DNA from: an uncultured Armatimonadetes bacterium
GTDB taxonomy: Bacteria > Armatimonadota > Hebobacteria > Hebobacterales > Hebobacteraceae
Reading direction: 5' to 3'
Assembly: GCA_963716175.1 (NCBI GenBank)
Contig: OY970296.1
Coordinates: 2,080,001-2,144,000 of the forward strand
Length of the DNA: 64,000 bases
Part shown: in pieces, positions 1 to 64,000 of the stretch
How positions within the stretch are numbered: the stretch's first letter is position 1
Layout: each line of letters opens with the position of its first letter
Position numbers and translations under genes: made by a program
Notes under the pieces: model-generated
The model's database searches: none
The model's input: the letters and a program-made list of their open reading frames with translations, nothing else
Told to the model about the DNA's origin: nothing

Positions 1-620
1 ACCGCGACCTGCGTGTCGGGAAGGCGAACTGGAGTCACACCGAGTTGGGCGACCCTTTTCTCCTCTTCGACAAGCCGGTGGGCTTCATCGGTTTCGGCGG
101 GCTGGCGCGAGCGCTCAAGCCGCTGATCGCCCCCTTCCATTGTTCGGTCGCCGTCTACGACCCCTGGCTCACCGACGCCTACCTGGCAACCCAAGGCGTG
201 ACTCCCACGGACCTGGACACGCTTCTCTCCACCTCACGGGTGATATTCATGCTGGCCATTCCCACGTCTAGCAACCGTGCGCTTCTCAGCCGTGAGAAGC
301 TGGAGCGCATCCGTCCGGACGCCGTCTTCGTGCTGCTGAGTCGGTCTCACCTGGTGGACTTCGACGCGCTGACGGACCTGGTGCTCCAGGGGCGCTTCCG
401 TGCGGCCATCGACGTCTTCCCGGAAGAGCCCTTGCCCCTTAACCATCCCCTCCTCCGGGCGTCCCGGGCAATTCTTTCGTCGCACCGCGCGGGCGCGCAC
501 CCGGAGGCACTGCGCAATATCGGCCGGGTGGTCGTCCGGGACCTGGAGGCGATCCTGCGCGGCCTGCCGCCGCAGGAAATGCAGGTCGCCCAGCCGGAGT
601 TCATCCGGATGCGAGGGTAA
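1..620 (+). CDS. D-isomer specific 2-hydroxyacid dehydrogenase, NAD-binding (5' end outside window)
   Basis: GFIGFGGLA Rossmann motif, YDPW, SR..LVD, AAIDVFPEEP and SSHRAG motifs; frame is open to the window edge. Confidence 0.85.
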   Translation, partial: RDLRVGKANWSHTELGDPFLLFDKPVGFIGFGGLARALKPLIAPFHCSVAVYDPWLTDAYLATQGVTPTDLDTLLSTSRVIFMLAIPTSSNRALLSREKLERIRPDAVFVLLSRSHLVDFDALTDLVLQGRFRAAIDVFPEEPLPLNHPLLRASRAILSSHRAGAHPEALRNIGRVVVRDLEAILRGLPPQEMQVAQPEFIRMRG

Positions 621-672
621 GATGAGTGAGATAAGGGGTCGGCTTGTGCGTGCCAGATAGACCTCGGACGCC

Positions 673-929
673 TGTCATCTCCAGAGACTCCATCCTGGCA
701 CCCTGATCGGCAGCGCAGGTCCATGACAGCACGAGCCGCGGGCGTTGAGTCGGTCCTGCAGGAGATGAAAGCACTGCACGACAGCCGGTCGGAACACACC
801 TTGGGGCTGAAGGTGTTCAGCCTTCCGGCGCGGGAGTTGCTCTGACCTCAGGCTGCATCCAGTCCCCGGGGCTCCGCGGTGACCGCAGCGGGGCAATACG
901 GACCGGCAATCGCGAGAGCGGCTGGTACG
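673..929 (+). repeat. Degenerate copy of the dispersed TGTC...-ended element family
   Basis: 673-735 (tgtcatctccagagactccatcctggcac...ggtccatgacagcacgag) aligns with 23753-23815; right end ...ggctggtac resembles other copies. Confidence 0.5.
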
Positions 930-1076
930 CGCCCTCATGGGCAGGATGGTCCGCTGCCAGCCGCTGGGAGAACGACTTTGCCTCCAGCAGTGTGGCCCGG
1001 CCGGCCCGCGGAGTACTCCCCTCGTTCAGATCGCAGGGAACACAATCGCTGTGTTACCACACCTATGCGGCGAGAC

Positions 1077-1126
1077 TTGACGTCCTTAGGGCAAGGATAG
1101 TAATATACTTCCGTAGATGAACCATT
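1077..1126 (+). promoter_or_regulatory. Putative sigma70 promoter and imperfect inverted repeat (possible MarR operator)
   Basis: TTGACG...TAATAT followed by atacttc-N7-gaaccat, upstream of the marR RBS. Confidence 0.45.
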
Positions 1127-1147
1127 CTCGATAGGAAGGACACCGCT

Positions 1148-1621
1148 ATGCCAGAGGATGACGCTGCTCTGGTTGACATTGCCGAATACCTGCCCAAGAT
1201 CATGCGCAAGCTGTTTGGCGGCAGACTTACCGCCAGTAACGTTTGGGAACTCACCATACCGCAACTGCGAGCACTGGGCCTGGTGGCACTTCGGCCTGGC
1301 GCTACCATGGGGGAACTCTCTGAGGAGCTCGGCATTCGCCTCAACGCGGCGACCGGACTGGCAGAGCGCTTGGTGCAACACGGGCTGCTGGAACGGAAGG
1401 CCGACCCGAAGGACCGTCGGCTCGTACGCTTGCAGCTGACCAAGTCCGGACACCGCGCGCTGACCGCGTGCCGCCGCGAGCGGAAGCGGCGAGTCGAGGA
1501 GGCGCTGCAGCAACTCTCTGCTGATGAGCAAAGTCAGATTGCAGAGGCGCTGCTCTTGCTTTACGGCGCCCTGGATGAGACGAGACGAAGCGCCGACAAG
1601 CGAGGAGGGAAAGGGAGGTGA
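1148..1621 (+). CDS. MarR family transcriptional regulator
   Basis: LTIPQLRAL...TMGELSEELG...LVQHGLLERKADPKDRRLVRLQLT winged helix; RBS aggaagga. Confidence 0.93.
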   Translation: MPEDDAALVDIAEYLPKIMRKLFGGRLTASNVWELTIPQLRALGLVALRPGATMGELSEELGIRLNAATGLAERLVQHGLLERKADPKDRRLVRLQLTKSGHRALTACRRERKRRVEEALQQLSADEQSQIAEALLLLYGALDETRRSADKRGGKGR

Positions 1622-2982
1622 GTGCTCAGGAGCCGGCTCGCGGGACGGACGAGATCAAGCGACAAAGGCCCCTCCGCTGGGGCTTGATCATCCTAGCTCT
1701 AGTAGGGGGGATTGGGATCGCGTTTGGCGTGCGGTGGTGGCTGAGCGTCCGCTCTCATGTGACTACAGACGATGCCGCTATCGAGGCCACCATGCTTCAA
1801 GTTGCCCCAAAGATAGGCGGCCGCGTCCTCCAGGTGCTGGCCGATACCGGAGATCGCGTCGCGCCGGGCCAAGTGCTGGCCCGGCTGGAGACGGAGGACC
1901 TGGAGGCGAACGTCCGGAAGGCCGAGGCGGCGGCGGCGGCCAAACGGAAGGATGTGCTTCAGGCCGAGACCGCCCTCGGCTTTGAGAGCAAGGATGTAGC
2001 CTCGCAGAACGCGAAAGCCGAGGCGGCGGCGAGCGGAAGCGACCTGCGGGTGCGACAGGCGGTGACCGCGGCCTCCCTGGAGGAGCAACGGGTCGCGAAT
2101 CAACTGCGCCAGGTGCACGCCGCGTTGGCGGCGGCGGAAGCCGACCGGGCAAAGGCCCAAGCCGACCTCGGCCGTATGGAGAAGCTGTTCTCCCAAGGCG
2201 CGGTGTCGGCCCAGCAGCAGGACGAGGCCAGAAACGCCGAGACCGATGCGCGGGCCAGGGTGGAGGCGGCGCGGGCGGCAGTGGCCTTGGCGGAAGCCGA
2301 GAGAGCGCAGATCGCGATCAAGCGGCAGGATATCGATGCCTCGCGAGCCGCGTCCCGGGAGGCGAAGGCGGCTTTGTCAGGCGCGCGGGCGGCCCGCATG
2401 CAGGTGGGGGTACGGCGGGCGCAGTTGGAGGCGGCGCTGGCGCAGGTGAAGGAGGCGGACCAGGAGCTGCGTCTTGCCCAGATCGCGCTGCAGAACGCGG
2501 AGATCCACAGCCCGGCGGCCGGAGTGATCACACAGAGGCTGGCGGAGCCAGGGGAGATGGTGGCTGTGGGCCAGCCTCTCTTCACCATCACCCGCGAGGT
2601 AGCGCGAGACAGCACCTGGGTGGTGGCCAACCTCGAGGAGACCCAGGTCGGACGCGTCCGCGTGGGCGACTCGGCCACCATCACAGCGGACGCCTATCCC
2701 GGAGTGGTGTTTCGGGGTCGAGTGATCGAAATCCGGGCGGGGACACAGGGCCAGTTCTCCCTCATCCCGGCGCAGCAGACCTCGGGAAGCTTCACCAAAG
2801 TAACCCAACGAGTCCCGGTCAAGATAGCGCTCGATGGCGACAGCGGCGTGAGACTCGTGCCTGGCATGTCCGTGGTGGTGAGCATCGATGTCGGTCGGGT
2901 TTCCGGCGGGAGGACGGCAACCGCGGCCTCTGAGACGACGGCCTCACCTGGTTCCTCCGGTTCCAGTCCCCGAGGCAGGTAG
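1618..2982 (+). CDS. EmrA/HlyD family efflux membrane fusion protein
   Basis: N-terminal TM, TTDDA..., lipoyl-like GDRVAPGQVL, coiled coil, FSLIP...SGSFTKVTQRVPVKI, PGMSV. Confidence 0.93.
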   Translation: MSAQEPARGTDEIKRQRPLRWGLIILALVGGIGIAFGVRWWLSVRSHVTTDDAAIEATMLQVAPKIGGRVLQVLADTGDRVAPGQVLARLETEDLEANVRKAEAAAAAKRKDVLQAETALGFESKDVASQNAKAEAAASGSDLRVRQAVTAASLEEQRVANQLRQVHAALAAAEADRAKAQADLGRMEKLFSQGAVSAQQQDEARNAETDARARVEAARAAVALAEAERAQIAIKRQDIDASRAASREAKAALSGARAARMQVGVRRAQLEAALAQVKEADQELRLAQIALQNAEIHSPAAGVITQRLAEPGEMVAVGQPLFTITREVARDSTWVVANLEETQVGRVRVGDSATITADAYPGVVFRGRVIEIRAGTQGQFSLIPAQQTSGSFTKVTQRVPVKIALDGDSGVRLVPGMSVVVSIDVGRVSGGRTATAASETTASPGSSGSSPRGR

Positions 2983-2987
2983 CACCC

Positions 2988-4631
2988 ATGCGCCTTCACC
3001 ATCGTCTGCGCGGCCAGCTGGAGAGCCGCTTCGCCTCGCTGAATCACGGACACAGCGGCTACCGCTGGTGGGCGCTGGGAACCTTGATGATCGGCACCTT
3101 CATGGCGGTGCTTGACGCAACCATAGTGAATGTGGCTTTGGCCAAGATCATGGCCACCTTTGGGGTGGACGTGGAGAAGGTGGAGTGGGTAGCGACGGCT
3201 TACATGCTCGCTTTTGCGGTGCTGCTGCCGACTTCGTCCTGGATCGCTGACCGCCTGGGCCACAAACGCACCTATATGCTGGCCCTCCTTTGCTTCACGG
3301 CGGGCTCTGCTCTCTGTGGGCTGGCCTGGAATGAGGACGCTCTCATCGTATCTCGGGTGATCCAGGCAATCGGCGCGGGGTGCATTATGCCGGTAGCCAT
3401 GACCATCGTCGCCGAGATCTTCCCCCCTGAACAGCGCGGTCAGGCGCTTGGCATCTGGGGCATTGCCGGAGCGGCATCGGCCACTATGGGCCCGACCATT
3501 GGTGGCTATCTGGTGGACTATATAGGCTGGCGCTCGGTCTTCTATGTCAATCTGCCTGTTGGCATAGTGGGCACGGCGTTGGTGCTGGTGGTCCTGAGAG
3601 AGATCCCAGCGCGGCGCGCAGGCCGGTTCGACCTGGTGGGCTTCCTGACCATGAGCGTCGGCTTGAGCGGTCTGCTGCTCGCGCTGGCGCAGGGCCAATC
3701 CAAGGGCTGGGACTCGGGCTACGTCCGCACCTGCGAATGCTTGGCGATCACCGGCCTTGCTGTCTTCGTCCTCTGGGAACTGCGGCAGCGCGAGCCGCTG
3801 GTGGACTTGTCCCTGTTCCGTAGCGCCGGCTTTAGCATCATCAATCTGATCGCGCTCATCTTTGGGGTCGGCATGTTTGGCAGCACTTTCCTGCTCCCGA
3901 TCTTCCTGCAGAACATGCTGGGCTATCCCGCCCTTCTGGCCGGCCTCACCCTGCTTCCAGCTGGACTCGTGATGGGGGTGGTCGCCCCCTTTGCTGGTCG
4001 TCTTTCTGACCGCATTGGAGGCAAACCTCTGGTTATGCTCGGGCTAGCTGTGATGGCCTTCTCGATGTACCTAAACTCGCAGATCAGTCTCCTAACCAGC
4101 CGAGAGACCATCTACGGGTGGCTCGTCCTTCGCGGCATCGGCATGGGCCTGATGTTCTCCCCAATGACCAGCTTGGCGCTTGGCCTGGTGCCGCGGCTGA
4201 AAGCCGGGCAGGCCTCGGGCCTCCTCAACGTCATCCGCCAGGTCGGCGGCAGCTTCGGCATCGCCATCTTCGGGACGCTGCTAGCGCGGCGACAGCTGTT
4301 TCACACCGTCAGGTACGGTGAGGCGGCAACGGCGCACAATCTCTCTGCTCTCGACCTGCTTCACCGGGCACAGAGACACTTCGCCTCGCTCGGCGACGTT
4401 CCGGGGTTGGCCTCTAACAAGGCGCACGCCGTGCTGGGCATGGTGGTGCAACAGCAAGCGGCGGCAACCGGCTTCTCGGACTGCTTTCGAGTCGGCGCCT
4501 GGATCTGTGCTCTGGCCATCATCCCCGCTCTTTTCCTCCCACTGCGGGTGAACCACGTCCCACGGCACGAGACGGATCGTGCCGGGAATTCGGGGGAAGG
4601 TCATGTTCCGGAAGGTCTTAGTGCCGGTTGA
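2988..4631 (+). CDS. DHA2 (EmrB/QacA) MFS multidrug efflux transporter
   Basis: FMAVLDATIVNVAL, WVATAYML, GPTIGGYL, WRSVFYVNLPVG; 14-TM pattern. Confidence 0.95.
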   Translation: MRLHHRLRGQLESRFASLNHGHSGYRWWALGTLMIGTFMAVLDATIVNVALAKIMATFGVDVEKVEWVATAYMLAFAVLLPTSSWIADRLGHKRTYMLALLCFTAGSALCGLAWNEDALIVSRVIQAIGAGCIMPVAMTIVAEIFPPEQRGQALGIWGIAGAASATMGPTIGGYLVDYIGWRSVFYVNLPVGIVGTALVLVVLREIPARRAGRFDLVGFLTMSVGLSGLLLALAQGQSKGWDSGYVRTCECLAITGLAVFVLWELRQREPLVDLSLFRSAGFSIINLIALIFGVGMFGSTFLLPIFLQNMLGYPALLAGLTLLPAGLVMGVVAPFAGRLSDRIGGKPLVMLGLAVMAFSMYLNSQISLLTSRETIYGWLVLRGIGMGLMFSPMTSLALGLVPRLKAGQASGLLNVIRQVGGSFGIAIFGTLLARRQLFHTVRYGEAATAHNLSALDLLHRAQRHFASLGDVPGLASNKAHAVLGMVVQQQAAATGFSDCFRVGAWICALAIIPALFLPLRVNHVPRHETDRAGNSGEGHVPEGLSAG

Positions 4632-5043
4632 TGGATCGCCGAGCTCGCTCAAGGCGGCGCGGGCGGCTGCGGAGATCGCTCGCAGATTCGACTCACAGGT
4701 GACTCTCGTGCACGTCCAGCATCTGCCAGCCACCGTGGTGGCAGCCTCGGGTGCGGCCGGTATGGCGGGCCTGGACTCGGCCGCCGTCGAGGCCCTGGAG
4801 GAGGCTGGACGCGAGGTGTTGCGTGTTGCTCGCGAGTGCCTCGGGCTGCCTGACGAGCGGGTGAAGCAAGAGCGTCTGTCGGGCCATCCAGCTGAAGTGG
4901 TCTGTCGTCTCGCCGAGAAAGCTGGCTATGACCTGATCGTCATCGGCAGCCGTGGTCTGAGCAAAGTGGGCGCCTTCTTGCTTGGCAGCGTGAGCGACAA
5001 GGTGAGCCACCATGTGCACTGCCCTGTTCTGATAGTCCGGTGA
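4603..5043 (+). CDS. Universal stress protein (UspA family)
   Basis: MFRKVLVPVDGS...DLIVIGSRG...LLGSVSDKVSHHVHCPVLIVR. Confidence 0.93.
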   Translation: MFRKVLVPVDGSPSSLKAARAAAEIARRFDSQVTLVHVQHLPATVVAASGAAGMAGLDSAAVEALEEAGREVLRVARECLGLPDERVKQERLSGHPAEVVCRLAEKAGYDLIVIGSRGLSKVGAFLLGSVSDKVSHHVHCPVLIVR

Positions 5044-5474
5044 CACGGCCCCGGCCCATAGTGACCGTACGGAGGGATATCCGATCTCGGGGAACCTCTG
5101 CCGGAACGCAACCGCAGGGCAAGCTGTCCGAGCTGGAGACGGTGCTACCGTCAGACTACCTGGAGCTCGTGTCCCAGACCGAAGAGCTTTCGGTCGACGG
5201 CTGCCGCGTGTACAGGCTGTCCGAGGTCCGCGAGGTAGTGACGCGCGACGCGACCTGCCAGGTCCTCGTGGAGAGGGATGGTACCGGAGCACTCGCGGTG
5301 AAGCAAGGTGACGCGCAAGGGGAGATCTACTTCTTCGCCTATGACGAGAACGCCGTGGTTGCCGGGTCGTCGCTGCGCGTGGCGGTCGAGAGGCTGCTAA
5401 GGGAGGAATTCGGCCGAGACGGTGCCTTCGGCGCAGGGATGACGGACGCAAATGGGACACCTATTCTCCGATGA
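5040..5474 (+). CDS. SMI1/KNR4 (SUKH)-like protein, possibly partial
   Basis: LETVLPSDYLELV...DGTG..A......GEIYFF pattern; the N-terminus is uncertain. Confidence 0.5.
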   Translation: MTRPRPIVTVRRDIRSRGTSAGTQPQGKLSELETVLPSDYLELVSQTEELSVDGCRVYRLSEVREVVTRDATCQVLVERDGTGALAVKQGDAQGEIYFFAYDENAVVAGSSLRVAVERLLREEFGRDGAFGAGMTDANGTPILR

Positions 5475-5589
5475 TCGGCAGGCAGGACCGGGGTCGAGCG
5501 GCGTGGGGGTAGGGGAGCGGAGAGGAGTGGGAGGGAGATCGGTGACTGTCCCTGGCTTTCCGGCGAGAGATGAGGAAGCACGGCAAGGC

Positions 5590-6380
5590 ATGGAGATGCT
5601 CTTACAGAAGCTGCTAGCGTCTGTGCCGACATATACGCGCTATCTGACGCTCGAGCAGATTTGCAGGCAGACAGATGCGCTACGGAATCAACCAGGCTTC
5701 ACCATCGAGACGATCGGTCAGTCGGCTAAAGGCATGCCTATCGCTATGATACGGTATGATGGCTGCTACGACAGAACAGTGCTGCTCTGGGGGTTTGAAG
5801 ATCCGACGGAACCAGTAGGCGCGTTGAGTATGTTCTGGCTTGGTGGCCAACTCCGCTGGCGGAACCCGCAGCTTATGCGCTTCCAGTGTAACTGGGCGAT
5901 CATCCCGACCATTAACCCTGATGGCGTCAAACGCAATGAAGGATGGTTCCGCGCCCCGGGGATCTGCATGCATTCCTCCACGGAGCCTGGGAGCCGCCCT
6001 ATGAGCAGGTGCTTGGAATCCATCGCCAGCGTGTACGGAGATGGTTGCGTTACGTAAGGCAATCACCGCACTCAGACCTGATGTATTGTACGATATGCAC
6101 GATGAAAGCCATTTCCCCGCACCAGGTTACAGGGTCTTTCTTTCATCGCCAGTTGATGATGAATCGATACAAGCGTCACCTTTGCCGCGAGGTCGCGTCG
6201 CTGCCGGCCAAGGGCTTTCCCCTGCGGACGGCGAGAGAGTTCGCGACTGCTCAGTTCTCCGGGAAAACGTTCTGGCATCGAAACGCCGAACCCCATCCAC
6301 GTTTTCGCAGTTTCGATGCCAGGTCAGTCTCCTCCACCACTGCTCCCAGGTGGAACTCTCTCTCCGTTTTCAGGCGCTCT
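5590..6380 (+). pseudogene. M14 zinc carboxypeptidase-like gene, several frameshifts
   Basis: IGQSAKGMPI, D-P-T-E-P-V-G, IPTINPDG, and in another frame RPDVLYDMHD; frame changes near 5960, 6035 and 6175; lower GC; 3' end approximate. Confidence 0.6.
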
Positions 6381-6519
6381 CAGACGAGGGCGTCCGGCGC
6401 GTGCGATGGGGTCTCTCGCAGGATTCTGAGCGCTGTCGCGGCGAAGGGACCATGGGGAGCGGCCCAGGCGTGCCGACGCCTGACGCCTCTGTGCGGGGGA
6501 GACTCGCGGGAGGGCAGCG

Positions 6520-7676
6520 ATGACTGAGAAGGCCGGCATCCGCGTGGCTGTGGTTGGGCTCGGATTCGGAGCCGAATTCGTGCCCATCTACCTGCGCCAC
6601 CCCAGTGTCGCGGCGGTTGCCATCTGCGACCAGACGCGACCCGCCTCAACGAGATCGGGGATCGCTTCCGGATCTCGCACCGGCTGCGCAGCTTCGAGGA
6701 GGCGATAGCCTGTCCAGACCTGGACGCGGTGCACCTTGTCACTGGCATTCCGCTGCACGCAGAGCAGTCCGTCGCCGTGCTCGAATCAGGCAAACACTGC
6801 GCTTGCACCGTGCCGATGGCGACGAGCATCAAGGGGCTGAGAGCGATCGTCGCGGCGCAGCGGAAGTCCGGCCGGAACTACATGATGATGGAGACCGCGG
6901 TCTACACGCGGCACTATCTGTACGTGAAGGCGATGCTGGAGCGCGGGGAGATGGGAGCCATCCAGTTCCTCCGAGGCGCCCACTACCAGGACATGGAGGA
7001 CTGGCCCCCATACTGGGCCGGACTTCCGCCGATGCACTACGCCACGCATGCCGTCGCGCCGCTGCTCGCGCTCGCCGGGAGGCGAGCCGCCAGCGTCTGC
7101 TGCTTTGGCTCCGGGAGGATGCGCCCGGAACTGACGCAGCAATACGGCAATCCATTCCCCATCGAGACGGCGATCTTGCGGCTGGAGGGGACCGATCTCG
7201 CGGCCGAGGTGACCAGATCGCTCTTTCACACCGCCAAAGCGTATATCGAATCTTTCACGGTCCTCTGTGAACAGGTGAGCTTCGAGTGGACCGTCAGAGA
7301 CGACAGCCCGCCGGCGCTGCACCGCAGGAGCGATCCCCGGCCGGGGCACGGCCACCTGACCGTCAGCCAGGTCGAGCCGCCTGACCGCGCCGACCTGCTG
7401 CCGCCCTCGATCGGGCGCTTCACCAGGCAGACGGTGTACGATGAGTCCGACCCGCACCTGTCCTTCCTGCAGGGAGGTGGACACCACGGCTCACATCCCC
7501 ACCTTGTGCATGAGTTCGTGATGAGCATCGTGCAGCAGCGGCAGCCCTGGATCGACGCGATCACCGCCGCGAACTGGACTGCGCCTGGTATCTGCGCACA
7601 CGAATCGGCGATGAGCGACGGAAGGCAAGTGCAGGTTCCCTGCTTCGCTGAAGATGGGAGAGCGTCTGGGCAGTAG
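6520..7676 (+). CDS. Gfo/Idh/MocA oxidoreductase, 1-nt frameshift near 6633
   Basis: IRVAVVGLGFG N-terminus (6520 ORF) continues as ...DLDAVHLVTGIPLHAEQS..GKHCACTVPMA in another frame. Confidence 0.85.
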
Positions 7677-7991
7677 AGGCAGCGCGTACGGCCCGCATTG
7701 TCTGAGCGTGCGCCCTGCGGTTGTTAGGTGCGCTTCGGACTGCAGCGCGGTTTCGATTCTCACTGCCTAGCCCAAACGTACCTGCCAACGAACTCGGGAA
7801 TCCGTCCACAGCCGGAGAGAGTTTCGTTCTCAGGAAAGTTTCCTCCACCACTTGGGAATTGAACCCCGGTCTGGCGACCCCTCGTTCCCAGGTCAGCTCC
7901 TCGATGGCCATAACCGTCGTCCTCGGCCCAGTCGCAGGGCGCGGTGACCGGCTCGGCGAATCCCGTCGGGTATCTCTTCCAAAGGCGAGCG

Positions 7992-8429
7992 ATGGGGCCG
8001 GCACACGAGGTGGAGAGGGATCGCCCTGCCGTAGCTTGGGCGCTGCTGGTAGCACGAGTCACCGTGGGGGTGATCTTCATGGCCCACGGCTCCCAGAAGC
8101 TGTTCGGGGCGTTCGGCGGACTGGGGCTGGCGGGAGTCGTGAAGATGATGGGGCCCATTGGCTATCTCGTGACCGTGGATGAGTTCTTCGGCGGGCTCGG
8201 GCTGCTGGTCGGGGTCTTGTCCAGGTTCTCGGCCTTCTGGCTGATCGTGGATATGATCGGCGCGATCGCACTGGTTCACGGCAAGAACGGGTTCTTCCTG
8301 GGAGCGAAGCCCGGCTTCGAATACAACCTCGCGCTCATCGGCCTGCTCGCGGCCATCCTGCTCGCGGGGCCGGGAAGGTTCAGCCTGGGGCGGTGGTTGC
8401 CCCTGCCCCGCCATGTCGTCCTGGAGTAA
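7992..8429 (+). CDS. DoxX family membrane protein
   Basis: RVTVGVIFMAHGSQKLFG...EFFGG...GFEYNL...GPGRFSL. Confidence 0.9.
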   Translation: MGPAHEVERDRPAVAWALLVARVTVGVIFMAHGSQKLFGAFGGLGLAGVVKMMGPIGYLVTVDEFFGGLGLLVGVLSRFSAFWLIVDMIGAIALVHGKNGFFLGAKPGFEYNLALIGLLAAILLAGPGRFSLGRWLPLPRHVVLE

Positions 8430-8485
8430 CCGCGAGACCGGATTCGCGGAGCTGCAGATTCTGGCCCCTATTGGTCTGCTCTACC

Positions 8486-9466
8486 ATGCGATCATCTGTA
8501 CGCCGGGTCCGGATAGCCTTACTGCTACTCTCTATGCTGCTGTGCGCCGTGCTGTTCGTGTGCTACTTGTGGCGTCCGGACCGGGCGACTGCCGTCACGG
8601 TTATCCCGCCGCTGATCTGGGTTGCACCGGGCCTCAGCCTGGCCATGTTGGGCCTGGGCCGCGCACGGCTACTGGCGGTCCTGCTGTGGGTCGTATTCCT
8701 GCTTGCGTTCGCGGAGCCCTTCAGCTTCGTGCGCGGGCTGCGCGCGCCGGAGGCCGGGTTCAACGTCGCGCGGACACAGGGGAAGGCGGTGCGGGTGATC
8801 ACGATCAATGCGGCGGGGGCGGCAGAGGCGCTGGAGCAGGTGGTGCAGTATGCCCCTGACATCGTTGTAGTGCAGGAGCCACCGGCCCCTGAGCACGTGG
8901 AGGAGGTGGCGAGGAAGCTGTTCGGCCTGCAGGTGGGGGTGGTATGCGGCACCGATTGTGACATCCTGTATCGGGGCCGGCCGCCGGCCGACAAGAGGCG
9001 GCGGACGACGGCGCGAGCGCGGGTGGAGCTGGGCTCCGGGGAGGAGATCGCGGTGCTCGGCACGCACCTGGCATCGACGCGGCCCTCTTTCCACCTGTGG
9101 CGGCGCGACCGGTGGCACCGGCTGGCGCAGGACCGCCGGATGCGGCGCGAGGAGATGCGAGAGGTGGTGGGAGCCGTGGACGCGGTGCCGGCCGGCAGGC
9201 CAATCATCTTGGCCGGCGACTTCAATGCACCGGCCGGAGACGCGGTGTTCCGAATGCTTCGCCCGCGGCTGCGGGACGCGTTCGCGGAGGCCGGGCGGGG
9301 CTGGGGGAACACCTGGTCGAGCAACCTGCCACTGGTGCGGATCGACCAGGTGTGGATCAGCAGGGAGTGGCGCGCGGTGAATGTGGTAACGCATCGGGCG
9401 GGGCCGTCGGATCATCGGATGGTGCTATGCGATCTAGAGCGGAGAGAGGAGAAAGGGTGGAGGTGA
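8486..9466 (+). CDS. Endonuclease/exonuclease/phosphatase family protein with N-terminal TM segments
   Basis: RVITIN, PDIVVVQE, ILAGDFNAP, RIDQVW, SDHRMV. Confidence 0.88.
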   Translation: MRSSVRRVRIALLLLSMLLCAVLFVCYLWRPDRATAVTVIPPLIWVAPGLSLAMLGLGRARLLAVLLWVVFLLAFAEPFSFVRGLRAPEAGFNVARTQGKAVRVITINAAGAAEALEQVVQYAPDIVVVQEPPAPEHVEEVARKLFGLQVGVVCGTDCDILYRGRPPADKRRRTTARARVELGSGEEIAVLGTHLASTRPSFHLWRRDRWHRLAQDRRMRREEMREVVGAVDAVPAGRPIILAGDFNAPAGDAVFRMLRPRLRDAFAEAGRGWGNTWSSNLPLVRIDQVWISREWRAVNVVTHRAGPSDHRMVLCDLERREEKGWR

Positions 9467-9469
9467 TGC

Positions 9470-9680
9470 TGCCCAGGAGAGGTACCGTGGTGAGGTGGCC
9501 GACGGCCCCGGCCACCCCCGACTCCGGCTGCCCCCTCGGCTGGGAGGCATTGCCAGGGTCTCCGTCACCACCCATCGTAGACGACTCTTCCCCGACACGC
9601 GAGTCACAGCCTTCCGGTTGGCGGTGTGATGTCAGGCCGGCTTCAGGCGTGCCTGGCAGGGGCAGATCGGCTCCGGTACA
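9470..9680 (+). repeat. Near full-length copy of the dispersed element family
   Basis: Contains core cacccccgactccggctgccccctcggctggg (9513) and ttccccgacacgcgagtca (9588); ends ggggcagatcggctccggtaca. Confidence 0.7.
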
Positions 9681-9687
9681 CCACGGC

Positions 9688-10551
9688 TCAGCGCAGGCTG
9701 ATGAGCACGACGGACAGGATGCCCACTAGGATTCCCAGGCTGGCGCGTCGCCCGGGGCGCTCTTTCCAGAACAGAAACGCGCTGGCGCTGACGAGCATGA
9801 TGCTCAGGGAGCTGCACGCCGGGAACACCATCACAGCCGGCACGAACGACAGGGCCCGCAGCAGGAACACGAGGCTTCCCAGGTTTACGCACCCCAGGCA
9901 GATGCCGGCAACCCACTCCCCGACACGCGTGGGTCGGCCCGTGAACCTGACCATCGCCAGGGAGAAAGCGCCCGCTGTCCCGAACCAGATGAGCGCTAGC
10001 GCGGGCTGTTGGCCTCCGGGTGCAAGTTCGGTGATCGCCTTCTGCGCGACCCGTGTGGCCCCCGACACGAGAAAGATCCCAGGGACAACCAGATAGGCCC
10101 ACCGGGCGAAGTCTGTGGCCGCGGTTTCAGTGGGGGGTGTCAGCAGCAGCACCGCCGTCACAGAAACGACGATGCCTGCCGCCTGTGCGGCGCCCAGGTG
10201 CTCATGCCACAGCAGCACCGAGGGAACAAGCGGCACCACCATCGCGACCTGGACGGCAGCATTAGGGATGGTGATGCCACGGCGGCGCAGGGCGTAGGCC
10301 AGCAGGAAATAGGTCATGACGAACCCGATTCCGCTGACTCCCGCCAGCAGGACCATGCCAGAGGAGACCGCAACTACTTCTCTCCACGACACCAGAAGCG
10401 CTGCCGCGATAGCGGCCGCGACGTAGTTCACCGCGCCGACCGCGAGGACGGAGTACCCCCGCTCTTGGCTGAGCTTCATGATCAGCGAGAAAGCTGACGT
10501 GAAGACCACTGAGAGTGCGAGGAAGAGCATCCCGACTGACGCGTCCGACAT
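9688..10551 (-). CDS. EamA/DMT family transporter
   Basis: 287 aa with about 10 hydrophobic helices in two repeats; LLWHE and LFWKE motifs. Confidence 0.8.
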   Translation of the reverse strand: MSDASVGMLFLALSVVFTSAFSLIMKLSQERGYSVLAVGAVNYVAAAIAAALLVSWREVVAVSSGMVLLAGVSGIGFVMTYFLLAYALRRRGITIPNAAVQVAMVVPLVPSVLLWHEHLGAAQAAGIVVSVTAVLLLTPPTETAATDFARWAYLVVPGIFLVSGATRVAQKAITELAPGGQQPALALIWFGTAGAFSLAMVRFTGRPTRVGEWVAGICLGCVNLGSLVFLLRALSFVPAVMVFPACSSLSIMLVSASAFLFWKERPGRRASLGILVGILSVVLISLR

Positions 10552-10711
10552 CTGGAGACTGAAGGCTCCTGCGCCCCGTCACTTGCTGGACTCAGACGGC
10601 AGGTTCGCCGCGGGATGCGTGGCTACCTGTAGCGGACAAACCATCAGGCGAAATCCAGGTCGGTTGCCCTTTCAGGGCGATGCAGGCGAGTCCGTATGTC
10701 GCCGCCAACGG

Positions 10712-10767
10712 TTCCCCAACACGCGAGTCATGGCGTTCCGGCTGGCGGCGTGCTGTCAGGCCGGCTC
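10712..10767 (+). repeat. Partial repeat copy (direct repeat of 9588-9643)
   Basis: ttcccc(a/g)acacgcgagtca...ttccgg(c/t)tggcgg(c/t)gtg(c/a)tgtcaggccggct. Confidence 0.75.
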
Positions 10768-10828
10768 CACGGGCGGTTGACAGGGGCATGGGAGGCCAAG
10801 AGTGGGTAACCGTCAGACGCGGATGGCA

Positions 10829-10857
10829 TTGACACCTGCGAGGGCGGGCAGTATCAT
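10829..10857 (+). promoter_or_regulatory. sigma70-type promoter
   Basis: TTGACA-17 nt-TATCAT. Confidence 0.7.
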
Positions 10858-10937
10858 TGACGGCATCGAAGTGGAGGGCTGTGCGCGTGTCAGTCTGCCG
10901 GGCAGTTCTGGGTGCGCGTGATGTTGCCAATGCTCCT

Positions 10938-10974
10938 AACGAGGCGTGCGAAGAGGCACGCCTCGTTTCTTTTC
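10938..10974 (+). terminator. Rho-independent terminator between the promoter and the DUF1559 gene
   Basis: aacgaggcgtgc-gaagag-gcacgcctcgtt 12-bp stem followed by tctttt. Confidence 0.8.
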
Positions 10975-11134
10975 ATCTATCCCTCATAGCGTTCCAGGTG
11001 AGAACCGTCGAACGGCCTGAGAGTGCTTGCGAATGATCAGGGGGAGGCCGGAGAGGAGGTGATGGGTAAGCTAGTCCGGCGCCTCGCTGGTGTCGGTTGT
11101 GTCGCGTTGATCACCTGGTAAGGAGGCAACATCC

Positions 11135-12133
11135 ATGAGTGCTAGACGGGTGAAGGGATTCACGCTCATTGAGCTACTGGTCGTGATCGCGATCATTGCG
11201 ATCCTGGCCGCAATGCTGTTCCCGGTGTTCGCCCGCGCGCGAGAGTCGGCGCGCAAGATCCAGTGCCTCGCCAATGTCAAGAACATCGCCATGGCGATGC
11301 AGATGTACCTCACGGACTACGACCGGTTCCCGCCCGGCGAGCACCGAGCCGAGGTGGCCCAATGGTTTGAGGACCGCGGCTGCGACCTCTCACCAGGGTG
11401 CTGCACGCGCAACACGGAAGCGAACCCGTACCTGCGCTGGCCGGTGGTCCTGGACGAGTACATCAAGAACCGCGATGTCTGGCGCTGCCCCTCGGCCAAG
11501 AACGCCTGCACGGTGATGATGGTCAACCCCGGGCCCGACTGGCTCTCCGCGCTCGAGGCAGCCTCCGACCAGGGGACGGTGTGCGTCTGCGAGGGCGCTT
11601 ACCCCAAGGGCTGGGGCGGGACCGTCACCGATATCGTCAGCGACGGATGTCCTGCCTTCGCCTCCGAGGATACCGGCGCACAGGAACTCGATATCTTCAT
11701 GGGGGAGGAGGTGAGCCGAGAGAAGAAGACCGGCCAGATCAATGATCCCGCCAAGTACCTGGTGGTCGCGGAGCGAGGCGTGAAGCCCAAGTGGTGGCGC
11801 ATCGAGCAGATCGCCTACCCCGAGCTGTGCCGCATTGTGTGGGGCGAGATCGCGTCGGACCCTGGAGGCGACTGCAGCCTCAAAGACGATTGCAGAGCAG
11901 ACTATGAGGGGGTCTGCGGCATCTACTACGGGAACATCGACAAGTTCTGGACCGACCCGTCTATGCGCAAGCAGTATGCGCGCCACCTCGGCGGCAACAA
12001 CCTCGGCTTCGCCGACGGCCACGCCGTCTGGATGGATGCCGACGCCATGCTCGCCGCTGCCGGCAACTGGAGGAACCCGAATTCGGGCCTGGACGGGGTC
12101 CAATGCCAGTGTCTGCCGAACGCGTGGCAGTGA
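11135..12133 (+). CDS. Prepilin-type N-terminal cleavage/methylation protein with DUF1559 and H-X9-DG domains
   Basis: [36 protein letters not shown]; C-terminal [14 protein letters not shown]; RBS aaggagg. Confidence 0.93.
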
Positions 12134-12183
12134 GGCGCATGCACTAGCTACTCTGTCGGCATCCTGGTACGAAACTCTGAGTC

Positions 12184-12226
12184 GGGCGGGGCATGGAGGG
12201 CACGCTCCGCCCGGGCTGTTCTTTTT
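12184..12226 (+). terminator. Putative terminator after the DUF1559 gene
   Basis: gggcggggcatg...cacgctccgccc hairpin then gttcttttt. Confidence 0.5.
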
Positions 12227-12541
12227 GCCCGGCGCCGGATCATCGGCGGCCGAAGTCGTGAGAAGCCGTTCGGAGCCGAAGACAGTACGCGCCAAGGGGT
12301 GGCGGGCGGCGCGTGAGATGCGAGCGATGTGCCGGAGGCCACACCCTTGGCGATCAGGTCCGGTGTCTGGGTTGCTGCGGCTTCGGCGCCGGTGCATATC
12401 GGACCGGCGGTGGCAGCTGTCCTTTCGACGGTTCAGCTCAGGATCTCGCAGATCGCGGCCACCAGATGGCCCGCCGAGGGGGGGTAGCGAGTGGCGCCGC
12501 GGATGCGGCCGCGTCGCAAGAGTCCGTGATCGGCGGTCACT

Positions 12542-13165
12542 ATGGCCGATGATATCCGACCCGATCCGTATCTGCCGGCACTGGTGCAGGCACAGCGCAA
12601 GCTAGCCGAGCGCGGGCTGGACACGCAGCAGATCGCGCGGCTGGCCGCCATCAGCTATGACGCGCAGGCTGGAACATGGACGCTCCCGGCGCTCGGGCGC
12701 ATCTGGCGTATCAGCTGGCCATCGCTGGCGGTCTCGCTCGATGGCGCGGAGGGGCCCTTGGATGCGGCGTCTCGCGTGTCCATCATCAACTACTTGGCAT
12801 GTGCCGATGGAGTGCCCATCACAGGCGAATGGGTTCCCTGGCGAGCATTCGCCGCCGGGTCATTGACGCTGAGTGCCGAGCGTCCCGGCCATCTTCCTCC
12901 GCTGAGCGATCGCTTCGGTAACGATGTGGATGCCTTCCGCCATCGCGCCGCGCAACTGAACGGTAGGTCGGCGCAGTTCGGCGACGCGGCCTATGTGTTC
13001 GATGCCTTCCCTCGAATACCCGTGCTTGCCATCTACTCTGCGGGCGATGACGAGATTCCCCCCTCCTCTGCAATCCTGCTGGATCGTAGCGCCGACCACT
13101 ACCTGCCGGTGGAGGACCTGAGCGGAGTGATCGGCTGGGTGCAGCAATCGCTGGCAAACGGATAG
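12542..13165 (+). CDS. DUF3786-like protein
   Basis: NYL..ADG.P.TGEWVPWR.F..G; GD.AYVF.AFPRIP....GDDE.P....L.D.SA.HYLP.ED. Confidence 0.75.
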   Translation: MADDIRPDPYLPALVQAQRKLAERGLDTQQIARLAAISYDAQAGTWTLPALGRIWRISWPSLAVSLDGAEGPLDAASRVSIINYLACADGVPITGEWVPWRAFAAGSLTLSAERPGHLPPLSDRFGNDVDAFRHRAAQLNGRSAQFGDAAYVFDAFPRIPVLAIYSAGDDEIPPSSAILLDRSADHYLPVEDLSGVIGWVQQSLANG

Positions 13166-13373
13166 CGACGGCGGCGCCGCCCACAGGGGGGAGCGGACGG
13201 CGCCGGGAATGCGATCATGTCTGCCGTCACTGGATTCACGTGGTGTGGCGTACGCTTCCCACACCCCTGCTCGACACAGGTTAACTGGACCAGACTGCTG
13301 CATGAAGGGCTGCTTCCCGCTCTGGCGAACGGTTGCCTGAGAAGTGCCACAACCTGCTGAGAGGGAGCACGCC

Positions 13374-13643
13374 GTGTCAGACCATGAGGCAGCAGTGTAT
13401 GTGGCAAACCTGCCCTGGGACACGACCGAAGACGATCTGGTCTGGCTGCTCGGGCAGTTCGCAGATGTCGGGAACGCCAGGATCATCCAGGATCGAGAGA
13501 CCGGACGGTCCCGCGGCTATGCTTTCTTCGACCTGGCTGCGGTTGAGCAGGTGGCCGCTGTGTGTGCCACCTTGGATAGCTGCCGGTTCAACGGCCGCTT
13601 GCTCCAGGTGAGACCTGCGCGGGCAAAGCCAGTTCGCCAGTAG
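13374..13643 (+). CDS. RRM-domain RNA-binding protein
   Basis: VYVANLPWDTTEDDL (RNP2), DRETGRSRGYAF (RNP1), GRLLQVRPA. Confidence 0.9.
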   Translation: MSDHEAAVYVANLPWDTTEDDLVWLLGQFADVGNARIIQDRETGRSRGYAFFDLAAVEQVAAVCATLDSCRFNGRLLQVRPARAKPVRQ

Positions 13644-13797
13644 TGCCAGATACCTCCGGGCACCCCCCGACTCCGGCTAGCCCCTCGGCTTGGGGTCACT
13701 GTCCGGGGTTCCGTCGCGGATGCGGCGAGCTTGCTCCCCGGGAGAGAACGGCGCCCAGAGGCGCCGCGCAGAAGCCCTGTGTGGCAGAGTATCTGAG
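13644..13797 (+). repeat. Copy of the dispersed element family
   Basis: Starts tgccagatacctc immediately after the RRM stop; core caccccccgactccggctagcccctcggct..ggtcactgtccggggttccgtcgcg; ends gcagagtatctgaga. Confidence 0.7.
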
Positions 13798-13798
13798 A

Positions 13799-13836
13799 CT
13801 CGCAGACAAGCTTCACGGTCTGTCAGAGGTATCTCA
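13799..13836 (+). repeat. 38-bp direct repeat, copy 1 (copy 2 at 15257-15294)
   Basis: ctcgcagacaag-N8-ctgtcagaggta(t/c)ctca. Confidence 0.7.
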
Positions 13837-13839
13837 CCG

Positions 13840-14847
13840 CTACTTGACACCCACAGACCGCCCGGATCTTGCCCGCCAATCTTGCAGAATGGCGTCCATC
13901 ACTTCACTGGTGCGGAGAGCGGTCTCTCCGGTGCTGGGGCAAGGGGCGACGCCATTGAGGGCGTTCACAACCGTCTGGATCAGCGGCTGCTGAACGTGGG
14001 CTGGCGTCTCAGTCTGGTGCAAGGTGACACCGTCTCCCGTATGCAGCTCGATGGGTTCGGCGCCGAAGGTGGAGAAGCGCAGCTTCCCCCGCGAGCCGAC
14101 GATCTCATTCATGTCGGCAGAGCATCCGTCATGGGCGGTGAAGCACCAGATGCCGGCGCCTAAGACGGCGTCCGGGAAGCTCAGGGTGGCGGAGACGCAG
14201 TCCTCGGCCGGGTAGAGGCCAGCCTAGTTCACGGCCATCCCGTTCGTCTTGACAACAGGGCCGAGGAGGAAATCCAGGATGTCCAACGTGTGTGAGGCCA
14301 GATCGAGGAAGAGGCCGGCACCAGCGATGTCGGGCACCACCCGCCAGGGGAGATGCTTGGGGTCGTAAGCGTCGGGGGCGCTGCACAGGGTCACAGTCAC
14401 GAATCGAACCTGGCCGATGGCCCCCTGCTGCAGCAGCTCCTTGATCTTCAGGAAGCGTGGCAAGGCCCGGCGATAGAAGGCCACGAAGAGGGGAACCCCG
14501 GCTTCCCGGCAGGCGGCGATCATCTGCCGGCACTCATCTGCAGTACGCGCCATGGGCTTCTCCACATAGACGGGCTTGCCCGCACCCGCGGCCTGGATCG
14601 CGTAATCGGCATGGGTGGAGGGAGGCGTGGCGACGTAGACAGCATCCACTTCGGGGTCGTGGATCAGCCGACTCGCGTCGTCATACCAGCGGGGCACTCC
14701 GTGGCGTTCGGCGTAGTCCTTAGCCTTCTTACCGTCCCGGCGCATCACCGCCACTAGCTGCGAGTGCTCGGCCCTCTGAAATCCGGGGCCGCTCTTCACC
14801 TCGGTCACGTTCCCGCACCCAATGATTCCCCAGCGAATCGTCCGCAT
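13840..14847 (-). pseudogene. Gfo/Idh/MocA oxidoreductase with in-frame TAG at 14224-14226
   Basis: IRWGIIGCGNV, VYVEKPMA, GAGLFLDLASH; the same frame continues after TAG as AGLYPAED...HVQQPLIQ. Confidence 0.85.
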
Positions 14848-15256
14848 TAGCGCTTCCTCCGACCTCTCCTATCGCACTCGCGCCAGGCGATCCTTCTCGC
14901 TTCGCCAACAGGGGCGAAGCGAGCCGATTCAGGGCGGTCAGCCGTACTACGAGACGGTTGGCAGTGCGGTGGCGCGTGGTCCAGCCGGCCAGGGCCTGCG
15001 GACTGGCACGGCGCCTGGCGGGCGGAAGGGCGCGGACGCACACGCTCGCAACTAGGCTGCCCTCTACTCCGCAGGCGAGGCAGCCAAAGGCACATCCCTC
15101 CCGGCACTGGTGGTAGCGGCTGCGGACGGGATCGCGGCGACCTTGCCCGGTGTGGGGTCCGCTGCCCGCGCTATTGGATGCCGCGCATAACGCGAGTAGC
15201 ACGCGGCCATCGCTCCCACCGCCGTCCAAAGGTCTCCCATGGCGGAAAGCCTGGGG

Positions 15257-15294
15257 CTCGCAGACAAGTCACCAAGGCTGTCAGAGGTACCTCA
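15257..15294 (+). repeat. 38-bp direct repeat, copy 2
   Basis: ctcgcagacaagtcaccaaggctgtcagaggtacctca. Confidence 0.7.
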
Positions 15295-15324
15295 TTGCGA
15301 TTCGGCAGCCACAGACACTGCCAA

Positions 15325-17355
15325 TCACTTGCTCTCAAGCGTCAAGAAGACGACGGAGTGTGCGGGGATCGTGCACGTTACGCGGGGACCTGCCAGCGTG
15401 ACCGGCAGCTCTGTGATCGCGTCCTCCTTGCGCTGGAGCAGGGGCTTGCCGTCGAGGTCGTCGTTGCTCAGGAGGATGCCAGTGGCGCGGGCGGCGTCGA
15501 AGGTGCGCACGTTGAGGATGCAGGGCACGGCGCGATCCCAGGAGCCGTTGGCGACGACGAGGTAGAGCGACTTCCTGTCCTGGCGGAGGGTGACCAGCGC
15601 GGGGGTCATGGGCCCGGCATAGTCGGTGGGCCTGTCGGAGAGGCCGTCGGCCGCGGATGGGGTGTAGTATGGTGCCACGCCATCCATGTCGAGGGCCCAC
15701 TCGCCGAGATGGCGGTTAAAGTAGTAGTAAAGCCAGTAGAGCATGAAGCGCTTGTCGGGCGCGTCTGGAGAGAGGATGCCGAAGCCCTGCTCTTTGCTCC
15801 TGGAGAGCATCTCCCAACCGCTCGCGCCACGCAGGATGTGCTCGCGGGCGTAGTAGATGAGGCGCACGGCGCGGTGGAGAGTGCCGACGATGTTCGCGTT
15901 CCGATCGAACGCGTCCGCGACCTCGCCGTACGGGCCGGAGCTGATCATGCCCCACTCAGTGTCGTACTGGTAGACATCTCGACCTGGGTTGTAGGCGCGG
16001 ATGAGAGCGTTGGTGCGCAGGATCAGGTCGAGCTTCTGGTAGTTCGCGGCGAGCACGGGCACCTCGAGCGCGCGCTCTTGCAGCCGGTCGATACCGGAGT
16101 AGTAGTGGCCCACGACGAAGTCGTAGTGACCGGCGCACTGCTTCAGCACCGCGTTGCCCCAGGCCTGGCTCTCGGGGTCGACGGCGAGGCCAATCTGGGC
16201 AGAGGGCTGCACGGCGCGGATGGCGCGGCTGACCTCGATGAAGTGGTCGATGTAAGACTGCGGGGTCGGGAAGGCCGTGCCCTCCCTCATCAGGTAGGGC
16301 TCGTTGGCGATCTCCCAGTAGCGGAAGCCGTAGCCCATGTTCACGGAGTGGCGGACGCCTCGCGCCCACCGCTCGGGCGGGAGCTTACTGGTCGCGCCCT
16401 GGGTCTCGAACTCGAGCACGACGTGGTCCAGAGGCACGCCGACGCGGCGGCAGACTTCGGCGGCTCTGTCGATGGACTCCTCGACCGGGAACGGCTCATC
16501 GCCGACGGCGTAGAAGCGAGTCATGGGGAGGTGGAGGTCGCGGATCGCCTGCTCCAGCTCGGGCGCGAGGGTGTAGTCCCCCTTCTTGTCGTACGGCTGG
16601 CCGGTCCATCCGCAGACGCGGTGGAATGAGATGCCGCCGGCATCCTGGGTGGCGTGACGCAGGGGCTTGCCAGCATCCACCGTGATTTCCAGGATGTCGC
16701 CGGGGCGCAATCGGTGCTGGAGCGGCGGGTACTTCAGTGCGGACTCATCTGCGAGGCGATCCTTCCGTGTGCTGGGCTCTTCGGTGACGACGATGTCGTC
16801 AACCCAGAGGGTGCGCTCGGCCCGTTGGTCACGCGTGGCGTAGAACGCGAGCAAGAGATAGCGGCTCCGGTCGGCGAAGAAGTCCCAGCCCTCATGGAGG
16901 GTGAATCGGAAATGCTTCCATCGCTCATCTGCGGCGATGACGAAGTGGCCGGGGGACGCCGCGTCGATGAACGGGTGGATACTGGAGTAGGCCTCGAGAC
17001 CGAAGTCCGACATCCCAGGCTGGTCCGCTCTGGCCCAGAAGGAAACAGTGTACATCATGCTCCTGCGGGGGCGGATGGCGTGCTCGGGTGATGAGACGGT
17101 GTAGCCCTTGGTGCCAGCGGGATGATGGATGCGGAAGCAGGCCCTGCCGCGGTGGGGGTTGACGGTATCGAGGGTGTAGTTGCCCGGGATCTTGTACTGC
17201 CTCGCGCCCCACATGGCCCAGCCCAGCGGCGGCGCTTCCGGGGATGGGATCTCGAAATCACCATTGTAGACGAGGTTCTGCGCGCAGTGGGCGGAGGTCC
17301 CGAGAACGAGGAGCAACAGACTAGCTGCCACAGCAGCAATGAGTCTCGAGTGCAT
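15325..17355 (-). CDS. Secreted glycoside hydrolase: CBM4/9-like N-terminal domain, clan GH-A barrel (GH39/GH51-like), arabinofuranosidase-like C-terminal domain
   Basis: Signal peptide, NLVYNGDFE, YTVSFWARA, YWEIANEP (acid/base), DTEWG (nucleophile), IPAHSVVFL end. Confidence 0.75.
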   Translation of the reverse strand: MHSRLIAAVAASLLLLVLGTSAHCAQNLVYNGDFEIPSPEAPPLGWAMWGARQYKIPGNYTLDTVNPHRGRACFRIHHPAGTKGYTVSSPEHAIRPRRSMMYTVSFWARADQPGMSDFGLEAYSSIHPFIDAASPGHFVIAADERWKHFRFTLHEGWDFFADRSRYLLLAFYATRDQRAERTLWVDDIVVTEEPSTRKDRLADESALKYPPLQHRLRPGDILEITVDAGKPLRHATQDAGGISFHRVCGWTGQPYDKKGDYTLAPELEQAIRDLHLPMTRFYAVGDEPFPVEESIDRAAEVCRRVGVPLDHVVLEFETQGATSKLPPERWARGVRHSVNMGYGFRYWEIANEPYLMREGTAFPTPQSYIDHFIEVSRAIRAVQPSAQIGLAVDPESQAWGNAVLKQCAGHYDFVVGHYYSGIDRLQERALEVPVLAANYQKLDLILRTNALIRAYNPGRDVYQYDTEWGMISSGPYGEVADAFDRNANIVGTLHRAVRLIYYAREHILRGASGWEMLSRSKEQGFGILSPDAPDKRFMLYWLYYYFNRHLGEWALDMDGVAPYYTPSAADGLSDRPTDYAGPMTPALVTLRQDRKSLYLVVANGSWDRAVPCILNVRTFDAARATGILLSNDDLDGKPLLQRKEDAITELPVTLAGPRVTCTIPAHSVVFLTLESK

Positions 17356-17364
17356 GGCTTCCCT

Positions 17365-17814
17365 CTACCGGGTCACGTTTCGGTGCGGGGCCCCGTCATC
17401 CTTGGCGCGGGAGGGCCCGCCGCGCGAGCCGCGGTCATGGGCCTTGATGCCGGACTCCATCGCCGGGGCGCCGGCCTCGTGAGCACCCACGTCCAGGGCC
17501 TTCCCGGAGAAGTCATCATTGAAGCTGGGAATCCGGACACCGGCGTCGTAGCCGGGGCTGCCGCGGGCTAGCCAGAACCGGCCCGGGCCATTCCCGGAGT
17601 CACTGCCGGGCTTACGCTTGATGCCGTGGACCTCCTGGGCGCCGGAGGCCCTGATGTCGCCGCTGAGGAGGTCATAGTCCAAGTCATTGGCGAGGCTGGT
17701 GGTTCTGTCGCCGATGCTCTCAGAAGAATCCGACTTGACGTGGAGGATATTGTTCCTGAAGGTGATGCTGAAGACCTCGCCGCCATAGCTGGAGAGGCCG
17801 ATTTTGCACCCGAG
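17365..17814 (-). pseudogene. C-terminal fragment of a right-handed beta-helix protein
   Basis: FRNNIL...LDYDL...LARGSPGYDAG..IP.FND.F.G.A.D.GA.E tail; no N-terminus, cut at the repeat starting 17815. Confidence 0.55.
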
Positions 17815-18087
17815 TGTCCGTGTCAACCACCCGTGAAGCCGGCCTGGGCGCACCCCCGGCTCCGGCTACCCCCTCGGCTGGTGTCACTGTCCGGGGTTCC
17901 GTCGCGTATGAGACGTGACCAACTAGGGCACGGCAGGGGCTGAGTGCTGGAGGCCCCGACCAGTCCAACCCCGCTCACCATCCCCGCCCATCCTCGCCGC
18001 CTCCCAGTACAGGAGTCCCAGCGAGCGCCGAGAACACCTCGATTGGGGCTGCAGGAGCCTCCCGGGGGGCAGATGAGTATCTGGACA
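17815..18087 (+). mobile_element. Longest copy of the MITE-like element (TGTCC...GGACA)
   Basis: Starts tgtccgtgtcaacc, contains both conserved cores, ends gcagatgagtatctggaca. Confidence 0.6.
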
Positions 18088-18143
18088 GGGCACCATCGCC
18101 GAACTGGAAAAGGCGCTTGTGTGCCTGAGAGGAGACCGCAATC

Positions 18144-19127
18144 ATGGGTGAAGAGCTGCTGCAATGGGAACGGGAAATGCTCGCGCAACATCGCTGGGGC
18201 GTGCAGGGAGAGGTCGTCGAAAAAGAACACACGCGGCTGCGGAGGTTGTACGACAGAGCCGCCCCCTTAGACGAGGACTGCAAAGGCCTCGTGGAGCAGA
18301 TCGTGGCACTGGAGATCTGCAATTGGCGGCTAGAGGAGAGCCTGCTGGCGCTCTGTGAGGCCATCGGCTCAAAGCGTCCGGTGCCGTGGACAATCGGACA
18401 CAAGGCCTCCGTCACGCCGGAGCGCTGGGATCGGATCTGGGCCTACTACCTGTCACTGCGCGAGTGGCTCGCCGAGGGGCCGCGCCAATGCCGCGCCTAC
18501 CCTACCTTGTCAGCCAAATGCGATGCCGAGGGCGAGATCCAGCGGCATGTGCGGGAGATGCTGGGAGAACCGGACGAGGTCAAGCGACTGCGCGTCGAGC
18601 GCCTCTGCTTGCACGTGGAGTTCTGGCTGGATGGACTCCCGGGGGACAACCAGCCGCGCAAGAAGGCGCTGGAGGCCGCCGCAGCCGCGATCGATGCGGA
18701 GATCGAGGCCCGCGCCGAGAACGCAGAGGAGTTTGAGCACGCAGAGCGCGGTTTCGGCCAGCGTATGAGACTGGTTGACAACGGCCAGCTCCACCCCTGC
18801 CACCACAAACTGTTCCGCCGCTACGACATTCTCATCTCTAGCATTGGCTGCGGCAAGTGGCGAGGCGCTATGCCCTACAGAGGCACCGACGGCTTCCAGC
18901 GGGCCGAGACGCTGGAGGAATACCTGGCGCCGGTCACTTCCTGGATTGATGGTGCGTCATCTCCGAGCAAAGGTGGCGACGCCGAACTGGCCGCAACTAT
19001 CCACGACTTGCTGGGCCGGCGGGACGATGTGAAGGCGTTCCTGGCTTCGCTGCTCGTTTCATTGCTGCGGTCGCAGCAGCTACTAGCCCGGCAGCAGGCG
19101 GAGGAGGCCGCGCAGAAAGCACCATGA
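18144..19127 (+). CDS. Hypothetical protein
   Basis: 327-aa ORF with typical codon usage and RBS gaggag; no family recognised. Confidence 0.7.
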   Translation: MGEELLQWEREMLAQHRWGVQGEVVEKEHTRLRRLYDRAAPLDEDCKGLVEQIVALEICNWRLEESLLALCEAIGSKRPVPWTIGHKASVTPERWDRIWAYYLSLREWLAEGPRQCRAYPTLSAKCDAEGEIQRHVREMLGEPDEVKRLRVERLCLHVEFWLDGLPGDNQPRKKALEAAAAAIDAEIEARAENAEEFEHAERGFGQRMRLVDNGQLHPCHHKLFRRYDILISSIGCGKWRGAMPYRGTDGFQRAETLEEYLAPVTSWIDGASSPSKGGDAELAATIHDLLGRRDDVKAFLASLLVSLLRSQQLLARQQAEEAAQKAP

Positions 19128-19460
19128 AGGCACGGCGCTCAAGATTGGCCGGCACCGTCTTGGCTGGCTTCTCGGGCTTGTGTGATTGCTCGCCGCGACG
19201 AGGCACGCCAGCCATCGGACGAGGGAGCGCGTTTCGGGATGGGCATTCGCTAGAGCAAACCGTCCTGGGATCGAAACCCCCGACCTCGTCCACATCTGGA
19301 GACGGTTCGATCCTGGGTAACGCTTCCCCACTGTCTTCGAAATCCACTCATTCTCCGGTCTCGTCCGATGGCGGAGAGAGTGCGATGCCAGGCTACTTTC
19401 CTCCACCGAAGTGACACAGTCGAACCATGCTCAGAGGTGGACGCCGTCATCTTCCGCGGC

Positions 19461-19490
19461 AAAGGCGACGGCAATGCTGCCGTCGCCTCC
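19461..19490 (-). terminator. Hairpin/terminator downstream of tRNA-Phe
   Basis: aggcgacggca-atgc-tgccgtcgcct stem, followed by only a short T run on the minus strand. Confidence 0.6.
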
Positions 19491-19496
19491 ATATCC

Positions 19497-19572
19497 TGGT
19501 GCCGAGTCCCAGAGTCGAACTGGGGACGCCGGGATTTTCAGTCCCGCGCTCTACCACCTGAGCTAACCCGGC
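19497..19572 (-). tRNA. tRNA-Phe (GAA)
   Basis: Reverse complement GCCGGGTTAGCTCAGGTGGTAGAGCGCGGGACTGAAAATCCCGGCGTCCCCAGTTCGACTCTGGGACTCGGCACCA: cloverleaf, GAA anticodon, encoded CCA. Confidence 0.97.
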
Positions 19573-19635
19573 ACGCGAATCTCGATCCTCGGTTCAGGTA
19601 TGCTGGCGTCTGGCGTAAGCTCTACCACCTGAGCC

Positions 19636-19710
19636 CTCCCAGCACAGGGATCTTCGCGATCGCTGCGAATACCATCCTTGGCGCTGTGGGGTGCCAGATG
19701 AGTTCCTGGG
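19636..19710 (+). repeat. Right-half copy of the dispersed element
   Basis: ctcccagcacagg...ggggtgccagatgagttcctgggc. Confidence 0.6.
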
Positions 19711-19726
19711 CGCTGCGGGGAGAGGA

Positions 19727-21052
19727 ATGTACAAGATGGCAGGAGGCTTGACGGCATGCGTGCTGTTAGCGCTTGCCTTCGGCTGCGCATTCGCTGATGC
19801 GAGCGCAGCAGCGCCACGAAGGGCAGGAGCGGGCGTGGAGCTGGCAGAGCAGCAGATTCTGGCAGGCGCGGGTCAGCGCATCGAGAGACGGCGCAAGGCC
19901 GACGCGGCGGTCCGCGTGGTAGATGCGGAAGGCAAGCCCGTGGCCGGCGCTCGAGTGAAGGTCGAGCAGGTCAGCCACGAGTTCCTGTTCGGCTGCAACG
20001 CCTTCCCGGTGCTGGGCTACGACGACCCGAAGATGGAGGAAACGTACGAACGAGAGTTCAGCGCGCTTCTGAACTACGCGACGCTCGGGTTCTACTGGGG
20101 AGCGTATGAGTACGAGCAAGGCAGGCCTCAGGAGGCCCGGCTCAGGCGGCAGGCGGAATGGTGTCGCGATCACGGGCTCGCGACAAAGGGGCACCCGCTC
20201 GTGTGGCACGAGGTCTACCCCAACTGGGGGCCGTCTGATCCAGACGACACGCGGGAGCGGCTGCGCGCCCGCGTCAGCGAGATCGTGTCAGGATTCGCCG
20301 GCCTCATTGACCGCTGGGATGTCGTGAACGAGGCGACGGTGTCGGCGACTGTGGACAACGGGGTCGGCCACTGGGCGAAGCGCGACGGCGCGGCGGCAAT
20401 AGTGGCGGAATCGCTGCGATGGGCGCGAATGGCAAACCCATTGGCAACCCTGCTCTACAACGATTACAACATCGGGGCGGACTTCGAGAAGCTGGTGGCT
20501 AACCTGATCGCGGCCGGCGCGCCGCTTGATGCAATCGGCATTCAGAGTCACATGCACGGGGGCGAGTGGCCCGTCCCCAAGGTCTGGGAGACGTGCGAGA
20601 CCTATGCGCGGTTCGGCAAGCGGCTGCACTTCACCGAAGTCACGGTCCTTTCCGGAGAGCACGGCTGGAAGCGCAGCCCCTGGCCGACGACGCCGGAGGG
20701 CGAGGCGCTCCAGGCCGACTATGTGGAGAAGCTGTACACCGTGCTGTTTTCCCACCCGGCGGTCGAGGCTATCACTTGGTGGGATTTCATGGACGGCGGC
20801 TGGCAGGGCGCGCCCGCCGGCCTCGTGCATGCGGATCTGACACCGAAGCTGGTGTACGAGCGCCTGATGAAGCTGATCAAAGGGAAGTGGTGGACCAACC
20901 TGGAGACGCAGACCGAAGAGGCAGGCGTCGCTCGCTTCCGCGGGTTCCTCGGCCACTACTGCGTCACGGTCTCGACACCGGCCGGCGACATCGTGCGCGA
21001 GATGGACCTCAGGCGCAACACGGACAATACACTGACCATAGCCGCGACCTAG
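19727..21052 (+). CDS. GH10 endo-1,4-beta-xylanase family protein
   Basis: Signal peptide, KGHPLVWH, WDVVNE, LLYNDYN, IGIQSHMH, HFTE. Confidence 0.92.
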   Translation: MYKMAGGLTACVLLALAFGCAFADASAAAPRRAGAGVELAEQQILAGAGQRIERRRKADAAVRVVDAEGKPVAGARVKVEQVSHEFLFGCNAFPVLGYDDPKMEETYEREFSALLNYATLGFYWGAYEYEQGRPQEARLRRQAEWCRDHGLATKGHPLVWHEVYPNWGPSDPDDTRERLRARVSEIVSGFAGLIDRWDVVNEATVSATVDNGVGHWAKRDGAAAIVAESLRWARMANPLATLLYNDYNIGADFEKLVANLIAAGAPLDAIGIQSHMHGGEWPVPKVWETCETYARFGKRLHFTEVTVLSGEHGWKRSPWPTTPEGEALQADYVEKLYTVLFSHPAVEAITWWDFMDGGWQGAPAGLVHADLTPKLVYERLMKLIKGKWWTNLETQTEEAGVARFRGFLGHYCVTVSTPAGDIVREMDLRRNTDNTLTIAAT

Positions 21053-21113
21053 CGACTGAGGTCCACCGCCTGGCTGCAGGGCCTCCTTACCCCGCTCTGA
21101 ACCTGCGACCTCG

Positions 21114-21205
21114 TGTCCGTGTCAGCCGCCCGTGAGGCCGTCCCAGAGCGCCCCCAGCTCCGGCTACCTCTCCGGCCTAGGACCACTGCCGGGCAACAGC
21201 GCGTC
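21114..21205 (+). repeat. Left-half copy of the dispersed element
   Basis: tgtccgtgtcagccgcccgtgaggcc...cccccagctccggctacc aligns with 17815-17870. Confidence 0.7.
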
Positions 21206-21372
21206 TGGCAGCGATGCCCTGTTGCTCTGTCGCAAGTCCCACGAAGATGGGACCCGCCCCTAGGACCGTGGGCTCATTCGCCCCTGAGTCGCCGATGGTA
21301 TGGTATGCGCAGCGCCCAGTTGGCGCCCAGACCCGAATGCCGAGATCCACCCGGGTCAAGGGAGAAGCATCA

Positions 21373-22395
21373 ATGGCTGAGCACGAGCCGTCCGGCGAGC
21401 AGCACTCGGTAGGAAGCGCGGCACCAGGCCCCAGGCTACGCGCCATCGCCTGGTGGCGGTTCGGGGTTGCTGGCGCAGCGCTGGTTGTGATGGCCCTTCT
21501 GACGCTGTGGGGCTGGCGCGAGGCGCAGAAGGGGTGCATGTCGGGTCTTGCGCTCTTGGCAGCGCTCCTGGTGGACGCGGTCCTTCTGCCCTCCTTCGTG
21601 CTTCCGTCGTTGGTCATCGCCTGGCGCCTTCCCCGGCGCCCCCGCCCGGCAGTCCGGCTGGCCCTCCTTCACGATCTGGTGATAGTGATTGTCTCGGTTC
21701 TGGTGGTCATCTCCCTCTTGCGCCAACCCTGGGGATGGGAGCCGCTGGGACTGCTTAGGGACTCCGCCCCCTGGGTGGGACTCGGCCTCGTCTTTGGGGC
21801 CGAGGGCGGATACCTTCTGCGTGCGGTGGTGAGGTGGCGACCGGCCTGGCCCGCTTACGGGCTCCTCGCTGCTGGCCTGGTCGCGGCAGTCACGGTCATT
21901 CCGAGGGTCGTCCATGCCCAACGGGCGCGACACGTCCGGCCGCTCCTCGCCTACATGAACGCTCACTGGGTCAAAGTCCCACCCAGCGCTCGCCTGAGGC
22001 TGGGAGGACGCAGCACCGGCCCCGGCACACACACAGACTACATCTCGGTACAGGGGCAGGACACCTTCTGGCATGTCTCGGCCGAACACGGTCGCGACGG
22101 ACGGTGGGCATTCCCCGTGCCTCACAAGATCGATTTCCCCACGTTTTCAGGCGGCCCCTACCCAGGCACTTCAGGGCGCGTCTCATCCTTCGATCAGGCG
22201 AAGGCGCTGTTGCTACGGTGCGGTGTGGCGGATCCGGGTCTCCGCCCAAAGCGAGTGATCACAGGCAGCGTCGCCGAGTACGAGCTCTGGTCGCCGCTGG
22301 GCCAGGGATACTATCGGGTGACCCAGGCCGTCTACATCAGGTTCTTCCTCCAACACCCGCTGACGGTGCCGTCGCGTCCGCCTGGGACAGCATGA
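21373..22395 (+). CDS. Hypothetical membrane protein (about 5 N-terminal TM helices plus a soluble C-terminal domain)
   Basis: Hydrophobic segments in the first half; RBS ggaga. Confidence 0.6.
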   Translation: MAEHEPSGEQHSVGSAAPGPRLRAIAWWRFGVAGAALVVMALLTLWGWREAQKGCMSGLALLAALLVDAVLLPSFVLPSLVIAWRLPRRPRPAVRLALLHDLVIVIVSVLVVISLLRQPWGWEPLGLLRDSAPWVGLGLVFGAEGGYLLRAVVRWRPAWPAYGLLAAGLVAAVTVIPRVVHAQRARHVRPLLAYMNAHWVKVPPSARLRLGGRSTGPGTHTDYISVQGQDTFWHVSAEHGRDGRWAFPVPHKIDFPTFSGGPYPGTSGRVSSFDQAKALLLRCGVADPGLRPKRVITGSVAEYELWSPLGQGYYRVTQAVYIRFFLQHPLTVPSRPPGTA

Positions 22396-22481
22396 CCTCT
22401 GGGCATTCCAGACTGGGAGCAGCAGTCAGTGCTATCGCGGCGACTGCCACAGGACGAGCCGCGAGCTGCACCAACCTCCGA

Positions 22482-23151
22482 CTAGAGCGCGCAGCGATTC
22501 GCCGGCAGATCGGCAACCTGGGCCTGCAGATCCTCGACCTCCAGGTGGGTGTAACGCTGGGTTGTCGTCACCCAGGCGTGGCCCAGCAACTCCTGCACCG
22601 CCCGGAGATTGGGCCGGGCGCGTAGGGCGTGGGTGGCGAATGCGCCAGAGGCGCATGAAGGTGTGGCGCAGCAGGTGGGGGCCGGAGCGATCGGTGATGC
22701 CGGCCGCCCGCAGATCCCGATTCACCAACAGCGCAACGCCGCGTACGCAGAAGCGGTGCCCGCTGCGATTCAGAATGAGTGCGGGCTCAGTACCCTCGCG
22801 GTCTGAGAGATAGGCCAGCAGCGCGTCGGCGGCGGGGCGGTTGATGGGCAGCCGACATAGCCTCCGCCCTTTGCCCACCACCTGCAGGGCGCCCCAACCC
22901 TCGGCGGGCAGGCGCAGGTCCTCCCTGCTCAGGGCGCACAGTTCCCCCACTCGCAGACCGGTGTTGTAGAGCAGCATCAGGATGGCGCGGTCCCGCCGGC
23001 CCGTGGGCGTATCGGGGGAGGGCAGGGAGAGCAGGCGCTGGACCTCCTCGACCGTGAGATGCTTGGGCGCCAGCGATGGACCGAGGCGGATGGAGCGCAG
23101 CGCCTGCGCGGGGTTGGTCTCCAGTCGGCCTTCTTCAAAGAGGAAGCGGCA
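22482..23151 (-). pseudogene. XerC/D-like tyrosine recombinase, N-terminally truncated, interrupted by a 19-nt hairpin insertion (22638-22656)
   Basis: RDRAILMLLYNTGLRVGEL, VVGKG, HLLRHTF then shifted ATHALR...[17 protein letters not shown]; 3' end approximate. Confidence 0.9.
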
Positions 23152-23448
23152 GGCCGAACGATCCGTGGTACTCGGTTTCGCGCAGCATCGCCTCGTGGGT
23201 GGCCCGCACCATCGTCGGGTCGGTTCCGAGCGCCACCGGCGCGAGCTCGCGCTCGACCAGCGCCGCCAACGTCTCCGGCCCGCCCACGATGCGGCCGAAG
23301 TACACATCTCCTCGCCCCGCGATCCCCTCGTCGGTCTCGATGCGCACCTCCACCGTCCCCGCGCCCCCCAGCACCTGCAGTGCATCGCGAAGGGGGTCAG
23401 GGGCGGGGGACGGGGGTGAGGCACGGCGTTGATCTTCGTGACCTTCAT
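23152..23448 (-). pseudogene. N-terminal fragment of a mandelate racemase/muconate lactonizing enzyme family gene
   Basis: MKVTKI...VEVRIETDEGIAGRG...LAPVALGTDP; RBS ggagg; fused to the recombinase fragment. Confidence 0.7.
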
Positions 23449-23752
23449 CTCCCAGTTCCTCCCAACGCAGCCCCCAGCGCTCGACCATCGTGATGTACTG
23501 AAACTGATCTGGGGGTTTCTTCGGCAGGTGCCGAGCGGGACCTGCCCTCTCGCGTGGTTGGTGGGCCAGGTTTCGGATGGCTCCCACGTCGCCATGGTGA
23601 GCCCCGCAACGCCACGCCAGGCGCGCAGCTGCGGCGCCAGATGATGTCGCGGGCTCACAACTCCATCAAGCTGCGAGGCGGCAGAAGTCGTTGATCAGGC
23701 CGTCGAGTGCCGGCCGGGCAACGATCTTGCCCTCGCACGGATACGCGTCCGG

Positions 23753-23933
23753 TGTCCTCTCTAGAAGCTCCATCCTGGCGCCGCGACCGGAGGCGCGGGT
23801 CCATTAGAGCAGGAGATGGGGGTCGAGCAGGGTTGATGCCCATCACGCGGAAGCATCCCAAACGACGGCCCCGGGCACCCCCGGCTCCGGCTACCCCCTC
23901 GGCTGGGAGGCAATGTCCGGCGTCCTGTCACCA
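23753..23933 (+). repeat. Copy of the dispersed element family
   Basis: 23753-23815 matches 673-735; 23864-23933 matches 9501-9570. Confidence 0.7.
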
Positions 23934-24254
23934 ATGATGAACAGCGCCGGCGCTGATACGGGATGCGACCCTCCCTCGGTTAGCCCGCTCGCCGGGTGCT
24001 CGACGGCAGGCCCCTTCCTCGGCACGCAGACCGAAGTTCCAGCCCCTTCCACGTGTAGCTATCGTCCAGGGACGTGGCGGAGTGCCCATCAGACACCGGA
24101 GCATGCCCCCACGCTAACGTTGGGGCGGTTCTGGGGTGCAGTAACCACTTCGCACGCGCCCTTGTTCGGCAGTCCTGAACTCCTACAGCGGGATGCGCCT
24201 GGAGGGAGCCACCTGCCCTCAGCGAAGTGGGCAGGTGGGGCGGAGGGAGGTCCC

Positions 24255-25430
24255 ATGGCAGCACGCGATGATAGCTATGATGTCCTGGTCTGCGGGGGCG
24301 GCATCGCAGGCGTGGCCGCCGCGCTGGAGGCGGCGAGGTCGGGTCAGCGCACCGCGCTGCTGGAGAAGACGATCCTCCTCGGCGGCCTCGCCACTGCGGG
24401 CCTGATCTGGGGTTATCCTCCCCTCTACGACGCCAATGGCACCAAGGTCACCGCCGGTCTGGCGGAGGAACTGCTGCAACTGGCGTGCCGTTACGGGCCA
24501 GGCGGCACCGATCCCTCTCGCCTGGGCGTGGACTGGACTATCTTCTCGCCGGCGGCCTTCGTCCTCGCCCTGGACGAAGCGCTGCTGGGGGCGGGGGTGG
24601 AGATCTGGTTGGACACCCTCGTCTGCCAGCCGGTGATGGAGGGGAACTGTGTCAGGGGCGTGGAGGCAGAGACAAAGGCCGGCCGGGTTACGCTCACGGC
24701 GCGCGTCATCATCGATGCCACTGGCGACGCTGACATCGCCCACCGGTCCGGGGCAGCGTGCGTGACGGCTGGCAATCTCATGGCGATGTGGGCACTCCAG
24801 GCATCCCTGGCGCGCGCTCGTCAGGCGGTTGAGAAGCAGGATGGCGCTCAGGTGATGGAGATGCTCATCCTCGGAGACAGCCTCCTCGACCGAGAAGCCT
24901 GGAAGAGGGCCAAAACGTGGACCGGCCTAGACGCGCGGGGTGTGACCGCCTTCGTGCTGGCCGGTCGCCGCCTGCTGCGCGAGCGGATCGCCGAGGCGCA
25001 GTCCTCGGGCGCCCGAAGCGACCAGTACCCGCTCATGCTGCCCGCACTGGCTCAGTTCCGGACCACGCGGCGGATCGTGGGCCGCGCCACCATAGCGCCA
25101 GGAGAGCACGACCGGCCGCGGCCGGACTCCATCGGAATGGTGGCGGACTGGCGGGCGCCAGAGCATGTGTGGGAGATCCCCTACGGCGCGCTGGTTCCTG
25201 ATGGGGTCCGCGGCCTGCTCGTCGCCGGACGCTGTATCGCCACTGAAGAGGACCCGTGGGAAGCCACCCGGGTAATCACTCCGGTGGCGGTGACCGGACA
25301 GGCGGCCGGCCTAGCGGCAGCACTGGCGGTGGCGCAAGGCGTGAGCCCCAGCGATGTGCCCGCCGACGCTATCCAGGCACAACTCGAGGCGCGGGGTATT
25401 CCCTACCACCGAAGTGGACCTGGCCGTTAA
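24255..25430 (+). CDS. FAD-dependent oxidoreductase
   Basis: YDVLVCGGGIAGVAAA, LGGLATAG, IDATGDADIA, IPYGALVP, LLVAGRCI, TGQAAG. Confidence 0.9.
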   Translation: MAARDDSYDVLVCGGGIAGVAAALEAARSGQRTALLEKTILLGGLATAGLIWGYPPLYDANGTKVTAGLAEELLQLACRYGPGGTDPSRLGVDWTIFSPAAFVLALDEALLGAGVEIWLDTLVCQPVMEGNCVRGVEAETKAGRVTLTARVIIDATGDADIAHRSGAACVTAGNLMAMWALQASLARARQAVEKQDGAQVMEMLILGDSLLDREAWKRAKTWTGLDARGVTAFVLAGRRLLRERIAEAQSSGARSDQYPLMLPALAQFRTTRRIVGRATIAPGEHDRPRPDSIGMVADWRAPEHVWEIPYGALVPDGVRGLLVAGRCIATEEDPWEATRVITPVAVTGQAAGLAAALAVAQGVSPSDVPADAIQAQLEARGIPYHRSGPGR

Positions 25431-25569
25431 GGGCGGCGGCGTGCGGCTCAAGCTCGTGTGCATCATCCATGCCCCGTCCGCGCGTCCCGGGCTTCGGCCT
25501 CTGGCCGCCCGGTGGGGCAGGCACACACGATGGCACGGTGAGTTCAGTAGATGGTGAGGCCCGCCCGGT

Positions 25570-25863
25570 CGCATCCTCTGCCGCCGCCATTCTGAATCCT
25601 CTATGCCTCCCAGCACAGGTGTATCGACGAGGGGAGAGAATGCCACGAGAGAGGCTGCACGAGCACCCTGGGAGCTGGATGAGTTTCTGGACATGACGCG
25701 AGGCATGGCAGGGGACGAGTGCCGGAGGCCCTGCCCAGTCCGATCCCCGATCGCATCTCCGCCCATCCTCGGCGTCTCCCAGCACAGGGGTGTCAGCGAG
25801 TGCAGAGAAGAGCACGACTGAGGCTAGGCTAGCGCCTTGGGGGACAGATAGGGTTCTGGACAG
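25570..25863 (+). repeat. Two tandem right-half copies of the dispersed element (about 25570-25693 and 25745-25862)
   Basis: ctcccagcacagg...gagaa...gaggct...gat(g/a)(a/g)g(t/g)ttctggaca twice. Confidence 0.7.
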
Positions 25864-25941
25864 AATGCGGTCCAGATCCCGCCCCCGGTGCGCTCGGACC
25901 AGAGCCTGCTCATTCTCGGAGTCTGGCGTGCCCGAGCTCAC

Positions 25942-26712
25942 ATGATCGACGCGGTGGTGTTGGCCGGCGGAGTAGACAAGGGCGACATCGCGGCCGGATT
26001 GGGCGTTGTCCACCGTCCTCTACTCGAGGTTGGCGGGCAGCCGATCGTTGAGCGCGTCCTCGGCGCCCTGCGGGGCGCCGCAGAAGTTGGCAAGGTTGCC
26101 CTGGTGGCGCCGCTCCCGGTGCAGGCTGCCGCCTCCGAGGAGGCGGTTGATGCCCGCGTTGTAGCCGGCGATAGCTATGTCGATAACATGGCTCGGGGAG
26201 TAGAGGCGACCAGCCCGGGCAGCGACCACCTGCTGATCATCACCGGCGATCTGCCTCTGATCACCCCGGCTGCTATAGACGACTTTGTGCGCCAATCGCT
26301 GGCTTCGCGCGCCGTGCTCTGTTACGCGATCATCCCGAAGGAGTCATCGGAGCGGCAGTTCCCGGGAGGCCAGCGGACCTACGTTCGCTTGCGCGAGGGT
26401 ACCTTTACAGGCGGCAACGCCATCGTAGTCACGCGCGACTTCGTCGAGCTGCACCGTCATCTCCTCGACCACCTCTTCGCGGTGCGCAAGAACCCGCTCA
26501 AGATGGCCTCGCTGCTCGGGGTTGGGTTCATCGTTGGGCTCCTCACTCACCGGCTCACATTGCCTCACATCGAAGCTCGCGTCGGCGCCATACTCGGCGC
26601 CCGGGCCGCCGCCGTCATCAGCACCTACCCGGAGCTGGGCTTCGATGTGGACAAGCTCGACGACCTCTACCTCTCCCGCCGCGTCGCCGACTCGTTCGAC
26701 TCGCGCCTCTGA
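25942..26712 (+). CDS. MobA-like nucleotidyltransferase family protein
   Basis: DAVVLAGG, LLIITGDLPLIT, RTYVRLREGTFTGGN, FDVDK. Confidence 0.85.
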   Translation: MIDAVVLAGGVDKGDIAAGLGVVHRPLLEVGGQPIVERVLGALRGAAEVGKVALVAPLPVQAAASEEAVDARVVAGDSYVDNMARGVEATSPGSDHLLIITGDLPLITPAAIDDFVRQSLASRAVLCYAIIPKESSERQFPGGQRTYVRLREGTFTGGNAIVVTRDFVELHRHLLDHLFAVRKNPLKMASLLGVGFIVGLLTHRLTLPHIEARVGAILGARAAAVISTYPELGFDVDKLDDLYLSRRVADSFDSRL

Positions 26713-26771
26713 GCCATCCCTAGTATTCCTGAGTATCTCGCAGCGCGCCTCGCGGTGAGGTGCCGTGCGCT

Positions 26772-27650
26772 CTACTGAATCCCGACGAAGAGGCGGAGGT
26801 AGTAATATGCGAACGGGCCGTTGGCCAGCAGACTGTCGAAGTGGTCCAGCACGCCGCCGTGTCCAGGCAGGATCGATCCCGAGTCCTTAACACCCGCCCA
26901 GCGCTTCAGCTTCGACTCCGCCAGATCGCCAAGCTGCCCAACCACACCCAGCGCGCATCCCAATGTCAATGCATGCCCGGTGGACAGACCGAGCCAGCGG
27001 CCGAGCCAGAGCGTAACCAGGGCCGAGGCGAACAGGCCCCCGAGGCTCCCCTCTATGGTCTTGCCCGGGCTCACGCTCGGCCAGAGCTTGTGCCTGCCCA
27101 CCATCTTGCCAACACCTAAGGCGGCACTATCGGTCGTCCAGCAGACGGCTACCACTAGGGCGAGCCAGCCCACACCCTGCGGAACCGAGATGCCTGCCAG
27201 CGCGAAGAAGCCGTGGGGCTCAAGGTACCGCAGGTAGATCAGGTGGCTGAACAGACCTGGAAGCAGCAGGGAGCCGACGAGGCCGACCGAGATGGTTGGC
27301 CACACTGCGTTGCGCGGGGCCGGTGCAGAACCGCGGCTGCGGGGCGCAAGCAACGCTATTAGCAGCGCAGAGGCGACCAGAAACCCGGTAAGGGGCGTCT
27401 CCGCGCGGGCAAGCGCAATCGCCGGGGCAAGCGCGGCGACGATATACCCGGGCCAGCGGATCCAGCCGGGCACATGGAAGGGAGCCGAAGGGCCCTCTGG
27501 CTGAGGGCCTACAGCTAGCTGATAGAACTCCCGCAGCCCAGGCACCACAAGGAGGACTACGAATGCGGTCAGCGGCCAGCTACCCAGATAGATCACCGCA
27601 AGTTCGATCGGTATGGCAACTGCAGCTGTCAGAAGTCTGTACCGGAGCAT
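26772..27650 (-). CDS. cdsA: Phosphatidate cytidylyltransferase
   Basis: SPGKTIEG, GDLAESKLKRWAGVKDSGSILPGHGGVLDHFDS. Confidence 0.93.
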   Translation of the reverse strand: MLRYRLLTAAVAIPIELAVIYLGSWPLTAFVVLLVVPGLREFYQLAVGPQPEGPSAPFHVPGWIRWPGYIVAALAPAIALARAETPLTGFLVASALLIALLAPRSRGSAPAPRNAVWPTISVGLVGSLLLPGLFSHLIYLRYLEPHGFFALAGISVPQGVGWLALVVAVCWTTDSAALGVGKMVGRHKLWPSVSPGKTIEGSLGGLFASALVTLWLGRWLGLSTGHALTLGCALGVVGQLGDLAESKLKRWAGVKDSGSILPGHGGVLDHFDSLLANGPFAYYYLRLFVGIQ

Positions 27651-27720
27651 CTGCTCGGCCCTCCCCCTAGCAGTCGCTTCACTCACTACCATCCAGGGTT
27701 TGGGTGGTAGCGGCCCGTAG

Positions 27721-27987
27721 TGTACCAGAACCAATCTGAGGTATCCACGAAGCCAGGCCCTCTGCTCCTGGGCGCCCCCGGGGTCGAATTCTCGCCACTA
27801 CTGCGACATCATCCAGCCCATGTTCCGGCGTGTGATGATAGGCTGTTCCTTCCCTCTGCCTGAGGTCTGGGCTCGTGTTCCGTGGCGAGCGGCTCCGCGC
27901 ATCCTTGAACAGGAGCACCAATGATCGTCCAGGATCCCATGACCTGCGCTCCTGTGGCGCTCCGGGAGGCGGGTGAGTCCCTGGACA
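27721..27987 (-). repeat. Inverted, degenerate copy of the dispersed element
   Basis: Begins tgtaccagaaccaatctg (reverse complement of the family right end) and ends gagtccctggaca. Confidence 0.45.
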
Positions 27988-28217
27988 CTGCGCGCGGATC
28001 AAGAGGGCGGTGGATCGAGTTCTGCCGGCGCCCATGGGCACTCCTCCATGCAGATCCTCCGGTTTCGCCTGCCAGGCCCGTTTGCCCCTCGCCGACAAGG
28101 ACAGGTCCCGGGAAAACAGGTCCGGTGCCTGGGACTTCTGGCCTTGCAAGGCAAGCCTCGCCTGAGGCACAATTGGCCGTGAGAACAGATGGTGAGTCGG
28201 AAGGGAGGTGACATCCG

Positions 28218-29189
28218 ATGACAGACGCTAGGCAGGGACCGCAGGACCGGTTGCGCATCGTGAGCGTCAGCCTGGGCTCATCGAAGCGCAATCACTCGGT
28301 CGACGTGGAGATGCTGGGCCGGCGGCTGAAGATCGAACGCATTGGAGTTGACGGCGACTACGAGAAGGGGTGTGCGACGATCGCCGAACTCGACGGCAAG
28401 GTGGCGGCCATAGGTCTGGGTGGGACGGACCTCTACCTGGTGGCGGGGGGAAAGCGATATGTGATCGAGCAGTCGCGGCGGCTGGCCGAGTCGGCCACGA
28501 CGACGCCCGTGGTGGACGGCAGCGGCCTGAAAAACACTCTGGAGCGGGAGACGATCCGCTGGCTCGCAGAGACCGGGGCGCTGGAGTTGGCGGGAAGAAA
28601 GGTGCTGCTGGTCAGCGCGGTCGATCGGTTCGGCATGGCGGAGGCATTCGTGGAAGCCAGGTGCGATGTGATCTTCGGCGACCTGATCTTCGCCCTCGGG
28701 TTGCCGGCGCCGGTCCGTTCACTGCGCAGCATCAGCGTCCTCGCCGCCCTCTTCCTGCCCATCGTAAGGCGGCTGCCGATCAGCATGATCTATCCGACCG
28801 GAGAGAAGCAGGAAAGCGGGAAGCCGAAGCACACGAGGTTCTTCCATTGGGCGGAGATCGTGGCCGGGGATTTCCACTATATCCGCAGATGCATGCCGCC
28901 GCGGATGGATGGCAAGACGATCATCACGAACACGACGACCGCGGATGACATAGCGATGCTGCGCGATCGCGGCGTGAGCATGTTGATCACGACGACCCCG
29001 GAGTTCGCCGGCCGCTCGTTCGGGACGAATGTGATGGAGGCGGCGCTGATCGCTCTCTCCGGCAAGCGCCCGGAGGATATGCAGCCCGGTGATTACCTCA
29101 GCCTCCTGCACCAGCTCGGCTGGCAGCCGCGGGTAGTCTCTCTGGCGGAAGCGGCGCCTGTGGTCGAGCCAAGGGAGAGCCGGAGATGA
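28218..29189 (+). CDS. Conserved protein (family often annotated quinate 5-dehydrogenase)
   Basis: VSVSLGSSKRNH, VVDGSGLKNTLER, GRSFGTNVMEA; RBS ggaggtg. Confidence 0.65.
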   Translation: MTDARQGPQDRLRIVSVSLGSSKRNHSVDVEMLGRRLKIERIGVDGDYEKGCATIAELDGKVAAIGLGGTDLYLVAGGKRYVIEQSRRLAESATTTPVVDGSGLKNTLERETIRWLAETGALELAGRKVLLVSAVDRFGMAEAFVEARCDVIFGDLIFALGLPAPVRSLRSISVLAALFLPIVRRLPISMIYPTGEKQESGKPKHTRFFHWAEIVAGDFHYIRRCMPPRMDGKTIITNTTTADDIAMLRDRGVSMLITTTPEFAGRSFGTNVMEAALIALSGKRPEDMQPGDYLSLLHQLGWQPRVVSLAEAAPVVEPRESRR

Positions 29190-29695
29190 TGGCCACGCCC
29201 CACATGGTGGTTGGTGCCGCCATTGGGCACGCCCTCGCCCGCCCGTGGCTGGCATATCCGGCGGCGTTCCCCAGTCACTTCCAGCCCGACCTGGTGCCTC
29301 ACCTCGACTCCCACGCCCTGTTCGGAGTCGAGCACGGCGGACCAACACACCTGGAGGCCGCCGCGGGCGGTACTGACTCCCTGATCGGGGCGGTCGCTGT
29401 GGGCCTCGTCGCCGCGAGACAGCCCCCGCGTCGTGTGATGGTGGGCGGCGCGCTCTTCGGCATCCTGATGGACCTCGGGGGATACATCCCGCCGTCTGGC
29501 ACATGGTTTCAGAACTGGGCCGGCACCGCATGGCTCACAGGATTCCATCACCGCATCCAGCATAACCTCACTCCGGCTCACTGGCCGGTGGGGGCCGGAA
29601 CGCAGGCGGCCACAGCGGCAGTGGCGCTCGCGATCTGCCCTCTCCAGAGACCGCGCACAGAGGTAGCTGCCGACAGGTGGACGGTGGCCCTCTGA
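29186..29695 (+). CDS. Hypothetical membrane protein with conserved His residues
   Basis: TPHMVVGAAIG...SHF..D.VPH.D...FHH; overlaps the upstream stop (ATGA). Confidence 0.65.
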   Translation: MMATPHMVVGAAIGHALARPWLAYPAAFPSHFQPDLVPHLDSHALFGVEHGGPTHLEAAAGGTDSLIGAVAVGLVAARQPPRRVMVGGALFGILMDLGGYIPPSGTWFQNWAGTAWLTGFHHRIQHNLTPAHWPVGAGTQAATAAVALAICPLQRPRTEVAADRWTVAL

Positions 29696-29717
29696 ACTGA
29701 TCCGCAGGAGGTCGGTA

Positions 29718-30737
29718 ATGTCCGAGATCAGGCAGGACCAGGCGACGAAGCGATGGGTGATCATGGCGACGGAGAGGGCGAAGCGGCCCCACGAGCTGGT
29801 GGGCCAGCGACCGGCCGTCGAGAAGCAACCCGAGTACTCGCCCATGTGTCCCTTCTGCCCGGGCAATGAGAAAATGACACCTCCGGAGTTGCTCGCCTAC
29901 CGAAAGAGCGGCGCGGCAAACTCACCGGGCTGGGAGGTGCGCGTCGTTCCGAATCGTTTCGCGGCGCTCAGCCCAGAGGGCGAGTTGGCCATTCGGGACC
30001 CGTACTGGTTCACCAACGTCACCGGCGTCGGCGCGCACGAGGTCATCATCGAGAGCCCCATTCACAATGCCAGTCCCGCGACCATGGACCTGGAGCACGT
30101 GACCCGCGCTCTTGTGCTGGCGGGTCAGCGGTTTGAGCAGCTGCAGCAGGATCACCGCCTGAACTACATCGCTTTCTTCCGCAACAACGGATTCGCCGCG
30201 GGGTCGTCGCTGACCCACCCGCATACGCAGATCATCGCCACGCCGATCGCGCCCACCAACATCCGGCTCGAGATCGAGGAGGCGCGTCGGCACTACGACG
30301 ACCGCATGCACTGCGTCTACTGCGAGACTATCGAGAGGGAGCGTGAGGCGGGCGCGCGGGTGGTGCTGGAGACGGAGGCGTTTCTCGTCTTCGAGCCGTT
30401 CGCGTCCCGATGGCCGTTCGAGACGTGGATCATCCCCAAGCAGCATGCGTCAGTGCTGATTCCGGCCGGCCCAGACCAGGTTCGTCCCCTCGCCGACGCG
30501 CTTCAGACGACGCTGCGCGCGCTCTACCGGGCGCTGGGCGACCCTGCCTATAACCTCGTTCTTCACGAGGCGCCGCTGCGGGACAGCTGCGAAGACTACT
30601 GGCACTGGCACATCGAGATACTGCCGCGGCTTTCGACCGCAGCCGGGTTCGAGCTGGGCACAGGCATCTGGATCAACGCCATGTTGCCGGAGGACGCAGC
30701 CGCTCACCTGCGCGCCTTCGCGTCCGGCAGGCCATAG
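29718..30737 (+). CDS. galT: Galactose-1-phosphate uridylyltransferase
   Basis: RAKRP, CPFCPGNE, HEVIIESP, GSSLTHPHTQ (HPH motif), HWHIEILPR, AGFELG. Confidence 0.93.
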   Translation: MSEIRQDQATKRWVIMATERAKRPHELVGQRPAVEKQPEYSPMCPFCPGNEKMTPPELLAYRKSGAANSPGWEVRVVPNRFAALSPEGELAIRDPYWFTNVTGVGAHEVIIESPIHNASPATMDLEHVTRALVLAGQRFEQLQQDHRLNYIAFFRNNGFAAGSSLTHPHTQIIATPIAPTNIRLEIEEARRHYDDRMHCVYCETIEREREAGARVVLETEAFLVFEPFASRWPFETWIIPKQHASVLIPAGPDQVRPLADALQTTLRALYRALGDPAYNLVLHEAPLRDSCEDYWHWHIEILPRLSTAAGFELGTGIWINAMLPEDAAAHLRAFASGRP

Positions 30738-30833
30738 AGCAGCATAGGGACATTGCCGGCGCAGGCGGCCGCCGCGGCCGAGCGGGTGTTGGCGCCTGAG
30801 ATCGAGATCACATTTCTGTAGCAGGCAGTAGCG

Positions 30834-31060
30834 ATGACGGCAACGCTTGAGCAAGCCAAGTGGAAGTGCCGCACCACAGTGCGGAAGTCTGAGGGTGACG
30901 TGGAAGAGTACATCGCCCGGTTCGGCGAGGAGGAGGGCCTGCGGCGCTTCTAGGCCGAGCACGCCCCGACTGAGGAGATCGTGCGCGAGGGCAACGTGCT
31001 GCTCCGCGTAGGGATCCGGGCCATCTGGAAGCTGGTGGCCGGTCTCTCGGCGACCGCCTA
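30834..31060 (+). pseudogene. Short gene remnant with in-frame TAG, possibly phage-derived
   Basis: MTATLEQAKWKCRTTVRK...RF*AEHAP.EEIVREGNVLL..GI.AIWKLVAG. Confidence 0.3.
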
Positions 31061-31156
31061 CAGCAACGCTGCCCCCCAGGTGCTATAATGTGCGGGTCGG
31101 CCAGCCCATTCGGGCCGCAAGCCAGAACGTGAGCTGCGGCGCTGAGGGGGTGTGCG

Positions 31157-33175
31157 ATGACTGCTCGTGGTGTGTGGCGCATCGGTGGGCGAGACGTGCG
31201 CGCGATGCTCGTCGTATGCATCGTGGTTCCCTGCTGCATCTGTGCATCGGTAGCGATGGCCGGCACTCCCCCGGTGCCCATTGAGGGGACGATTCTTGTG
31301 ACGGCCGATGGTGACCCCCTCGGCGTCTACTTCATCGAGGGCTTGTCGGACAACCGCGTCCCGGCCCCGATCCTGTTCGGTCAGGGCGAGATCTCCCCAT
31401 ACACGGATCGGGTGGCCTACAGTCTCACCGATGCCTGGCCGGAGACGCAGTGCGACGTCTCGACCGCGCGGATTGATGGCTCGGACATCGTCAATCTCAC
31501 GGCGCTGGCCGATCTGGGAGGGGTGAACTGCAACCCGGCCTGGTCACCGGACGCGCGGCAGATCGCCTTCCAGCATGCGGATCCGACGCCCTCGCTCACC
31601 CCGTGTAAGGCCGGGTTCCATGTCTGGGTTATCAATGCAGACGGTACCGGCGCGCACCGTGTGACTGCTCCGGGGGCGTCGCCCACGAAGGACCCCTCGT
31701 GGGCACCCGACGGTCATCGTCTGACGTGCTGGTCAGAGGATGGCAACGCGATTGCGCTCAACGTCGATGGAACGGACCTCGTCGTTTTGCCCCATGTCGC
31801 TGACTACCCAGACTGGTCTCCGGATGGCGCCTCCATCATCTCCACCACGTACGACGAAGGGACGAACGGCGGCCAGACCGGCATGTGGCGCCGGATCGTG
31901 CTCACAGACAGAAATGGGGACAACCCCAGCGTGCTCTTTGAGCGGTTCATCAGCGATGCCGACGTCGCGACCCAGGTGGCCCTCTACGGTTCGACCTTCC
32001 CGTCCGGGTCTGATCCGGTCGGGATTGTCCAGGAGGGTGTGGGGCCATCGAACGCAAGGTGGTCGCCTACCGGCACCCGTATCCTCTTCCGAGCGGCGCT
32101 CCCCTTCGACCCGACAGGCCTGGCCTACAGTCGCCAAGTCGAGCTCTGGTTGTGGGACGTGGCGACCGGTGACCTGACGAGGATCACAGAGAACGATGCC
32201 TGCGAGTACGATCACAGTTGGCACGGTGATAACACCTACCCCGATCACCCGAGTGTGACGGTGGACAACACGACCGTGACCTTCTGTCAGGTGCTCGCGC
32301 CTGGTGTGACAACGATCATCCAGGAGGATGCCGGCGTGACGGTACGCGCGGACCAGGTGGCGGTCCCGCCCTTCTTCAACATCCTCACGACCGCGCAGGT
32401 CAGCGGCCCCATCTGCGTCTCGATGACCTATGAAGACGCAGCGGTGCCCGCGGCCGCGGAAGGGCACCTCTCGCTGGTGCGCTTCGACCCGGAGGCGCGC
32501 ATGTGGTTCAGTCAGCCTTCGACGCCTGACCCGGTCCACAGCGTGGTTACTGGACAGCCATCCTCCCTTGGCGACTTGGGCCTGATGTGGCCGCTACCCT
32601 CGAGCCAGTTCTCGGATGTCGCGTCATCGGCCACCGATCCCTACTGGGCCTTGTGGGAGATCGAGGCCGCCTATGGCGCAGGCATCGTTAAGGGCTACTC
32701 CGACGGCACCTACAAGCCCACCGACCCGGTGACCCGCGACCAGATGGCCGTCTACATTTCCCGCGCGGTGGCGGGCGGCGATGGCAGTGTCCCCGACTTC
32801 ACCGGCACCCCGACCTTCACCGATGTGCCGGCGGGCTACTGGGCGCTGAAGTACATCGAGTATGCGGCGAGCCACGACGTGGTCCAAGGCTACGACCCCA
32901 CCCACTATGTCCCCGATGCCGTGGTGGACCGGGGCCAGATGGCGGTCTTCGTCGCTCGCTCCCAGGGGTGGGTAAATCTGGGGGATGACATGACCACCGC
33001 CCCTCAGGTCTTCTCCGATGTCCCCGCGGGCTTCTGGGCCGGCACCGCGATCAAGGCCTGTGTGGACCATGTGGTGGTGCAGGGCTATCTGGATGGCCTT
33101 TACCACCCAGCTGACGCGGTCACCCGCGACCAGATGGCGGTGTATGTGGCGAGGGCCTTCAAGCTGCCGATGTGA
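31157..33175 (+). CDS. Secreted TolB/PD40 beta-propeller protein with three C-terminal SLH domains
   Basis: PAWSPD/PSWAPD/PDWSPD repeats; FSDV...YWA..., GYSDGTYKP..VTRDQMAVY x3. Confidence 0.92.
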   Translation: MTARGVWRIGGRDVRAMLVVCIVVPCCICASVAMAGTPPVPIEGTILVTADGDPLGVYFIEGLSDNRVPAPILFGQGEISPYTDRVAYSLTDAWPETQCDVSTARIDGSDIVNLTALADLGGVNCNPAWSPDARQIAFQHADPTPSLTPCKAGFHVWVINADGTGAHRVTAPGASPTKDPSWAPDGHRLTCWSEDGNAIALNVDGTDLVVLPHVADYPDWSPDGASIISTTYDEGTNGGQTGMWRRIVLTDRNGDNPSVLFERFISDADVATQVALYGSTFPSGSDPVGIVQEGVGPSNARWSPTGTRILFRAALPFDPTGLAYSRQVELWLWDVATGDLTRITENDACEYDHSWHGDNTYPDHPSVTVDNTTVTFCQVLAPGVTTIIQEDAGVTVRADQVAVPPFFNILTTAQVSGPICVSMTYEDAAVPAAAEGHLSLVRFDPEARMWFSQPSTPDPVHSVVTGQPSSLGDLGLMWPLPSSQFSDVASSATDPYWALWEIEAAYGAGIVKGYSDGTYKPTDPVTRDQMAVYISRAVAGGDGSVPDFTGTPTFTDVPAGYWALKYIEYAASHDVVQGYDPTHYVPDAVVDRGQMAVFVARSQGWVNLGDDMTTAPQVFSDVPAGFWAGTAIKACVDHVVVQGYLDGLYHPADAVTRDQMAVYVARAFKLPM

Positions 33176-33458
33176 CGAAGAGCCCTCCGGCTAGCGCGAT
33201 CCCTGCATGGCCACCGCGCCATTGAGCACATAATGCGTCCTATGGGCATAGTCTCCCCCTGACCTGTGCGTCGGACGCGCGACACCGGTCAGCCCTGGGG
33301 CATCGGCGGTAGCTGCCATTGTGCCCGCGACCGATTCAGAGTATACTGCGTGCAGTGCCCGTTCGGGCACACGAGTCTAGAAGGCCGTATCTTCGGGGTG
33401 AGGGACGTTCGTAGGCCGATCTCCGTAGCCGCGATGCTTTCGGAAAGGAGACCGGCAG

Positions 33459-33656
33459 ATGATCAAAGGTACCGTGAAGTGGTTCAAGGACGAGAAGGGC
33501 TTCGGCTTCATCGAGACCGAGACGGGTGATGTCTTCGTGCATCACTCGGCCATCGAGGGAGAGGGATTCCGTTCCCTGCGCGAGGGCCAAGAGGTCGAGC
33601 TCGAAATCGGTCAGAGCGATAAAGGGCCGAGGGCCGTCAAGGTCCGAGCACTCTAG
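33459..33656 (+). CDS. Cold-shock protein
   Basis: [33 protein letters not shown]. Confidence 0.95.
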
Positions 33657-33677
33657 TTCGGTCTAGCGTTGCAGCGA

Positions 33678-33713
33678 AAGCGCTCTGGCGTATGCCGGGG
33701 CGCTTCTCGCTTT
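33678..33713 (+). terminator. Putative terminator after the csp gene
   Basis: aagcgctctggc-gtat-gccggggcgctt then ctcgcttt. Confidence 0.5.
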
Positions 33714-33764
33714 CCGGGTGGAGGCGAGCAGCAGTTCGGCGGGCCGTGCCCGCCTGCGGCGTGC

Positions 33765-34087
33765 CCTAGCCGATGCCCCCGAAGTGGTTCGCCGGCAGTT
33801 CGGCAACCTGAGCCTGCAGATCCTCGTCCTCGAGAATGGGTGTAGCGCTGGGTGGTGGTCACCCAGGCGTGGCCCAGCAGCTCCTGCACCGCCCGCAGGT
33901 TGGGCCGGGCACGCAGGGCGTGCGTGGCGAATGCGCCAGAGGCGCATGAAGGTGTGGCGCACCAGGTGGGGGCCGGAGCGATCAGTGATGCCGGCCGCCT
34001 GCAGGTAGCGGTTCACCAATAGCGCGATGCCGCGCACGGAGAAGCGATCCCCGCTGCGATTCAGGAAGAGCGCCGGCTTCGTCCCTA
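33765..34087 (-). pseudogene. Second XerC/D-like recombinase C-terminal fragment with the same 19-nt hairpin insertion (33929-33947)
   Basis: PALFLNRSG.RFSVRG...GPHLVRHTF / ATHALR...[15 protein letters not shown]; paralogous to 22495-22795. Confidence 0.88.
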
Positions 34088-34242
34088 GTGCTGACGGCCG
34101 GGATGGCGGCCGGCTCTGCCGGCCTTGCCCCCTGGAACGAGTCCAGGTGGATCGCCCAGACAGAGCTTGGGTGGAGGGGAGGCGAGGAGGATACCTTTCG
34201 CCGTTGAATGAACCGGAAGCGCTGGGCGCGGAGGAGACGGGA

Positions 34243-35499
34243 ATGGTCCTTTCCCCACTTGAGCAGAGACTAGTCGCGGCCCTCGAAGGCATGGAGATCA
34301 TCGACGCGCACGAGCATCTGGTGCCGGAAAAGTATCGTGTGAACACTCCCGTCGACGTCTTCACGCTCTTCGCTCACTACACCTATGGCGACCTCCGCAC
34401 CGCGGGCATGTCCGATCAGGAGTACTGGACGGTCCGGAACCATGACCTGCCCCTCGACTATCGCTGGCGGGTCTTCTCCCCCTACTGGGAGCAGATTCGC
34501 TGGACCAGCTACTCCCGCTCTGCCTTGATCGCAGCTAAGCGGTTCTACGACGCGGATGACATCAACGTGAGCACGTACGTCGACATCTCGGAGAGGATGC
34601 GGCCCGCGAACACGCCCGGCATCTACGAGCGCGTGCTGCGCGAGGCCTGTAACATCCGCACCTGCCTCACTCAGTGGCTCGCCCAGAGCCGGGTCACCGA
34701 CTTCGGGACGCCGCTACTGAAGCCAGTGATGTTCATCCTCAGGGTGGACTTCGAGCCCGACCCCTTCCGCTGGGGCCTGCAATCTTGGTCGGAGATCCCA
34801 GGCGAAGGATCCATCCGCAGCCTGGACGACCTCGTGGCCGCCGGCCGCGCCCACATCAGCCAAGTCAAGGCTGAGGGCGCGGCAGGTGTGAAGATGGTCT
34901 CCCATCCGTTCCAGGCGCCCGATCGCCAGGCGGCGCATGAGGCATTCGAGCAGCTCCGCACCGGTGCGGCCTCCGAGTTACCTGCGACCAACCCGCTGCG
35001 CGATTACGTGGTCGACGAACTCATCCGGTACGCCGGTGAGCAGGACCTGACCGTCGCCGTGCACACCGGGTACTGGGGAGACTTCCGCAGGCTCAATCCT
35101 CTGCATATGATCCCGACGCTGCAGCGGCATCCCGAGGTGCGCTTCGACCTCTACCACCTCGGCTATCCGTGGGTACGGGAATCGTTGATGCTTGGCAAGC
35201 AGCTCTCGAACGTCTGGCTCAACTTCTGCTGGACCCACATCATCTCCCAGCGCTTCGCCATGGACGCGCTGGACGAGGCTATTGACCTCCTGCCGATGAA
35301 CAAGGTCATCGGGTTCGGAGGTGACTACAACTTCGCGGTCGAGAAGGTCTACGGCCATCTGGTGATGGCGAGAGAGGACATCGCCCGCGTGCTGGCGCGC
35401 CGCATTGAGCGGGGGCAGATGAACGAGGACCAGGCCCTCGGCCTCGCCCGCAAGTGGCTCTGGGACAACCCGAAGGAACTCTACCGGCTCGACGTCTGA
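34243..35499 (+). CDS. Amidohydrolase family protein
   Basis: IIDAHEH, AVHTG, FDLYHLGYP, IGFGGDY; RBS gaggag. Confidence 0.88.
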   Translation: MVLSPLEQRLVAALEGMEIIDAHEHLVPEKYRVNTPVDVFTLFAHYTYGDLRTAGMSDQEYWTVRNHDLPLDYRWRVFSPYWEQIRWTSYSRSALIAAKRFYDADDINVSTYVDISERMRPANTPGIYERVLREACNIRTCLTQWLAQSRVTDFGTPLLKPVMFILRVDFEPDPFRWGLQSWSEIPGEGSIRSLDDLVAAGRAHISQVKAEGAAGVKMVSHPFQAPDRQAAHEAFEQLRTGAASELPATNPLRDYVVDELIRYAGEQDLTVAVHTGYWGDFRRLNPLHMIPTLQRHPEVRFDLYHLGYPWVRESLMLGKQLSNVWLNFCWTHIISQRFAMDALDEAIDLLPMNKVIGFGGDYNFAVEKVYGHLVMAREDIARVLARRIERGQMNEDQALGLARKWLWDNPKELYRLDV

Positions 35500-36332
35500 G
35501 CGCGCGGCGGACTGCCGGGAGCCGGGGAAGCCCCGTCACCACCGACCGGGCCGGGGCCAGCCGCGGGGGCCGGCGCGGCGGGCTTGGCCGCCTCCGCCTC
35601 CATCGGGGTGAACCTGAACGCGCGCACCACCACCTCCACCGGTTTGCCGTCCGTGGGAGGTCGGCCCTCGAAGCACCACAGGTTGATGTGCACTGGCATG
35701 GGCTGCTGGGAGATGCGGGTGGCGGGGTCCTCCGGCCGGTAGCGCCAGCTCGCCACCTGCTGCAGGTCGTCGTCGCGATGCCCCAGCAGCGACTGGAAGA
35801 AGACGCTGGTGGGCGACCAGGTGAACCGCTGCGTGCTCAGGTCCCCGTCGAGGGCGATGGGGAAGGTATGGGAGGTGCTTTTCAACTCCCTCTCGACCGG
35901 CCACACGGTGTAGTTTCCGATTGGCGCCTTGGGTAGACCCCACTTCGCGAACTCGATGTCGATCTCGCGCGTCCCGCCGCGACCGACGTCGCGAGTGGGG
36001 TAGTTGAACAGCCCGAGCACGACATTCAGGTCGAGCTTGTCCACCCGACCCTCGATCCAGAACTGGTAGCGGCCGAACCCGAAGCGGCTCGTCGTGGAAA
36101 CCTCGGAGCAGTACCACGTGCCCTCCCGGGGCGCGAGCTTCATGTGCAGATAGCCGCGGTCATCAACCCAGGCGTCGTTCTCGTCCCACTCATTCGGGCC
36201 AGGGCCGCCGCGACCCGCGCCGCGGACGGTCCAGTCGTAGTCTGAGAACCTGATCGTCTTCGCCTGGCCGACGCCGGAAGCCATCGCCAGGACGGCCATG
36301 AACCCGATCACGAACGCGAGCTTCTCTGCCAT
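35481..36332 (-). CDS. GH16 family glycoside hydrolase
   Basis: Signal peptide, FGFGRY, EIDIE catalytic motif, PVHINLW. Confidence 0.85.
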   Translation of the reverse strand: MAEKLAFVIGFMAVLAMASGVGQAKTIRFSDYDWTVRGAGRGGPGPNEWDENDAWVDDRGYLHMKLAPREGTWYCSEVSTTSRFGFGRYQFWIEGRVDKLDLNVVLGLFNYPTRDVGRGGTREIDIEFAKWGLPKAPIGNYTVWPVERELKSTSHTFPIALDGDLSTQRFTWSPTSVFFQSLLGHRDDDLQQVASWRYRPEDPATRISQQPMPVHINLWCFEGRPPTDGKPVEVVVRAFRFTPMEAEAAKPAAPAPAAGPGPVGGDGASPAPGSPPRAQTSSR

Positions 36333-36579
36333 GGGCTGCTCCTTCCGCTCCCCTCCTGGGCGTCCTTCGCTGGGCGGGCCGCGCCTCCTGCGATGGCCGC
36401 GGCCAGTTCGCCCGGGCTCATCCGCACCACCAGGGTGACATCATCCTTTCCCGTCCGGTGCACCCGCTCGCTCCCGCCAGAGGCGGGCAAGCTTACCCGT
36501 GGTCTGGGGAGGGTGCGAGCGGGCCCCTAGCTGCCTCAGGCCCATCGTCTGCAGATGGAGTCCCCGGCCGATGCGCGGG

Positions 36580-36759
36580 CTAGAGCGACTCCGGCGGCTG
36601 GAGCACACCAAGCACCGTCTTGTAGACGCGCACCGCGAGCTCGGCCGCGAGCTGGATCTGCTCGTCACTGGCTTCGATGTTTGCGCGCCGGGCTGGCAGG
36701 GCGATGCTCGGCTGGAGAATGGCAGCGGACAGGCGCACAGCGATCTCTTCGTTGGACAC
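36580..36759 (-). CDS. Small hypothetical protein
   Basis: 59-aa ORF (MSNEEIAVRLSAAIL...) with RBS ggaggag. Confidence 0.6.
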   Translation of the reverse strand: MSNEEIAVRLSAAILQPSIALPARRANIEASDEQIQLAAELAVRVYKTVLGVLQPPESL

Positions 36760-36917
36760 GCTTCTCTCCTCCCTCGTTTGGTTGGCGGCAACGTCCGCTT
36801 CGGCAAGGAGGGGGGAATGCCTGTCCCTGCGACACACCTGCCGGGCGCATGCCGCGGAACCTGCTCGTGCCACGCGCCCTACACGCGGCTCATCTTAGCC
36901 GTTGAATGAGATCCTTC

Positions 36918-37979
36918 TCACAACCACCGCCTGCGCCTGAAGTAGGCCAGCATTCCCAGGGCCGACATCGTCATCACCGCCCACAGCGCGGGGTAGGCCC
37001 AGGGGAGGTCGAGCTCGGGCATGTGCTTGAAGTTCATCCCATAGACCCCGGCCAGGAAAGTCAGCGGGATGAAGATGGTGGCGATGATCGTGAGCACCTT
37101 CATCACCTCGTTCAGCCGGTGGCTCATGCTGGAAAGGTAGGTGTCGAGCATCCCCGAGATCATGTCGCGGTAGGATTCCAGGGTCTCGATCACCTGGATG
37201 GTGTGATCGTACACATCCTTTAGATAGACCAGCGTGGTCTCTTTGATCAGCGCCGACTCTCGGCGTTCCAGCGCGCTGATCACCTCCCGCAGCGGCCACA
37301 CCGACTTGCGCAGGAAGATCATCTCCCGCTTCAGCCGGTGGATAGATTGGAGCACCTCAGAGGTGGGGTTGCGCACCAGGTCCTCTTCTACCTCCTCGAT
37401 CTCCGCTCCCAGCCTCTCCAGGATCACGAAGTAGTGATCCACCACCGCATCGAGCAGCGAGTAAGCCAGGTAGTCCGAGCCCTGACTGCGGAGGCGCGAC
37501 TGCGCGTTTCGCAGCCTCACCCGCACCGGCTCGAAGACGTCCTTCCCGTTCTCCTGCAACGAGATCACGAAGTTCGGCCCCACCACCAGGCTGAGCTGCT
37601 CGGCCACCGCCTCGCCGTCGTCGCCGTAGTAGAGCATCTTCAGCACCAGATAGAGGTAGCGCCCATAGTCCTCGAGCTTGGGCCGCTGCTCAGTGTTGCC
37701 GATATCCTCCACCACCAACGGGTGAATGTCATAGCACGCGCCGAGCTTCTCGAGGAGCGCGGTATCGTGAATCCCGGAGACGTTCAGCCAGGTTACGGTC
37801 GGGCTCTCCTTGAACTTGATGCAGGCCTCCGCGGTGGTGAAATCGTGCTCCTCGCAGCGGTCTGGGTCATAGTCGAAGACCGCAATCCGCGCGGTCTCCA
37901 CCTTCCTCTCGCCGACATGAACCACTGTCCCTGGTTCCAGCCCGGCCTTCTGCGAACGTCGAGTGCCCAAGAGCCGCAT
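36918..37979 (-). CDS. corA: Magnesium/cobalt transporter CorA
   Basis: HPLVVEDI..QRPKLE, MKVLTIIATIFIPLTFLAGVYGMNF. Confidence 0.95.
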   Translation of the reverse strand: MRLLGTRRSQKAGLEPGTVVHVGERKVETARIAVFDYDPDRCEEHDFTTAEACIKFKESPTVTWLNVSGIHDTALLEKLGACYDIHPLVVEDIGNTEQRPKLEDYGRYLYLVLKMLYYGDDGEAVAEQLSLVVGPNFVISLQENGKDVFEPVRVRLRNAQSRLRSQGSDYLAYSLLDAVVDHYFVILERLGAEIEEVEEDLVRNPTSEVLQSIHRLKREMIFLRKSVWPLREVISALERRESALIKETTLVYLKDVYDHTIQVIETLESYRDMISGMLDTYLSSMSHRLNEVMKVLTIIATIFIPLTFLAGVYGMNFKHMPELDLPWAYPALWAVMTMSALGMLAYFRRRRWL

Positions 37980-38086
37980 GTTCGTTTCTCCCGCGCGGCA
38001 ACGGACTGAGCGAGTTGCCGACCGGTAGGAGTATGCCACGTGAAAGAGGTCATGGCAACAACTATGCCTGACGAGGCCAATGCCCG

Positions 38087-38199
38087 TGTCCAAGAACTGA
38101 CCCGGCCCTCAGATCGCCACCGCGGCGCGGCTGCTGTGTCGGGAATTGGCGCTGCAGAACGAGTACGCGCGCCTGGTCGCGCATGCGAGTTCCTGGACA
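38087..38199. mobile_element. 113-bp MITE-like element with 12-bp terminal inverted repeats
   Basis: Left tgtccaagaact, right agttcctggaca (11/12 match); internal tgtgtcgggaa is the reverse of the family core ttccc(c)gacac. Confidence 0.6.
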
Positions 38200-38500
38200 G
38201 CATGGGGTCTGCGCGCGAGCCGCGGTCTCAGAGAGGCCTGGTCGCGATGGTGTCCTCCAGTCCGGGGCAGGATCGCACCCCCTCATGATCCATGATCCCG
38301 CGGACGAACGAGGCTTCCATTTGATCTGGACCGCGCCGATGAGTTTGTGGGTAGCACGCAGTTCCACGGGCGATTAGCAGGGACACCATGCTGCAAGAGA
38401 ACCCCTAAGCGCGGCCCGCCCGAACGGAGGAGCGGGGGACGGACCGCATCCTCCGTTGCCGCAGGCATCGGTAGCGACCACGCGCATCCCAGTCGGCGAG

Positions 38501-39001
38501 TCATGCTCTGTCCGCAGACCACGACCAGTAAGTAACCCCCTCTGCTGGCATCTCGCGTCGGGCCGTCATCGAGTGTACTTCAACGATGATTGCTGACGTC
38601 GTCTGGAGCGCGCTCTCATCCAGTGTGAACTCCGGGTTGAAGTACCTCCCGAACGTCAGGAACGCATCGCGCAGCTCCTCGGGATCGGCGATCACCCGCG
38701 CCCTGCCATAGGCAATCACACTCTCCCAGTTCCCGTGGCACTTCCGGCTGTCCGCAAGGGCCCCGGGCTCACCGAAGCAGCGGTTGACCACGTAGCACAC
38801 GCTCGGATTCGCGTGGATCATGTCGAGCTTACGCCCGGTCGGTGCGCAGTGGAGATATAGCTTCCCACCAGAGTATGCGTGGTTCATCGGCACCGCGTAG
38901 GGCTCAGAGCTGCTGCACATCACCAGTACGCCCACCGCAGATGCTGTGATCATCCTCTCGCATTCCGCGCTGTTGGGCGAAGGTTCGATAGGCTTGGGCA
39001 T
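38501..39001 (-). CDS. Pyridoxamine 5'-phosphate oxidase/NimA-like FMN-binding protein
   Basis: PYAVPMNH, LYLHCA..GRKLD.I..NP.VC, WESVIAYG.A. Confidence 0.85.
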   Translation of the reverse strand: MPKPIEPSPNSAECERMITASAVGVLVMCSSSEPYAVPMNHAYSGGKLYLHCAPTGRKLDMIHANPSVCYVVNRCFGEPGALADSRKCHGNWESVIAYGRARVIADPEELRDAFLTFGRYFNPEFTLDESALQTTSAIIVEVHSMTARREMPAEGVTYWSWSADRA

Positions 39002-39269
39002 GTCGAGATCTCCCTCAGCGTGACTGCACCACCGCGGGTGCGGCATTGCCGCCGTTCGCGATCAGGAACTCCTTCGGCGACCTGTCGCGTGTCACCTGGG
39101 ATTCTCCACTGCTGCTTACCTCACGCCTGGGATACGGTCGGGCAGCACCATGTCATTGACCTCATGGCGCGTCTAATGGAGCCAATCACTGCTTGCGGTG
39201 TGCGCCCAGCTGAGCGAGTTCCGAGAGTTCGTGGCGGAGCGCTACAGAGAGACCGAGCGTCCAGGCTAT

Positions 39270-40031
39270 CTAGAGCGTCCGCCACCCAGGTCCACTCTCG
39301 TGGAAGACCACCTTGAGGCCCGGATAGCCCTCTCTGAGCATCGCCGCGAACCGCCGCAGTCCCAGGTTCTCGCAGGCCGCATGGCTGGTCTCGATCAGCG
39401 CCAGGCCCGCGTCCTCGGCGAAGCGCATCGCGTACTCGTCGGTCTCGCCGCAGATCCCGGCCTCCGCGCCGTTCTCGACGAGCCGCTCCATGAAACCGAT
39501 GTTGACGAACAGGCCCAGCCCTCCCCATGGCAGGCCGACCCGAGTCACCTGGCGCTCCGGATCTCCAGTCACGCGTACCACCGGCATGCCAGTGACCTGC
39601 TTGGCCCGCTCGGCAAGCGCTGCCAGCCGCGTCGGCGGCAGGGAGAACACACGGGCGAATCCCTGGCCGGAGTGGACCGCGTCCAGGCCGAGCGCGGCCG
39701 CGAACTCCTCGAAGATGCACAGCCGATCCAGCTTGCCGTGGGCGCGGTAGATGGCCATGCCGCCTTCGTGCATGAGCTGCATGCGGAGGCGATTCGTGCG
39801 CCAGCACCGCTCGCCATCAATGGGGGCCGACTGGGGGAAGAACAGGGTCTCGTGGCAGATCACCAGATTGCAGCGCTCCGCGAGCGCTTGCTCCAGCGCG
39901 GCCACGGTCGGCATCCAGCAGACGAGCACTGCAGTCACATCGGCCTCCGAGTCGCCGAGCTTGAAGCCCTCCTCAGACCCTGTCTCCGGCTCCCGCTCCT
40001 CCAACCATGCCATCACTTCGCGTGCCTTCAT
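39270..40031 (-). CDS. Nif3-like dinuclear metal center protein
   Basis: G...GD...V, LVICHE, YRAH..LD, ICGE, SHAACE..G. Confidence 0.85.
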   Translation of the reverse strand: MKAREVMAWLEEREPETGSEEGFKLGDSEADVTAVLVCWMPTVAALEQALAERCNLVICHETLFFPQSAPIDGERCWRTNRLRMQLMHEGGMAIYRAHGKLDRLCIFEEFAAALGLDAVHSGQGFARVFSLPPTRLAALAERAKQVTGMPVVRVTGDPERQVTRVGLPWGGLGLFVNIGFMERLVENGAEAGICGETDEYAMRFAEDAGLALIETSHAACENLGLRRFAAMLREGYPGLKVVFHESGPGWRTL

Positions 40032-40448
40032 CTCCGCTCCTCCGAGCCAGTGCCGGGCGACGCCTGGCTGCCCCCTTCCCAGCCCGGGGCTGCCGGTGAG
40101 GTCTGTTTCCGCCCGGCCAGACCGTCCCCTCCCGCGCGCACGAAGCAGGCGGCGGTGTTCGCAGGCGCGAATCGCGATCAGAGTTGGCGCGATCGCGGCA
40201 GGGATGAAGTCCAGGCCGGCGAAACCCGTTGCAGATCCGCACCCTGATCGCGCGCCGGGAACGCTACCGGTGCTACTCTGCGAAGTAGCTTCGCTACGTA
40301 GCACGAGAGGCCGAGGGGGCAGTGCGAAGATACAGAGACAGGAACGCCGGAGGTGTAGCTTACCTCAGGCCCCTTCTTGTGTCAGTCACGCTGGCGATCT
40401 ACACCTATATGATACGCCGATTGCGACAGGTGCCTGAATGAGGATTCG

Positions 40449-41594
40449 ATGACGAAGGCTCACGCGCGAGTGACTGTTCTCGTTCTAGCCTGGATGGCTG
40501 CACTGCTGGGGACTGTCGGCTGCGGCGCTTGGCGCTCTGGCGAACGGGACAGCAGCCTTCTCCAGCGGGAGACGCTCCGCTATGGTACCTACCCAACCTG
40601 GTCAGCAGATGCCCGGAGAGCGGCCGTCCTGGGGAGAGGAGGAGATGGCTACTACGTGGTCCTCTTGGATGCCTCGACAGAGAAGCCCAAGGTAGTCGCA
40701 CGTCGGCCGATCCCTGGCAACGAACCTCCAAGCATATACTCCGCACTGGATGCGACCGGAGCCACGTTGTACTACATTGTCAAGCGAGGAGCGGAGCCGC
40801 ACATACTGAGCATGTGTCTTGCCACCGGCGACGTGAGAGACGTTGTGCGCGGCGTTGACCCGACTCCAAGCCCCGCAGGGCGCGATGTGGCATACGTGTA
40901 CGCGGCTTCGCACGATCTCGCAGAGGGGCTCGCCCTGTATCTTATGCACGAAGATGGGCGCAACGAGAGACTGACCTCTCAGCTTTTCGTGGAGCGATTG
41001 GTCACCTGGTCTCCGGACTCGAAGTGGCTCACTTGCCTGGCGAAGCGGATCGAATCGCCTCGGTATCCAGCCGCTCCGGAGTCTCTCATGTTGGTGTCAT
41101 TGGACTCCACGGCTCCAGAGCAGATCGAAGTGGGGAGGGGAATTGGCGAAGCGTACTGGGCCGTGGGATGGCGTAATCCAAACACCCTCGTATTCATCGC
41201 CTCCAAGGCTGATGCGAATCGGCAGAGCGTGTGGGGGGTCCTGTCCTATGACGTCCGAACCGGTAAGCGCGGCGAGATAGTCCCATTCGGAAGGATGCAT
41301 ATGTCGTTCTCGTCAGTCCAGGTATCCCATGACGCGACGATCGGCCTGTGGCAAGTTTCCGACAACGACAACCGCGCCTTTCGTGTGGCGGACCTGGACA
41401 CAGGTGATTCGGCTGAGGTCCGATTCCCTGAGGGTGTGCATAGCAGCCTATCGCCGAACGGTACGAGCATCCTCGCAGTAGGTCTGGACACGGGATCGGT
41501 TTTCTATGCTCACGGACGGATTCCCGAGAAGACGTGGGACGTGGAGAAGCTCTTGGCCGGAACCGCCGGAGGCGAGACTAGGCCTCGCGAGTAG
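40449..41594 (+). CDS. Putative lipoprotein with TolB-like beta-propeller
   Basis: Lipobox-like GTVG-C; PTWSAD, PSPAG, TWSPDS, SLSPNG repeats; lower GC than neighbours. Confidence 0.7.
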   Translation: MTKAHARVTVLVLAWMAALLGTVGCGAWRSGERDSSLLQRETLRYGTYPTWSADARRAAVLGRGGDGYYVVLLDASTEKPKVVARRPIPGNEPPSIYSALDATGATLYYIVKRGAEPHILSMCLATGDVRDVVRGVDPTPSPAGRDVAYVYAASHDLAEGLALYLMHEDGRNERLTSQLFVERLVTWSPDSKWLTCLAKRIESPRYPAAPESLMLVSLDSTAPEQIEVGRGIGEAYWAVGWRNPNTLVFIASKADANRQSVWGVLSYDVRTGKRGEIVPFGRMHMSFSSVQVSHDATIGLWQVSDNDNRAFRVADLDTGDSAEVRFPEGVHSSLSPNGTSILAVGLDTGSVFYAHGRIPEKTWDVEKLLAGTAGGETRPRE

Positions 41595-41609
41595 GGAAGG
41601 AATCTGGTC

Positions 41610-43083
41610 TTGCCCGCAAGAACGGATGCAGGTGGTGTTAGCGTGAGTTGCGGCGCTGTGGGCGCTACCGTACGCGGTGGCCGCTCGCCGCAGGTGGCGG
41701 ACTGCGGGGGCGGATGGACATGCGTGTGCATGGGACCCAGGCCAAGCGCCGGGCCAGGGGCTCCGGCGGGCCGGCGCATCGAGGTCTGGGCCGACCCGAA
41801 GAGCTGCGACTGCGAGAAGCCTGGCGATCCCTGCACCTGCCAGATGCACGAGCGAGCCTGGCAGGACAGCCAGCTACTGAAAGACGCGCAGTGGGAGGCT
41901 GGGGGCACGTGCCAGAAGGCCGGGGCCGCGGGCGGAGGAGGGGGCGGCGGCGCGGGTGGTGGCGGTGGTGGTATGGGCGGCGGTGGGGGCATGATGGGTG
42001 GTGGAGGGGGCATGGGAGCAGGTGCAGGTGGAGGGGGCGGTGGCGGGGGAACTGGCACGGGTGGCCGAGGGACTGGTGGTGGAGGCGGCTCGGGCGGCTG
42101 TCTGCCAAAGTCCGGGTGTAGACACGAGCAACACAGCGATGGCTGGTATGTGAGATGTCGCTGCAACGAGGGGGATAAGCGGTCGTGGCAATGCCTGTGC
42201 CCACATCCTGAAGACTGGATCAGCCCGGGCCAGGGGCGGGGAGGGTGGGCGCTCCCCGCGCTCCCGGAAAGCTGCAATGGCTGCCACGCGGCGGGAGATC
42301 CGTGCACCTGCCATTCTCTGGCTGATCCGCAAGCCGGGGCCGCTGGGCCAAGGACCCCCACACGTGGCCGACGAGAGAATCGTCACCGGTAAGTGCGTGC
42401 TCTGCGGAACAGGAGGTGGAGGAGGCGGAGGTGGCGGAGGAGGCGGAGAGGGAGGCGGGGCGGCATGTCCTCGTGCTCATGGCGAGGAGGAGTTCAAGCT
42501 AGGGCCCGGCGCGTCATGGACGGCGTGGTGGAAGTTCAGCAACGCTATCCGCCCATATCACCGTGCGCACTTGTCTTGGCCTGAGGGCCCGACGGTGCCT
42601 TTGGAGGACTGCTGGAACATGGACCTCCTGGCGGCCATGAACAGCTTCATTGAGCTCAACTGCAATCGCTTCCTCCAGAACGCTGTTGCGTTTATCGAGA
42701 ACCAACTGCAGCCTGGCCAGGCGCGCAACATACTCTCCATTGAGGCCGGAACTGGCCTGAACTGGCACACTGTGGGCAAGTGCTCAGGCTGGTTATTCAA
42801 CAACCAGCTCGGCAACAGCCTGCTCTTCGGTAGAGGATGTGCAAAGCTCACGGACGCGGGGTTTACCTTCGACTTCGTCTGGAATCTGGAGGACACATGG
42901 AAAGCGTTCGGGGGGTGGGAAGCGCTTCCCAACATCAGCTTCTTTGTCGATGCCAGGAAGCGCTGGACCTTTCATTGGCAGCGGGGCAAGTTCGGGGACC
43001 AGAGGTGCACCTTCGATCCTCCGCCGGCAACTACGTGCTACCCCACGTGTGATCCTGGGAGGCAGGCCAATTGCAGTATGTGA
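41610..43083 (+). CDS. Cys-rich module / poly-Gly linker protein with unique C-terminal domain (frameshift near 42312; N-terminus probably missing)
   Basis: Two CxC..GDPCTC modules separated by Gly tracts, then a ~205-aa non-repetitive domain. Confidence 0.6.
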
Positions 43084-44051
43084 GGCAGCAAGTCTCGCGG
43101 GCATTAGTGCAGTGCGGGGCTGCGGCTGCGGCACTGGCTGGAACCATCGTGGCAGCTCGGTACTTGGCTACCGGGAGCTGGGCTCCAAGAAGTCCCTGGG
43201 GTGTAGGGTCATTTCTGGTTGCGGAGCTCTTTCTGGCTCCGCTCGGCGGGTTGCTTGTGGCCGGCGGCGCGCTATGGCGCCTGTTTGGGAGCCGCGGGAG
43301 CAGAGGCCCGACGAGGGATAATGACGCGGACTCCGTGCGACGTACCATTCTACTGGTCGTAACGGTCATTGTAGCGTTGCTGTCTGCGCTGCTTTTTGCG
43401 GGAGCGCCTTACTTCGTCTCGGCGCCAGTGAATCCTGTGGTGCTGAGCTTGATGCTCGGCTTGGCAGCTTCCCTCTTCAGCGGTCTTGCGCTAGGTCTCA
43501 TCCTGCAGTGTAGGGAGGGCCATCGTGCCGGTTTTGGTGGCCTTGTGGCGGCGGCGACAGTCACAGGCGCGCTGCTCCCCCCAATGATCGTGGCACTTCT
43601 CGTAGCGAGAACTGCATTTCCATCAGCGTCACGTGCGTTCGAGTGGGGGCGGTATGGGTTCCGGCCTGCGGTGCAACTTAGGGACTTGGGCCCCATCACG
43701 CACAAGCTGAGGATGCGTTTCCCTCCAGGAACACGTGTTGCAGGAGGCGAGTTCATCGCTGGCCCAGGGGAGCATCTGTTCGGGAAAATCGAGATCCCAG
43801 CCGCGAGTATACGGCAGTTCCTGAATGGCCAGTCGTTCCAGTGGGGCTTCGCGCGCAAGGCGGCCGACGTTACCATGAATCTGCGTCCCGAGGTCCTGCG
43901 CGGCATCGCGGGTAAGACTCAGGTTGTCTACGCCGGAGCCAACACGCCGAGAGACACAGATTTGCTGTGGGTCGTGCTGTGCAGCGACAAGGGTAATGCG
44001 GTCCTGACGTACCTATGCTGGTGCCGAACAGACGAGGAGGCCGTGTGGTGA
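43071..44051 (+). CDS. Hypothetical membrane protein (about 5 TM plus soluble domain), candidate immunity protein
   Basis: Overlaps the upstream stop; hydrophobic N-terminal half; start codon uncertain. Confidence 0.6.
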   Translation: MQYVRQQVSRALVQCGAAAAALAGTIVAARYLATGSWAPRSPWGVGSFLVAELFLAPLGGLLVAGGALWRLFGSRGSRGPTRDNDADSVRRTILLVVTVIVALLSALLFAGAPYFVSAPVNPVVLSLMLGLAASLFSGLALGLILQCREGHRAGFGGLVAAATVTGALLPPMIVALLVARTAFPSASRAFEWGRYGFRPAVQLRDLGPITHKLRMRFPPGTRVAGGEFIAGPGEHLFGKIEIPAASIRQFLNGQSFQWGFARKAADVTMNLRPEVLRGIAGKTQVVYAGANTPRDTDLLWVVLCSDKGNAVLTYLCWCRTDEEAVW

Positions 44052-44159
44052 CGGCGGCGCCGAGAAAGAGACGAGCTGCTGTTCGACCGAGAGGGCCTGT
44101 GTGGGCATGGGCAGACCTACTGTTCTCGCGGGGACCGGCAACCGTGGGAGACAGTAAGT

Positions 44160-45175
44160 CGGAGCTGGACACGGCCAGAGCGGCGCGATCACCGCTGACA
44201 AAGAGAACTCGCCCTTCGTCGGAGGCGGTGGGAGCGCGACTGCCGGAGAGGCGGTGGTGACCGCAGTGGTGGCGCAAGCCGGGCCATATGCGAGCCTGGG
44301 GCAGGGCGCTGGCATGGGCAGCGGCGGGATGTATGGCGGTGGTGGTATGGGCGGCGGTGGGGGCATGATGGGTGGTGGAGGGGGCCTGGGAGGAGGTGCA
44401 GGTGGAGGAGGTGGAGCAGGCGGTGGTGGCATGGGTGTTGACACGGGCGGAGGAGCAGGGGCCGGGGCTGATGGGGCCGGCGGGGGAGGCGCGGGTGGTC
44501 AGTGGCACGGGAATCTTAGCGTTCCTCCCTGGGCGGAAGGGTGCGGCTGGCCGAATGGACTGGTGGTGTGCCGGTGTCTGGACAGCGACGATTGGCTGTG
44601 CGTGGCCCGCAGCAAGGTGGGACCTCCCAGGGTGGGACCGGTTGGAGTCGCCCTGGGGATTCACAAGCAGAACTGGGTGGACAACCTGTTCTGCTCCTGC
44701 CGGGGCGAGGGCGACCTGTGCTGGGGGACCGAGCACCAGCGGGTGATCCAGGGGGGCAAGATCCTGAAGAACCGGAGCGAGCCGTTCGTGGGGCGGTGTG
44801 TGCGGCGCAGCACCTGGAGGCAAGGCGGCTGGGGCGGGGGCGCGGGCGGAGGGGGAGGTGCCGGTGGAGGGCGTGGCGCAGGTGGAGGTGGTGGCTTCGC
44901 CGGCGGAGGTGGAGGTGGCGGGGGCGGGGGTGGTGGCGGCGCAGGTGCGGGTGGAGGGGCAGGTGGCGGCGGAGGCGGGGGAGGTGCGTGTGTCTGGGGC
45001 CCAGGCCCAGCCCGGGGCCGGGGGCTCCGCCGAACGTGCGCTTCGAGATCTGGGCTGACCCGAAGAGCTGCGACTGCGAGAAGCCCGGCGACCCCTGCAC
45101 TTGCCAGGTGCACTGGCGGGTCTGGCAGGGCCAGCAGAAGATCAAAGATGCCCAGTGGGAGGCGCAGGGGCAGCG
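44160..45175 (+). pseudogene. Second Cys-rich/poly-Gly cassette, no clear start, truncated at a palindromic repeat
   Basis: 44335-44408 near-identical to 41961-42034; 44985-45163 paralogous to 41721-41898 (WADPKSCDCEKPGDPCTCQ). Confidence 0.6.
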
Positions 45176-45184
45176 AGCCCTCTG

Positions 45185-45312
45185 GTCATGCTGAGCCCTT
45201 CGACTGCGCTCAGGGTGAACTCCGCGAAGCATCCCGTCTTCGGTGTCTGTGGAAATGCCGTGATCCCTTCGCTGCACTCAGGGCAGGCCCTTCGAGTACG
45301 CCTCAGGATGAC
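45185..45312. repeat. REP-like palindromic element (gtcatgctgag...ctcaggatgac type)
   Basis: Outer inverted repeat gtcatgctgag / ctcaggatgac with internal cccttcg..cgctcaggg units; related half copy at 57681-57707. Confidence 0.7.
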
Positions 45313-45361
45313 AGACAACGCAAACCAAGACTTCGCGGTCATACCCCGGGTTGTTCGCGGT

Positions 45362-45390
45362 TTGACACAGGCCCGCTCCTCTGCTATATT
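45362..45390 (+). promoter_or_regulatory. sigma70-type promoter
   Basis: TTGACA-17 nt-TATATT with extended TG. Confidence 0.7.
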
Positions 45391-45520
45391 GCGCTTGCTT
45401 CGACCCTGGCGAGGGGGGAAGCGGAACCCAGTGGGTTCTGGTCGTCAGTGTAGCGTTCTGCTGACGGCGGGTATGGCTGTGCCCGCCCTGCAGCACATCT
45501 CTGTGGCGAGGAGAGACTGG

Positions 45521-46225
45521 ATGAGGAAGGCCCGACTTTCACTGTTGGCCGCCCTGCTGCTGTTGGCAGTGGCGGCGGGGGCGGCGTGGGCCGGGGACAT
45601 TGTCACCGTGCCTACCGCCAACCAACTCAAGGCCGGCGAGGCGGATGTGGCGGCCTATTACATCTCGGTGGACCAGGGAGCGCTGATCGCGCCGCTGCGG
45701 CCTCTCGACATCGAGTTCGTGCGCGCCCAGACGCTCTATGTGGGACTGACCGACCGGGTGGAGCTGGATGTCCACCGGTATGATGTGGACAAGGTCGGCG
45801 CGCAGACCATCTTCAACTCTACTTTCATGATCCAGCCGGAGGATCTGACCCGCCCGATCGTGGTGATCGGCGGCCGCGATCTGTCGCAGGCCTACGGGCA
45901 CGCCTCCTACTTCATCTCCGCGGCCAAGACCCTGAACCCGCCGGTCGGCGGCCCGCCAACAATGCCCATCGTACGCCTTCACCTGAGCGTCGGAACCAAG
46001 GACGAGACGCTCTTCGGCGAGGAGCGGCACGAGGGGCTGTTCGGCGGCGTGCAGATGGTGCTCAAGCCGGTGGACCCGATGCTGGGGCTGATCGTCCTCT
46101 ATGATGGGCAGGACATCATCACCGGCCTCACTGTGGTCCCCGAGCCGGGCTGGCCCACCATCAAGGGCGGCACGTTCGGCGGCCACACCTGGGTCGGCAT
46201 CAGCTACACCTTCAACGCCAAGTAG
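45521..46225 (+). CDS. Secreted hypothetical protein, beta-rich with C-terminal aromatic residues (possible outer-membrane barrel)
   Basis: Signal peptide ending AWA, VPTANQL, ends WVGISYTFNAK; RBS gagga. Confidence 0.65.
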   Translation: MRKARLSLLAALLLLAVAAGAAWAGDIVTVPTANQLKAGEADVAAYYISVDQGALIAPLRPLDIEFVRAQTLYVGLTDRVELDVHRYDVDKVGAQTIFNSTFMIQPEDLTRPIVVIGGRDLSQAYGHASYFISAAKTLNPPVGGPPTMPIVRLHLSVGTKDETLFGEERHEGLFGGVQMVLKPVDPMLGLIVLYDGQDIITGLTVVPEPGWPTIKGGTFGGHTWVGISYTFNAK

Positions 46226-46368
46226 CCGAGCGGCCGCAACTGAGGCAACCTGGTCTTCACTGCGTGGCTGCGTGAAGGCGTGCGAATCCGCCCAGGCGGA
46301 TTCACCTGGTACGAAGCGGCTCCGTCCGAAGCGGGGCCGCTTCGCCGCGATCGGGACACTGGAGCGAG

Positions 46369-46812
46369 CTATCGCGCCAGGATCATCCGCATCCCCACCG
46401 CCACCAGCGACATGCCCAGCAGCAGGCTCATGGAGCGCAGGCTGCCCGAGGGCATCATGCGCGCCGCCATCACCACCATGAACAGCGCGAACAGAATGCG
46501 CAAGGTGCTCTGCGGGAGGCGCTGGGCAATGTCCTGACCCAGATAGGCCGCGGGGATGGAGCCCACGGCCAGGGCCAACGCCCCTATCAGGTCGAGGTTG
46601 CCCTTCTTGAGGTAGCCCATCGCGCCCACCAGGGCCGTCGGCACCATCACCGCCAGGGACATGCCCTGCGCGACGTGCTGGGTGTAGCCGGCGATGAGGG
46701 TGAGGAAGGGGACCATGATGATCCCCCCGCCAACACCGAACAAACCGCTGAACACTCCAACCGCCACCCCCAGCAGCGCGTATGACCCATATCTCCACGG
46801 AATCGCCTTCAC
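46369..46812 (-). CDS. TauE/SafE (sulfite exporter) family protein, half-size
   Basis: GVFSGLFGVGGGIIMVP, AQGMSL, PTALVGA. Confidence 0.85.
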   Translation of the reverse strand: MKAIPWRYGSYALLGVAVGVFSGLFGVGGGIIMVPFLTLIAGYTQHVAQGMSLAVMVPTALVGAMGYLKKGNLDLIGALALAVGSIPAAYLGQDIAQRLPQSTLRILFALFMVVMAARMMPSGSLRSMSLLLGMSLVAVGMRMILAR

Positions 46813-46965
46813 CGCAGGCCTCCTACCTCTGCGCGCAGCGGACTGGCGCGAATCTCGGCGCATGCTGCGACCGCATGGCAGTATAGGCAGGACCTCCGCG
46901 GCCTGTCAACGAAGCGTTATCAGCACCGGCCGGCATGCAACGAGTCGGCGGTTCGCAGTTCCCCG

Positions 46966-48558
46966 GTGGGAGGTCAGCGCTTGTCTTTCCTCAACTGGTG
47001 CCTGGCAGCAGCGCCTATCGCGCTGGTCCTGGTGTTGATGGTCGGCTTCCGCTGGGGAGGCGCGAGGGCGGGCCCGGCAGGATGGTTCGCCGCGCTGATC
47101 ATCGGCGCCGCGGTCTACCAAGGCGGCCCGGAGTTGATCGCGTACTCCCAGCTCAAGGGAGTGCTCCTCACCCTCTATGTGCTCTACATCATCTGGATGG
47201 CGCTGGTGCTCTACCAGGTGGTGGAGACTGCGGGCGCGATCAAAGTGATCGGCAGCGGCATCGTACAACTCACCAGCGACCGGGTGCTGCAGCTGCTGAT
47301 CCTGGCCTGGGCGTTCAGCGCTTTCCTCCAGGGGGTAGCCGGGTTCGGGGTGCCCATCGCAGTGGTGGCGCCACTGCTGATAGGGCTGGGTTTCGACCCC
47401 GTGCTGGCGGTGGCCAGCACTGCCATCGGCCATTCCTGGTCCGTGACCTTTGGCGATATCGCCTCCTCCTTCAACGCTCTGATCGCCTCCAGCGGCCTGA
47501 CGGGAGAAGCCCTGGCGCCCTGGTCGGCGGCCTTGCTGGCCATCGCCTGCTTTGGCTGCGGCCTGGCTCCGGTCCACGCCTTCTCGGGTTGGCGCGGGCT
47601 GCGGCGAGGGGCGGCGGCGATTCTGATCATGGGGACGAGCATGGCCCTCACCCAGTATCTGCTGGCGACCCACCGGCTCTGGAACCTGGCCGGTTTCGTG
47701 GCGGGCCTGGTTGGGCTGGCCGTCGGCGTCCTCACCACCCGGCTGCCTATCTACCGGCGCCAGGCCGAAGTTGGAGCGGCAACCACTCCCGGCAAGCCGT
47801 CCCTTCCGCCGGCCATGGGGCTCTGGGTGGCGGTCTCGCCCTATCTGCTGCTGATCGCGATCGTCTCCGCGGCCGAGCTGTGGGGGCCGGCACACCACCT
47901 CCTTGACCAGGTCCAGGCGAGCGTGAGATTCCCTCAGACGGTCACCGGCCTCGGCTGGACCACGCCCGCCGGGCTTGGCAGGAAGATCAGCATCTTCGGG
48001 CACCCCGGGGCTCTGCTGGCGTACACCTCAGTCCTGGCCTATCTGATCTTCCGCGCCGCCGGGCATCTCGGCAGCCACCGTCTTCCCGGCATCTTGCACC
48101 GCACCCTACGGAGCGCCATCCCCTCGAGCATCGGCATCGCCTCCATGGTGGGCATGGCCATGATCATGGACCACTGCGGCATGACCTACACCCTGGCGCA
48201 GGGGTTGAGCAGCGTGCTGGGCGGGTTGTTCCCGTTCCTGTCACCGTTCATCGGCCTGCTGGGGGCGTTCATGACCGGGAGCAACACCAACTCGAACGTG
48301 GTCTTCGCTCCTCTCCAGAAGAGCACCGCCGGCCTGGTTGGGATCAGCGCGCTGGTGATCCTGGGCGCGCAGACCACCGGCGGCGCGCTGGGCAGCATGC
48401 TGGCCCCGGCGAAGGTAATCGTGGGATGCAGCACCACCGGTCTTGCGGGACAGGAAGGCAGGGTGATGCGGATCACGGTGCTGTACGGTCTGCTGCTCAC
48501 CGCGGTGATCGGTGCAGCAACCTGGCTCGCGGTTCTCCTGCAGGGATCTGGAGGGTGA
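46966..48558 (+). CDS. L-lactate permease family transporter
   Basis: FSAFLQGVAGFGVPIAV, GAFMTGSNTNSNVVF, AQTTGGALGSMLAPAK. Confidence 0.88.
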   Translation: MGGQRLSFLNWCLAAAPIALVLVLMVGFRWGGARAGPAGWFAALIIGAAVYQGGPELIAYSQLKGVLLTLYVLYIIWMALVLYQVVETAGAIKVIGSGIVQLTSDRVLQLLILAWAFSAFLQGVAGFGVPIAVVAPLLIGLGFDPVLAVASTAIGHSWSVTFGDIASSFNALIASSGLTGEALAPWSAALLAIACFGCGLAPVHAFSGWRGLRRGAAAILIMGTSMALTQYLLATHRLWNLAGFVAGLVGLAVGVLTTRLPIYRRQAEVGAATTPGKPSLPPAMGLWVAVSPYLLLIAIVSAAELWGPAHHLLDQVQASVRFPQTVTGLGWTTPAGLGRKISIFGHPGALLAYTSVLAYLIFRAAGHLGSHRLPGILHRTLRSAIPSSIGIASMVGMAMIMDHCGMTYTLAQGLSSVLGGLFPFLSPFIGLLGAFMTGSNTNSNVVFAPLQKSTAGLVGISALVILGAQTTGGALGSMLAPAKVIVGCSTTGLAGQEGRVMRITVLYGLLLTAVIGAATWLAVLLQGSGG

Positions 48559-48752
48559 AGGTGTGTGCAGAGCAGACAGGAACGCCGTTCCGGCGCCGTC
48601 ACCGGCTGGCCGGCCAGTCAGTCGCCTTCGTGATCATGATCGCGGCGCCAGTGGAGATGTATCTGGCCGCCGAGGCCGGCACTGTCGGCTGGCTGCTAGC
48701 TGGGGTGGGGGCGATGGCGGCGAGCATGGTCCTGGCGATGTGGTCCAGCTAG
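48555..48752 (+). CDS. Small membrane protein
   Basis: Two hydrophobic helices; overlaps the permease stop (GTGA). Confidence 0.5.
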   Translation: MKVCAEQTGTPFRRRHRLAGQSVAFVIMIAAPVEMYLAAEAGTVGWLLAGVGAMAASMVLAMWSS

Positions 48753-48907
48753 CCGGGTGAGGTCCACTCGCCGTTCCGGAGAGCAGGACCATTGTCTCCA
48801 TCGCGACCAGAAGCGAGCAAGAGGTAGAAGGAAATCGCTGGCGGGAACTGGAATCAGGGGGTGATTGTTGGACGAGGATGCGCTAGCAAGCCGCAAGGGG
48901 GAAGAGC

Positions 48908-49147
48908 ATGGGAAAGGTACTATCCATTCTCATCGGGCTGATCCTGATCGCGCTGGGCGTCTGGGGGGTCATGGCCTGGTCTGACGACGTGCTCGCCTTC
49001 GTCAAGGGGGCGATTGTGATCATGGCGATCATCATCGGCCTGGGGATCTTCGTGTTTGGCATCAGCGAGCTGCGGGCAGGTGGGGAGGAGCCAACGGTGA
49101 TGGAAGCCCCCTCCCCTCCGGAGGGCCCGGCGCAGCCGAGCGCCTGA
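48908..49147 (+). CDS. Small membrane protein
   Basis: Two TM helices with an acidic, Pro-rich tail. Confidence 0.7.
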   Translation: MGKVLSILIGLILIALGVWGVMAWSDDVLAFVKGAIVIMAIIIGLGIFVFGISELRAGGEEPTVMEAPSPPEGPAQPSA

Positions 49148-49241
49148 TGAAACTGCGGCGAGCGGAACTCCGCTCGCCGCAGTGCTATCTCAGCGCTCAC
49201 ATGAGGCCAAGGCGCGCTTCCTGTCACCCCCAGGCCGACCG

Positions 49242-49601
49242 CTACCCCTCCGCTGCTGCTTTCGCCGCCGCCACCACCTGATCGAAGCTGGCCCGATCGC
49301 GCACCGCCAGCTCGGCCAGGCTGCGGCGGTCGAGAGTGATGCCGGCCTCTCTCGCCGCCTGCATGAAACGGCTGTAGCTCAATCCTTGCTCGCGCACCGC
49401 GGCATTGATGCGAGCGATCCAGAGCTTGCGGAACTCGCGCTTGCGCACCCTGCGATCACGGTAGGCATATCGCTTGGCGCGGGCCAGCGTCTCCTTCGCC
49501 GAGCGGAAAAGCCGGTGACGGCCCCCGACGAATCCGCTCGCCTCCTTGAGCACCGCCTTGTGCCGCCTATGGGCGATGGTTCCGCGTTTCACACGTGGCA
49601 T
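49242..49601 (-). CDS. rplT: 50S ribosomal protein L20
   Basis: MPRVKRG...[23 protein letters not shown]...SYSRFM. Confidence 0.98.
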
Positions 49602-49611
49602 GCGCTACTCC

Positions 49612-49851
49612 TCATCGGGGCGGGACCAACCGCTCGAACTGCTTGCGGTCCGCCGCCGACACCAATCCCGGTCGGCGCAGCCGCCGCTTCCTGGCCGCGC
49701 TCTTGCGGGTTAGGAGGTGGCTCTTGAAGGCATGGCGGATCCGGAGCTGACCGGTGGCGGTGCGCCTAACCCGCTTCGCCGCTGTCTTCTGCGTCTTCAT
49801 TTTGGCGGAGCGGTTGCTCGACTGGTTTTTGCTGGACTTGCGCTTGGACAT
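49612..49851 (-). CDS. rpmI: 50S ribosomal protein L35 (possible N-terminal extension)
   Basis: KMKTQKTAAKR..T.TG....AFKSHLLTRKS..RKRRLR. Confidence 0.93.
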   Translation of the reverse strand: MSKRKSSKNQSSNRSAKMKTQKTAAKRVRRTATGQLRIRHAFKSHLLTRKSAARKRRLRRPGLVSAADRKQFERLVPPR

Positions 49852-50462
49852 CCGGCACCGCCTTTGCTGGTTGGGTGGGGGCGGCCGCTGCCTCCACGAC
49901 CGGGGCCTCCCTGGGGGGAGCGCTGGGCTTCACCGGGGCGGGAGGCCTGGCATGAGGCTTCGGCGCCAACATCATATTCATCATGCGACCCTCGAACCGA
50001 GGGGGCATCTCGAGTCAGCGCGACATCGGCCAGGTGCTCGGCGACCTGGTTGAGAAGCCGGCTGCCCAGTTCCGGGTGGCTCACCTCTCGGCCACGGAAG
50101 CGCAAGTTGATGCGAACCTTGTTGCCGTCCCCCAGCAGCTCGCGCAGCTTGCGCAGCTTGATCTCAAGGTCGTGCGGCCCGATCTGGGGCTTCAGCCGCA
50201 GCAATCGCACCTCGGTGGGCTTGCTGCGCTTGTGGGCCTCTCGCTCCCGCTTGGCCTGCTGGTACTTGTGCTTCCCATAGTCCATAATCCGGCAGACCGG
50301 GGGCTGCGCGTTGGGCGCCACTTCGATCAGGTCGAGTTCTCGCTCGCGGGCGACCCGCAGCGCCTCGCGAGTCGCCATGATCCCCAGTTGCGCGCCGTTC
50401 TCGTCAATCAGGCGCACTTCCCGAGCGCGGATGCGCTCATTCACCCTAACCTCACGTTCGAT
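49766..50462 (-). CDS. infC: Translation initiation factor IF-3, probable ATC start, 1-nt frameshift near 50015
   Basis: VNERIRAREVRLID, PPVCRIMDYGK, FRGRE; C-terminal PRFEGRMMNMMLAP in another frame; GGAGGTGA 7 nt before ATC. Confidence 0.92.
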
Positions 50463-50477
50463 CTTTCGCTCACCTCC

Positions 50478-50535
50478 GCCACAAAAAACCGACGTGCCCG
50501 AGAATCCGAGAAGCCGGCCACGAGCCCGTCATGGT
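50478..50535 (-). promoter_or_regulatory. infC leader with terminator-like hairpin (possible L20-responsive leader)
   Basis: gccggc...gtcggtttttt between the promoter and the infC RBS. Confidence 0.45.
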
Positions 50536-50540
50536 GCCTG

Positions 50541-50569
50541 AATATAGCAAACCGAGAGGCCCGTGTCAA
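50541..50569 (-). promoter_or_regulatory. sigma70 promoter of infC-rpmI-rplT
   Basis: Minus strand TTGACA-17 nt-TATATT. Confidence 0.75.
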
Positions 50570-50677
50570 CGGCGACTTTGGCTCACTGTGACCAGAGGCC
50601 TCCCTTTCTGCGCGGCGGGGGAGGAACCCCGCCTGGCTGCGATGAAATAGCTGCCCAGACCAGGAACGGGAGGCAAG

Positions 50678-50893
50678 ATGGACCGCACCCAAGCCGAGGC
50701 TTATGCTCTCCACATGCTGGGCTTCATCCGGGAGCAGTGGCCCGCACTGGAGATGGCCGCTCTGGAGGTGGGCCGGGACGAGAAGAATGACCTGCTCTGG
50801 TGCAAGGTCCACCGCTCCGAGGAGGCCCGCACCCATGGAGGCGGCTATCTGTTCACCGTGGCCTACCTGGACCGGATGCTGATAGGGGGGTAG
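50678..50893 (+). CDS. Small hypothetical protein
   Basis: 71-aa ORF, RBS ggagg, typical codon usage. Confidence 0.6.
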   Translation: MDRTQAEAYALHMLGFIREQWPALEMAALEVGRDEKNDLLWCKVHRSEEARTHGGGYLFTVAYLDRMLIGG

Positions 50894-50915
50894 CGCCTGG
50901 GGCTGGTGTTGCCAC

Positions 50916-52304
50916 TCATCCTCCACTGGGCCGCGCCACCAGGTCGTAGGGCTGGGCCTGGACAACTCGGGCCTGGATGAACCGGCCGGGCTGGAGGCGG
51001 AGACGGCCGGCGTTGACGATGACTGATCCGTCTATCTCAGGCGCGTCCCGGAAGCTGCGACCGATCCATCGGCCGCGCGATGGGCCTCGGGATTCGACCA
51101 GCACCTCGAGCTCGCGCGCGACCCAGCGCTGATTCCGGGCGAGCGAGATCGCCTGCTGGCGCATCATCAGCCGGTGATACCGATCCTGCGCTACCTCGGT
51201 CGGAACCTGGTCCAGCATCGCGGCGGCCGGAGTGCCGGCCTCCGATGAGTAGATGAACCCGCCGGCCCGGTCCAACTGAGCCGCGTCGAGGAAACCCAGC
51301 AGGCCCTCAAACGCTTCCTCGGTCTCGCCCGGGAATCCCACCAGGAAGGTGCTGCGGATGGCAATGTCCGGCATGGCCGAGCGCAGCCGTGCGATCAGCT
51401 TGAGATGACTGTCGCCGTCCCCCGGCCGGCCCATGCGGCGCAGCAACTCTCGGTCGGCATGCTGGAAGGGCACATCAATGTACTTGCAGATGGCGGGCCG
51501 ACTTGCCATCACCTCGATCAGGCGGTCGGCTATGCGGCTGGGGAAAGTGTAGAGCAGGCGGATCCAGTGCAGGTCGGGGATGGCGGCCAGACCGGCGAGC
51601 AGGCCGGCGAGATCAGGGCCGGCCAGATCCCGGCCATAAGCGGTAGTGTCCTGGGCGATGAGGTTGATCTCCCGCACGCCGCTGGCGGCCAAGCTCCGGG
51701 CCTCCCGCAACACGGACTCGAAGTTGCGGCTGCGATAGGGGCCGCGCAGGCGAGGGATGACGCAGAAGCGACAGCGGTGGTCGCAGCCCTCGGCGATCTT
51801 GAGGTAAGCCGTCCATGGTGGGGTAGCCCTCAGCCGCGGGACGGCGTCATTGTAGAGGTAGGAGGGCGGCGCGGCCGGCCGCTCTGCTCCTGCGCCGGCA
51901 ATCGCCCCGCGGATGATGGAGACGATATCGGCGATATCACCCGGGCCCAGGAAAGCGTCTATCTCCGGGAACTGAGCGCGGAGATGCCCTGCCTCCATCT
52001 CTGGCCAGCACCCGGCGCAGACCACCGCCTGGGCCTTGCCCGCGCGCCGCATCGCCACCGCCTCGGCCAGGGCCTGAGCCGACTCCTGCCGCGCCGGGGC
52101 GATGAAGCAGCAGGTATTCACCAGAAGCACATCGGCCTGGTCGGGCTGGGTGACGATGGTGAAGCCAGCCTCCTGCAGCAAGCCCAGCATCACCTCGGTA
52201 TCAACCAGGTTCTTGGGGCACCCCAGGGAGATGACGCCGACCGTCACCGGGGGACGCCTGGTGAGGCCATCAGGCAAGTTCAGGTGGGAGGTGCTGTCTG
52301 CCAT
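50916..52304 (-). CDS. rimO: Ribosomal protein S12 methylthiotransferase
   Basis: SLGCPKNLVDTE, NTCCFI, AYLKIAEGCDHRCRFC, DAPEIDG; TRAM domain. Confidence 0.95.
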   Translation of the reverse strand: MADSTSHLNLPDGLTRRPPVTVGVISLGCPKNLVDTEVMLGLLQEAGFTIVTQPDQADVLLVNTCCFIAPARQESAQALAEAVAMRRAGKAQAVVCAGCWPEMEAGHLRAQFPEIDAFLGPGDIADIVSIIRGAIAGAGAERPAAPPSYLYNDAVPRLRATPPWTAYLKIAEGCDHRCRFCVIPRLRGPYRSRNFESVLREARSLAASGVREINLIAQDTTAYGRDLAGPDLAGLLAGLAAIPDLHWIRLLYTFPSRIADRLIEVMASRPAICKYIDVPFQHADRELLRRMGRPGDGDSHLKLIARLRSAMPDIAIRSTFLVGFPGETEEAFEGLLGFLDAAQLDRAGGFIYSSEAGTPAAAMLDQVPTEVAQDRYHRLMMRQQAISLARNQRWVARELEVLVESRGPSRGRWIGRSFRDAPEIDGSVIVNAGRLRLQPGRFIQARVVQAQPYDLVARPSGG

Positions 52305-52344
52305 CGAGATTGCCTGTATGGGAGGGGCAGGCTGGGCACCTGCG

Positions 52345-54458
52345 CTACTGCTCGGCGATGGTGATGCGCGCGTCCAGCGCCACTGCGCCGGCCCCGGGCT
52401 CGCCCACCTTAAGTGGGTTGACGTCCATCTCCACGATCTCGGGAAAGTCGGTGACCAACTGGGAAAGGATCAGCAAGCAGTTGACGATCGCCTCCAGATC
52501 GCAGGGCCGCTCCCCGCGCTGCCATGCAGCAGGGGAGCGGCGCGGATCTCCTCCACCATGCGCCGTGCGTGGCGGGGCCCGAAGGGGGCCACCCGGAAGG
52601 TCACGTCTCTCAGCACCTCGACATAGATGCCGCCGAGCCCGAACATCACCAGAGGGCCAAACTGAGGATCGCGGGTGCTGCCCAGGATCACCTCCCGGCC
52701 AGAGGGCACCATCTCCTGGACCGAGACGCCGCGCAGATCGGCGTTCGGCGCGAAGCGCCGGATGCGCAGCATCATCAGCTCGAATGCGTCCATCGCCTCC
52801 TGCCGGCTGCCGATGCCCAGCCGCACCCCGCCGACATCCGACTTGTGGAGGATGTCCGGCGAGACGATCTTCATCACCACCGGGTATCCGATCTCGTCGG
52901 CGTGCCCGGCCGCCTCCTCCGCGCTGTGGGCGAGGGCGCTCTTGGGGACCCGGATGCGATAGGCCTGAAGCACCTCCCTGGCCTCCAGCTCGCCGAGGTT
53001 CACGCGCCCCTGCTGGTGGATGCGATCGAAGATGGCCCTGACCGCCTCCTGATCCCCCGGGAAGCACACCGCCTCATCTGGCGGCTCCTCTCGCCACTCC
53101 TGATAGCGAGCCATCTCGGCCAGGGCCTGCACCGCACGCTCGGGGAAGGGGTAATTGGGCACCCGGTGGCGGCCCAGGAAATCCGTCGCCTCTTTCATAG
53201 CATCGCCCCCCATGAAGCAGGCGAGCACGGGTTTCCGGCAACCAGACATGGCCCGGGCAAGCTCCTGAGCGGTGGCTCTGGGCTGAGTCACGGCCTGGGG
53301 CGTGAGCAAGGCGATGGCCGCATCCACGCCATCGTCCTTGAGCACGGTCTCAGCGGCAAAGCCATAGCGCTCAGCATCGGCGTCGCCAAGGGCGTCGATC
53401 GGGTTGTAGAAGTTGGCCGCCTCCGGCAGGCGGGTGCGCAGCGCCTCCACCGTCTTGGGATCGAGGGAAGCCAGCTTGAGCCCCTGCTTCTCCACGGCAT
53501 CGGTGGCCATGATGCCCGGGCCCCCGGCGTTCGTGATGATCGCCACTTGGCGCCCGCGGGGAAGCCCCTGGTAGGCAAAGGCGATGGCGAGGTCAAACAG
53601 CTCCTCCAGCGAGTGGGCGCGGATCACCCCTGACTGCAGGAAGGCGGCGCTGTAGGCTTGCTCCAGGCCGGCGAGGCTGCCGGTGTGAGAGGAAACGGCG
53701 CGAGCGCCAGCCTGCGTGCTGCCGGATTTGACCACGATCACCGGCTTGCGCGCCGACACCTGCCGCGCCACCTCCATGAACTCCGGACCGTGCGCCAGAC
53801 CCTCGATGTAGGCCACGATCACTTCGGTCTCGGCGTCATGCTCCCAGGCGCGGAGGAAGTCCACCACCCCCACGTCCACCCCGTTGCCGAAGCTCACGAA
53901 CTTGCTGTAGCCGATGCCCTGCTGCACGGACCAGTCCAGGATGGCGGTGGCGAGCGCGCCCGACTGAGACATGAGCGCGAGTGAGCCGCGCTTGGGGAAC
54001 ACCGGGGCGAAGGAGGCATTGAGGCCGGTGGCGGTGGCGATCACCCCCAGGCAGTTGGGGCCCACCACCCGAATGCCATGGCGCCTGGCCACTTCCGCGA
54101 GCTTGCGCTCCCTCTCTACGCCCTCCGGACCCGCTTCCTTGAAGCCGGCCGAGATCACCACCGCGGCGGCGATGCCTTTCTGGCCGCACTCCTCCATCAC
54201 CGCCCCCACCGCGGGCGCGGGCACCACCACCACCGCCAGGTCAACAGGGCCCTCGATATCCAGGACGCTGGGATAGCAGGGCCGGCCCAGAATCTCGGTG
54301 GCGTGAGGGTTGATGGGATGGACGGCTCCCTGGTAGCCGGAGGAGAGCATATTGCGGAGGATATCGTGGCCCACCTTGCCGGGCCGGGTGGAGGCGCCGA
54401 TGATGGCCACCGAAGCGGGGGCGAAGAAACGTTGCAGTGCGGTGTTGCCGGTGGCCAC
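52345..54458 (-). CDS. Acetate--CoA ligase (ADP-forming) family, alpha+beta fusion; 1-nt frameshift near 52520
   Basis: VAIIGAS, GPNCLG, SQSGAL, SHTGSLAG, TNAGGPG, HKSDVGGV, DPQFGP; tail EMDVNPL...ALDARI in another frame. Confidence 0.92.
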
Positions 54459-54468
54459 CGCCAGGTCC

Positions 54469-55266
54469 CTATCCTTCCAGCCGGCCCGCGCGAAAGGCCT
54501 GGAGGTACCCCAGACACATATCGTCCCGGCCCAGCAGGGCCTCGCCGGCGCAAGCCACAGCCATCAGGCCGTCGTCCAGGGGGTCGAGAATGGCTGCGTC
54601 GAGGCCCCGCGCCATGGCCATGGCAAGGAAAACGCGATTCAGCAGGGGCCGGGCGGGCATCTGAAATGAGACATTGCTGAGGCCGCAGATGATATGGACG
54701 CCTGGCAGCGTCTCCCGGATGCCGGCCACCGCGTCCAGAAAGGCCGCGCCCTGCTCGCCTTCCAGACCCACGGCCCGCGCCAGCGGGTCAATGAACAGGT
54801 CGGCCAGCAGCAGGCCCGCCGCCCGGGCCGCCTCCCCCAGTCGCAGAGCGATGGCGATGCGCTGCTGGGCGGTCTGGGGCAGGCCGGAGTCATCGAGGGT
54901 GAGAGCAACCAGCCGGGCGCCGTGCTCTCGCGCCAGGGAGAAGACGGGCTCGAGACGGCTCTGCTCCGCGCTGGCCGAGTTAAGCAGGGCCTGGCCGCGA
55001 TGGGCCTCCAGGCCGGCGCGGAGCGCAGACGGATTCGCAGAGTCAATGCAGAGTGGCTTCTCGGTGGCGGCCTGAACGGTCTCGACCAACCACACCAGGT
55101 CGGCAGGCTCACGCTCGGGCCCGGTGCCAGCGTTGACATCGAGGTAGTCGGCGCCGGCCCGCGCTTGCCGCGCCGCCTCCTGCGCGATGATCTGCGCGTC
55201 CCGCGCCATCACCGCTTCCCGGATACGCTTGCCCGTCCCGTTGATGCGCTCGCCCACGATGATCAT
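54469..55266 (-). CDS. Pterin-binding methyltetrahydrofolate:corrinoid methyltransferase (AcsE/MetH folate domain-like)
   Basis: IIVGERIN, YLDVNAG, LCIDS, FIDPL, CGLSNVSF, AAILDP. Confidence 0.85.
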   Translation of the reverse strand: MIIVGERINGTGKRIREAVMARDAQIIAQEAARQARAGADYLDVNAGTGPEREPADLVWLVETVQAATEKPLCIDSANPSALRAGLEAHRGQALLNSASAEQSRLEPVFSLAREHGARLVALTLDDSGLPQTAQQRIAIALRLGEAARAAGLLLADLFIDPLARAVGLEGEQGAAFLDAVAGIRETLPGVHIICGLSNVSFQMPARPLLNRVFLAMAMARGLDAAILDPLDDGLMAVACAGEALLGRDDMCLGYLQAFRAGRLEG

Positions 55267-55305
55267 GCCGTCTTCTCTTCCGCAATCTGGCGTGCTGTGG
55301 CCAGG

Positions 55306-56238
55306 TCAGTGCGCGACCCGCGCGGCGTAAGTGTCCTCCAGCCCGCGGATCAGGCCCGCCAGCGCCTGGTTGACCGGGGTGGCCACACCCAGGGTCGCGC
55401 TCTCTCGCACCACCGCCCCGTTGATCGCATCCACTTCAGTGCGCCGCTGCCGGTAGAAGTCCTGGAGCATGGAGTTCATGTTGTTAGCCGTCCGCTGGCA
55501 GATCTCCTCGGCATGGGCAACCATGTCCGGGTAGGGCAGCCGGATGCGCTTTGCCTCCGCCACCGCCTGCACTTCCGTCACCACCAGCCGCAGAACCTCA
55601 CGCAAGTTGGCCGATTCCATGATGCCACCATTGCGCAGTTGCGCGAGCGTGGCCACGGCGTTGATGCCGGCATTGACCGCGAGCTTCCCCCAGAGCACCG
55701 CCTGGAGCTGGGTGGTGAACTCGACTTGCAGGCGGGCCTGGGAGAAGGCATCGCCGACGGCGGCCAGGCGCTCGCTCAACTCCCCGGAGGGCTCCCCCAT
55801 GATCGTGCCGCCGCTGCCGGCATGGTGCACCTGGCCCGGCGCGATCAGGGTGGCGGCCTGGGAGGTGACTCCGGCGACGACGCGCTCGGAGCCCAGTGCT
55901 TGCTGGAGGGTCTCGAGATTGCCAAGGCCGTTCTGCAGCGTTAGCACGGTAGTCCCGGCACCGACCAGGGGCTGGGCAGACGCGGCCGCCGCGGAGGTAT
56001 CATAGGACTTGACCGCGATCAGCACCAGGTCAACGGAGCCGACGTCGCGGGGCGCGGTAGTGGCGTGCACCGGCGAGCGGAACTCACCCGAGATGCCCGA
56101 GATCCAGATGCCGCGGCGATCCAGCAGCCGGGCGCGATCCGGGTGCCGGTCAATGAGCCAGATATCATGGCCGCCCTGGCTGAGCAGACCTGCGAAGAGA
56201 CAACCTATGCTACCGGGCCCGACTATGGCGATTCTCAT
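55306..56238 (-). CDS. panE: 2-dehydropantoate 2-reductase
   Basis: IAIVGPGSIG, VKSYD, LQNGLG, WGKLAVNAGIN, SMLQD...TEVDAING. Confidence 0.92.
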   Translation of the reverse strand: MRIAIVGPGSIGCLFAGLLSQGGHDIWLIDRHPDRARLLDRRGIWISGISGEFRSPVHATTAPRDVGSVDLVLIAVKSYDTSAAAASAQPLVGAGTTVLTLQNGLGNLETLQQALGSERVVAGVTSQAATLIAPGQVHHAGSGGTIMGEPSGELSERLAAVGDAFSQARLQVEFTTQLQAVLWGKLAVNAGINAVATLAQLRNGGIMESANLREVLRLVVTEVQAVAEAKRIRLPYPDMVAHAEEICQRTANNMNSMLQDFYRQRRTEVDAINGAVVRESATLGVATPVNQALAGLIRGLEDTYAARVAH

Positions 56239-56253
56239 CAGCTCCCGCCTGAT

Positions 56254-57557
56254 CTATCGCGGCTTCTCCCACTTCTCCAGCTCGGCCAGCTCGCCGTAAG
56301 TGCCACCCCGGACGATCTCTTCCCGAATGCGGTTCTCCCGCTCATACCACTCCATCCCCCGGTTCGCCCATTCCACGGCGTGGTCTCGCGGGATGCGAAC
56401 CACTCCGTCATCGTCGCCCACAATCCAATCGCCCGGCTCCACCACCTCGCCGGCGATGGTGATGGAGACCCCGATCTCCCCCAGGCCCCTGGGCTCGCCG
56501 GCGTTGGGGCAGATGTGACGGGCGAAGGCCGGGAAGTTGAGGGAGCGGATGTCCCCGCTGTCGCGGATGGCCCCGTCAATCACCACCCCGGCAACTTTCC
56601 GGTTCATGGCGCTGCGGGAGGCCATCTCCCCCACACCGCGGGCGGCACGCCACCGGCCTCGATCACGATCACCTCCCCTGGCTTGGCCTGATCTATCGCT
56701 TCCACGGGCTTGGCGTAGTCGCCCGTCGCGGTCCTCACGGTGAGAGCGGGGCCCACCACCTTCATGCCAGGAGCAATGGGACGCAGGCCAGGCAGGACTC
56801 CCCGGCGATGCATGGCATCGGAGAGATTGGCGGCGGAGATGGCCATCAAGGTCTCCCGCAGCTGGCCCTCGGAGACGCGCTTATAGAGCGTGGTAGGAAT
56901 GCTCACCCCCTCCGTGATCGCCCGCTTCAGGTCGGCGGTAGCCTGCCTGGCATCGGGAGCCTTGGAGATCGCGCCTCCCACGATCACCACAGAGGCGCCT
57001 GCCTGCACGGCTTGCACGGCGTTCTCGGAATGGATGCCGCCGGCCACGCAGAGGGGCACCTCCACCGCCTCCGCCACCGCGCGCAGCAGCCGGAAGGGGT
57101 CGGCGCCGCGCATCTGCATATCTATCGCCACATGGACATCAATGAAATCAACCCCTAGCTCTGCCACCTGCCTAGCTCTTGCTATGGGATCGGCCGCACC
57201 TAACAGGTCGGCCACGATCTTGGCGCCATACTCGCGGCCGGCCTCGACGCATTCGGCAATGGTTGGGTCCGGGGCGGCGGCCAGGACATGCACGATCTGA
57301 GCTCCCGCCTTGGCCGCTGCCTCCACCTCGATGCGGCCCGCGTCCATGACCTTCATGTCCGCCGCGATCGGCAGCTTGGGGAATTGCCCGCGCAGAGTCC
57401 GAACCACATCCAGGCCAACGCTCTTGATCAGGGGGGTGCCGGCCTCCAGGATATCCGCACCCCCGGCGACGGCCTCGGCCGCCACCTTGAGGGCGCGGTC
57501 GAGCTCCAGGAAATCGAGCGCGACTTGAAGGAGCGCTGCTTGCGATCGTTCTCTCAT
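56254..57557 (-). CDS. 3-hexulose-6-phosphate synthase (HPS/KGPDC) fused to an RraA/HMG-aldolase domain; 1-nt frameshift near 56630
   Basis: LQVALD, LEAGTPLIK, DMKVMDAG; then NLSDAM..., AVWG|EMA...VIDGAIRD, PGDWIVGDDDGVV. Confidence 0.88.
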
Positions 57558-57711
57558 GCCACCTTCTTCCATCTCCACAGACTGTCCGGCAACAGGCGGG
57601 AGCCCGCGGAAGGGCTTCCCCACCGACTGTGGCAGGAGGCGAGCTTACCCGCCTCGGGCGGCCTCCTGCCCAATGTGAACGGATCCTTCGCTCCGCTCAG
57701 GATGACACATT

Positions 57712-57737
57712 GGCGGGCATGTGCGTGCCCGCCCTAC
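57712..57737 (-). repeat. GTAG-type REP palindrome (related copies at 45466, 59565, 59595)
   Basis: Minus strand GTAG-ggcgggca...tgcccgcc hairpin. Confidence 0.55.
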
Positions 57738-59260
57738 GAACGGCTCACCGCGGTAGCTCGGCCGTCTCTGCGCTCTATCGCCACCGCCTTCCTGCTATGG
57801 AAATCGGTGCTCTGCTCGAAGGCGTAGGCCGCCCGCAGCATGGTCTCCTCGCCGAGCGGCTTCCCCACCAAATGCAGGCCGATGGGCAGCCCCTCGCCGG
57901 AGAACCCGCAGGGGATGGACATGCCCGGCAGCCCCCCCAGGTTCACGGGGATGGTGCAGACATCGGAGAGGTACATCGCCACCGGATCGTCGGTCTTCTC
58001 GCCCAAGCGAAAGGCGACGCTGGGGCTGACCGGTCCCACCAGTAGATCGCAGCGCTCGAAGGCGCGGTCGAAGTCGCGGCGGATCAGGGTTCTGACCTGG
58101 CCCGCCTTCAGGTAGTAGGCATCATAGTACCCGGCGCTCAGAGCATAGGTCCCCAGCATGATGCGCCGCTTCACCTCGGGCCCGAACCCCTCGTCTCTGG
58201 TCTTGCGGTACATCTCGACGATGTCGGCCACTCTCCCCGGAGTCCGGTGACCATATTGCACGCCATCATAGCGGGCCAGGTTCGAGCTGGCCTCGGCGGG
58301 GGCGATGATGTAATAGACGGGGATGGAGTAGTTCAGATGAGGGAGCGAGACTTCCTCGCACTCGGCCCCCAGCTCCTGCAACCGGTCCACGGCCGCGCGG
58401 ACCGCGGCGCCGACTTCGGGCTCCACACCCACGCCCTGGTATTCCATGAACTCCCTCACCAGGCCGATGCGCAGACCCTTCACCTCCGGGACGAGGGCCG
58501 CGGTGTAGTCGGGCGTGGCAAGGTTGATGGACGTCGAATCCCGCGGATCGTGGCCGGCCAGCAGATTCAGCATCAGGGCGCAGTCCCGCACATCCTTGGT
58601 GATAGGGCCCACCTGGTCCAAGGAGCTGGCGAAGGCAATGACACCATAGCGGGAGACGCGGCCGTAGGTGGGCTTGAGGCCGACCACACCGCAGAAGCTG
58701 GCGGGCTGCCGGATCGAGCCCCCGGTGTCGGTGCCCATGGAGACAATGGTCTCTGAAGCCGCCACCGCCGCGGCCGATCCGCCGCTGGAGCCTCCGGGCA
58801 CCCGGTCCAAGTCCCACGGGTTCCGGGTGACGCCCCGGGCCGAGTTCTCCGTGGAGGAACCCATGGCGAACTCGTCCATGTTCGTCTTGCCCAGGAAGAC
58901 CAGGCCGTGCTCTCGGCAGCGCTCGATCACGTGCGCATCATAGGGAGGAACGAAGCCGGCGAGGATGCGAGAGCAGCATGTGGTCTCGATGCCCTTGGTG
59001 CAGTAGATATCCTTGAGCGCAATGGGGATGCCGGCCAACACCGGGAGCTGCTCGCCGCGCGTCCGCCGTTCATCCACCGCGGCCGCCTGCTGCTGGGCCA
59101 GCTCGCGGGTGAGCAGCACGTAAGCGTGGAGCTGCGCGTCCACCGCGGTGATACGGTTCCAGACCGCGTCCAGCAGTTCACGCGCCGAGACCTCTCGTTT
59201 CCTCAGGAGATCCGAGAGCGCGTGGGCAGTCAGATCGTGAAGCTCGGCAGGTGCGCTCAT
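57734..59260 (-). CDS. gatA: Asp/Glu-tRNA amidotransferase subunit A
   Basis: [61 protein letters not shown]. Confidence 0.97.
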
Positions 59261-59544
59261 TCGATCACCCGGGGCACGCGGAAACAAGCATTCGCCTGGT
59301 CGGGGGCGTTTTGCAGGGCTTCTTCGGGCAGCAGAGATGACCGGGGCTCATCCTCGCGGAAGACGTTGGACATGGCGACGGCATGAGACATGGCCGGAAC
59401 CCCGGTGGTATCCAGTTGGCGAAGCTGCTCGAAGTGCTCCAGGATGGAGTTGAGCTGAGTGGTGAAGCGTTCCCGCTCCTCTGCGGTCAGCTCGAGCCGG
59501 GCGAGCAGGGCCACGTGTTCGACTTGCTCCGGCGTCAATCGCAT
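59257..59544 (-). CDS. gatC: Asp/Glu-tRNA amidotransferase subunit C
   Basis: [33 protein letters not shown]. Confidence 0.95.
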
Positions 59545-59564
59545 CAGCTGCTCCTTCGTCGGAC

Positions 59565-59620
59565 GGCGGGCGTGCTCGCCCTACAGGAACTGCTGGCGGG
59601 GTCAGGAGGCTCCGCCCTAC
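59565..59620 (-). repeat. Two tandem GTAG-type REP-like hairpins
   Basis: ggcgggcgtgctcgccctac and ggcggggtcaggaggctccgccctac. Confidence 0.5.
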
Positions 59621-59627
59621 AGGCAGG

Positions 59628-62012
59628 CTACTGCTCGGGCGCGGGCGTGATGGTGAGCCGCGCCCACCGGATGGTGGCCTGGATAACCAGCGCGCCGGTA
59701 TCGGCATTGGGCATCATCGTCTCTTCGTGCACCTGGTTGCGCGGCCCCTCCACCAGCACCACCCGGTGCATGGAGCCGCGGACCAGCCGGTAGGGGCCAT
59801 CCCGGATCTCGATCTCCACATTGGTGAAGTCTCCCCCGTTGACCCCGACCCCCTCCGGCGTGACGTTGGCCTGGGCGCCAATGCCGTTGATCAGCAACTC
59901 GATGCCCTGGGCATCGTACCGGACCACGGAGGTGGTGACGATGCCGCCTTCATCCTGGGTCCGCACATAGATCGGCAGGGGCCGGGCGACGGCCAGGGGA
60001 GCGCCAGGGAAGAGCAGCTCGATCCGCTCGTCTTCCTCGGGATTGGCGGTCCGCGCGGCGCCCAATGGCACCTGATAGAGCTGGTTCGGCGCGCCGTAGA
60101 CGTCAACGCTGGCGGCGCTGCCATCGGGTGACGCCAGGCCGAAGGACCAGTTGGCGTAAGTGGCCGCCCCCACCAGCGGCCAGAGACCCTCGGGCTGTAT
60201 CACCTCCAGGTCCGGCCGCCAGGATAGCAGACGCTGGTGGAAGTCATTGAAGTAGGGGTCGTCCGCGTTCCAGGATTCGTACAGGAAGGTGGGAGTATAG
60301 ACCGCGAAGCCGCGCCCCAGTCCTCTCACCCGGAACCCAGGCCCGTTCTCGCCCACGAATTCCTCCCCCAGGTATTTCCTGACATCGGGTCGGCTCAGGA
60401 ACTGACCCAGGATGTCGGCGAACTTGGCGACATCGGGATCAATCGAGAGCCCGGCCTCGCCCGGTCCCACCGGGATGGCGATGCCAGGCTCCGCGGCCTG
60501 GCCAGGCTCCCCCAGCGAGCCCAACTCGCCAGGCCGGTTCTCCCCCGCGATCTCCGTGTAGCGCATGCCGAGCAGCTCCATCATCACCGGGGGCACACCG
60601 TTCACGGTCCCGTCTGCCTGGTACATGCCAACTCCCGCGTCCACCACTAAGGCCCCGCCGCGCAGCACGAAATCGTTCAATGCCACCTGCGCGGCTTCCG
60701 GCAGATAGAGCGCCATGGGGACGAGGATCGTGCCGTACTGCGATAGATCGGCCTGACCGATGGAGGACAGGGCCAGCACATCCATCTGGCCGTAGCGAGT
60801 GCCCAGCCGGGCCAGTGCGAAAAGGGTGGTGGGCTCGTCGGGAGCAAGGCCGTCGAGGTAGCCGTAGAGACCCTGGCCGTTCCTGGTGGCCCCGCCGGCG
60901 ATCGGCTCATAGACCACGGCGATGCGGGCCAGTGGCTTAGCAGGGAACGCGCCGCTGGCGCGGATGGCGTCAGCGATCTGCCTCACCATGGCGCGCAGGT
61001 CCTCCGACTCCTTCACCACCGACCAGCTGGAGAGGGCCAGGCCGGCCGCGCCGTGGAGCAGGGCCTCGTTCATCCAGTTGGCCGTACGGTTGGCGTCGGA
61101 GTTGCTGTCCACCAGGAAGGTCGGGACAGCGGCGAACTGATTCCCCCGGCGCGCGATGTCCACCGCCTGCACATTGTGAGTCAGCCAGTCCTGCTCCGCC
61201 ACGGTGGGATAAGTGTTCAGGATCAAGCCGTCGAAGTCGGCGCGCACGCTGATGATGGAGCGGTAGTCGGGCAGTGCGGAGGCGAAGACCAAGCGGCCCG
61301 AGTCGGCGCTGTGAAGCGCCTTCGCCCACAGGTCGAGGGCATCAGCATAGGCGTCCTCGCGATACAAGGCAGCGTCAATGCTGGCGCGGCCCAGGCCGCC
61401 CGGGTTCCCGGCGTCAATGTCGCGCGCCCCACTCAGGGTGATGTCGCTCCAGTCGTCGAGGCTTGTCCCCCAGGAGTCATTGAGGCGGGCGAGGGTGCTG
61501 CCGTACCAGTCACGGAGGTAGGCGCGAAACCCATCATCATTCCAGGGGAAGCCATTCGGGGGCACCGCCTCGATGGACCAGCCGACCAGGCCCGGGTGAC
61601 TGCCCAGGCCTGATACGAGCTTACTCACCAAGTCGGTGACGGCCGCGGTATAGGCCTCCGAGGTGGGGTCGGGCGCCATCTGCTGGCCCTCGCTGTCGCG
61701 CAGAGCGTCCGGCGTCACCGCCGCGACCACGGAAAGCCCTCGGGCCTCGGCCTCGGACATCAGCGCCGAGAGCGCCGCGAGCTGCTCCGCGGTGGCGCCG
61801 GAGATCAGCAGATAAGCGGTGTTGAACCCAGCCGCGGCGTAGCCATCCAGGTCGGCCGCTTCTCGCAGCCCGCGCGCCCACATCAGGACCGTGGGCGCAC
61901 CATTCACGCTCACGATGTTGCTTTCCTTGCGGGCTGCCGCCCCGGCCTGCGCGCAGGCCGAGGCGCTGACCACCAGCCAGACCCCAATCAGCAGCCAGCG
62001 TGCCTGTCTCAT
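59628..62012 (-). CDS. Secreted GH42 beta-galactosidase-like protein
   Basis: Signal peptide, AAGFNT, HPGLVGWSI, FRAYLRDWYGSTLARLNDSWGT, and a trimerisation-like ...FVLRGGALVV domain. Confidence 0.6.
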   Translation of the reverse strand: MRQARWLLIGVWLVVSASACAQAGAAARKESNIVSVNGAPTVLMWARGLREAADLDGYAAAGFNTAYLLISGATAEQLAALSALMSEAEARGLSVVAAVTPDALRDSEGQQMAPDPTSEAYTAAVTDLVSKLVSGLGSHPGLVGWSIEAVPPNGFPWNDDGFRAYLRDWYGSTLARLNDSWGTSLDDWSDITLSGARDIDAGNPGGLGRASIDAALYREDAYADALDLWAKALHSADSGRLVFASALPDYRSIISVRADFDGLILNTYPTVAEQDWLTHNVQAVDIARRGNQFAAVPTFLVDSNSDANRTANWMNEALLHGAAGLALSSWSVVKESEDLRAMVRQIADAIRASGAFPAKPLARIAVVYEPIAGGATRNGQGLYGYLDGLAPDEPTTLFALARLGTRYGQMDVLALSSIGQADLSQYGTILVPMALYLPEAAQVALNDFVLRGGALVVDAGVGMYQADGTVNGVPPVMMELLGMRYTEIAGENRPGELGSLGEPGQAAEPGIAIPVGPGEAGLSIDPDVAKFADILGQFLSRPDVRKYLGEEFVGENGPGFRVRGLGRGFAVYTPTFLYESWNADDPYFNDFHQRLLSWRPDLEVIQPEGLWPLVGAATYANWSFGLASPDGSAASVDVYGAPNQLYQVPLGAARTANPEEDERIELLFPGAPLAVARPLPIYVRTQDEGGIVTTSVVRYDAQGIELLINGIGAQANVTPEGVGVNGGDFTNVEIEIRDGPYRLVRGSMHRVVLVEGPRNQVHEETMMPNADTGALVIQATIRWARLTITPAPEQ

Positions 62013-62146
62013 GCTCCTATCCCCTACCACCGATGATCCCGCGGGCCAGAAGTTCGGCGAGGAACCCGCAGGTCCCTCGCCGGCTCATGGCCCGACATCG
62101 CACAATTCTCCGTAAACACAGCCTCCCTGCCCACAACACGCCCTGG

Positions 62147-63253
62147 CTAAACAAGCGCCCGCTCAGTCTCCGGGTCAAAGAGATGCGTCTTGGGCATGTC
62201 GAAGACCACCTCCAGGGGGTGGCCGTCCTTGGCCCCAGTCTCCGCCTTCAAGTCGGCGATCAGCGAATGCGACCCAGCTGTCAGGTAGGCGTTCACTGTG
62301 GACCCCATGGGTTCAGTTACGTCTACGGTAACGGTAGCCGTGTTCTGGCCCGCAACTGCGAGGCCGGCGTCGAGCCCGCGATCGTGGATGTCCTCGGGCC
62401 GCACCCCAAAGATCACCTTCCCGCCGACGCGGCCCTGGACCTTGCCCACGTGCGCAGTCGGCAGCCGCAGCAGGAGGGGTTCAGCCCGGAAGTAGATGCC
62501 GCCATCCCGGCCTTCGAGGGTGCCGGCGACGAAATTCATCGCCGGGCTGCCGATGAAGCCGGCGACGAAGAGATTGGCGGGACGGTTGAAGAGTTCAAGG
62601 GGGGTGTTCACCTGCTGAAGTGCCCCGTTGTTGAGCACCGCGATGCGATCCCCCATGGTCATGGCCTCGACCTGGTCATGGGTCACATAGATGGTGGTGA
62701 TCCCGAGGCGGCGGTGCAGCCGGATGAGCTCGGCCCGGGTCTGCACCCGGAGCTTCGCATCCAGGTTCGAGAGCGGCTCGTCCATCAGGAACACCTTAGG
62801 CTCCCGCACGATCGCTCGCCCCAGGGCCACCCGCTGGCGCTGCCCGCCGGAGAGCTGGCGGGGCTTCCGGTCCAGCAGGCCCAGGAGGCCCAGCATGTCG
62901 GCGGCCTGACGCACCCGGCGTTCGATCTCGGGCCTGGGATAGCGGCGCAGCTTGAGCCCGAAGGCCATGTTGTCGTAGACATTCATGTGCGGGTAGAGGG
63001 CGTAATTCTGGAACACCATGGCGATGTCGCGGTCCTTGGGGGAGACGTCGTTCACCAGCCGGTCGCCGATGTGGATCTCGCCAGAGTCGGCCTCCTCGAG
63101 CCCAGCCAGGCAGCGCAGCACGGTGGTCTTGCCACAGCCGGAGGGCCCTACCAGGACCAGGAACTCCCTGTCCTCCACCTCGAGGGTGAGGTCATCAACC
63201 GCGACCACGGTCTTAAAGCTCTTGGTCAGACTGCGCAACCACACTCGCGCCAT
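62147..63253 (-). CDS. Sugar ABC transporter ATP-binding protein (MsmX/UgpC/MalK family)
   Basis: GPSGCGKT, VFQNYALYPHM, LSGGQRQRVA, MDEPLSNLDAKLR, YVTHDQ. Confidence 0.96.
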   Translation of the reverse strand: MARVWLRSLTKSFKTVVAVDDLTLEVEDREFLVLVGPSGCGKTTVLRCLAGLEEADSGEIHIGDRLVNDVSPKDRDIAMVFQNYALYPHMNVYDNMAFGLKLRRYPRPEIERRVRQAADMLGLLGLLDRKPRQLSGGQRQRVALGRAIVREPKVFLMDEPLSNLDAKLRVQTRAELIRLHRRLGITTIYVTHDQVEAMTMGDRIAVLNNGALQQVNTPLELFNRPANLFVAGFIGSPAMNFVAGTLEGRDGGIYFRAEPLLLRLPTAHVGKVQGRVGGKVIFGVRPEDIHDRGLDAGLAVAGQNTATVTVDVTEPMGSTVNAYLTAGSHSLIADLKAETGAKDGHPLEVVFDMPKTHLFDPETERALV

Positions 63254-63307
63254 GCCGCGCCACCTGTCTCTGCGGTGCCCGGACCCGCCCTTCCCTCACG
63301 GTGGCCG

Positions 63308-63336
63308 ATTATAGCAAAGCCCCACACCGGTGACAA
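63308..63336 (-). promoter_or_regulatory. sigma70 promoter of the ABC ATPase gene
   Basis: Minus strand TTGTCA-17 nt-TATAAT. Confidence 0.65.
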
Positions 63337-63456
63337 GCAGAGGGGTGAATGGAGGCTTTAGCTCGCAATCGCGCTGTGCCGACGGTGATGATGCTTGACA
63401 GACCGAGGTGTTACGGGCGACAGGAGGAACCAGGTAGGAATGCGGAGGTGGCTGAG

Positions 63457-64000
63457 ATGCCCCAGAACCCGGTTGAGCCTCATCTCTTCGTGGTGTTCGG
63501 AGGGTCAGGCGACCTGATGCGCCGGAAGCTCTTCCCGGCCCTCTACCGCCTCACCGTGCACGGAAAGATGAGGGGGCAGCTGTTCCTGCTGGCGGTGGCC
63601 CGAAGAGAGATGGATGATATCGCCTATCAGGCCTGGGCGCGAGAGGCGCTGGCCCAGGCCGGCCTCCCGGTAGACGAGGCCAGCGCGGCCTGGTGCAACA
63701 CCTGTCTCCACTACCATTCCATTCACGAAGGCGCGGCGGATGACTATCGGGGCCTCGCCGCGGCCATCGCCCAGCTCGAGCGCCAACACCACCTGCCCGG
63801 GAACCGCGTCTTCTACCTGGCCTTGCCTCCCGAAGCGCTGCCGGCCGCGGTGACCGGGCTCGGGGAGGCCGGCCTCAACCGGGGCCCAGGCTGGACCCGA
63901 ATAGTGGTGGAGAAGCCCTTCGGCAATGACCTGAAGTCGGCGCAGGAGATCAACGCGTTGATCCGGCGCCACTTCTCGGAGTCCCAGGTCTACCGCATTG
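63457..64000 (+). CDS. zwf: Glucose-6-phosphate 1-dehydrogenase (3' end outside window)
   Basis: VVFGGSGDLMRRKLFPALY, RVFYLALPP, RIVVEKPFGNDL, QVYRI; RBS ggaggtg. Confidence 0.95.
   Translation, partial: MPQNPVEPHLFVVFGGSGDLMRRKLFPALYRLTVHGKMRGQLFLLAVARREMDDIAYQAWAREALAQAGLPVDEASAAWCNTCLHYHSIHEGAADDYRGLAAAIAQLERQHHLPGNRVFYLALPPEALPAAVTGLGEAGLNRGPGWTRIVVEKPFGNDLKSAQEINALIRRHFSESQVYRI

Follow-up and report, generated by a model that had tools for sequence, protein, structure and literature searches.

An identical 19-nt hairpin insert at the catalytic motif of truncated Xer-like recombinase copies, possibly spread by recombination

To our knowledge, natural cases of translational hopping or of targeted mini-inserts are very few. 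MITEs and Rickettsia palindromic elements have inverted arms and a short flanking duplication and insert inside open reading frames, and they are about five to ten times longer than the 19-nt insert considered here. Lang et al. 2014 and Nosek et al. 2015 are cited in the Manning and Atkins preprint on bypassing. In that preprint, known cases of bypassing feature a take-off site and a landing site that match each other and a take-off stem-loop, and the features listed further include an A-site codon at take-off that is a stop or is rare ('hungry') and a Shine-Dalgarno-like run and/or an AU-rich 3' part of the gap (Manning & Atkins, preprint 10.1101/2022.08.31.505936).

Within the 64,000-nucleotide stretch of DNA analysed here (the window), two copies of a Xer-like tyrosine recombinase gene, both on the minus strand, carry the same 19-nt insert, which separates the Phe codon (TTC) of the RHTF|ATH motif from its Ala codon (GCC), at 22638-22656 in copy 1 (c2102) and at 33929-33947 in copy 2 (c2114). 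Read on the minus strand, both sites are CAC ACC TTC ATGCGCCTCTGGCGCAT TC GCC AC(C/G) CAC. The insert is a perfect 7-3-7 hairpin with a duplicated TC/TTC: its arms, ATGCGCC and GGCGCAT, are inverted repeats flanking a TCT loop and followed by TC, a form that at such a size is a weak test for a MITE-type element, and the 17-nt palindrome within it occupies 22640-22656 and 33931-33947. The first-pass annotation, made from the sequence alone, had described this hairpin and its duplicated TTC at RHTF|ATH in both copies, and its coordinates and stem were confirmed; it had also held that removing the insert restores the reading frame, and deletion in silico indeed yields an exact match to the insert-free paralogue sequence. 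A folding energy of -12.9 kcal/mol is predicted for the hairpin, and one of -0.7 kcal/mol where the insert is missing (z = -2.3 and -1.2 relative to shuffles of the same 46 nt), and a search of Rfam returned no match at either hairpin. Two exact occurrences in the window were reached by none of 100 dinucleotide shuffles (mean 0.05). A third identical insert lies outside the window at genome positions 1952898-1952914, and all three exact copies in the genome occupy the same site in the same recombinase gene family.

That family is represented in this genome by eight copies or fragments, of which six span the insert site. An intact paralogue of 302 aa matches PF00589 (E 9.6e-35; 120.3 bits, cut-off 27.1) and the N-terminal SAM-like domain PF02899 (E 3e-14), and bears the motifs NTGLRVGEL, GKGRR, HLLRHTFATH, LLGH and RYTH, which we take to be the catalytic residues of tyrosine recombinases; its scores for XerC (TIGR02224, 232.1 against a cut-off of 335.15) and XerD (TIGR02225, 220.3 against 329.6) fall short of the equivalog thresholds. 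Two intact copies and one fragment are insert-free, whilst the three carriers are all 5'-truncated relics: the insert is present in three of the four truncated copies and in neither of the two intact ones, a difference that is not significant (one-sided p=0.2, hand-computed).

The annotation's claim that both window copies are truncated at the N-terminus is borne out in detail. Copy 1 (22482..23152, minus strand; PF00589, 2.7e-19) lacks about its first 83 codons, and its catalytic domain lies in two frames divided by the insert, with the upstream part covering only profile positions 2-135 of 172 in PF00589 (70 bits). Adjoining its 5' break is a gene fragment that encodes the N-terminal part of a mandelate racemase/muconate lactonizing enzyme (23135..23587, minus strand; PF02746, 5.9e-07), which is in a different frame and therefore forms no in-frame fusion with it. 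Copy 2 (33780..34081, minus strand) keeps about its last 95 codons; its 5' edge (34083..34127, minus strand) is homologous to a 45-nt in-frame insertion of the intact, insert-free copy c2243, and an extra T at 33835..33836 (minus strand), just 3' of TAC ACC CAT (YTH), adds a second frameshift. In neither window copy do the catalytic motifs (R, K, HxxR, H, Y) share one frame, ATH...LLGH...RYTH being shifted by the insert. Copy 1 is decaying, with 16 private changes in 650 nt (codon positions 1:2:3 = 8:3:5) and changes of its own at residues conserved elsewhere, including 4 of 168 otherwise invariant ones. None of the three relics can produce a recombinase. The third insert and the 1-nt frameshift of copy 2 after YTH are both additions to what the first-pass annotation recorded. 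The 10.6 kb between the window relics were considered as a mobile island, and this was rejected: seven of ten proteins predicted within this stretch and next to it match Pfam, all as ordinary metabolic or envelope proteins and none as a mobile-element function.

Downstream of the insert, the first-pass annotation had counted by hand about 13 synonymous and 2 non-synonymous differences between the window copies, and the Nei-Gojobori method gives a near-identical 12 and 2 over 46 codons. Among the carrier copies this region has pS of about 0.32-0.39 and pN of 0.01-0.035, with about 30 of 33 variable sites at third positions. From such a bias the annotation had drawn the conclusion of selection on the distal frame during the divergence of the copies, which does not follow: in a recombining family with functional paralogues as donors, a downstream synonymous bias does not show selection on the carriers, and here the family is mosaic, copy 1 shares a patch with an insert-free fragment and the carriers are not monophyletic. 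A PHI-type test is significant for 13 full-length copies (p=0.007) and for 8 copies of another genome, G011 (p=0.0005), in which the same recombinase family has nine matches; on this genome's own copies, across the short 3' region, the test gives p=0.97 and is powerless with 13 informative sites. Over half of the pairs of informative sites fail the four-gamete test. Rare changes conflict as well, with the 45-nt insertion common to the carrier c2114 and the non-carrier c2243, and the 3' tail type grouping c2102 with c809 but c2114 with c1952 and c2241. The 19-nt and 45-nt insertions, together with one of 3 nt, are the only multi-base insertions in a 19-sequence alignment of the family.

The annotation had also proposed scoring presence of the insert on a tree of paralogues. 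The scoring was carried out, and the carriers did not come out as a clade: the maximum-likelihood tree needs three changes of insert state, and carriers form one group in none of 200 bootstrap trees, although a single carrier clade is not formally rejected by the AU test (p=0.075). Carriers differ from one another at 16-17 of 162 positions and from insert-free copies at 12-22. The closest relative of copy 1 across the insert site is the insert-free fragment c2027, from which it differs at 5 of 141 positions between -98 and +46 around the insert, all five being private to copy 1, as against 13 of 98 positions between +47 and +145 (Fisher p=0.011).

Outside this genome the insert is very scarce. 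It is absent from 14 genomes of the family, and its 17-mer from 30 of the class; among 400 other genomes of the phylum the 17-mer has a sole match, at an unrelated intergenic spot; neither the exact 27-mer nor a degenerate back-translation pattern of FMRLWRIRH was found in 185,579 species genomes. A 22-mer including TTC..TTC has one exact match among metagenome contigs, again at an unrelated intergenic site, and the 17-mer has one unrelated match in viral contigs; by our own estimate these unrelated matches (L050, L051, L052) are about as many as chance would give in such searches. Within the genome there is no exact 17-mer beyond the three copies, and allowing one or two mismatches adds five matches, against three for a reversed control pattern. 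Hairpins of 7-3-7 form are common, with 934 in the genome (205 per Mb, where simulation gives 136 per Mb); a census of them did not reveal the insert stem as a repeat family. A search for a donor of the insert junctions found no 11-13-mer in the genome beyond chance and no 13-mer spanning the junctions. Templating of the arms from an upstream TGCGCC was rejected as unsupported, only a 6-mer matching, at a level judged near chance, and a dif-like Xer site was set aside on the arm order of the palindrome, the reverse of that of dif.

Only three metagenomic protein clusters read through the insert, and independent carriers occur in both JGI and ENA data. Four of the read-through ORFs (P0003, P0005, P0006 and P0007) have full-length N-termini; the tails of the metagenomic ORFs (P0002-P0008) are decoded solely from out-of-frame peptides. 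P0005 and P0007 come from a lineage whose protein identity is just 64-68%, and encode the same six residues, MRLWRI; P0005 is of this other lineage on both flanks of the insert, and P0008 is an insert-free sibling of the pair at 92% identity. Just after YTH, at another conserved codon junction, P0005 and P0007 have a second insertion of about 13 nt, which fails to bring the frame back (19+13 = 32 nt). P0006 is likewise mosaic: only 85% identical to copy 1 in its upstream protein (143/168), it shares with that copy the out-of-frame tail and also some 50 nt of 3' flank; its six inferred changes are all synonymous in the true frame, five of them falling within 12 codons. Neither the 69-codon tail of P0006 nor the 35-codon tail of P0003 has a further indel, their inferred changes fall almost only at true-frame third positions, and, within what out-of-frame peptides can show, both ORFs are compatible with a gene intact to either side of the insert. 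Upstream, P0003, P0005 and P0006 show 1-2 changes per 251 conserved residues, where insert-free copies show 0-3 (two G011 copies with 1-nt frameshifts, L041 and L047, were left out of this comparison as their rows were misaligned). With no excess of such changes, these carriers are either young or constrained.

The reading that accounts best for these observations, and to which we give about an even chance of being right, is that the insert is a null allele spread between recombinase copies by short-tract recombination. Gene conversion was one of the options in the first-pass annotation; given a mosaic family and non-monophyletic carriers it is the one we favour, with confidence that stops midway between doubt and conviction. 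The palindrome would be an insertion allele of single origin that inactivates a multi-copy Xer-like gene, puts its catalytic His and Tyr in another frame and would later have moved into already diverged copies via short-tract gene conversion or crossing-over. Such a transfer is possible because the insert sits where the gene's DNA is most conserved, flanked on either side by some 20 identical bases. Within this genome the allele persists only in the three relics that lack their 5' parts, the two window copies among them, and the synonymous-only differences downstream would have arisen in functional paralogues, either earlier than the insert or independently of it, reaching the relics through descent and conversion patches. 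Against this reading, the identical stretch between the window copies is 38 nt including the insert, which calls for short conversion tracts, unless both flanking differences arose later as private mutations in copy 2. As no flanking marker travels with the insert, the transfer is inferred rather than seen, as is the single origin. Further points count against this reading: recombination over the distance to P0005/P0007 requires both gene types to share a cell and relies on some 20 nt of local identity, the full-length carriers have no upstream excess of changes at conserved residues, the AU test leaves a carrier clade formally unrejected, the PHI test is powerless on the short 3' region, and the presence of the insert in three of four relics is left unaccounted for. 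If it is right, a lesion in the most conserved DNA of a gene can move between diverged copies; and one must consider that, where a family is recombining and multi-copy, a synonymous-only pattern past a frameshift does not mean that the gene is still read.

Shared descent of a single dead copy is a simpler history, in which one insert-bearing gene was duplicated in the genome and its copies then drifted, and the identity of the insert in three copies, all pseudogene fragments, speaks for it. We regard it as very improbable, as it is already contradicted by the synonymous bias and the tree: pS of this size beside so low a pN, with nearly all variable sites at third positions, is not neutral drift, the carriers are not a clade, the 3' tail types and the 45-nt indel differ among copies, and by our estimate a neutral 19-nt insert should show about 3-9 changes over three lineages. 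That the insert is an artefact of assembly or sequencing, or the contig chimeric, is more improbable again, to the point of being almost negligible: P0005/P0007 might in principle have been mis-joined in a metagenome via the conserved motif, but P0005 belongs to the other lineage both upstream and downstream of the insert, independent carriers come from JGI and from ENA, and the three loci in this single-contig genome are separate and have different flanks. It is unlikely, though less so, that the conserved CACACCTTC|GCCAC site has time and again received a 16-17-nt palindromic mini-insert together with a target duplication of 2-3 nt (TC/TTC), through a trans-acting enzyme or through templated repair, every carrier being an independent event. 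The form of inverted arms with a short duplication, the identical insert on diverged backgrounds in two lineages as distant as 64-68% in protein, the unlike insert state of nearest relatives (c2102 and c2027; P0005 and P0008), the scarcity of other multi-base insertions in the family alignment, the additional insertion of P0005/P0007 at a conserved codon junction and the intergenic 22-mer with its TTC..TTC would all suit such a process. Set against them are a genome with no further exact 17-mer and no 13-mer junction donor, the abundance of 7-3-7 hairpins among which the insert stem forms no family, and the chance-level number of unrelated matches. We also know of no bacterial element as small as this insert.

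The insert might instead be tolerated, by ribosomes hopping from UUC to UUC or by precise DNA excision through TTC-repeat slippage across the hairpin, in which case full-length carriers would still give an active recombinase, perhaps through a switch that is regulated or one-way. Matched take-off and landing codons (TTC...TTC, 19 nt apart) are present in all three copies, with the 7-bp stem and its 3-nt loop starting at the base right after the take-off TTC; full-length carriers exist in metagenomes, the tails of P0006 and P0003 have no further indel and vary mostly at true-frame third positions, and insert-bearing and insert-free near relatives are the leftover that excision would be expected to produce. 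Yet the codon after take-off is AUG, neither stop nor rare, the gap ATGCGCCTCTGGCGCA is 11/16 G+C rather than AU-rich and has no Shine-Dalgarno-like (GGAGG-like) run, and the insert makes no in-frame start for the distal part. P0005/P0007 have their second frameshifting insertion with the frame unrestored, the insert is very rare, and excision, being one-way, is not a switch. We consider tolerance improbable overall; for this genome, the removable or bypassed switch put forward in the first-pass annotation finds no support, as all three carriers are truncated and copy 2 is frameshifted again, while the full-length metagenomic carriers leave it a small chance elsewhere. A more specific version, in which a byp-like mini-insert homes into the RHTF|ATH junction across lineages and is tolerated via UUC hopping or TTC excision, is similarly a long shot. 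On that version the post-YTH insertion of P0005/P0007 would be another element of the same kind, and the insert, if the version were true, would be the first cellular bacterial counterpart to the byps of mitochondria and to T4 gene 60. Were either minority reading right, hopping or targeted insertion, this would be a short and easily testable bacterial candidate for it.

Compared with T4 gene 60 and the byps of Magnusiomyces capitatus, as they are described in the bypassing preprint, the locus has in common a short non-coding insert in a conserved codon run, matched codons and a take-off stem-loop; the insert is however only 19 nt long and, of the features given there, lacks a stop or hungry codon, a Shine-Dalgarno-like run and an AU-rich 3' part. 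It also differs in that all carriers in this genome are broken elsewhere. From MITEs and Rickettsia palindromic elements it departs in frameshifting its host gene instead of inserting in frame, and in being absent from other sites of the genome. With Xer-like recombinases the family shares both Pfam domains and the motifs, whilst here it is multi-copy and mosaic, and the window copies are truncated and frame-split. A frameshifting palindrome in three of four relics and in a second, distant lineage goes beyond what plain, unbiased conversion predicts; the star-like tree, the significant PHI tests, a nearest relative that changes by segment and indels on conflicting backgrounds are nevertheless features that this family shares with gene conversion and concerted mosaic evolution.

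The 19-nt insert is a real, if rather odd, indel allele of a mosaic recombinase family. Both sites in the window (22638-22656 and 33929-33947) carry, on the minus strand, the sequence CAC ACC TTC ATGCGCCTCTGGCGCAT TC GCC AC(C/G) CAC. The 17-nt palindrome folds into a hairpin (7-bp stem, 3-nt loop; -12.9 kcal/mol, against -0.7 kcal/mol for the insert-free site) and occurs exactly twice in the window, a number reached in none of 100 shuffles; the paired hairpin insert described by the first-pass annotation in two window recombinase copies is real, and an Rfam scan at the window hairpins returned no match. The window covers positions 2,080,001-2,144,000 of a single contig of 4.56 Mb, and a third exact palindrome was located at genome position 1,952,898, where a further fragment of the gene (c1952) carries it between the same two codons. 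The palindrome also occurs in three unrelated records, namely a metagenome contig, the genome of another family and a viral contig (L050:1323-1344, L051:1501-1517 and L052:2280-2296), all intergenic, and with one mismatch at genome 92017-92033, about 300 nt upstream of the recombinase relic c92; these scattered matches may have arisen by chance or may represent a small operator-like motif.

The gene encodes a Xer-like tyrosine recombinase, an intact 302-aa copy of which matches Phage_integrase and a SAM-like N-terminal domain and does not reach the NCBIfam XerC and XerD cut-offs. By blastn and alignment, this genome holds eight copies or fragments, two intact and six 5'-truncated, with the insert site covered by six of the eight. 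Three are carriers, all 5'-truncated: window copy 1 (c2102, 22482-23152), window copy 2 (c2114, 33780-34081) and c1952. Three lack the insert: the intact c809, c2243 (genome 2242368-2243312; otherwise intact, with an in-frame 45-nt insertion) and the 5'-truncated fragment c2027. Neither window copy can encode a recombinase, whatever the fate of the insert, because c2102 begins at about codon 84, where it adjoins the N-terminal part of a mandelate-racemase-type gene in a different frame, and c2114 retains only about 95 codons, with an extra T after its YTH codons.

The repeat unit comprises the gene and 70-340 nt upstream, and homology stops at the stop codon. This boundary is sharp, with the last few codons varying by copy, and the fragments (c2102, c2114, c2027, c1952, c2241 and c92) always keep the 3' end, each with a different 5' cut point; similar 3'-end relics were seen in genomes G005, G003 and G011 (L030, L014 and L049). 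At c809 a 2.4-kb block (L027 ~1-1160; genome 806447-808844), containing a 301-aa ORF in which an HNH-like motif was recognised by eye, splits the gene from an approximately 300-nt upstream segment that directly precedes it in c2243; some G011 copies are interrupted in a comparable way, by 1.2-1.6 kb. The 45-nt insertion of c2243 reappears at the extreme 5' edge of window copy 2 (34083-34127), in a version that contains a perfect hairpin, GGCCGGC-AGA-GCCGGCC.

The proteins encoded in the 10.6-kb interval separating the window relics are ordinary: an FAD oxidoreductase, an NTP transferase, a CDP-diglyceride synthase family protein, a galactose-1-phosphate uridylyltransferase-like protein, an SLH protein and a cold-shock protein. 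Mobile-element families were sought in this interval and none was found. Directly downstream of window copy 2, the cold-shock ORF (33429-33656) is overlapped by a match to the cspA thermoregulator RNA that stays below threshold (33376-33708, plus strand; 42.7 bits against a gathering threshold of 78, E 2.7e-08). At three loci (L027:2224-3624 by c809, genome 1953138-1956422 by c1952, and L046 ~4691-5221 in G011) the 3' ends of the recombinase and of an SLH-domain surface-protein gene converge, no more than about 100 nt apart, and window copy 2 is some 600 nt from another SLH-domain gene (31157-33175); such genes are very numerous here (127 tblastn segments). A tandem array of about nine 45-nt units lies near c92 (L004:549-1110; genome ~91065-91626).

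Selection on the distal frame of the carriers had been proposed from the excess of synonymous differences between the window copies. The count itself stands, with 12 synonymous and two non-synonymous differences downstream of the insert (pS 0.32, pN 0.02). Selection on carriers does not follow from it: the same synonymous bias is found in any pair of copies, carriers or not, and it reflects donors that are working genes. Carriers differ from one another at 16-17 of 162 positions, and are equally far from non-carriers and from a copy in another genus. Scoring paralogues on a tree, as had been suggested, placed the insert in diverged copies and did not recover the carriers as a single group: the tree is a star requiring three changes of insert state, with the carriers together in 0/200 bootstrap trees, and an AU test of a single carrier group gave p=0.075, short of rejection. 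Rare changes conflict likewise, with carrier c2114 and non-carrier c2243 having the 45-nt insertion in common and the 3' tail type grouping c2102 with c809 and c2114 with c1952. A PHI-type recombination test was significant for 13 full-length copies (p=0.007) and for the eight G011 copies (p=0.0005), and is powerless for the short region covered by the copies of this genome. Between c2102 and the insert-free c2027, only 5 of 141 positions from -98 to +46 across the insert site differ, all private to c2102, followed by 13 differences in the next 98 nt (p=0.011 against the insert-site region). Differences between copies are patches rather than clonal divergence. Window copy 1 itself is decaying: its private changes are distributed 8:3:5 over codon positions 1:2:3, and of 168 residues that are invariant in the other copies it has altered 4. 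The case made for a programmed switch thus fails; in the window, the insert marks two dead relics.

The insert is also very rare. Relatives, too, have the family in multiple copies: in G011, nine matches to the query were found, eight of them near full coverage and 81-83% identical to window copy 1, and none of the related copies examined had the insert. It was absent from 14 other genomes of the family (25-mer, up to three mismatches) and from 30 others of the class (17-mer); the 17-mer search matched one of 400 others of the phylum, at an unrelated intergenic spot, and two pattern scans of one genome per species (185,579 species) gave no matches. Copy decay is common in the family, as two of the eight near-full-length G011 copies (L041 and L047) are frameshifted by 1-nt changes, three insertions versus one deletion.

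Amongst 5.8 billion protein clusters, three contain the out-of-frame read-through peptide, which was not found among proteins of 30-128 aa. Full N-termini are present in the metagenomic proteins P0003, P0005, P0006 and P0007, so the insert also occurs outside this genome, and in genes of full length. The tails of P0002 and P0006, some 50 nt of 3' flank included, are equal to that of window copy 1; upstream, P0006 shares only 85% protein identity with that copy, and its six inferred changes from c2102 in tail and flank are all synonymous in the true frame, five falling within 12 codons. In protein, the P0005/P0007 lineage shares 64-68% identity with the window type and 86-91% with copies in genome G018, and P0008, insert-free and intact, falls into one 90% cluster with P0005. 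Immediately past the YTH codons, the out-of-frame tail of P0005/P0007 changes frame again across LSGKS, which implies a second insertion, of about 13 nt; its peptide sequence is compatible with a 12-nt palindrome and leaves wobble bases ambiguous.

By our estimate, given how far the carriers have diverged at synonymous sites, some 3-9 neutral changes would be expected in the 19 nt over three carrier lineages. None was observed, and insert state differs between nearest relatives (c2102 versus c2027, P0005 versus P0008); it follows that the insert is of more recent origin than the copies holding it, and has moved between copies, been re-created or been precisely lost. Transfer by short-tract recombination is the most likely mechanism, at about even chances: the insert would pass among diverged recombinase copies, and since it sits in the gene's most conserved DNA, flanked on either side by about 20 bases that are identical even across the two lineages, and recombination in the family is demonstrable, an indel can cross between diverged copies there. 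The tracts must, however, be short, the window copies sharing 38 nt (longer if the two flanking differences arose in copy 2 by later mutation); no marker was seen to travel with the insert, reaching the second lineage requires both types within one cell, and upstream damage is not in excess in full-length carriers. Repeated targeting of the same mini-insert to a conserved recombinase junction would explain an identical insert on unrelated backgrounds, and the second insertion in P0005/P0007, at another conserved junction, fits it too; we consider it unlikely, however, as this genome yielded no further copy or donor, the palindrome belongs to no repeat family in it, and no agent is known.

Less probable still, and in our view improbable, is ribosomal recoding across the insert, or its excision. 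Precise excision, by slippage between the TTC repeats across the hairpin, is mechanistically plausible and would account for insert-free siblings, but it would be one-way. The rarity of the insert weighs against both, every carrier in this genome is otherwise broken, and the two insertions of P0005 combined leave the frame unrestored. Matched take-off and landing codons with a take-off hairpin are features of gene 60 and the mitochondrial byps, as set out in the preprint 10.1101/2022.08.31.505936. Compared with these systems as described there, the insert differs in that the codon after take-off is AUG, the gap is GC-rich and an SD-like run is absent from it, all of which argue against recoding or excision, whilst it resembles them in its matched UUC codons and its hairpin at take-off.

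What the first reader, a model, noticed from the sequence alone, without database searches (positions are those of the whole stretch)
41610..45175. Shuffled Cys-rich modules on poly-Gly linkers with a unique tip and coupled membrane gene: candidate new polymorphic system
Seen: four ~65-100 aa modules share approximately CxC...CxC-x3-GD(P/L)C...GxC and are separated by long Gly/GGM tracts. Cassette 1 is A-G1-B-G-tip followed by an overlapping multi-TM gene; cassette 2 is G1-B'-G-A'. A and A' share WADPKSCDCEKPGDPCTCQ..KDAQWEA, and the G1 linker DNA is 72/74 identical (41961-42034 vs 44335-44408), yet the module order is permuted and B/B' are highly diverged. Neither cassette has a signal peptide or clear start. 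Known: Rhs, CdiA and MafB loci keep orphan tip+immunity cassettes with conserved DNA anchors for recombination. Inference: an analogous system in which Gly-codon tracts act as recombination anchors that swap disulfide-rich domains and tips onto a full-length gene elsewhere. I saw no Rhs core (DPxG) or Hint motif.
Basis: partly seen in the sequence, partly recalled or inferred. Interest (0 to 1): 0.75.

Follow-up and report, generated by a model that had tools for sequence, protein, structure and literature searches.

The report
Rhs tip cassettes, new disulfide domain
This is a cluster of spare warhead ends of a known kind of bacterial competition protein (Rhs). Each carries an undescribed cysteine-rich domain between glycine spacers that seems to be swapped separately from the warhead, so it is a new variant rather than a new system.

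Summary
The modules, glycine tracts, tip and coupled membrane gene are real. The system is not new: it is tied to Rhs. Outside relatives of module A (84% identical over 81 aa) and of B' (70% over 111 aa) each sit 34-54 residues after the end of an Rhs core (DPSG; TIGR03696 partial matches, below cut-off). A third relative carries module A with a different tip. So this is most likely a parentless array of Rhs C-terminal cassettes. What is new is the ~90-110 aa module. It has no Pfam, NCBIfam or PHROGs match, a confident all-beta model (pLDDT 80) with no clear PDB match, and cysteines gained and lost in pairs. It occurs in three types, and here in tandem. B and B' are different types, not a diverged pair. 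Not shown: a full-length parent gene, toxicity, immunity, or that the glycine tracts are the recombination anchors (one recent exchange, 72/74 nt, supports it).

The parts
40449..41594 (+). Secreted or membrane-anchored beta-propeller (TolB-like) gene; first gene of the island; possibly an immunity gene that has lost its tip (inference)
   Evidence: TIGR02800 E 3.2e-6, far below cut-off; PD40 E 0.0023; one N-terminal hydrophobic segment; GC3 0.68 vs 0.76-0.88 in six host genes
41643..41915 (+). Lead-in (possible GTG start) and module A
   Evidence: 84% identical over 81 aa to P0004, where it follows an Rhs-core end; 78% over 85 aa to the start of P0005; GC3 0.82
41928..42098 (+). Gly tract G1; core 41961-42034 nearly identical to G1'
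42099..42405 (+). Module B, a divergent type with the fuller Cys set; frame break between 42312 and 42393
   Evidence: GC3 0.68
42412..42462 (+). Gly tract G2
42463..43083 (+). Unique tip, 206 aa, 9 Cys, no hydrophobic segment; putative toxin domain, activity unknown
   Evidence: only a self hit among 45 candidates; no family, Atlas or PDB hit; model unusable, pLDDT 35
43071..44051 (+). Gene with 5 predicted TM segments and a soluble C-terminal part, overlapping the tip stop; putative immunity gene
   Evidence: Atlas leads only to unnamed clusters at 0.88-0.89; GC3 0.67
44254..44499 (+). Lead-in and Gly tract G1' of cassette 2 (core 44335-44408)
44500..44820 (+). Module B', a third type; 8 Cys; predicted all-beta
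   Evidence: 70% identical over 111 aa to P0007 637-747; AlphaFold pLDDT 79.7, pTM 0.71; GC3 0.85
44821..44981 (+). Gly tract G3, ending at the frame break
44982..45194 (+). Module A', short at both ends; no tip or immunity gene follows
   Evidence: GC3 0.89
45185..45312 (.). Right border: element with inverted GTCATNCTGAG ends that supplies the A' stop; the label REP-like is recalled, not tested
   Evidence: two exact inverted matches, though the motif count in the window is not above chance; folding no better than shuffles

Best explanation
The island is an array of displaced C-terminal ends of Rhs (YD-repeat) polymorphic toxins, kept with immunity-type genes and without a parent gene nearby. 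In this lineage the cargo released at the DPxG site begins with a Gly-rich linker and a disulfide-bonded all-beta domain, followed by a second Gly linker and a variable tip. Shown: the position of the module after an Rhs-core end in two relatives; a different tip on the same module; three module types; one recent exchange of a Gly tract. Inferred: (i) the module is a pre-toxin targeting or entry domain that works outside the cytoplasm, like the CdiA-CT entry domain (about 0.35 on its own); (ii) because Gly-codon tracts lie on both sides of the module, out-of-register recombination between them swaps tips and modules independently and produces the tandem A-B and B'-A' forms (about 0.45); (iii) the tip attacks the cell envelope and the 5-TM protein blocks it (about 0.5); (iv) cassette 1 becomes active when recombined onto an Rhs core elsewhere in the genome, while cassette 2 has lost its tip.
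For: P0004 begins with the last 20 positions of TIGR03696 (57-76/76, E 0.012, the only family hit), then 34 residues, then module A. P0007 has the same profile positions at 564-583 (E 1.3e-5), then a 54-residue linker with 15 Gly, a B'-type module and a 45-residue tract with 25 Gly. P0005 has the same lead-in and module A, four Gly and an unrelated Cys-rich C-terminus. Window A is closer to outside P0004 (45/52) than to its neighbour A' (38/52), and B' to P0007 (40/55) than to A (17/52), so the copies come from a shared pool and not from local duplication. GC3 is host-like in A, A' and B' (0.82-0.89) and lower in B, tip, TM gene and propeller (0.67-0.74; binomial p 1e-4 or less against 0.85). 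Cys 36 and 76 are both absent in B' and P0007 and both present in the other 6 of 8 rows; Cys 15 and 24 are both present in B' and P0007 and absent in the A-type rows that cover them. Rhs orphan reactivation by recombination is shown in PMC3967940, and Cys-conserving, exchangeable CdiA-CT entry domains are described in PMC9086364 (passages).
Against: Only 4 outside relatives were found, none is a full-length Rhs protein, and both core matches are below the curated cut-off. P0007 is odd: a peptidase-like N-terminus and an insertion in the core end (read by eye). No core remnant or parent lies in the window, unlike classical orphans. The GTDB scan found only 2 chance hits among 34 candidates. The tip has no relative and no usable model, so toxicity rests on context alone. 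The Cys pairings reflect one or two evolutionary events among related rows. The gene neighbours of the relatives could not be seen, so coupling of tips to varying immunity genes is untested. None of the 4 relatives shows two modules, so the tandem forms are known from this locus only.
Confidence: 0.62

Rival explanations
1. Rhs-derived debris. The tandem modules are accidental deletion products between neighbouring cassettes, the frame breaks are real, and the island is kept only for its two immunity-type genes.
For: A' lacks both ends and joins G3 out of frame at an 8-nt word (GGAGGTGC) that also occurs in Gly frame in G1' and G3. Cassette 2 has no tip. No parent is nearby. The relative P0006 also leaves the module frame near its end (by eye). 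Orphan-only arrays kept for defence are proposed in PMC8125069 (passages).
Against: Tip, TM gene, A and B' are each open and keep their Cys sets; dN/dS A vs A' is 0.32, though this may predate orphaning. Similar breaks occur in host genes of this assembly, so the breaks may not be real.
Confidence: 0.2
2. Cassette 1 is a stand-alone expressed gene (start 41643, about 480 aa if the break is an error) whose modules bind a surface or partner; it descends from Rhs but no longer needs a core.
For: GTG with a weak Shine-Dalgarno-like stretch upstream (sequence); P0005 is called from the same codon with the same lead-in; expressed cassettes with start codons exist in MafB loci (PMC4287609, passages).
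Against: No signal peptide in the lead-in (by eye), so a Cys-rich protein has no evident export route; no sigma-70-like promoter inside the island.
Confidence: 0.1
3. A categorically new polymorphic system unrelated to Rhs.
For: No core in the window; the module has no family or fold match; no full-length parent seen.
Against: Two different module types each follow an Rhs-core end in independent proteins.
Confidence: 0.05
4. The duplication is a misassembly of G-rich repeats.
For: The assembly has base-level errors; G1 holds 52 nt of exact identity.
Against: A and A' differ by 20% with a synonymous bias; B' has its own outside relative; the tip's record lies on a 4,560,930-bp contig, which suggests long reads (inference). 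At most the G1 identity could come from polishing.
Confidence: 0.03

Closest known systems
Rhs orphan CT/immunity modules (Salmonella LT2, PMC3967940; bee gut arrays, PMC8125069)
   Same: Displaced tip plus coupled downstream gene, in an array; relatives tie the cargo to the DPxG end of an Rhs core; tips vary on a shared N-terminal part.
   Different: No full-length rhs gene upstream and no retained core DNA (Salmonella keeps 522 bp at 95%). The shared DNA lies after the cleavage site: a conserved folded module and Gly tracts. Modules occur in tandem.
CdiA-CT cytoplasm-entry domain (PMC9086364)
   Same: Exchangeable domain at the N-terminus of the released cargo, ahead of a variable toxin, with conserved Cys.
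   Different: No FHA repeats or VENN domain found here; the characterised entry domain is helical and molten, this module is predicted all-beta; no receptor is known.
PT-TG and other pre-toxin domains (PMC13483458)
   Same: Small conserved domain between trafficking part and toxin, proposed as linker or envelope-interaction domain.
   Different: No Pfam match of the module to PT-TG or any other model; Cys/Trp-rich and confidently folded.
MafB-CT cassettes of Neisseria (PMC4287609)
   Same: Silent and possibly expressed cassettes, each followed by an immunity gene.
   Different: No MafB N-terminal domain, BIL/Hint domain or mafA found.

Membership tests
Rhs polymorphic toxin (orphan CT cassette) | Cargo follows an Rhs-core end with DPxG (tested on relatives) | tested here: met
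   TIGR03696 positions 57-76/76 in 2 of 4 relatives: P0007 E 1.3e-5, first 27 aa of P0004 E 0.012; both below cut-off; whole P0004 gave no hit
Rhs polymorphic toxin (orphan CT cassette) | Full-length YD-repeat parent carrying the module | tested here: inconclusive
   none among 26 and 8000 length-limited candidates or; rest of the genome not available
Rhs polymorphic toxin (orphan CT cassette) | Orphans lie downstream of a main rhs gene and keep part of the core as anchor | tested here: not met
   no core or DPxG remnant in the window; no Rhs Pfam hit in 60 of 357 ORFs chosen by codon pattern
Rhs polymorphic toxin (orphan CT cassette) | Variable C-terminal tips on a shared N-terminal part | tested here: met
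   module A precedes B and the tip here and an unrelated C-terminus in P0005; B'-type precedes A' here and a Pro-rich tail in P0007
Rhs polymorphic toxin (orphan CT cassette) | Cognate immunity gene directly downstream | tested here: inconclusive
   overlapping 5-TM gene after the tip, none after cassette 2; neighbours of relatives not visible
Rhs polymorphic toxin (orphan CT cassette) | Tip is toxic and specifically neutralised | not testable with these tools
   needs expression assays
Rhs polymorphic toxin (orphan CT cassette) | Orphan lacks translation start and export signal | tested here: inconclusive
   no signal peptide seen, but a possible GTG at 41643 shared with P0005
CdiA/CdiB (CDI) | FHA repeats, TPS domain, VENN pre-toxin domain, cdiB | tested here: not met
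   no such Pfam hit in cassette ORFs, relatives or 60 window ORFs
PT-TG / PT-VENN / PT-HINT pre-toxin domains | Profile match | tested here: not met
   no Pfam, NCBIfam or PHROGs hit for the modules
Colicin M-like tip (resemblance recalled from memory) | Colicin M catalytic fold and residues | tested here: inconclusive
   no Pfam, PDB-sequence or plasmid hit; tip model too poor to compare
Any solved fold (module) | Structural match | tested here: inconclusive
   best Z 3.3, rmsd 3.5, 68 aligned among 48,161 chains; Foldseek best E 0.24 in PDB and 0.09 in BFVD

The most novel reading that the evidence does not exclude
A lineage of Rhs toxins builds its cargo combinatorially: Gly-codon tracts on both sides of a disulfide-bonded beta domain, possibly of a new fold, act as recombination anchors after the cleavage site. 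Targeting modules of three types can then be swapped and stacked independently of the tip, and cassette 1 is an intact two-module cargo with two target specificities.
Probability: 0.25. Interest if true: 0.72.

Novelty: new variant of a known kind. Interest (0 to 1): 0.47.

Why it matters
How an Rhs cargo reaches its target after release is largely open outside T6SS systems (my own knowledge). A compact, folded, exchangeable domain right after DPxG gives a testable candidate for a receptor-binding or entry function, and its three types allow swap experiments. Anchors that lie after the cleavage site and consist of low-complexity codons would be a second route to tip diversification. The domain also merits a new profile. 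If the locus is only debris, the value shrinks to one new domain family.

Tried and rejected
No hit for module A among proteins of 456-2000 aa (0 of 26 candidates). Phage and plasmid collections: no match; 1 weak hit at E 10. PDB sequence searches uninformative. Tip fold without an alignment failed (pLDDT 35) and its Foldseek rows are meaningless. The module model has no clear structural match, which does not show a new fold. A DREGL word at 44085 looked like a decayed DPxGL but ranked 476 of 8520 windows; rejected as evidence. A colicin M-like reading of the tip and an SAA/lipocone-like reading of the P0005 tip are recalled resemblances with no profile support. The 4-TM gene at 21373 is not clearly related to the 43071 gene (E 0.18). 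Rfam and tRNA scans show nothing in the island. The L20 search did not place the organism; Armatimonadota is my guess from gene content (N-methyl/DUF1559 and SLH/PD40 genes). Cluster sizes and sources of P0004-P0006 could not be looked up. Metagenome and viral contigs and the rest of this genome stayed unchecked, so the neighbours of the relatives and a parent gene are unknown. Paper searches returned 0 papers; searches returned 3, 2, 1, 5 and 2 listings, and the passages read in six of these papers do not describe this module. No supplements were read; domain tables there, and subscription papers, could hold it.

Full report
Observation. The region 41610-45175 holds four Cys-rich modules on Gly tracts. 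A and A' are 79.5% identical over 210 nt and the G1 tracts 86% over 123 nt. The 74-nt core is 72/74 identical with 52 nt exact; the next best match in the window is 50/74, and all 18 paired Gly codons are the same. Five of six module pairs score above all 1000 shuffles; B against B' does not (127 of 1000). Differences between A and A' lean synonymous in the Cys frame only (dN/dS 0.32 vs 0.93 and 1.56). The modules are therefore real coding sequence, but B and B' are separate types.

Surroundings. The cassettes belong to an island of about 4.7 kb between a divergent DUF34/NIF3 gene and a host gene with its own promoter-like site at 45362-45390. It opens with a TolB-like propeller gene and ends at an element with inverted ends. 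GC3 is 0.82-0.89 in A, A' and B', within the range of six host genes (0.76-0.88), and 0.67-0.74 in B, the tip, the TM gene and the propeller. No Rhs, CdiA or Hint domain was found in 60 of 357 ORFs chosen by codon pattern or by motif and alignment scans of all six frames.

Relatives. A profile of the four modules found 3 proteins among 1.84 billion representatives, and a second search of longer proteins found 2 among 8000 scored candidates, one of them new. P0004 starts with the last 20 positions of the Rhs-core model TIGR03696 (E 0.012 on its first 27 residues, the only family hit), then 34 residues, then a module 84% identical to A. P0007 has the same core end (E 1.3e-5), a Gly-rich linker, a module 70% identical to B', and a further GGM-rich tract. 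P0005 has the window's lead-in and module A followed by four Gly and an unrelated Cys-rich C-terminus; P0006 has a Gly/Thr linker and module A. Both core matches are below the curated cut-off and neither protein is a full-length Rhs. Window A is nearer to P0004 (45/52) than to A' (38/52); the tree separates B' and P0007 from the rest and leaves B unplaced on a long branch. GTDB genomes, phages and plasmids gave nothing. The family is rare in what could be searched.

The module. With 8 rows, AlphaFold gives B' a five-strand all-beta model at pLDDT 79.7 and pTM 0.71. No solved or viral structure matches clearly (best Z 3.3), which leaves the fold open. Cys 36 and 76 are lost together in the B' type, and Cys 15 and 24 are absent together in the A type; B has Cys 24 and, by eye, an upstream partner that the aligner placed elsewhere. 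Paired gain and loss fits disulfides better than metal binding, but rests on one or two events.

The frame breaks. Four host genes that looked cut short were inspected. A hexulose-phosphate synthase/RraA gene is split between two frames (profile 3-307 and 305-428 of 430) at a GGGGGAG run. infC, an acyl-CoA ligase and an oxidoreductase also break; for infC and the ligase the continuation is recognised from memory. The A' break lies in the same GGGGGAG context. The assembly thus has base-level errors, and both cassette breaks may be artefacts. A real out-of-frame junction at an 8-nt word shared with the Gly tracts is the alternative for A'. Large-scale misassembly is unlikely: the copies are diverged, have outside relatives, and the tip's record lies on a 4.56-Mb contig.

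Tip and partner. The tip has only a self hit among 45 candidates of 147-469 aa, no family or Atlas hit and no usable model. It has 9 Cys, and its stop overlaps a 5-TM gene whose Atlas neighbours are unnamed and score under 0.9. Membrane or periplasmic immunity proteins accompany envelope-acting tips in PMC12419801 (passages and section 29), so an envelope target is my preferred inference; it is untested.

Mechanism. Most likely these are displaced Rhs C-termini. The cargo cut off at DPxG reads linker, module, linker, tip. The module is conserved while the tip varies, as for the disulfide-bearing entry domain of CdiA-CT (PMC9086364, passages) or PT-TG (PMC13483458, passages). With Gly tracts on both sides of the module, recombination out of register would delete a tip and its immunity gene and leave two modules in tandem. 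This explains A-G1-B, B'-G3-A' and the same G1 core lying after one module and before another. None of the four relatives shows two modules, so this step is inferred from one locus. Reactivation would need a core elsewhere, as shown for Salmonella orphans (PMC3967940, passages). The main rival is debris kept for its immunity genes (PMC8125069, passages).

Known versus new. It works like an Rhs orphan array and is tied to Rhs through relatives. It fails the classical layout, with no parent upstream and no retained core DNA, so I file it as a variant and not a plain member. Four paper searches gave no paper and five gave listings; the passages read, including PMC4287609, do not describe the module. 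Supplements were not read. Verdict: real, Rhs-associated, new variant with an undescribed domain; interest 0.47.

Noticed in passing
window 49990-50020 (-), 56620-56640 (-), about 52475-52500 (-), 14224-14226 (-): Frame breaks in infC, a hexulose-phosphate synthase/RraA fusion and an acyl-CoA ligase, and an in-frame TAG in a Gfo/Idh/MocA gene: the assembly probably has uncorrected base errors.
   Followed up: yes
window 41592-41594: The propeller gene's TAG is in the same frame as module A; if it were a base error the propeller would be fused to cassette 1.
   Followed up: no
P0007: An HELMH-containing, peptidase-like N-terminal region (read by eye) is fused to an Rhs-core end that carries an insertion of about 35 residues, then the B'-type module.
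   Followed up: partly
P0005 160-261: Its tip has a DKxxHC...DxxAN.G pattern recalling SAA/lipocone toxin tips (from memory); no Pfam hit.
   Followed up: partly
window 22490-22787 and 33780-34078 (-): Two 88% identical remnants of a tyrosine-recombinase-like gene (label from reading the translation), both interrupted.
   Followed up: partly
window 21373-22395 (+): Orphan gene with 4 predicted TM segments and a soluble tail beside the first recombinase remnant; layout like the 43071 gene but no clear similarity.
   Followed up: partly
window 44052-44253: Unexplained spacer before cassette 2 with a DREGL word and CxHG pattern faintly like the start of the P0007 cargo; not above chance.
   Followed up: yes
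window 9500-9570, 13656-13722, 17814-18088, 21113-21176, 23863-23937, 25596-25863: Families of short dispersed intergenic repeats, 72-92% alike.
   Followed up: no
window 19497-19572 (-): tRNA-Phe, the only RNA gene found.
   Followed up: no
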